A model generated the notes under the pieces. The model was not told the origin of the DNA, ran no database searches, and saw nothing but the letters and a program-made list of their open reading frames with translations. A stretch of DNA of 34,558 nt from positions 1 through 34,558 of the forward strand of contig CAUPPN010000001.1 of assembly GCA_963513115.1 (NCBI GenBank). Direction: 5' to 3'. Below are positions 1-34,558 of this stretch, piece by piece (the stretch's first letter is position 1; each line of letters opens with the position of its first letter). Both the position numbers and the translations under genes were made by a program. The stretch is from an uncultured Eubacteriales bacterium (GTDB lineage: Bacteria; Bacillota; Clostridia; TANB77; CAG-508).

Positions 1-7572: not shown

Positions 7573-10335
7573 TTGAGTAGTTATAATGATAAAGAAGAAA
7601 GAGATAGAAGAAGAAAAGAAAGGCAAGAAAGAATAGCAAAAAGAGCCGAAAAAATACAAAAATATCAAGAAGGAGTTACGAACACTGTATACAATAGTAA
7701 TCGTGATTATTCTGACATGCATGTAAATCCATTAAGAACCAATGAGGCAGATTATAATTATTTAAATGGTAATGGACAATATTCAAATGAAAGTGTAAAG
7801 GATCTTGAAATGAGTAAGAAAAGATATAATAGATCTAGAGTAAATGAGAAAAAAAATAAAAATAAACAAAATAATAAAAAAACAAATAACAAAAATAATA
7901 ATGGTAAAAAGAAAAAAGGAAAATTAAGAAAGTTTATAGATATTATTCTTATATTAATAATACTTGTTATAGCTATGATAGCATATGTTTTCTTTTCAGT
8001 AGGTAAAGAATATAGGGTATCTAATGAAGACTTATTACTTAAAAATCAAAATACAGAAGTTTTTGATAGTGAAGGAACACAGATTGCAACATTGTCACTT
8101 GATGAAAAAAGAAAAGTAATGAAACTTTCAGAAATGTCTGAGTTTATACCAAATGCGTTTATAGCAATAGAGGATCAAAGATTCTATAATCATAGAGGAA
8201 TAGATCCTAAAAGAACAGTGGGTGCTGTAGTAAACTATGTAATAAAAAGAGGATCATCATCATATGGTGGTAGTACAATAACACAACAGTTAGTTAAAAA
8301 TATGACAAAAGATGATGAAAGAAATTGGAAAAGAAAAGTAAGAGAAATGGTAAGAGCAAGACAAATTGAAGACTTACTATCTAAAGATGAGATAATGGAA
8401 CTATATCTAAATCTAATATATGTTGGAGGAAATAATATTCATGGTATAGCACTTGGATCTGATTATTATTTCTCAAAAAATCCTAAAGATATATCATTAG
8501 AAGAAGCTGCATATATGGCAGGTATAAACCATATACCAGCAAATTACAATCCATTCATTTCAAAAAAGGATGATGAAAGTGAAGAAGAATTCAACAAAAG
8601 AAAAGAAGTAGTAGATACAAGAATCAAAACAAGAGTTAAAACTGTTCTTGGAAAAATGTTGGAATTAGGTAAAATAACAAAAGAACAACATGACGAAGCT
8701 GTAGCTAAAACAGAAAAAGGATTAGAATTTAAACAAGGAAGTTTAGCACAAAGTACTGTTAAATATTCATATATAGTAGATGCTGCAATTCAAGAATCAA
8801 TAGATGCATTAGTTGATGTAAAAAATATGTCACCAGATGTTGCAGAAAAGAAAATATATTCAGGTGGATATAAGATATATACAACACAAAAAACTGACTT
8901 ACAAAATATAGCAGAAGAAGAAATGAAAAAAGATAGATATATTAAAAAATCTAGAAAAAATAAAGATAAACATTCTCAAGCTGCAGCAATATTTGTAGAT
9001 AACGAAACAGGAGCTGTTGTATCTGCAGTAGGTGGATTAGGCGAAGAAGGCGTTAAAATAACTAGAGGGGACTGGAATAGAGTAACTAGAACAAAAAGAC
9101 AAATGGGATCTTCTATGAAACCAATAGGAGTAGTATGCCCAGGATTAGAAGCAGGAAAGCTAACAGCTGCATCTACATTTAATGATGCACCACTTAAGAT
9201 AGGTGGTTGGAATCCAAAAAATTATACTAGAAGATTTAAAGGTTGGATGACAATAAGAGAAGCAATAAAATTATCACAGAATATACCAAACGTAAAAGCA
9301 CTTCAACAAATTGGAATAGAAACATCATATAATTATTTAAAATCAGTAGATATGCCAGTTGTAGAACAAGATAAGACTTTAGGAGCATTAGCACTTGGTG
9401 GACTTACACAAGGTGCAACAGTTACAAATGCAGTAGGAGCATATCAAGCAATAGCAAATAATGGTGAATATATAAAACCACATTTTATATCTAAATTAGA
9501 AAATCAAAAAGGCGAAGAAATATACAAACCTAATATAGAAGCAAAAAGAGTACTTTCAAAACAAAATGCATTCATTGCACAAGATATATTACAAACAGTA
9601 GTAAGACCTGGAGGAACGGCACCATATTGTAGTATAAGTGGAGTAGATGTAGGAGCAAAGACAGGAACTTCAAATGATGATGTAGATAGATGGTTATGCG
9701 GATTCTCACCAAAATATACTGGTGCAGTATGGTATGGTTTTGATGAGGCAGAAACAGTATATTTCTCTGGTAACCCTGCAGGACAAATATTCTCTGCAAT
9801 ACTTAAAAAATACCATAAAGATAATAATAATTTGAGATTTGAAAAACCAGATGGAATAGTAGAAGTAAATGTATGTAATGTATCAGGTAAACTTCCTACA
9901 GGATCATGTTCAAGTGATGCAAGAGGAAGCAGAGTATACAAAGAATACTTTGTAAAAGGTACAGAACCTACAGAGAAATGTGATAAACACGTAACAGCAG
10001 AAATATGTACAATAGACGGACTACTTGCAACAGATGATACACTTCCTGAAAATAGAGCAACTAGAGGATTTATTGATCAACCAGAAGGCGGAACAGAAGA
10101 TTCTGCATATAGGAAACCAACTGCATATTCAAATGCACCTGGTAAGAAAGCAAAAGAGGAAGCAGAGGCCAAAGCTAAAGCAGAGGCAGAAGCTAAAGCA
10201 AGAGAAGAAGAGGAAAAGAAGAAAAGAGAACAACAAGAACAAGAAGGCAATAATAAAAAACCAGAAGAAAATAAGAAGCCTGGAACAGGTGATGGTGGAA
10301 AGCCACCAGAAAATCCTAAAAAACCTGAAAATTAA
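7573..10335 (+). CDS. Class A penicillin-binding protein (bifunctional GT51 glycosyltransferase / transpeptidase)
   Basis: TTG start with an AGAGGAG RBS. GT51 motifs EDQRFYNHRGID, GGSTITQQ and RKVREM. Transpeptidase motifs SSMKP (SxxK), SQN (SxN) and KTGTS (KTG). One TM at about aa 125-150. K/N-rich cytoplasmic head and A/E/K/P-rich C-terminal tail. Confidence 0.93.
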   Translation: MSSYNDKEERDRRRKERQERIAKRAEKIQKYQEGVTNTVYNSNRDYSDMHVNPLRTNEADYNYLNGNGQYSNESVKDLEMSKKRYNRSRVNEKKNKNKQNNKKTNNKNNNGKKKKGKLRKFIDIILILIILVIAMIAYVFFSVGKEYRVSNEDLLLKNQNTEVFDSEGTQIATLSLDEKRKVMKLSEMSEFIPNAFIAIEDQRFYNHRGIDPKRTVGAVVNYVIKRGSSSYGGSTITQQLVKNMTKDDERNWKRKVREMVRARQIEDLLSKDEIMELYLNLIYVGGNNIHGIALGSDYYFSKNPKDISLEEAAYMAGINHIPANYNPFISKKDDESEEEFNKRKEVVDTRIKTRVKTVLGKMLELGKITKEQHDEAVAKTEKGLEFKQGSLAQSTVKYSYIVDAAIQESIDALVDVKNMSPDVAEKKIYSGGYKIYTTQKTDLQNIAEEEMKKDRYIKKSRKNKDKHSQAAAIFVDNETGAVVSAVGGLGEEGVKITRGDWNRVTRTKRQMGSSMKPIGVVCPGLEAGKLTAASTFNDAPLKIGGWNPKNYTRRFKGWMTIREAIKLSQNIPNVKALQQIGIETSYNYLKSVDMPVVEQDKTLGALALGGLTQGATVTNAVGAYQAIANNGEYIKPHFISKLENQKGEEIYKPNIEAKRVLSKQNAFIAQDILQTVVRPGGTAPYCSISGVDVGAKTGTSNDDVDRWLCGFSPKYTGAVWYGFDEAETVYFSGNPAGQIFSAILKKYHKDNNNLRFEKPDGIVEVNVCNVSGKLPTGSCSSDARGSRVYKEYFVKGTEPTEKCDKHVTAEICTIDGLLATDDTLPENRATRGFIDQPEGGTEDSAYRKPTAYSNAPGKKAKEEAEAKAKAEAEAKAREEEEKKKREQQEQEGNNKKPEENKKPGTGDGGKPPENPKKPEN
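10162..10197 (+). repeat. Tandem 18-bp coding repeat (AEAKAK x2) in the PBP C-terminal tail
   Basis: GCAGAGGCCAAAGCTAAA at 10162-10179 is followed by GCAGAGGCAGAAGCTAAA at 10180-10197 (16/18 identical). Confidence 0.8.
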
Positions 10336-10366
10336 ATATATAAAAAGATGATATTGGAGGAAATAG

Positions 10367-11839
10367 ATGGAAGAAAAAAAGGACATTTACATATATAATA
10401 CATATGGAAAAGAAAAACAGAAATTAGAAACAATAAAAAGCGGAATATGTAGTATATATAGTTGTGGACCTACAGTATATGACTATGCTCATATAGGAAA
10501 TTTCAGATATTTCCTTTTTGTTGATCTTTTAAGAAGAACATTAAAACAAGATGGATATATTCTAAATCATGTTATGAATATAACAGATGTAGGGCATTTA
10601 GTATCAGATAGTGATTATGGTGAAGATAAGATGTTAAAAGCTGCAAGAAGAGAAAAAAAATCACCATTTGAAATCGCAAGATATTATGAAAAAGCATTTT
10701 TAGAAGATATGGAAAAGCTTAATATATCAAAGCCTGAAAAGATAGTTAGGGCTACAGATAATATTAAGATAATGGAAGAATATGTTAAAAAAATTATAGA
10801 AAATGGATATGCATATGAAACAGAAGATACAGTATATTTTGATACATCAAAGTTAGATAAATATGGTGTACTTTCAGCTCATAATAATGAACAAATGGCA
10901 GGAGCAAGAATAGAATTTGATAAAGAAAAAAGAAATGAAACAGATTTTGCAATTTGGATTAAGGCACCTGAAAATCATATTATGAAATGGGATTCCTTTT
11001 TTGGAAAATCATATCCTGGATGGCATATTGAATGTAGTGCAATGTCTGAAGAATATTTAGGCAATCACTTTGACATTCATACAGGCGGTGAAGATCATAT
11101 TCATATACACCATGAAAATGAAATAGCTCAAAGCAAAGGACATTCAAATACAAATAGTTTACCTGCAAAATATTGGATGCATTCAGGATTTTTAAGAATA
11201 GACGGCGGAAAGATGAGCAAAAGCCTTCAAAATACATATACAATATCTGATTTAGAAAAAAGAGGATTTAACGCATTAGATTTTAAGTATTTTACATTTT
11301 CTTCAAGTTACAGGATTGCACTAAATTTTACGTTTGATGCACTTAAAGCGAGTAAGGATTCATTATTTAATTTAAGAAAAATATATTTTGAATCTAAAAA
11401 AACAACAGAAAAGAAACAAGAAGAAATATTAAACTCTGAAAAGATAAAATTAACTAAGGAAGTAGTTTCTGAAAAAATAGAAGAGTTTTATAATGCAATA
11501 TATGATGATTTAAATGTAACAAAAGGACTAGGAATTGTATGGCAAGTAGCAAAATATTCACCAGATAATATGATATGTGAATTTTTAGATGAAGTAGATA
11601 AGATACTAGGACTTAAACTTTCAGATGAAAAAATATATAATAATTCATTAAAAGAATATAATGAAAAAATAGAAATATCTGATCTTCCAGAAAATATACA
11701 AGAAATAATAGCTAGAAGAAAAAAAGCAAGAAAAGAAAAAGACTATGAATTGTCTGATAAGTTAAGAGATGAGTTAAATAGTTTGGGATATATAGTAATA
11801 GACGAAAAAGATGAAATGAGGATAGAAAAAAATGGATAA
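10367..11839 (+). CDS. cysS: Cysteine--tRNA ligase
   Basis: GGAGG RBS. Class I motifs HIGN (CGPTVYDYAHIGN) and KMSKS. Zn/Cys-site context HIECSAM and HTGGEDHIHIHHENE. Confidence 0.95.
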   Translation: MEEKKDIYIYNTYGKEKQKLETIKSGICSIYSCGPTVYDYAHIGNFRYFLFVDLLRRTLKQDGYILNHVMNITDVGHLVSDSDYGEDKMLKAARREKKSPFEIARYYEKAFLEDMEKLNISKPEKIVRATDNIKIMEEYVKKIIENGYAYETEDTVYFDTSKLDKYGVLSAHNNEQMAGARIEFDKEKRNETDFAIWIKAPENHIMKWDSFFGKSYPGWHIECSAMSEEYLGNHFDIHTGGEDHIHIHHENEIAQSKGHSNTNSLPAKYWMHSGFLRIDGGKMSKSLQNTYTISDLEKRGFNALDFKYFTFSSSYRIALNFTFDALKASKDSLFNLRKIYFESKKTTEKKQEEILNSEKIKLTKEVVSEKIEEFYNAIYDDLNVTKGLGIVWQVAKYSPDNMICEFLDEVDKILGLKLSDEKIYNNSLKEYNEKIEISDLPENIQEIIARRKKARKEKDYELSDKLRDELNSLGYIVIDEKDEMRIEKNG

Positions 11840-12938
11840 TACAAATGATTTAAGCAAAAAAATACCAGAAGGAATAGACGAAAGTTTAGCAAAAGAATAT
11901 AAAGAGTTTTTACTTGAAACAAAAAAATGTAATTTTCAACAATCAATAGAATGGTCTAATTTAAAAGAATTTTGGAAAAAAAGATTAGTTGTATCAAGAA
12001 ATGAAGAAGGTAAAATTGTAGGAGGAGTGCTTCTTTGGATAAGAAGTATAAAACTTGTAGGAACTATAATATATGTAGCAAGAGGGCCTGTATGTGATAG
12101 TCACGATAGAAAAGTATTAGAAGACTTAACAAAGCAAATGGAGCAAATTGCTAAAGAAGAAAATGCAATGGCAATACTTATGGAACCTGATATATTAGAT
12201 GAAGATACAGAATTTAAAAAGATTGCAAAAGACTTAGGATATAAAATAGACGATAATTCGAAAAGTTTTAAAGACCAAATTAATCCAAGATTTGTATTTA
12301 GATTAAATTTAGAAGGAAAAACAGAAGAACAATTGCTTAAAGAATTTCAACAAAAGACAAGATATAATGTTAGATATGCGAAGAGAAAAGGTGTTGAAAT
12401 ATATGAAGGTACAAAAGACGATTTAAAAGATTTTCAAAGAATAATGGAAGAAACTGGAAAAAGAGATGATTTTGGAATTAGAAACCTAGAATACTTTGAG
12501 AAAATGCATGACTATATGGGAAAAGAACATTTTAAATTACTTATGGCAAAACATGAAGAAGATGTAATTGCAGGAATAATACTAATAACATATGGTAACA
12601 AAGTATGGTACCTATATGGTGCAAGTTCTAATACAAAAAGAAATTTAATGCCAAATTATCTATTACAATGGAATGGTATTAAATATGCTAAAGAATACGG
12701 AGCAGATATATATGACTTTAGAGGTGTACCAGGAGTAATAGAAGGAGAAAAAGATCATCCACAATACGGATTATATAGGTTTAAAAAAGGATTTAATGCA
12801 GACTTTACTGAGTTTGTAGGACAAGTATATATGCCAATTAAACCTTTAACATACAAATTCTTTATGTGGGGACAAAAAACAAATAGGAAATATGGTGGAG
12901 CGTTAGGAAAGATACTTGGTATATTTAAAAGAAAATAA
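11832..12938 (+). CDS. FemAB-family (FemX/MurM-like) aminoacyl-tRNA-dependent peptidoglycan branch transferase
   Basis: Overlaps the cysS stop by 8 nt. Carries the family-typical segments NFQQSIEWSNLKEFW, VWYLYGASS and NYLLQWNGIKYAKEYGADIYDFRGV. Confidence 0.8.
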   Translation: MDNTNDLSKKIPEGIDESLAKEYKEFLLETKKCNFQQSIEWSNLKEFWKKRLVVSRNEEGKIVGGVLLWIRSIKLVGTIIYVARGPVCDSHDRKVLEDLTKQMEQIAKEENAMAILMEPDILDEDTEFKKIAKDLGYKIDDNSKSFKDQINPRFVFRLNLEGKTEEQLLKEFQQKTRYNVRYAKRKGVEIYEGTKDDLKDFQRIMEETGKRDDFGIRNLEYFEKMHDYMGKEHFKLLMAKHEEDVIAGIILITYGNKVWYLYGASSNTKRNLMPNYLLQWNGIKYAKEYGADIYDFRGVPGVIEGEKDHPQYGLYRFKKGFNADFTEFVGQVYMPIKPLTYKFFMWGQKTNRKYGGALGKILGIFKRK

Positions 12939-13026
12939 TATAAAATGTTTTAAATATATGTATAGATATAATTAAAAATACAAATACAAATACAAATATA
13001 AAAAAATAAATAGAAAGATTTAATAT

Positions 13027-13956
13027 ATGGAAAATAATAAGAACAACAGTAACAATAACAGTGAAGATAATATAGGAAATATTGGAAATATTATAACAGA
13101 AAAAGTAAAAGATGAAGTTACAAATGTTGCATTAAAAAAAGGATCTACATTTTTTGATAAGTTCAAACGTAGTATATATGATATTAAAAATTCAAACGAT
13201 ATAATAACAGAAACAGATAATGGCCATAAAAAATATATGGCAATAATATTAATTGTCTTATCTTTAATTTTATCAGCCTTATTATATAATTTTGGAAATA
13301 AAAATAGTGAAGTAGAATTAATAGCAAATGAAAAAATATTTGAAAAATTACAAAATACCGAAAGTGGATTTTCATATGATAATGATAAAAGAACTGAACA
13401 TGTTATAGAAAAAAATAAGACTGCTGTTATATTTGACACAAGACAAATAGAACTTTCTAAAATAATAGAAGAAAATGAAAATGCATTAAAAGATCCTAAT
13501 ACAAAATATGATAAAATAACTCTTTTAACTAAAGAAAATGTAATTATATTTGTAAAAAATACAAAACCTATAACATATGATTTTGATTCGAAAGAATCAA
13601 GAGAAGCCTTAATGCAAGTAATTAAACTTTCTAAAAATGGCTTTTTAATATTTTTAATAATTACATTAGTTAGCTTTATACAAATATATATAATATATAT
13701 ATTAATATTTAAAACAATTGGGAAACTTACTGTAAGTATATTTTCCGGGTTAACTAAATATGATATAACTAAAGAAGAAGCAAATAAGATAGCAACATAT
13801 AGTGCAACAGTACCAACAATACTATTTGTAGTATTTAATATACTTAAGAAATTTATTAAAATTGATATGAGTATTTTATTAGTTTTATTAATATTAATAT
13901 ATTGCATATATGTTATACAAATGATGACAGGATTAAAGCAGAAAGGAAAAAAATAG
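13027..13956 (+). CDS. Membrane protein of unknown function (N-terminal soluble part and C-terminal TM segments); possibly DUF1189-like
   Basis: ORF with K/E/N-rich coding bias on the same strand as its neighbours. TM segments at about aa 70-90 and in the C-terminal third. The FFDKFKRSIYDIKNSNDI segment resembles DUF1189 N-termini (from memory only). Weak RBS. Confidence 0.5.
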   Translation: MENNKNNSNNNSEDNIGNIGNIITEKVKDEVTNVALKKGSTFFDKFKRSIYDIKNSNDIITETDNGHKKYMAIILIVLSLILSALLYNFGNKNSEVELIANEKIFEKLQNTESGFSYDNDKRTEHVIEKNKTAVIFDTRQIELSKIIEENENALKDPNTKYDKITLLTKENVIIFVKNTKPITYDFDSKESREALMQVIKLSKNGFLIFLIITLVSFIQIYIIYILIFKTIGKLTVSIFSGLTKYDITKEEANKIATYSATVPTILFVVFNILKKFIKIDMSILLVLLILIYCIYVIQMMTGLKQKGKK

Positions 13957-13959
13957 CAA

Positions 13960-16020
13960 ATGAATAAGCAAAAAAAAGGAAATGACAACAAACAAAAAAA
14001 TAATGATAAAATAATGGCTATAATATCAGCTATTATTGCAGTTATTATACTATATACAATATATGGTTTATTATTTAAAAATAATGACGAAAACATACGT
14101 GAAAAGTTAGAAAAAGAATATACATATAGCCAATTTATGCAAGATTTAGAAGATGATAAGGTTTCTAAAATAGCTGGTATTGCAAATAGCAAGACAATGG
14201 ATATTGTTTTAAAAACAGAAGAGCAAATAGCAAAAGAAAATGAGATAAGAAAAGAACATGAAAATAATAAAGTAGAAACAAAAAAAGCGTTAGAAAAATA
14301 TAATATAGATCTTGAAGAAGCTAGAAGAAAAAAAGCAAAAGAAGAATTTTTAAATCCTTCTAATCTTTTTAAGAGTAAAGAAGAGAAAAAAGAACAAGAA
14401 AAAGAATATAAGAAAACAAATAAAAAACTATATATACCAACAATGGATGCATTTAGTAAGTTTGTAGGTGAAAAAATTACTGAAGGAAAAAATGTTATAT
14501 ATAATGTAGCTGATATACCACAAGCTGGTAAAATGATTAAATCAATAATTGGTTTAATACCAAGTATATTGATAATTGCTATGATGTATATGATATACAA
14601 AATGCAAGATATTGGAAGTAAGTCTAAACAATCTAGTGATGACTTAGCAAGAGATACAGATATTAAATTTGATGATGTTGCAGGATTGGATGAAGAAAAA
14701 GATCAATTGATGGAAATAGTAGACTTCTTAAAAGAACCAGAAAAGTATGAAAATATGGGAGCTAAAATACCTAGAGGAATATTACTATATGGTGATCCAG
14801 GAACAGGTAAAACACTTATTGCAAAAGCAATAGCAGGTGAAGCTGACGTACCATTTATATCAATGAGTGGATCAGAGTTTATTGAAATGTTTGCAGGATT
14901 AGGAGCACAAAGAGTAAGAAGACTATTTGAAAGAGCAAGAAAAATTGCACCTTGTATAATATTCATAGACGAAATTGATGCAATTGGAGCAAGAAGAGCA
15001 GCAAACTCTAATGAAAGTGAAAATAATCAGACATTAAATCAATTATTAGTTGAAATGGATGGATTCAATACTGGAGATAATGTAATTGTACTTGCAGCAA
15101 CAAACAGGCCAGAAATGCTAGATAAGGCGCTTTTAAGACCGGGTAGATTTGATAGACAAATAATAATTCCTACACCAGATAGTAAGGGAAGAGAAGAAAT
15201 ACTTAAAATACATGCTAAGAATAAGAAGTTTGCAAAAGATTTTTCTTTTGCAGAATTAGCAAAAGATACTGCAGGATTTTCTGGAGCAGAACTTGCAAAT
15301 TTATTAAATGAAGCTGCAATACTTGCAACTAAATCAAGAAATGAATATATTACAAAAGTGAATTTAGATGAGGCATATAGGAAGGTTGTAATAGGCCTTG
15401 AAAAACAAAATAGGGTAATATCAGAAAAAGAAAGAAGAATTACAGCATATCATGAATCAGGACATGCAATAGTAAGTTATATGCTTGAAACACAAGATGA
15501 TGTAAAAGAAGTTACAATAGTTCCTAGAGGAGTTGCAGGTGGATATACAATGTATAAGCAACAAGAAGATAAGCAATATATAACTCAAAGAGAACTTGAA
15601 GAACAAATGATATCACTTTTAGGTGGAAGGGCTGCAGAATATATAATATTTACTGATGTAACTACAGGAGCAAGTAACGATTTAGAAAGAGCATCACAAA
15701 TTGCAAGAGCGATGATAGTTACATATGGTATGAGTAAAACATTAGGACCTGTTTCACTTAAGGTAGAAGAACCATACGAGCTTAACTATTATGGAGAAGA
15801 AATATTTAAAAATATTGGAAATGAAGTAAGAAAAAGAGTAGAAGATGCATATGATGTTGCAAGGAAGATATTAACAGATAATATTGAAAGGTTACATTAT
15901 TTAGCAGAGGAGTTATTAGAAAAAGAAAGAATAGATGAACATGAATTTGAAAGAATTATGAATACAGATATTAACAAATTGGATAATAACTATGATAATG
16001 AAAATGATAATAAAAACTAA
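13960..16020 (+). CDS. ftsH: ATP-dependent zinc metalloprotease FtsH
   Basis: Two N-terminal TM segments. Walker A GDPGTGKT, Walker B IIFIDEIDA, second region of homology ATNRPEMLDKALLRPGRFDR, and zinc site HESGH. Confidence 0.95.
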   Translation: MNKQKKGNDNKQKNNDKIMAIISAIIAVIILYTIYGLLFKNNDENIREKLEKEYTYSQFMQDLEDDKVSKIAGIANSKTMDIVLKTEEQIAKENEIRKEHENNKVETKKALEKYNIDLEEARRKKAKEEFLNPSNLFKSKEEKKEQEKEYKKTNKKLYIPTMDAFSKFVGEKITEGKNVIYNVADIPQAGKMIKSIIGLIPSILIIAMMYMIYKMQDIGSKSKQSSDDLARDTDIKFDDVAGLDEEKDQLMEIVDFLKEPEKYENMGAKIPRGILLYGDPGTGKTLIAKAIAGEADVPFISMSGSEFIEMFAGLGAQRVRRLFERARKIAPCIIFIDEIDAIGARRAANSNESENNQTLNQLLVEMDGFNTGDNVIVLAATNRPEMLDKALLRPGRFDRQIIIPTPDSKGREEILKIHAKNKKFAKDFSFAELAKDTAGFSGAELANLLNEAAILATKSRNEYITKVNLDEAYRKVVIGLEKQNRVISEKERRITAYHESGHAIVSYMLETQDDVKEVTIVPRGVAGGYTMYKQQEDKQYITQRELEEQMISLLGGRAAEYIIFTDVTTGASNDLERASQIARAMIVTYGMSKTLGPVSLKVEEPYELNYYGEEIFKNIGNEVRKRVEDAYDVARKILTDNIERLHYLAEELLEKERIDEHEFERIMNTDINKLDNNYDNENDNKN

Positions 16021-16087
16021 AAACTAAAAACTAATTAAGAAAACAAAATTAAAATAATAACAATACTTAGATACTAAGGAGGAAAGC

Positions 16088-16387
16088 ATGTTTGATCAAT
16101 TAGGAGAAAAATTAAATAATATTGATGCTAAGTCACTTGCTAAAATAATGTTAACTGTAGGTATAATTGGTATAATAGTTATTTCAATTTTGATTGTTAG
16201 AATAGTTAAGGTTTCAGAAAAACAAAAAGAAGAAATAAGAAAAAATAGGAATAATTCTGCACCTGTATCAGAACAAATGGATAAATTAAAAAATGAAATA
16301 ATTAAAAGTCAAGAAAAGAATAATGGTACTACTTTAAACCAAGAATATAATGATATTATATTTCAACCAAAGAAATTAAATGATTAA
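16088..16387 (+). CDS. Small single-pass membrane protein, function unknown
   Basis: Strong AAGGAGG RBS. TM segment IMLTVGIIGIIVISILIV followed by a K/E/N-rich tail. Confidence 0.55.
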   Translation: MFDQLGEKLNNIDAKSLAKIMLTVGIIGIIVISILIVRIVKVSEKQKEEIRKNRNNSAPVSEQMDKLKNEIIKSQEKNNGTTLNQEYNDIIFQPKKLND

Positions 16388-16405
16388 TATTCAAGAGAGA
16401 AAATA

Positions 16406-16996
16406 ATGAAAAAAAAAATAATAGATAATGCAGAAATAAAAAAAGAAAGTAATAATATATATAGAGAAAATAATATAAATAGTAATATAGAAAATAAAAA
16501 GAAGAATAAAAATAAAAAAATAATATATATATCTAGTATGGGTGGTCACTTAAAAGAATTATTAATGCTTGAAAAACTTTTTGATAAATATGATACAACA
16601 ATAATTACAGAAAAAACTGATGCAACTAAAAATCTAAAAGAAGATATTTTAAAAAAGCATAAAAATACTAAAACATATTATTTAGAATATGGTACAAAGC
16701 ATAATATATTTCCATACATTGGTATATTTTTAAAAAATATATTTCTTTCATTTAAATATTTTAAAAAAGTAATGCCAGATATAGTAATAACAACAGGAAC
16801 ACATACAGCTGTTCCTATGTGTTTTATTGCAAAAATTTTTAATAAAAAGGTTATATATATTGAAACATTTGCAAGTGTAACAGGCGGAAGCTTAGCAGGT
16901 AAAATAGTATATCCAATAGCAGATGAGTTTATTGTACAATGGAAAGAAATGCTTAAAAAATATCCAAATGCTAAATACTTAGGAGGTATATTTTAG
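16406..16996 (+). CDS. Alg14-like (PssD/Cps14F-type) glycosyltransferase subunit
   Basis: IIYISSMGGHLKELL glycine-loop region and ...TTGTHTAVPMCFIAK... are typical of Alg14-like proteins. Overlaps the start of its Alg13-like partner by 1 nt (TAGTG). Confidence 0.7.
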   Translation: MKKKIIDNAEIKKESNNIYRENNINSNIENKKKNKNKKIIYISSMGGHLKELLMLEKLFDKYDTTIITEKTDATKNLKEDILKKHKNTKTYYLEYGTKHNIFPYIGIFLKNIFLSFKYFKKVMPDIVITTGTHTAVPMCFIAKIFNKKVIYIETFASVTGGSLAGKIVYPIADEFIVQWKEMLKKYPNAKYLGGIF

Positions 16997-17499
16997 TGGT
17001 ATTTGTATCAATAGGAACACAAGATAAGGAATTTGATAGATTAATTGAATATATTAAAAGATTAAAAAAAGAAAATATATTAAAAGATAATTTGATTATA
17101 CAAAGTGGTATAACAAAAGTTGATTTTGATGACGAAAAAATGGATAATGAATATAATGTTGAATCATTTTCTTTTATTAATAGTGAAAAGATGAAAGAAT
17201 ATATATCAAAAGCAGATTATGTAATAATACATGGAGGAGTAGGAACAATTATACAATGTATAATGCAAAACAAAAAAACAATTGTAGTTCCAAGACTTAA
17301 AAAACATTTTGAACATGAAAATGATCATCAATTAGAAATCGCAAATAAGTTTAAAAAATTAAAACTAATTGAAGTTGCAAATGATTATGATGAATTAAAA
17401 AATATAATATTAAATATTGATAATATAGAATTTGAAAAATATATATCTACAAATGATGAATTTGTAGCAAAGCTAGATGAAATTATACAAGATATGTAA
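16996..17499 (+). CDS. Alg13-like (PssE/Cps14G-type, Glyco_tran_28_C) glycosyltransferase catalytic subunit
   Basis: GTG start overlapping the upstream stop. MVFVSIGTQDKEFDRL and IIHGGVGTI segments are typical of the MurG C-terminal-like domain. Confidence 0.75.
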   Translation: MVFVSIGTQDKEFDRLIEYIKRLKKENILKDNLIIQSGITKVDFDDEKMDNEYNVESFSFINSEKMKEYISKADYVIIHGGVGTIIQCIMQNKKTIVVPRLKKHFEHENDHQLEIANKFKKLKLIEVANDYDELKNIILNIDNIEFEKYISTNDEFVAKLDEIIQDM

Positions 17500-17518
17500 T
17501 TAAAGATAGGAGCATATA

Positions 17519-18586
17519 GTGATTAGTGAATTAATAATAACAATAATACTTGCAAGTTTTGGAACATATGTATTTGTTCCAATTACAATGAAACTTGCAA
17601 GGAAATATGATGTTTTAGACTATCCAAATGAAGATAGAAAAAAGCAAAAAATTCCAATGCCAAGATTGGGAGGCCTTGCTATAATAATAGGCTTTGCAAT
17701 TGCAATGGCATATATTATAATTACAAATTTAGTATGTAAGGAAATAGTTTTTGAATCAGAAAATCTTAAATTATTTGTAGGTATGCTATTAGGAGCAATT
17801 GTAATATCTATAACAGGATTTTTAGATGATAAGTATGATATATCTGCAAGACAAAAGTTTATAGGGCAGATAATAGCAGCTGTGATTGTTATGGCATTTG
17901 GTCTTAGAATAACTAAAATATCAATACCATTTACAACAAATGCATGGATACTTCCAAACTGGTTTTCATATTTTATAACATTGCTATGGATAGTAGGAAT
18001 TACAAATGCAATAAATATTATAGACGGGCTAGATGGATTAGCTACTGGAATTGTTTTAATAGCAGCTTTTTCACTTGCTATAGTATTTTATTTAAGTTCT
18101 TCACCATTACTTTCAATATTTATAGCTGTTGCAATAGGTGGAGGATCACTTGGCTTTATACCATATAATAGGTTTCCTGCAAAAACATATTTAGGTGATA
18201 TTGGATCTAACTTCTTAGGTTTTATGCTTGCTACAGTATCATTATTAGGTGTTGGAAAAACATATGTAGTAATAGTAATGGCACCAGTATTAATACTTGG
18301 CATACCAATTTTTGATACATTATTTGCAATGATAAGAAGAGCGGTAAAGAAAAAAAGACTTTCTGCAATGTTTGAAGCAGATGGAAATCATATACACTAT
18401 AGGCTTATAAAAAAAGGATATTCAGTAAGACAAACAGCAAGAATGCTCCAAGGGATTACACTTGCATTTGCATTATTTGCAATAATTGCAATAGATGGTG
18501 GATTACTTAAAAGTCTTACATATACTATACTTGTTTGTACATTAGTATATATAGGTATTGATGATATCTTTCCTAAAAATGAATAG
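17519..18586 (+). CDS. Polyprenyl-phosphate N-acetylhexosamine-1-phosphate transferase (MraY/WecA/TagO family)
   Basis: GTG start with a TAGGAG RBS. About 10-11 TM segments. Motifs FLDDKYD and NAINIIDGLDGLATG. Confidence 0.85.
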   Translation: MISELIITIILASFGTYVFVPITMKLARKYDVLDYPNEDRKKQKIPMPRLGGLAIIIGFAIAMAYIIITNLVCKEIVFESENLKLFVGMLLGAIVISITGFLDDKYDISARQKFIGQIIAAVIVMAFGLRITKISIPFTTNAWILPNWFSYFITLLWIVGITNAINIIDGLDGLATGIVLIAAFSLAIVFYLSSSPLLSIFIAVAIGGGSLGFIPYNRFPAKTYLGDIGSNFLGFMLATVSLLGVGKTYVVIVMAPVLILGIPIFDTLFAMIRRAVKKKRLSAMFEADGNHIHYRLIKKGYSVRQTARMLQGITLAFALFAIIAIDGGLLKSLTYTILVCTLVYIGIDDIFPKNE

Positions 18587-18639
18587 TAGTAATAAAATAA
18601 TATATATAAAACATATAAATAAAATAAAAGATATAAATA

Positions 18640-18667
18640 AAAATCTCTAAATGAGATTTTTAATTTT
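18640..18667 (+). terminator. Candidate rho-independent terminator (AT-rich stem)
   Basis: AAAATCTC / GAGATTTT 8-bp stem with a 5-nt loop, followed by TAATTTT. Confidence 0.5.
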
Positions 18668-18700
18668 GGATTAAAAAAGAGGAGATATAGATATTATTTG

Positions 18701-18729
18701 TTGAAATGTTAACATAATTGTGGTATAAT
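18701..18729 (+). promoter_or_regulatory. Near-consensus sigma-A promoter for the sortase gene
   Basis: TTGAAA (18701-18706), a 17-nt spacer, then TATAAT (18724-18729), with an extended -10 TG at 18721-18722. About 95 nt of leader before the GGAGG RBS. Confidence 0.7.
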
Positions 18730-18831
18730 AAATATATATATTACAATAATAATAAATACAAATGTGTTTTTTAGTAGTATATAAGTGTAGAGAATATAAT
18801 ATTATTTTGTAAATTATGGAGGCTTAAGAAT

Positions 18832-19746
18832 ATGAACAACAACAACAATAATAATGTAAAAGAAACTAGAAAAAATAGAAACAAAAGAGTGTTTTGGCAA
18901 ATAGTTACATGGTGTGGCTTAGCATTAGTATTATTTTCATTATACAATAGGTATAATCAAAATAAATTTGATAATGAAAAACAACAAATAGTACAAAAAA
19001 TGGAAAAAGAAAATTCTGAAAAAATGGAAAAAGCAAATGCAAAAATTGAAGAAAATAGAGCACAACTTATTGTAGCAAATAATAAGAAAAAAGAAACAGA
19101 TGAAAAAATTAAAAAGCTAAAAGAAAGCGAAGCTGTAAAATTTGCATTAAAAGAAGAAAAAATTGCTAAAACATTTAAAGAATTTACTAAGATGTCATCA
19201 GATGTCATAGCATATGTCGAAATACCAAATTTGGAAATTGAAGAACCTATTTGCAAAACAAAGGACAACAGTTATTATTTAAGAAAAAATCTTTTAGGAC
19301 AATATTATGAAAATGGTACAGCATTTGTAGAACAAAATAATAAAATAGATTTTACAGATGACAATACAGTTATATATCATCATAATATGCTAAAAGAAGG
19401 AGTTGATTTTTCTAATCTATATAAGCTAACAAAAGATGGTGTAGCAAGTAAACATCCATATATCAATTTGTATTACAATAACAAATTACATGTATACAAA
19501 ATATTTAGTAGTTATATGGCATACCCAGATGTTGACTATAGGTCATTACAATTCTACGACACATTTGATAAGTTAGATTATTTAGAAGAACTATATAGTA
19601 GAAGTGAAGTTGAATTAGAAAAACCAAGCTTTAATGAAAACACTAAGATAGTAACATTATCAACTTGTGCAGAAGAAGGAATGAGAACTGTAGTACATGC
19701 AATACTTGTAGAAGACGATTCAAGAGTGGCAACAATATATGATTAG
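18832..19746 (+). CDS. srtB: Class B sortase with an N-terminal TM anchor and a K/E-rich coiled-coil spacer
   Basis: GGAGG RBS. TM segment VFWQIVTWCGLALVLFSLY. SrtB-like DNSYYLRKN, catalytic His context TVIYHHNM, catalytic Cys in TLSTC and a downstream Arg (MRTVVHA). Confidence 0.85.
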   Translation: MNNNNNNNVKETRKNRNKRVFWQIVTWCGLALVLFSLYNRYNQNKFDNEKQQIVQKMEKENSEKMEKANAKIEENRAQLIVANNKKKETDEKIKKLKESEAVKFALKEEKIAKTFKEFTKMSSDVIAYVEIPNLEIEEPICKTKDNSYYLRKNLLGQYYENGTAFVEQNNKIDFTDDNTVIYHHNMLKEGVDFSNLYKLTKDGVASKHPYINLYYNNKLHVYKIFSSYMAYPDVDYRSLQFYDTFDKLDYLEELYSRSEVELEKPSFNENTKIVTLSTCAEEGMRTVVHAILVEDDSRVATIYD

Positions 19747-19804
19747 AAAAGAAAAAAGAAAAAAAGTAAAGGTAAAAAAGAAACAAACAAAATATTATAT
19801 TCAT

Positions 19805-19834
19805 AAAAGGCAGGAGTAATCTCCTGCTTTTTTT
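19805..19834 (+). terminator. Rho-independent terminator after the sortase gene
   Basis: GCAGGAG / CTCCTGC stem with a TAAT loop and a 7-T run. An upstream A-run gives bidirectional potential. Confidence 0.8.
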
Positions 19835-19851
19835 ATTTAAATAATTAAAAA

Positions 19852-19910
19852 ATATATATAATAATTTGTGATAAATTATACATATATATAATAATTTGTG
19901 ATAAATTATA
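19852..19910. repeat. Tandem direct repeat (2 x 29 bp, 30-bp period); each copy holds a 7-5-7 palindrome and a TATAAT box. Candidate operator/promoter duplication.
   Basis: ATATATATAATAATTTGTGATAAATTATA occurs at 19852-19880 and again at 19882-19910, with identical copies. Each contains the inverted repeat ATAATTT-GTGAT-AAATTAT. Confidence 0.85.
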
Positions 19911-19953
19911 TATATAATAAAAAAATAATAAAAAAATATGAAAGGGAAAATAT

Positions 19954-20637
19954 ATGGAATTATTAAGGGTAGAAAATTTATGTAAGCATTATGGTAAAGA
20001 AGGAAAAAGTAATTTTGTAAAAGCAGTAGATAATGTATCTTTTACTGTATCAAAAGGTGAATTTGTTTCAATAGTTGGTAAGTCAGGATCAGGTAAGTCT
20101 ACACTATTACATATGTTAGGAGGAGTAGATAAGCCAACTTCTGGAAAGATATATATAAATGGAGTAGATATATATTTACTTAAAGAATCTAAGCTTGCAG
20201 AATTCAGAAGAAGGGAAGTAGGACTTATTTATCAATTCTATAACCTACTTCCAATACTTAATGTAGAAGAGAATATAACTCTTCCTATACAATTAGATGG
20301 CAAAAAGGTAGACAAAAAGAAGTTAGAAGATATACTTAAAAAACTTGGGCTAGAAGATAAGAAGAAAAATTTACCAAATGAGTTATCTGGAGGACAAGAA
20401 CAAAGAGTTGCAATAGCAAGAGCACTTGCAAATGAACCAAAGGTTATACTTGCAGATGAGCCTACAGGAAATTTAGATACTAAAAATGCAAGAGAAATAA
20501 TGGAACTTTTAAAATATACAAATAAGGAATTAGGACATACTATTATTATGATAACACATGATGATGATTTAGCATTAGAAGCAGATAGAATGATAACAAT
20601 AGAAGATGGAAAGATAGTAGAAGATAAGGAAGTATAA
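19954..20637 (+). CDS. ABC transporter ATP-binding protein (MacB/FtsE/BceA-like class)
   Basis: Walker A GKSGSGKST, signature LSGGQEQR, Walker B ILADEPTG and an H-loop in ITHD. Confidence 0.9.
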   Translation: MELLRVENLCKHYGKEGKSNFVKAVDNVSFTVSKGEFVSIVGKSGSGKSTLLHMLGGVDKPTSGKIYINGVDIYLLKESKLAEFRRREVGLIYQFYNLLPILNVEENITLPIQLDGKKVDKKKLEDILKKLGLEDKKKNLPNELSGGQEQRVAIARALANEPKVILADEPTGNLDTKNAREIMELLKYTNKELGHTIIMITHDDDLALEADRMITIEDGKIVEDKEV

Positions 20638-20638
20638 T

Positions 20639-23600
20639 ATGGGGTTTTTTAAAGATATAACAGTTAAATATTTAAAGAAAAATAAGGAAAGAACAATTGC
20701 AACAATTATAGGACTTATGATAGGTGTTGCAATGATACTTACAGTAAGTATGCTTGCTGAATCATCAAAACTTGTAATATCAGATGTGGAAAGAATAAGT
20801 TCAGGAAGTGCAGAAGCAGTATTTAAAAAAGTAGATAAAGAAAAATATGATAGACTAAAGGAAAATAAAAAGTTTGCAGAAGTTGCACCATACTTAAGAA
20901 TAGGATCTGCAAATATATCTCTAGAAGGAGGAATAGATACAAATAAGCCTCAAGAAGCCAGAATATACTATGTAGATATTAATGCAATTAAGAAAACTAA
21001 AGACATATATTTTTCTAAATTAAAAAATAAAGATTATGATATTAAAGAAGGTGATGTATTTTTATCAAATAATTTAGTAAATAATATATCACAAAAAAAG
21101 GACATTGAAGAAAAAATAATAAAAGTTAGAAAAGTAGAAAATAGAGAAGGTTTGCGAGAAGATATACCAGGTGAAATTGATAAAATAGATAAGCTAACTA
21201 TAACAAATAAGTTTGAAGATAACTCAATAGATGCAAGCTCAATATTTGTAGTTAAAGACTTTGAAAAAGAAAATCTGATAGATAGAGCTAAAACATTAGG
21301 CTTTTGTGTAACACTTAAAAATAAGAGCACAGCGCTTAAAACACTAAAACAAATTGCACTTGAAAATAATATGATTAAAGACGAAAAAGAATCAATAAGT
21401 GGTGATATATACTATAATAATATGCTACTTTTACCATATGATACAACAAGTAATAATACAATTAACAAATCACTATTTGTAGTACAAGTATTCCTATTTG
21501 CAGTAATAGGTGTTGCAACAATCCTTGTTATATACAATAGTTTTACAATATCAATTGCAGAACGAAGAAAAGATTATGGTATGTTAATATCAATAGGTGC
21601 AAGCAAAAAGCAGATTAGAAAACTTGTAATAATAGAAGTTATGATAATGGCAACACTTGGATTACTACTAGGCTTTACTATAGGATTTTTAGGAATAAAA
21701 TTACTATATTTTGTACTAAATATACTAATTGAAAAACTAATTGACCTTCAAGCAAGCCAAGGAATTGCAAGCAATATTTCATTACAACTTAAGATGGTAT
21801 TTAATATGTCAGTAATATTAACTACAATTGTAGTTACATATATAATTACATATTTAGGAATACTAAGGCCTGCAAGAAAAGCTGCTAAAACATCACCAAT
21901 TGAATCAATAAAAGGAATAGATGAAGTCATATACAAAAAAAGAAATGTAAAAACAAGTAAGCTATCTAAAAAGATATTAGGCATTGAAGGAGATTTGGCA
22001 AATAAGTCACTTAAAAGAAGTAGGGGAAGGTATAGGATAACCATAGTATCACTTACTGTTTCAATAGTACTATTTTTGATAGTACAAAATACTTTAACTA
22101 TTGGAAATGTGGAAGTAGATAATATATCACCAGATATGTTTAAAGATGCTGACTATATTGTAGGATCATACATAGGTGAAAATGTAAATAAGATGATACA
22201 AGGAAATGAAAACATACCAAAAGAAGAAGTTAAAAAAGAAATAGTTAAACAAGGAAATAACCTTGCAGATAATGATACTAGAAAAGATTTAAATATATTA
22301 AACCTATTTGAAAATGATAATACTGTGTATTTGAAATATGATAATTTCAATGTAAAAAACAAAGAACAAAAAGAATACATAGCTAGAATAAAAGAAGAAA
22401 AAGCAAAAGTTGTTGATAATACTGCCTTTGAAACTGAAAAAGAAAGAAAAAGAGCTAAAGAACAAGAAGAAAAAGAGAAAAAAGATTTAGAAAGTACTTT
22501 TAAAACAAAGATAATAGGAGCAGAAGGAAAACTACTTGATGAATATTTAAAGAAAAATGGAATAGCAGAACTTAAAAAAGGCGAAGCAATAGTTGTAGGA
22601 AACTTTGTAAAACGTACAGGTGAAAATTACTATAGTACAAAGATATTAGATGATAAGATAAAAGAAGACAATTTAACATTATACTCTGGGTTTGATAGGG
22701 TAGTTAAAGAAGAAAATAATGAAGAAGAAACAAATAATGGAAGCAATGGAAAGATAGTAAAAGAAAAAGATGAATTTAGTAAGCTAAAAATTAAAAAAAT
22801 AGTATATGATCAAGAATTTCCTAAAGTAAAAAATACAAGCTTTGAAGATAGATTAGGTGCAATTATAGTTAGTAAAGAAACATTTTTTGATATATATAAT
22901 GACTTAGAAACTAAGAAAAAAGAAAATAATGAAAAATACAAAGAAGAATTAGCTAATGTACATAAAAATGATATATTAGAAAGTGCTAAGGAAAATAACT
23001 ATACTGGAGAAGAAGTAGAAGAATTATTAAAAAATACAGAACATGACCTTAATATAAGTTCTATAAATGTAAATAAGCTATATAGCTATAAGGGACTAAG
23101 CAGAGAAGAAAAGCAAAAAGCAGATAAGGAATTAATAGAACTCGCAGAAAGATTTGCAAAAGAAGGAAGAGAAAATAATAAGATTAGTATGTATGTATCA
23201 AATGATAATATAGCGGCAGTTTTTGCAGCAATAAGAGCAGTAACTACAATAATTAAGATACTAATTTATGGATTCATAACTCTAATAATACTAATATCAA
23301 TATCAAATGTATTTAATACGATATCTACAAATATAATATTAAGACAAAGAGAATTTGCAAATCTTAAATCAATTGGTATGACTAAAAAGCAAATGAGAAA
23401 GATGCTAGATTTTGAATCAATACTATATGGAACTAAGGTTATAATATATGGTGTAGCAATATCATACTTACTTATGAAGCTTTTAAAATATATGTTAAGA
23501 GCAAATGCAACAGTTAATGTAAGTATTAGTTTAAAAAGTATAATCTGTGTTGTAGTAGGTGTACTTGCAATAATCTTTACTACAATGAGATATGCAAGAT

Positions 23601-23653
23601 CTAAGATAGATGATATGAATATAATAGATGTAATTAAAAAAGGATCAATGTAA
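20639..23653 (+). CDS. FtsX/MacB-type ABC permease with two tandem 4-TM modules and two large extracytoplasmic domains
   Basis: Starts 1 nt after the ATPase stop. The unit TM1 - roughly 235-aa loop - 3-TM FtsX domain (aa about 276-405) repeats as TM5 - roughly 370-aa K/E-rich loop - 3-TM FtsX domain (aa about 866-1000). Confidence 0.85.
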   Translation: MGFFKDITVKYLKKNKERTIATIIGLMIGVAMILTVSMLAESSKLVISDVERISSGSAEAVFKKVDKEKYDRLKENKKFAEVAPYLRIGSANISLEGGIDTNKPQEARIYYVDINAIKKTKDIYFSKLKNKDYDIKEGDVFLSNNLVNNISQKKDIEEKIIKVRKVENREGLREDIPGEIDKIDKLTITNKFEDNSIDASSIFVVKDFEKENLIDRAKTLGFCVTLKNKSTALKTLKQIALENNMIKDEKESISGDIYYNNMLLLPYDTTSNNTINKSLFVVQVFLFAVIGVATILVIYNSFTISIAERRKDYGMLISIGASKKQIRKLVIIEVMIMATLGLLLGFTIGFLGIKLLYFVLNILIEKLIDLQASQGIASNISLQLKMVFNMSVILTTIVVTYIITYLGILRPARKAAKTSPIESIKGIDEVIYKKRNVKTSKLSKKILGIEGDLANKSLKRSRGRYRITIVSLTVSIVLFLIVQNTLTIGNVEVDNISPDMFKDADYIVGSYIGENVNKMIQGNENIPKEEVKKEIVKQGNNLADNDTRKDLNILNLFENDNTVYLKYDNFNVKNKEQKEYIARIKEEKAKVVDNTAFETEKERKRAKEQEEKEKKDLESTFKTKIIGAEGKLLDEYLKKNGIAELKKGEAIVVGNFVKRTGENYYSTKILDDKIKEDNLTLYSGFDRVVKEENNEEETNNGSNGKIVKEKDEFSKLKIKKIVYDQEFPKVKNTSFEDRLGAIIVSKETFFDIYNDLETKKKENNEKYKEELANVHKNDILESAKENNYTGEEVEELLKNTEHDLNISSINVNKLYSYKGLSREEKQKADKELIELAERFAKEGRENNKISMYVSNDNIAAVFAAIRAVTTIIKILIYGFITLIILISISNVFNTISTNIILRQREFANLKSIGMTKKQMRKMLDFESILYGTKVIIYGVAISYLLMKLLKYMLRANATVNVSISLKSIICVVVGVLAIIFTTMRYARSKIDDMNIIDVIKKGSM

Positions 23654-23654
23654 T

Positions 23655-23948
23655 ATGTATTATATATATATGCTAAGATGCAAGGATAATTCTATATATA
23701 CAGGTATTACAACTAATTTAGATAGAAGAATGGAAGAACATTTTAATAAAGATGAAAAAGCTGCAAAATATACTAAAAGAGTAGGAGCATTGAAACTTGA
23801 AAAAAGTTTTAAAACAGATAATAGAAAAAATGCATCAAAACTAGAATGGCATATTAAAAGATTAAATAAGAAACAAAAAGAAGAGTTTTTAACAACAAGT
23901 GACTTTGGTGTATTTAAAGGAAAAATACAAGAAGAAAATTATATATAA
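23655..23948 (+). CDS. Small stand-alone GIY-YIG nuclease-superfamily protein (UPF0213/YazA-like)
   Basis: N-terminus YYIYMLRCKDNSIYTGITTNLDRRMEEH matches the GIY-(x10)-YTG...R..EH signature. Starts 1 nt after the permease stop. Confidence 0.85.
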   Translation: MYYIYMLRCKDNSIYTGITTNLDRRMEEHFNKDEKAAKYTKRVGALKLEKSFKTDNRKNASKLEWHIKRLNKKQKEEFLTTSDFGVFKGKIQEENYI

Positions 23949-23987
23949 AATGTAAATGAGATAAGCTAAAATAGATAAAATAAAATA

Positions 23988-24016
23988 TTGATTAATTTAC
24001 ATAATTATGTTATAAT
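23988..24016 (+). promoter_or_regulatory. Near-consensus sigma-A promoter with an extended -10
   Basis: TTGATT (23988-23993), a 17-nt spacer, then TATAAT (24011-24016), with TG at 24008-24009. Confidence 0.7.
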
Positions 24017-24023
24017 AATAACA

Positions 24024-24038
24024 GTTACATTTTGTAAC
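24024..24038. promoter_or_regulatory. Palindrome at the predicted transcription start (candidate operator or 5' hairpin)
   Basis: GTTACA-ttt-TGTAAC, beginning about 8 nt after the -10 box. Confidence 0.4.
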
Positions 24039-24074
24039 ATTTAATTATTAACTTATTTAGGAGGCCAGAAAAAA

Positions 24075-24293
24075 ATGACAGAAGAAAATGAAAAAGGTGT
24101 AAGAAGAGTAATCGAACTAGACTTTGTAGAAAAGAAAATGACAAGCGTATCTGAAAAAAGAGAGCTACAACCAATTGAAACAATTTCAAGTAGTTACACT
24201 GAATCTAATGGTGTATTATACAAAGACAAGTTATATTTACTTTTAAAAGACAAAAGCGGCAACATCAAATTAAAAATAATAGATGTTGACTAA
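24075..24293 (+). CDS. 72-aa hypothetical protein with its own promoter and terminator
   Basis: AGGAGG RBS 10 nt upstream. The ORF is bracketed by a consensus promoter and a strong terminator. No family recognised. Confidence 0.55.
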   Translation: MTEENEKGVRRVIELDFVEKKMTSVSEKRELQPIETISSSYTESNGVLYKDKLYLLLKDKSGNIKLKIIDVD

Positions 24294-24316
24294 CACTTAA
24301 TAATTAAATGGAAATT

Positions 24317-24339
24317 AGGATGCTACTGCATCCTTTTTT
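24317..24339 (+). terminator. Rho-independent terminator
   Basis: AGGATGC / GCATCCT stem with a TACT loop and a 6-T run. Confidence 0.8.
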
Positions 24340-24365
24340 CATGTATTTTTTATTTGTCTTTAATA

Positions 24366-24394
24366 TTGAAAGAATAACTTGTATATGATATTTT
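24366..24394 (+). promoter_or_regulatory. Candidate promoter placing the transcription start at or next to the abiEi-like ATG (possible leaderless mRNA)
   Basis: TTGAAA (24366-24371), a 17-nt spacer, then TATTTT (24389-24394), with TG at 24386-24387. The ATG at 24401 is 7 nt after the -10 box and has no Shine-Dalgarno sequence. Confidence 0.4.
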
Positions 24395-24400
24395 ATATTT

Positions 24401-25000
24401 ATGAATAATGAAGATAAAATACTTGAGAAAATGAAGGAAAATAATGGTATAATAACAACAAAAGAAGTAATTGAAATGGGAATAAGTTCAAAAACCATAA
24501 CAAGACTTGTAAGGAAAGATAAGCTAAGAAAAATAACAAAAGGTATGTATGTAGACAAAGAAAATTTTAATGACCCATATTTTGAAAAATTAGCAAGATG
24601 CAGACAGGGAATTTATTCACACGAGAGTGCTTTTTATTTATATGGACTAATTAAAAAACCAAATGTATACCAAATAACTATTCCAAGTCATTATAATACG
24701 AGAATAATAACACATGATGAGAATGAGTTTTTTTATCTTAAAAAGAATATATGCATTTATGGAATAGAAAAAATAGAAACATTAGAAAAAAATGAAGTAA
24801 ATGTATATAATGTTGATAGAACAATATGTGATATATTACATGATAGTAAGAGAATAACAGAAAATAGATTAAATATGCTTTTTTCAGTATATTTAAATTA
24901 TGAAAATAAAAATATTGAAAAAGCATTTGAATATGCAAAGATTTTAAATGTAGAAGACAAATTAGAATATATGTTAAAAAGAAAAGGAAAAAATGTATGA
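24401..25000 (+). CDS. AbiEi-family protein (type IV toxin-antitoxin antitoxin / transcriptional regulator domain)
   Basis: N-terminal winged-helix segment NNGIITTKEVIEMGISSKTITRLVRKDKLRKITKGMYV followed by IYSHESAFYLYGL...ITIP...VYNVDRTICDIL, the pattern typical of AbiEi_4-type proteins. The stop overlaps the next start (ATGA). Confidence 0.75.
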   Translation: MNNEDKILEKMKENNGIITTKEVIEMGISSKTITRLVRKDKLRKITKGMYVDKENFNDPYFEKLARCRQGIYSHESAFYLYGLIKKPNVYQITIPSHYNTRIITHDENEFFYLKKNICIYGIEKIETLEKNEVNVYNVDRTICDILHDSKRITENRLNMLFSVYLNYENKNIEKAFEYAKILNVEDKLEYMLKRKGKNV

Positions 25001-26061
25001 GAACACTAGTATATTATTATGATAGAAAGAAAGTAGAAGCTAAAGTAGTTGAAAATATTTTTAGAGGATATAGTGTAGAAAAATTATTTTCAATATATGA
25101 TGTATTATATAATAGAAATAGAAGTGAAAAGGAACTTAAGAAAAGAAGAAACGAATTATTAGAAAAACAAATTGATAAAAAAATTGCAGAAGAAAAGGTA
25201 AATTATCCAAATGAAGAAATACAAATTATCTTTTTTGGGACAGATAAGATAGTAAGAGATAGTATAAAATATGTAAAAAACAAATATAATAATATAAAAA
25301 TAAAGTTAATATTTGATACATATGAAGGTTTAATATTTGATCAATATGAAATGAAAAATTTTTCTAAAATGTTAGAACTTGCTAAAAATAATACTGTTGA
25401 AAAAATATATTTTTTCAAAAAGAGTATTGCAAAAGCATATAAGAAAATGGGATATAATGCGGGATATATAATGCAAAATTTTAATTTAGATAAAGATGCA
25501 TATGAAGATAGACTTAAAGATAGAAAAAATGATTTATCTAAAAAAGAAAAAATAGTAATTGGTGCATATCCTTCATCAAATTATTGGAATAGTAATATAT
25601 ATAATATATACAGCGTTTCAAGTTTTTTTGAAAATGCAATTTTAAAATGTAAGATACAATCAGAAAGGGACATAGATTTTATTAAAACATATAATATAGA
25701 TTCAACACCGGTAAGTTTTTCAAATGAAAATATTGATGCATTAATTTCTAACATTATAGAAAGTGATGTTGTACTTGACTTGGATTTTACCGCGAATAAT
25801 AATATAAATTTCTTGATAGCTGCAACATTTGGAATACCATGCTTAATTGGTAATAATAATGACCTATTTATTGATTTACCATTTATATATAGTGATAAAA
25901 TAGTTACAAATACTGAAGATAATCCATATGAAAATTCTGAAAAGATAAAAAATATAATAGAAAATTTAGACTTAACTGATTTAAAAGAAAAGCTAATAAT
26001 ATGGAAAAAAGAATATGACAAATTGCAAAAGCAAAACTTAGAAAAGGTTATAGGGGAGTAG
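24997..26061 (+). CDS. GT-B glycosyltransferase-like protein, paralogue of 26067-27278, lacking both EX7E glutamates (probably non-catalytic)
   Basis: Aligns by eye with the next ORF: AKAYKKMGYNAGYIMQNFN vs AEFYKNRGYNAYYFSNNVN; KIVIGAYP vs KIKIGLYN; FFENA in both; FGIPCLIGNNNDLF vs SGVPCIIGNNNDYF; EDNPYE vs EDDPFE. The EX7E position reads A...I (nt 25789-25842). Confidence 0.55.
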   Translation: MRTLVYYYDRKKVEAKVVENIFRGYSVEKLFSIYDVLYNRNRSEKELKKRRNELLEKQIDKKIAEEKVNYPNEEIQIIFFGTDKIVRDSIKYVKNKYNNIKIKLIFDTYEGLIFDQYEMKNFSKMLELAKNNTVEKIYFFKKSIAKAYKKMGYNAGYIMQNFNLDKDAYEDRLKDRKNDLSKKEKIVIGAYPSSNYWNSNIYNIYSVSSFFENAILKCKIQSERDIDFIKTYNIDSTPVSFSNENIDALISNIIESDVVLDLDFTANNNINFLIAATFGIPCLIGNNNDLFIDLPFIYSDKIVTNTEDNPYENSEKIKNIIENLDLTDLKEKLIIWKKEYDKLQKQNLEKVIGE

Positions 26062-26066
26062 TACTT

Positions 26067-27278
26067 ATGAAAAAGGCGTTTAGAAAACTCAAAAAATACT
26101 TAAAAGAAAATATGAATAATGATGGATACATATACAAAAAGGTAAATAATGTATATCATAAATTAAGTGCTAAAAAATGGGAATTTCAAGAAAGTAGAAG
26201 AATTAAAAGGGAAAATGGATCATTGTATCTAGCAAAATATAATAGACAAGTAGTAGCAAATGCTTGTAAATTAATTAAAAAAACGAATTATAATTATATT
26301 GCATTATATAATCCAACATGGCTTGGTGTTGCTAACTCAACTAAAGGATTATTTGAAAGTTGTATACCACTTGAAAAGTTAAAAAATAGAAAATTAAGAA
26401 AAAAGGTATTAGATGAAATTGTTAAAAATAATAAGATAGAAACAGTAATATTTTCACAAATGGTAGATGGTTGGGAAGATCTAATAAAAGAGCTTCATAG
26501 AGCGAAAAAAGAACTTAAAATAAAAGTAATATGGCATGCAAATAATTATGAAACAATATCTGATTATACATGGAACCTTAAAAAAGAGTTAATAAGTATG
26601 TATAATGATGGATATGTATGTGCATTAGGATTTGTAAAAAAGACAATGGCAGAATTCTATAAAAACAGGGGATATAATGCATATTATTTTTCAAATAATG
26701 TTAACTCCAATATAAATCAAAATGAAAAAGAAAATAATAAAGAAGAAAAAAGAAAAGAAGAATACAAAGACAAAGATAAAAAAATAAAAATTGGATTATA
26801 TAATGCTCATAGCAGAGAAATAAAAAATATATTTACCCAAATGTTAGCAACTAAATTCTTTGAAAATGCTGTTGTGGATATTGTGCCATCTAGTGAGCAA
26901 ATTGAAGAATATGCAAAAATGAATAATATGAAATATACAAATGTATCATATTTCATACCAACAGATGAATTAATGGAAAGAATAAAACAAAATGACATAA
27001 ATGTATATGCTACATTTACAGAATGTGCACCAATGTTTCCTATGGAAAGCTTTGAGTCAGGCGTTCCATGTATTATTGGTAATAATAATGACTATTTTAA
27101 AGGTAGTAAATTAAGAGATTATGTTTGTGTAAATAGAGAAGATGATCCATTTGAAATATATAATAAGATAAAAGAAGTTATAGAAAATAAAGAAGAAGTT
27201 ATGGAATTATATAAAAAATGGAAAGTTAATTTTAATATAGAAAATGAAAAATTAGTTAATGAATTTATTAATTCTTAA
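26067..27278 (+). CDS. GT-B fold (GT4-like) glycosyltransferase
   Basis: GGGGAG RBS. EX7E motif TECAPMFPMESFESGVPCI (nt 27018-27071). N-terminal Rossmann-like half (ETVIFSQM..., IKVIWHANN). K/E/N-rich linker between the halves. Confidence 0.65.
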   Translation: MKKAFRKLKKYLKENMNNDGYIYKKVNNVYHKLSAKKWEFQESRRIKRENGSLYLAKYNRQVVANACKLIKKTNYNYIALYNPTWLGVANSTKGLFESCIPLEKLKNRKLRKKVLDEIVKNNKIETVIFSQMVDGWEDLIKELHRAKKELKIKVIWHANNYETISDYTWNLKKELISMYNDGYVCALGFVKKTMAEFYKNRGYNAYYFSNNVNSNINQNEKENNKEEKRKEEYKDKDKKIKIGLYNAHSREIKNIFTQMLATKFFENAVVDIVPSSEQIEEYAKMNNMKYTNVSYFIPTDELMERIKQNDINVYATFTECAPMFPMESFESGVPCIIGNNNDYFKGSKLRDYVCVNREDDPFEIYNKIKEVIENKEEVMELYKKWKVNFNIENEKLVNEFINS

Positions 27279-27350
27279 ATTATAATAAAAAAGAAGAAAA
27301 TAAAAAATAAAAGAGTGAATAAATATTTAATATATGAAATAGAGGTACAT

Positions 27351-28325
27351 ATGGGTAAAATGGAAAATGCAGTGTTATTTTCATTATCTGCAAGTAAACA
27401 ATTAAGTGAAAAAATTGCAAAAAAGTTAGGAAAAAAATTAGGAGATATAACTATAAAACATTTTGCAGATGGAGAAATAATCGTAGAATTAGAAGAATCA
27501 GTAAGACATAAAGATGTATATTTAATACAATCAACATCAAATCCTGTTTCTAATAATTTAGTTGAATTACTAATTGCAATAGATGCATGCAAAAGAGCAT
27601 CAGCAGAAACAATAAATGTAATTATTCCATATTTTGGATATGCAAGACAAGATAGAAAAGCAAGACCTAGACAACCTATTACTGCAGGGCTTGTAGCAAA
27701 CTTAATTGAAGCGGCAGGTGCCACATCTGTTACAACAGTTCAAATTCACTCAAGACAAACAATTGGATTTTTTGATATTCCTGCAGATGACTTAGAAGTA
27801 ATTGGAATATTATCAACATATTTTAAAAGAAAAAAATTAAAAGATTTAGTAGTAGTTTCACCAGATCATGGTGGAGTTAAAAGAGCAAGAGATATGGCAG
27901 AAATATTAGGATGCCCGATAGCTATAATTGATAAAAGAAGATTAAAAGCAAATGAAGCAGAAGCAATGAATTTAATAGGTAATGTAGAAGAAAAAAATGT
28001 AATAATAATAGATGATATGGTAGATACAGCAGGAACTATTGTATCTGGAGTAAAAATGTTAAAAGAAAACGGAGCAAAAGATATCTATGTTGCAATAGGA
28101 CATCCTGTTTTATCAGGACCTGCAATTGAAAGAATAAAAAAATCAGATATTAAAAAGTTTATATGTACAGATACAATTGAGCTACCAGAAGAAAAGAAAA
28201 TAGATAAAATAGAAGTTGTAACAGTTTCTAAAATGCTTGCAGATATAATTGAAGGCCAAATAATGGGTAATAGTGTAAGCGAAATATTATTAAAATATAG
28301 GAAAAGAGACTTTATTGAAAAATAA
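27351..28325 (+). CDS. prs: Ribose-phosphate pyrophosphokinase (PRPP synthetase)
   Basis: AGAGG RBS 5 nt before the ATG at 27351 (the tracked ORF extends to a GTG at 27315 that has no RBS). Motifs FADGEI, YFGYARQDRKARPRQPITA, GFFDIP and the PRPP loop VIIIDDMVDTAGT. Confidence 0.93.
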   Translation: MGKMENAVLFSLSASKQLSEKIAKKLGKKLGDITIKHFADGEIIVELEESVRHKDVYLIQSTSNPVSNNLVELLIAIDACKRASAETINVIIPYFGYARQDRKARPRQPITAGLVANLIEAAGATSVTTVQIHSRQTIGFFDIPADDLEVIGILSTYFKRKKLKDLVVVSPDHGGVKRARDMAEILGCPIAIIDKRRLKANEAEAMNLIGNVEEKNVIIIDDMVDTAGTIVSGVKMLKENGAKDIYVAIGHPVLSGPAIERIKKSDIKKFICTDTIELPEEKKIDKIEVVTVSKMLADIIEGQIMGNSVSEILLKYRKRDFIEK

Positions 28326-28355
28326 TAAAATAAAATACATAAGTTTAATAAAAAG

Positions 28356-28381
28356 GAAGTGCAAATTAGCACTTCTTTTTT
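28356..28381 (+). terminator. Rho-independent terminator after prs
   Basis: GAAGTGC / GCACTTC stem with a 6-nt loop and a 6-T run. Confidence 0.8.
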
Positions 28382-28426
28382 ATTAAAAAAATACTTTACA
28401 TAACTATAGCAAAATAATAAAAAATA

Positions 28427-28435
28427 TGGTATAAT
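28427..28435 (+). promoter_or_regulatory. Extended -10 promoter element (TGgTATAAT) with no good -35
   Basis: TGGTATAAT at 28427-28435. The nearest TTTACA lies 29 nt upstream, which is too far. Confidence 0.35.
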
Positions 28436-28456
28436 ATATAATATATAGCGTATGCT

Positions 28457-28511
28457 ATGTAGTTAATATCTTTTTAAATGATTATTTAAAAAGTATGGAA
28501 ATGTAGTTAAT
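28457..28511. repeat. Direct repeats flanking a perfect 10-bp inverted repeat (DR-IR-DR)
   Basis: ATGTAGTTAAT occurs at 28457-28467 and 28501-28511, each preceded by GTATG. Between them lies CTTTTTAAAT-gatt-ATTTAAAAAG at 28470-28493. Confidence 0.7.
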
Positions 28512-28597
28512 TGGTATTTAAAGGAGAAGAAAATGATTAAAAAACTCAAATATTTAAAACTTAAGCAATAGGTTTTGTTTTAAAAATTATATAAATG

Positions 28598-28606
28598 TGT
28601 TATAAT
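28598..28606 (+). promoter_or_regulatory. Extended -10 promoter element (TGtTATAAT) upstream of the 28709 cassette
   Basis: TGTTATAAT at 28598-28606, about 100 nt before the AAGGAG RBS of ORF 28709. Confidence 0.4.
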
Positions 28607-28708
28607 TTTTCATACAAACTTATTAAATCCTGTAATTATTTTTAAAGGATGAAAGAACATTAAAGGTATTTAGGACAAATTATAGAAGCTACAAAGGAGA
28701 AGAGTATA

Positions 28709-29167
28709 ATGACTAGGAAGAAAAATAACTGCTTAAATGTAAAAATGCCAAAAGAAGTTTTTACAAACAATCAGCTTAGATGGATTAAAAGACAAAATTT
28801 TACAAAACAAGAAATATTAATGATTTTCAGCAAATATGCGAAAGATTTTCTTGATTACAATGCAATATTTCCAAATCTTTCAGTACCATTTAAAGAAGAA
28901 ACAAAATGGTTAAATGTTTTAAAAGAAATTATTAAAAATTATGAAGAAAATGAAGCAAAAGGTATAATAGTTCAAACAATAGAGGATGAATGTAGAATAG
29001 AAATTAAAAACTTCATGCAAAGAGAAGGAATAACAGGGTTAAATAGCTTAAGAAACACTCTTGCTGATGCTTGTAGATTAATATATATAGCAGAGGTATA
29101 TGGATATGCTAGAAGACCAGAAGTAAGATTGGATGTTATAATTGATTGTATAGCTAAAGATTATTAA
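28709..29167 (+). CDS. 152-aa hypothetical soluble protein
   Basis: AAGGAG RBS, and codon bias like its neighbours. No family recognised. Confidence 0.6.
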   Translation: MTRKKNNCLNVKMPKEVFTNNQLRWIKRQNFTKQEILMIFSKYAKDFLDYNAIFPNLSVPFKEETKWLNVLKEIIKNYEENEAKGIIVQTIEDECRIEIKNFMQREGITGLNSLRNTLADACRLIYIAEVYGYARRPEVRLDVIIDCIAKDY

Positions 29168-29177
29168 GGAGCATATT

Positions 29178-29507
29178 ATGACTGTTTCAATATTGCTGGA
29201 TTTACTTATAATAATGCTAGCTACAATTATATATATTATAGTGAGTATTCTTGCAATACTATTCCGTACATCTTATATACTGGATCTTGAAATGGAATAT
29301 AAGAGGGTGGGAGTACTATTTTTATTTAATTATATGCTACCATTTACTTATACAGGTTGTATGTTGATTGCAAAGGCACTAACAAGACCAAAAATACTTT
29401 TAAGGTCGGCAGAAATATCAGTAATCATTTGGGTAATCACAATTGCGATTGCATATTTTATGCAAGCTGATGAAATTAAAAGAAAGAAAAAAAGAAAAAT
29501 TAGCTAA
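29178..29507 (+). CDS. 109-aa membrane protein (3 predicted TM segments, K-rich C-terminus), function unknown
   Basis: AAGGAG RBS, 10 nt after the upstream stop. Hydrophobic segments LLDLLIIMLATIIYIIVSILAILF, VGVLFLFNYMLPFTYTGCMLIA and ISVIIWVITIAIAYF. Confidence 0.6.
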   Translation: MTVSILLDLLIIMLATIIYIIVSILAILFRTSYILDLEMEYKRVGVLFLFNYMLPFTYTGCMLIAKALTRPKILLRSAEISVIIWVITIAIAYFMQADEIKRKKKRKIS

Positions 29508-29546
29508 AGAAAATAAGAAATAATATTTAAAAATACCAATAATGTT

Positions 29547-29573
29547 GAGGTGCCAAATGGCACCTCTTTTGTT
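29547..29573 (+). terminator. Strong rho-independent terminator
   Basis: GAGGTGCC / GGCACCTC 8-bp GC-rich stem with an AAAT loop, followed by TTTTGTT. Confidence 0.85.
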
Positions 29574-29899
29574 ATGCAAAAATTTAAATAGATATGTTTT
29601 AATTAATATATTTTAGAATATATGTAATAGCAAAAGTGATAATATTAATAGGAAAAGGAATAAGAACAAGAAGAACGATAATAAAATAAAAAAATAGATT
29701 AAAGATAGCAAAAAATATGATTAAAGACACTAAAAAGATAATAATATATATATTAATAGTTACTTGAAAAAACATTTTAGAAAATATACTATTAGATAGT
29801 AGAATGTAACAATAATGTATAATAATATAAAATATAATTTATATTGTGTTAATATATAATTAAGTACAATGTATTAACGTAAAACATACGAGGAGCAAT

Positions 29900-30586
29900 A
29901 TGATTGAATTTAAAAATGTAGTAAAAGAATATGACTCTGGAGTAACAGGAATAAAAAATGCGAATTTCAATATAAAAGATGGTGATTTTGTATTTTTAGT
30001 TGGTTCTTCAGGTTCAGGAAAATCTACATTAATAAAAATGATGCTAAAAGAAATTGATCCAACAAAAGGTGATATTATAATTGATGGCAAAAACATAACA
30101 AAATTAAAAAGAAGAGATATTCCATATTTAAGAAGAAGTATGGGAGTTGTATTCCAAGACTTTAGATTAATTAATGAAAAAACAGTATATGAAAATATAG
30201 CTTTTGCTATGTACATGATTGGAGCTACACAATCTAAAATTAAAAGACAAGTACCAATGGTATTATCATTAGTTGGTTTATCTGAAAAAGCAAATCAAAA
30301 GCCAAATGAACTATCTGGTGGAGAACAGCAAAGAGTTGCAATAGCAAGAGCACTTGTTAATAATCCTAAAGTAATAATTGCAGATGAGCCTACAGGAAAC
30401 CTAGACCCACATACTGCATGGGATATTATGGCTCTTTTAAAAGAAATAAATAAAAGAGGAACAACTGTAGTTATGGCAACACACGCATATGACATAGTAG
30501 ATGTTATGAATGAAAGAGTAGTTGAAGTGTCAGATGGTGTAATAATACGAGATGATGAAAGAGGTACATATAGCTGTGAGATTTAA
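29900..30586 (+). CDS. ftsE: Cell-division ABC ATPase FtsE
   Basis: GAGGAG RBS. FtsE-typical N-terminus MIEFKNVVKEYDSGV...FVFLVGSSGSGKSTL, signature LSGGEQQR and Walker B IIADEPTGNLD. Confidence 0.92.
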   Translation: MIEFKNVVKEYDSGVTGIKNANFNIKDGDFVFLVGSSGSGKSTLIKMMLKEIDPTKGDIIIDGKNITKLKRRDIPYLRRSMGVVFQDFRLINEKTVYENIAFAMYMIGATQSKIKRQVPMVLSLVGLSEKANQKPNELSGGEQQRVAIARALVNNPKVIIADEPTGNLDPHTAWDIMALLKEINKRGTTVVMATHAYDIVDVMNERVVEVSDGVIIRDDERGTYSCEI

Positions 30587-31493
30587 TTATTATTTAAAAG
30601 AAGGTTTTTCAAATCTTTTTAAAAACAAGAAGTCAACTCTTGCTTCAATGATAACAATGATGTCAACACTTATAATTTTAGGAATATTCTTACTATTTAG
30701 TATGAACATAGGTGATGCAATAAAGGCATTAAAACAAAATCAAGGAATGCATGTTTTTATATTAGTTGAAACAAAAGAAGATAGAATTAAAGAAATAGGC
30801 GATGAAATTAAAAAAATTGACTATGTAAATAGTGTAACTTTTAAATCTAGAGAAGAGGGACTTAAAGATTTAAAAAAACAATTTAAAGATAGCCCAGCAC
30901 TTACAGAGGGAATAGATAATCCTGAGTTTTTGCCAGATTCATATATAGTAAAATTAACTGATATAACTAAGGCCTCTGAAGTAAAAGGTAAAATAGAAAA
31001 AATAAAAGATGTAGAAGAAGTAAAAGATCAACAAACAATTGTAAATACATTAATAGGTATATCTAAGATGGGTAGTACGATAGGAGTTGTTTTAACTGCA
31101 GTATTAGTAATTGTATCAGTACTAATAATATCAAATACAATAAGACTTACTGTTGCTGCAAGAAGAAGAGAAATATCTATTATGAAATATGTAGGAGCAA
31201 CAGATGGATTCATAAAAACACCTTTTGTAATAGAAGGAGCTTTTATAGGGTTCATAGCAAGTTTTATTGCAATTATAATATTAGGATTAATGTATGAAGC
31301 ATTGATTGCAAATGTAGCAAGTACAATAACTGGAGTGTCTATGGCAACAGGTGGAGAAGGTGATACAATTTCAATATCATTATTACCATATAAAAATATA
31401 GTAGGACAAATTCTATTAATATTTATGATAATATCAATTGGTCTTGGAGTTATAGCAAGTAGCATATCCATGAAAAAATATTTGGAGGTTTAA
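30576..31493 (+). CDS. ftsX: Cell-division permease-like protein FtsX
   Basis: A GTG at 30576 gives the canonical N-terminus (M)RFNYYLKEGFSNLFKNKKSTLASM and overlaps the ftsE stop; the tracked ORF reaches an ATG at 30552. TM1, about 100-aa extracellular domain, then 3 TM with the FtsX signature RRREISIMKYVGAT. Confidence 0.88.
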   Translation: MRFNYYLKEGFSNLFKNKKSTLASMITMMSTLIILGIFLLFSMNIGDAIKALKQNQGMHVFILVETKEDRIKEIGDEIKKIDYVNSVTFKSREEGLKDLKKQFKDSPALTEGIDNPEFLPDSYIVKLTDITKASEVKGKIEKIKDVEEVKDQQTIVNTLIGISKMGSTIGVVLTAVLVIVSVLIISNTIRLTVAARRREISIMKYVGATDGFIKTPFVIEGAFIGFIASFIAIIILGLMYEALIANVASTITGVSMATGGEGDTISISLLPYKNIVGQILLIFMIISIGLGVIASSISMKKYLEV

Positions 31494-31499
31494 TCTAAA

Positions 31500-32696
31500 A
31501 TGGAAAATTCCAAAGAGAAAATAGTATCAATACTATTAATAATATCGATTATATTAACTATAATAATGCCAATTTCATATGCAGAAAGCTTAAATGAAAA
31601 AAAGCAGAAAGTTAATAATGAGATAAAAAATAATGAAAACAAGGTCAACCAAATTAAAACAGAAGTAAATAATATTTCTAGTGATCTTAAAAATATAATA
31701 AATCAGATATCAACAAAAGAAGAAGAAATTAATAATTTACAAATAGAAGCTGGAGATCTTTCTAATGAAGTTAAAAAAATGGAAACAGAAGTAGAAAGTC
31801 TAAAAAAGAAACAAGAAGAAAAACAAAAATTACTTAAAAAAAGAATGAAAGCAATATATATGAATGGATCAGTTTCATATTTAGAATTACTTGCAAATTC
31901 AGAAGACCTTACAACATTAATATCTAACTATAATATGATATCACAAATAAATGAAGTAGATAATAAATTAATTAATCAAACAGAAAATGAAAGACAGAAA
32001 ATTGATGCAACATCTTCTGAGATACAAGTTAAAAAGAAAATAGTAGAAGAAAAGAAAAATGCAATAGAAAAAGCAAAACAAGAAAATGAAAATTTAAAAA
32101 GACAAAAAGAAGAAAAAGTACAAACTTTAGGTGAAGAAGAAAAGAAAACAGTAGCAAAATTAGATGATTTAAAAAGAGAACAAGCTGCCATTTCAAATGA
32201 AATAATGGAATATGAAAGAAGAAAGCAAGCTGCAATAAGAGCAGCAAGAGCTGGAAAAAGTAGTGGTGGTAAAAGTGAATATATTGAACATTATGTAGGT
32301 GGTAGATTTGGCTGGCCAGTACCAGGAAATTATGGAATAACTACTCCATATGGAAAGGGTGGTAAATATTGGTCAAGTGGTTATCATACAGGCGTTGATT
32401 TTGCATCACCAAAAGGTACTCCAATATATGCTGCAAATGATGGAATAGTAGTTTCAGCAGTATATAAAGGTGCATATGGAATGCATGTAATAATAGACCA
32501 TGGTGGAGGATTATATACATTATATGCACACGGTAGTGCACTTTTAGTTTCAGCAGGTCAAAGAGTAAAAAGAGGAGAACAAATAGCGAAAGTAGGACAA
32601 ACAGGTAATGCATATGGAAACCATTTACATTTTGAAGTAAGAAAGGGTGGATCAGGATACTTTAATCATGTTAATCCAATGCCATATTTAAGATAA
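31500..32696 (+). CDS. Secreted coiled-coil + M23 (LytM) peptidase, EnvC/PcsB-like candidate FtsEX partner
   Basis: Signal-like N-terminus ending SYA/ES. About 230 aa of K/E/Q-rich heptad-like sequence. The M23 domain has intact HTGVD (HxxxD) and HLHFE (HxH). Confidence 0.88.
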   Translation: MENSKEKIVSILLIISIILTIIMPISYAESLNEKKQKVNNEIKNNENKVNQIKTEVNNISSDLKNIINQISTKEEEINNLQIEAGDLSNEVKKMETEVESLKKKQEEKQKLLKKRMKAIYMNGSVSYLELLANSEDLTTLISNYNMISQINEVDNKLINQTENERQKIDATSSEIQVKKKIVEEKKNAIEKAKQENENLKRQKEEKVQTLGEEEKKTVAKLDDLKREQAAISNEIMEYERRKQAAIRAARAGKSSGGKSEYIEHYVGGRFGWPVPGNYGITTPYGKGGKYWSSGYHTGVDFASPKGTPIYAANDGIVVSAVYKGAYGMHVIIDHGGGLYTLYAHGSALLVSAGQRVKRGEQIAKVGQTGNAYGNHLHFEVRKGGSGYFNHVNPMPYLR

Positions 32697-32769
32697 TACT
32701 AGAAAATAGTATAAAAATGTATTATAATGATTGTAATATAATTTAAAATCTAATAAGAAAAGTAAGGTT

Positions 32770-34558: not shown

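Follow-up and report, generated by a model that had tools for sequence, protein, structure and literature searches.

The AbiE abortive-infection system consists of AbiEi and AbiEii, with AbiEi acting as both antitoxin and autorepressor; it has been classed as a toxin-antitoxin (TA) system of type IV and lately proposed to belong to type VII (PMC3985639; PMC7319586). In the AbiEi protein of S. agalactiae, a loop spanning residues D85–I87 is needed for toxin binding and for antitoxicity (bioRxiv 10.64898/2026.01.19.700257). Orphan AbiEi genes have been reported in mycoplasmas, including Mycoplasma mycoides genomes (PMC8562856). In canonical pairs abiEi is the first cistron and overlaps by 4 nt the next gene, which encodes AbiEii (DUF1814). 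The locus studied here lies in a 34,558-nucleotide stretch of DNA from an uncultured Eubacteriales bacterium (the window), where abiEi is likewise the first cistron and overlaps its neighbor by the same 4 nt. The genes that follow it, however, encode two GT-B proteins (P2 and P3), and the locus sits in a chromosomal core context rather than on a mobile element. No description of AbiEi paired with glycosyltransferases was found among the titles and abstracts that a literature search listed.

Judged by its sequence matches, the open reading frame at positions 24401–25000 of the + strand encodes a full-length AbiEi protein (COG5340 / Pfam AbiEi_4) of 199 amino acids. The protein matches Pfam AbiEi_4 over residues 13–51 (38.9 bits, with the cutoff at 25; E = 9e-10), the PADLOC AbiEi model PDLC02225 over residues 1–192 (E = 1.2e-47) and, by phmmer, S. 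agalactiae AbiEi, whose structure has been solved (PDB 6Y8Q), over residues 5–192 (E = 2.5e-20). Like canonical AbiEi, with which it shares its length, it has two domains, a winged helix-turn-helix (wHTH) at the N-terminus and a C-terminal domain (CTD). These matches bear out the identification made in a preliminary description of this DNA. The same profile searches, which that description had called for, gave no AbiEii match in the window, and no AbiEii/DUF1814 gene was found either in the corresponding loci from the same species (L001–L003 and L015) or in that of a sister species (L009). Note that a match to PF13304, labelled 'putative AbiEii', at 19954–20637 belongs to an ordinary ABC ATPase that is paired with an FtsX permease and is not a toxin. 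An AbiEii remnant at the N-terminus of P2 was also ruled out, because this N-terminus aligns with P2 homologues from loci that lack AbiEi.

The open reading frames, terminators and Shine-Dalgarno sequences of the window give a four-gene operon layout, abiEi-P2-P3-prs, on the + strand. Upstream, a terminator hairpin at 24317–24334 (+ strand; AGGATGC-TACT-GCATCCT followed by TTTTTT, with a 7-bp stem containing 4 GC pairs) closes a 72-amino-acid micro-gene and insulates the abiEi operon; it is kept in L009, L015 and L001. A promoter scan placed a candidate promoter at 24366–24394 (+ strand; TTGAAA, a 17-nt spacer and TATTTT, with a TG upstream). The −10 element ends 6 nt before the abiEi ATG and no Shine-Dalgarno sequence is present, so the abiEi mRNA may be leaderless. 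The block at 24359–24400 is common to the window and the sister species, and farther upstream the two have diverged with indels. The ATGA overlap of the abiEi stop and P2 start codons (24997–25000, + strand), noted in the preliminary description, is real; it is kept both within the species (L001–L003 and L015) and in the sister species, and a Shine-Dalgarno sequence for P2 (AAGGA, 24985–24989) lies within the 3′ end of abiEi. P2 (354 amino acids, 24997–26061) is followed by P3 (403 amino acids, 26067–27278) and by prs, which encodes ribose-phosphate pyrophosphokinase (27351–28325; Pribosyltran_N, E = 6e-51) and is the last gene of the unit, all on the + strand. The start of prs was set at the ATG at 27351, which is preceded by an AGAGG Shine-Dalgarno sequence; the gene call in L001–L003 is 324 amino acids. 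A second hairpin (GAAGTGC-AAATTA-GCACTTC followed by TTTTTT) lies 3′ of prs at 28356–28375 (the scan output gave it on the − strand; the T-run is visible when the + strand is read). From 24401 through to where prs ends, the window scan found no + strand terminator, in agreement with the earlier claim that none separates these genes from each other or from prs; the hairpins only bracket the unit. An Rfam scan of the window gave no match.

P2 and P3 are paralogues, and both are predicted to adopt the GT-B fold of two Rossmann-like domains. The two proteins are 30% identical over 242 amino acids (BLASTP, E = 2e-16) and alignment of their families with hhalign gave a probability of 100% (E = 1.6e-41). 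AlphaFold2 models of the two proteins had pLDDT values of 81.5 and 83.9. For each model the best 50 Foldseek matches in the PDB were GT-B-fold proteins, nearly all of them glycosyltransferases (BshA, MshA, GlgM, OtsA and SenB among them; E = 1e-7 to 3e-9, probability 1.00), and no nucleotidyltransferase was among these best 50. BLASTP, hhalign and Foldseek thus agree with the preliminary description, which had taken P2 and P3 to be mutually paralogous GT-B proteins rather than nucleotidyltransferases and had asked for structure prediction as a check. P3 has an EX7E motif whose E319 and E327, like R250 and K253, do not vary among 17 sequences, and the aligned columns of P2 have neither the Arg/Lys pair nor the EX7E motif. 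In fold, P2 and P3 resemble the retaining GT-B enzymes of family GT4 (BshA, MshA, GlgM and those of the TarM/SdgB type), and P3 also resembles them in having EX7E and basic phosphate-binding residues, whose functions in P3 would follow by analogy. Unlike these enzymes, P3 matches Pfam Glycos_transf_1 only below the cutoff (23.6 bits against 26.4; E = 4e-5), P2 has no Pfam match, and a P3 profile found no match among PDB sequences. (P3 has at least 460 relatives, many of which carry a precomputed PF00534 match.) P2 also evolves fast, with identities of 59%, 42% and 29–38% in relatives as compared to 74%, 57% and 47% for P3. GtfA and GtfB, which glycosylate serine-rich-repeat adhesins, are a catalytic and a non-catalytic GT-B protein acting as a pair. 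The combination of an apparently active enzyme with a paralogue lacking its motifs resembles such pairs, and, going by conserved motifs and models, P3 is probably the GT4-like catalytic subunit and P2 its degenerate, non-catalytic partner; by analogy, the two may form a complex.

To place the pair in context, we compared its neighborhoods across species-level loci. Of 49 such loci, about 45 have P2 directly upstream of P3, and in 41 of the 49 both follow a gene for a HAD-like protein of 640 amino acids. These triads are surrounded by genes for GT2 and GT4 enzymes, TagGH-like ABC transporters, RmlA/B, pyruvyl-transferases and amidases. The 640-amino-acid HAD-like gene is absent near the P2-P3 copy in the window, which is the sole copy that a pattern scan found in the genome of the species. 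AbiEi occurs within 7 kb of P2-P3 in only one of the 49 loci, that of the window's own species (L015); the sister species, represented by a read-archive contig, shares the abiEi-P2-P3 layout. P2-P3-prs occurs without AbiEi in L004/5, L056 and L058. Moreover, the N-terminus and start of P2 are conserved in genomes that lack AbiEi, which argues that AbiEi was added upstream of a pre-existing operon. The flanks had been called accessory-looking in the preliminary description. They turn out instead to be core genes of the cell envelope and division (PBP1, FemAB, FtsH, a TagO/WecA-like protein, sortase, FtsEX and PcsB), and no compositional break was found in the window.

The nearest relatives of the window AbiEi (L010, 61% identity; L012–14, 50% identity) also lack a toxin gene and have a P-type cation ATPase gene downstream of them, and in an unbootstrapped neighbor-joining tree the window clade nests within them. 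AbiEi and AbiEii occurred together in all five outgroup relatives sampled. That the toxin-less state is common to the L010 and L012 relatives argues that the loss of the toxin is old. (An alternative genetic code was ruled out as the cause of the truncated AbiEi and ATPase genes of L012–14, which contain +1 frameshifts rather than in-frame TGA codons.) Some 65 relatives keep a [DE]-R-x-P antitoxin loop that corresponds to D85-E86-I87 of S. agalactiae AbiEi. In the window clade this loop is altered, being replaced by KK or KE with deletion of one residue; the window protein has LIKKP where the relatives have a T-D-R-D-P type of sequence, so that the acidic residue and the arginine are lost. The promoter differs as well. 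Inverted-repeat arms of 18–25 nt extend across the −10 element in four of five canonical relatives, whereas in the window, with its leader devoid of a Shine-Dalgarno sequence, 24321–24410 contains no inverted repeat that reaches 10 nt. There is thus no indication that AbiEi autoregulates in the known way, although a shorter operator that a scan for repeats of at least 10 nt would not recognize may be present. An inverted repeat over the start codon (24390–24402 and 24408–24420) was set aside as chance in AT-rich DNA, because, by eye, it is not conserved in L009. Nor did the window, L009, L010 and L012 promoters show a shared operator, as common 10- to 14-mers were no more frequent than in shuffled sequences (13–58% of which had matches).

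Comparison of the window with the sister species gave dN/dS values of 0.075 for AbiEi, 0.31 for P2, 0.19 for P3 and 0.05 for prs; within AbiEi they were 0.025 for the N-terminal wHTH domain and 0.112 for the CTD (all approximate, because dS between the two is about 1). L010 has an identical recognition-helix region, and abiEi was intact in each of the 14 normal-length population variants compared. Thus, abiEi is not a relic and is under strong purifying selection, especially in the DNA-binding domain.

The preliminary description had proposed that the locus might be a toxin-swapped AbiE-like defense or TA module. In a TA or abortive-infection module of this kind, the glycosyltransferase pair would stand in for AbiEii as the effector, for instance through toxic or phage-blocking glycosylation, and AbiEi would restrain it. 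In favor of this reading, the 4-nt translational coupling is the same as in canonical AbiEi-AbiEii pairs, and AbiEi is constrained. The description had itself named ordinary cell-wall polysaccharide loci without an AbiEi neighbor as the setting that would speak against it, and this is the distribution that the census returned: the pair is without AbiEi in 48 of the 49 species loci, is near-universal in the bacterial group and usually lies within glycan-synthesis clusters. The P2 start and N-terminus are older than AbiEi, the window P2-P3 is the only copy that the pattern scan found, and its neighbors are core envelope genes rather than a defense island. In addition, the pair appears from the layout to be co-transcribed with the essential prs, the PADLOC and GT4-conflict (PF20706) models did not match P2 or P3, and an IMG/VR scan of viral contigs found no relatives of P3. 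We consider a toxin swap extremely improbable. A different possibility is that the abiEi reading frame is kept only for its promoter and for coupled translation of P2-P3-prs. The terminator at 24317–24334 does leave the abiEi promoter as the obvious promoter of the operon, and the ATGA coupling is present, but such a role would select against nonsense and frameshift mutations only, and not against missense mutations. Given that the dN/dS of AbiEi, above all in the wHTH, is lower than those of P2 and P3, we regard an inert passenger as very unlikely.

It could also be that AbiEi still neutralizes AbiEii-type toxins that come from elsewhere in the genome, from mobile elements or from phages, and thus serves in anti-addiction, with its position next to the glycosyltransferase genes being incidental. 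Consistent with this idea, the two-domain architecture is fully kept with a constrained CTD, related Clostridia have mobile AbiE modules (that of L011 adjoins a serine recombinase), AbiEi relatives are found on plasmids and phages, and the mycoplasmas provide a precedent for AbiEi homologues with no adjoining toxin gene. (An IMG/VR scan for close AbiEi relatives gave no match.) However, the loop that some 65 relatives keep, and that is homologous to the toxin-binding loop, is charge-reversed and shortened in the window, the strongest constraint is in the DNA-binding domain rather than in the CTD, and the toxin-less state is old. Moreover, when compared to the mycoplasma orphans, the window orphan is fixed in two species and under strong constraint across them, has its translation coupled to that of housekeeping genes and belongs to a wider toxin-less clade that has a second recurrent partner, the P-type ATPase. 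We therefore think it unlikely, though not strikingly so, that AbiEi persists here as an antitoxin. Taken together, the toxin-less clade, the loss of loop and operator and the near-invariant wHTH make a stand-alone regulator the most likely function of AbiEi, and we conclude that the protein is probably a DNA-binding regulator exapted from an antitoxin and captured as the first cistron of a housekeeping operon, with the glycosyltransferases not being its toxin.

According to this regulator model, P2-P3-prs would be the older housekeeping unit, in which the conserved pair of P2 and P3 serves cell-wall glycopolymer synthesis. AbiEii would have been lost earlier, in the ancestry of the clade, and a toxin-less AbiEi gene would then have been captured directly upstream of P2 in the lineage of the window species and one sister species. 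The 3′ end of abiEi would have been remodelled to carry the P2 ribosome-binding site and to overlap the P2 start, so that the abiEi promoter would drive P2-P3-prs and abiEi translation would be coupled to the glycosyltransferase genes. The toxin-binding loop is gone from the clade and the canonical operator from the window promoter, and the winged helix is near invariant. That AbiEi binds DNA, and any regulation by it of its own operon, are what we infer from these features. The earlier suggestion that AbiEi regulates surface-glycan genes gains from the strong constraint on the wHTH and from the promoter-proximal position of the cistron, but the abiEi promoter lacks the canonical inverted-repeat operator, so that regulation of the glycosyltransferase operon is putative. 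A broader proposal, that the toxin-free AbiEi clade is a dedicated transcription factor for envelope genes (the glycosyltransferase pair here and the P-type cation ATPase in relatives), strikes us as decidedly doubtful; in its extreme version, the CTD may act directly on P2 and P3. Were the broader proposal true, a former phage-defense regulator would tune a glycan that is a potential phage receptor.

Nothing here amounts to a new defense mechanism, and there is no sign of a new toxin or defense effector in the glycosyltransferases. What the pair does represent, usually with its HAD-like partner, is an uncharacterized but widely conserved cell-wall glycan module of low-GC uncultured gut Clostridia. 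Should the orphan AbiEi work as a regulator, the locus would clearly exemplify a TA or abortive-infection antitoxin domesticated after loss of its toxin, with steps that can be traced in the lost toxin-binding loop, the lost operator and the retained wHTH, and it would counsel caution in annotating solitary AbiEi genes as defense systems.

The 199-aa product of the open reading frame at 24401-25000 is a bona fide AbiEi: it scores 38.9 bits against Pfam AbiEi_4 (cutoff 25), matches the PADLOC AbiEi model over residues 1-192 (E 1.2e-47), and aligns over residues 5-192 with the crystal structure of S. agalactiae AbiEi (6Y8Q, E 2.5e-20). The TGA of abiEi overlaps the ATG of the next gene, P2, in an ATGA at 24997-25000, and the P2 Shine-Dalgarno sequence, AAGGA, is located within the 3' end of abiEi. 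P2 (24997-26061, + strand, 354 aa) is followed by P3 (26067-27278, + strand, 403 aa) and by prs, the ribose-phosphate pyrophosphokinase gene. On the + strand, which carries all the long genes of the window (G+C ~26%), terminators occur only upstream of abiEi (24317-24334) and after prs (28356-28375, with a T-run); the transcription unit is thus abiEi-P2-P3-prs. The preliminary description was correct on the AbiEi assignment, the overlap and the lack of separating terminators, and mistaken in calling the flanks accessory-looking. Flanking genes encode PBP1, CysS, FemAB, FtsH, a sortase and FtsEX, among others, further neighbours include an Alg14/Alg13-like split glycosyltransferase, a TagO/WecA-like transferase, ABC/FtsX proteins and two PcsB-like hydrolases, and there is no compositional break.

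The region 23988-24334 holds a stand-alone 72-aa gene (24075-24293) with its own terminator, a Shine-Dalgarno sequence (AGGAGG) and a strong promoter match (TTGATT, 17 nt, TATAAT with TG); it is conserved in a sister species (89 aa in locus L009, dN/dS ~0.3), and its product matched no Pfam, NCBIfam or PADLOC family. From the prs terminator, 330 nt of AT-rich non-coding DNA with several promoter-like sites (28376-28708, no Rfam match) extend to a pair of genes of 152 and 109 aa (28709-29507, no family matches). At the window start, an uncharacterised block (248-7394) comprises six ORFs in one direction, five without a Pfam match; the remaining one, at 1202-3142 (646 aa), weakly matches a type II/IV secretion ATPase.

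P2 and P3 are, as originally proposed, mutually paralogous GT-B proteins, and neither is a nucleotidyltransferase. BLASTP aligns them over 242 aa at 30% identity (E 2e-16), and their family profiles align with 100% probability (E 1.6e-41). For the AlphaFold2 models (pLDDT 83.9 for P2 and 81.5 for P3), the best 50 Foldseek matches each in the PDB are GT-B-fold proteins, nearly all glycosyltransferases, including BshA, MshA, GlgM, OtsA and SenB (probability 1.00). Neither protein matched the PADLOC or Pfam GT4-conflict models. Hundreds of P3 relatives are present in uncultured gut and rumen Clostridia, and none was found on IMG/VR viral contigs. Among 17 aligned P3 sequences (47-78% identity) at least 85 columns are invariant, among them R250, K253 and E319-x7-E327; the last is an EX7E-type motif, as in retaining GT4 enzymes. 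P2 evolves much faster (59%, 42% and ~30% identity to relatives, versus 74%, 57% and 47% for P3), and equivalents of R250, K253 and EX7E were not found in the aligned P2-P3 columns, which fits P2 being a degenerate, probably non-catalytic partner of P3.

To place the pair in context, one genome per GTDB species was scanned, yielding 49 loci that were subjected to ORF calling and HMM searches. P3 directly follows P2 in ~45 of these, and 41 have a 640-aa HAD-like gene ahead of the pair. The surroundings comprise GT2 and GT4 transferases, DUF6020 membrane proteins, TagGH-like ABC transporters, RmlA/RmlB, a pyruvyl transferase and cell-wall amidases; the pair with its usual neighbours is a cell-wall glycopolymer module. 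An AbiEi homologue lies within 7 kb of the pair at a single locus (1/49), which belongs to the window's own species (L015, 95% identity). In one subclade (L004/5, L056, L058) the pair adjoins prs without AbiEi, and the P2 N-terminus, M-x-T-[IL]-x-x-Y...K...E...N[MI]F[KR], is kept in AbiEi-less genomes. The start at 24997 is thus ancestral, and AbiEi was added upstream of an older operon. The census, the genomic context and the ancestral P2 start together contradict the earlier suggestion that AbiEi and the glycosyltransferases form a toxin-swapped AbiE-like module.

In two Eubacteriales MAG species (L056:896-3172 and L058:6448-8727), the P2 and P3 homologues ahead of prs are in pieces, broken at the same positions into two or three ORFs each (P2, 168+205 aa; P3, ~138+64+202 aa); they could be pseudogenes that the two species share, or genes in which the domains are truly split. 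The window itself encodes an Alg14-like and Alg13/GT28_C-like split glycosyltransferase, together with a TagO/WecA-type phosphosugar transferase, at 16406-18586, a distance of 6-8 kb upstream of the P2-P3 pair. In L028 and L031 the HAD-like/P2/P3 triad is immediately preceded by homologues of the Alg14/13 pair (f56/f57), a hint that they belong to one pathway.

The sister species (L009, a Logan contig) shares the layout GIY-YIG/micro-gene/abiEi/P2/P3/prs and the 4-nt overlap, with 84% identity to the window in AbiEi and 74% in P3. The nearest other relatives are toxin-less too: in L010 (61% identity) 9 nt separate abiEi from a P-type cation ATPase gene downstream, and the AbiEi genes of L012-14 (50%) precede a homologous ATPase, both genes being frameshifted. 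In an NJ tree the glycosyltransferase-linked AbiEi is nested inside this ATPase-linked clade, whose sister group is canonical; the other sampled relatives (P0124, P0126, P0142, P0164, P0177) are all classical AbiEi-AbiEii pairs, four of the five with the 4-nt overlap. The arrangement of a toxin-less AbiEi ahead of a P-type ATPase recurs in a more remote group (P0155, 31%). Toxin-less AbiEi-like genes directly precede homologous P-type cation ATPases (~40% identity) in three separate lineages: L010:2577-3323 (AbiEi 61% identical to the window's), L012:6474-9801 (also L013 and L014; 50%) and L067:3001-6532 (also L068; 31%), the last retaining a promoter inverted repeat with 17-nt arms. Such an AbiEi may be an AbiEi-derived regulator of the cation pump. 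(Throughout the L012-L014 loci, many genes, namely AbiEi, the ATPase, an epimerase, AIM24 and phosphate acetyltransferase, are broken by frameshifts; the recurrence of the breaks in three samples points to decaying genes or to a systematic assembly artefact. In L011:5910-11487, directly after cotJA-cotJB, two fragments (65 and 127 aa) of a Mn-catalase/CotJC-type gene flank a serine recombinase, a canonical AbiEi-AbiEii pair and a 539-aa ORF; this looks like a mobile intervening element, possibly sporulation-excised, with AbiE as cargo.)

Could the window AbiEi serve in trans as an orphan antitoxin? In ~65 relatives the conserved YSHE[TS]ALY helix is followed by a loop of the form [TSC]-[DE]-R-[DTE]-P; in the window clade this loop is I-KKP or I-KEP, shorter by one residue, and in L010 it is EVEP. 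Its counterpart in S. agalactiae AbiEi is D85-E86-I87, whose joint mutant forms no AbiEii complex and has no antitoxicity (bioRxiv 10.64898/2026.01.19.700257). The changed loop and the age of the toxin-less state weaken the orphan-antitoxin explanation.

Four of five canonical relatives carry an inverted repeat with 18-25-nt arms across the -10 element, matching the published operator of AbiEi and Rv2827c (PMC7319586), followed by a strong Shine-Dalgarno sequence; in canonical AbiEi-AbiEii relatives the latter is GGAGG or AGAGG. The abiEi promoters of the window and L010 contain neither an inverted repeat of at least 10 nt nor a Shine-Dalgarno sequence, and the window, L010 and L012 promoters share no motif beyond chance. 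The window promoter block (TTGAAA, 17 nt, TG-n-TATTTT) ends 6 nt before the ATG and is conserved in L009, the sequence upstream of it not being so; this suggests a leaderless transcript. The toxin-less abiEi start regions of the window (24384-24403), L009 (1412-1431) and L010 (2560-2579) all have a -10-like hexamer ending 5-8 nt before the ATG and no Shine-Dalgarno sequence, which points to leaderless mRNAs for these genes. Two features of the antitoxin role, the loop and the canonical operator, are lost at the window abiEi.

That abiEi is an inert passenger is contradicted by the constraint on its missense changes. Between the window and L009, dN/dS is 0.075 for abiEi, 0.31 for P2, 0.19 for P3 and 0.05 for prs; within abiEi it is 0.025 for the wHTH half and 0.112 for the C-terminal domain, and the recognition-helix stretch GISSKTITRLVRK..LRKITKGMYVD is the same in the window and L010. 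The species has 41 abiEi variants in a 90% cluster, and the 14 full-length ones compared differ at 15 sites, none being truncated. The abiEi gene is therefore not a decaying relic.

The best-supported explanation is an exapted, toxin-less AbiEi at the head of a glycosyltransferase-prs operon: a DNA-binding protein would have been taken in as the leading gene of a housekeeping unit, such that the abiEi promoter and translational coupling would now feed P2-P3(-prs). AbiEi may regulate abiEi-P2-P3-prs, although the canonical operator is missing there. The protein belongs to the AbiEi family. Its locus lacks three defining features of an AbiE system, namely a neighbouring DUF1814 toxin, the antitoxin loop and the operator, and should not be filed as one; we rate its AbiEi as an orphan or exapted regulator of the antitoxin family. 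Orphan AbiEi genes have been reported before (PMC8562856), and the pairing with glycosyltransferases is absent from the titles and abstracts of the papers listed under both topics. The case is useful as a warning to those who annotate defence systems, and it draws attention to an uncharacterised glycan module.
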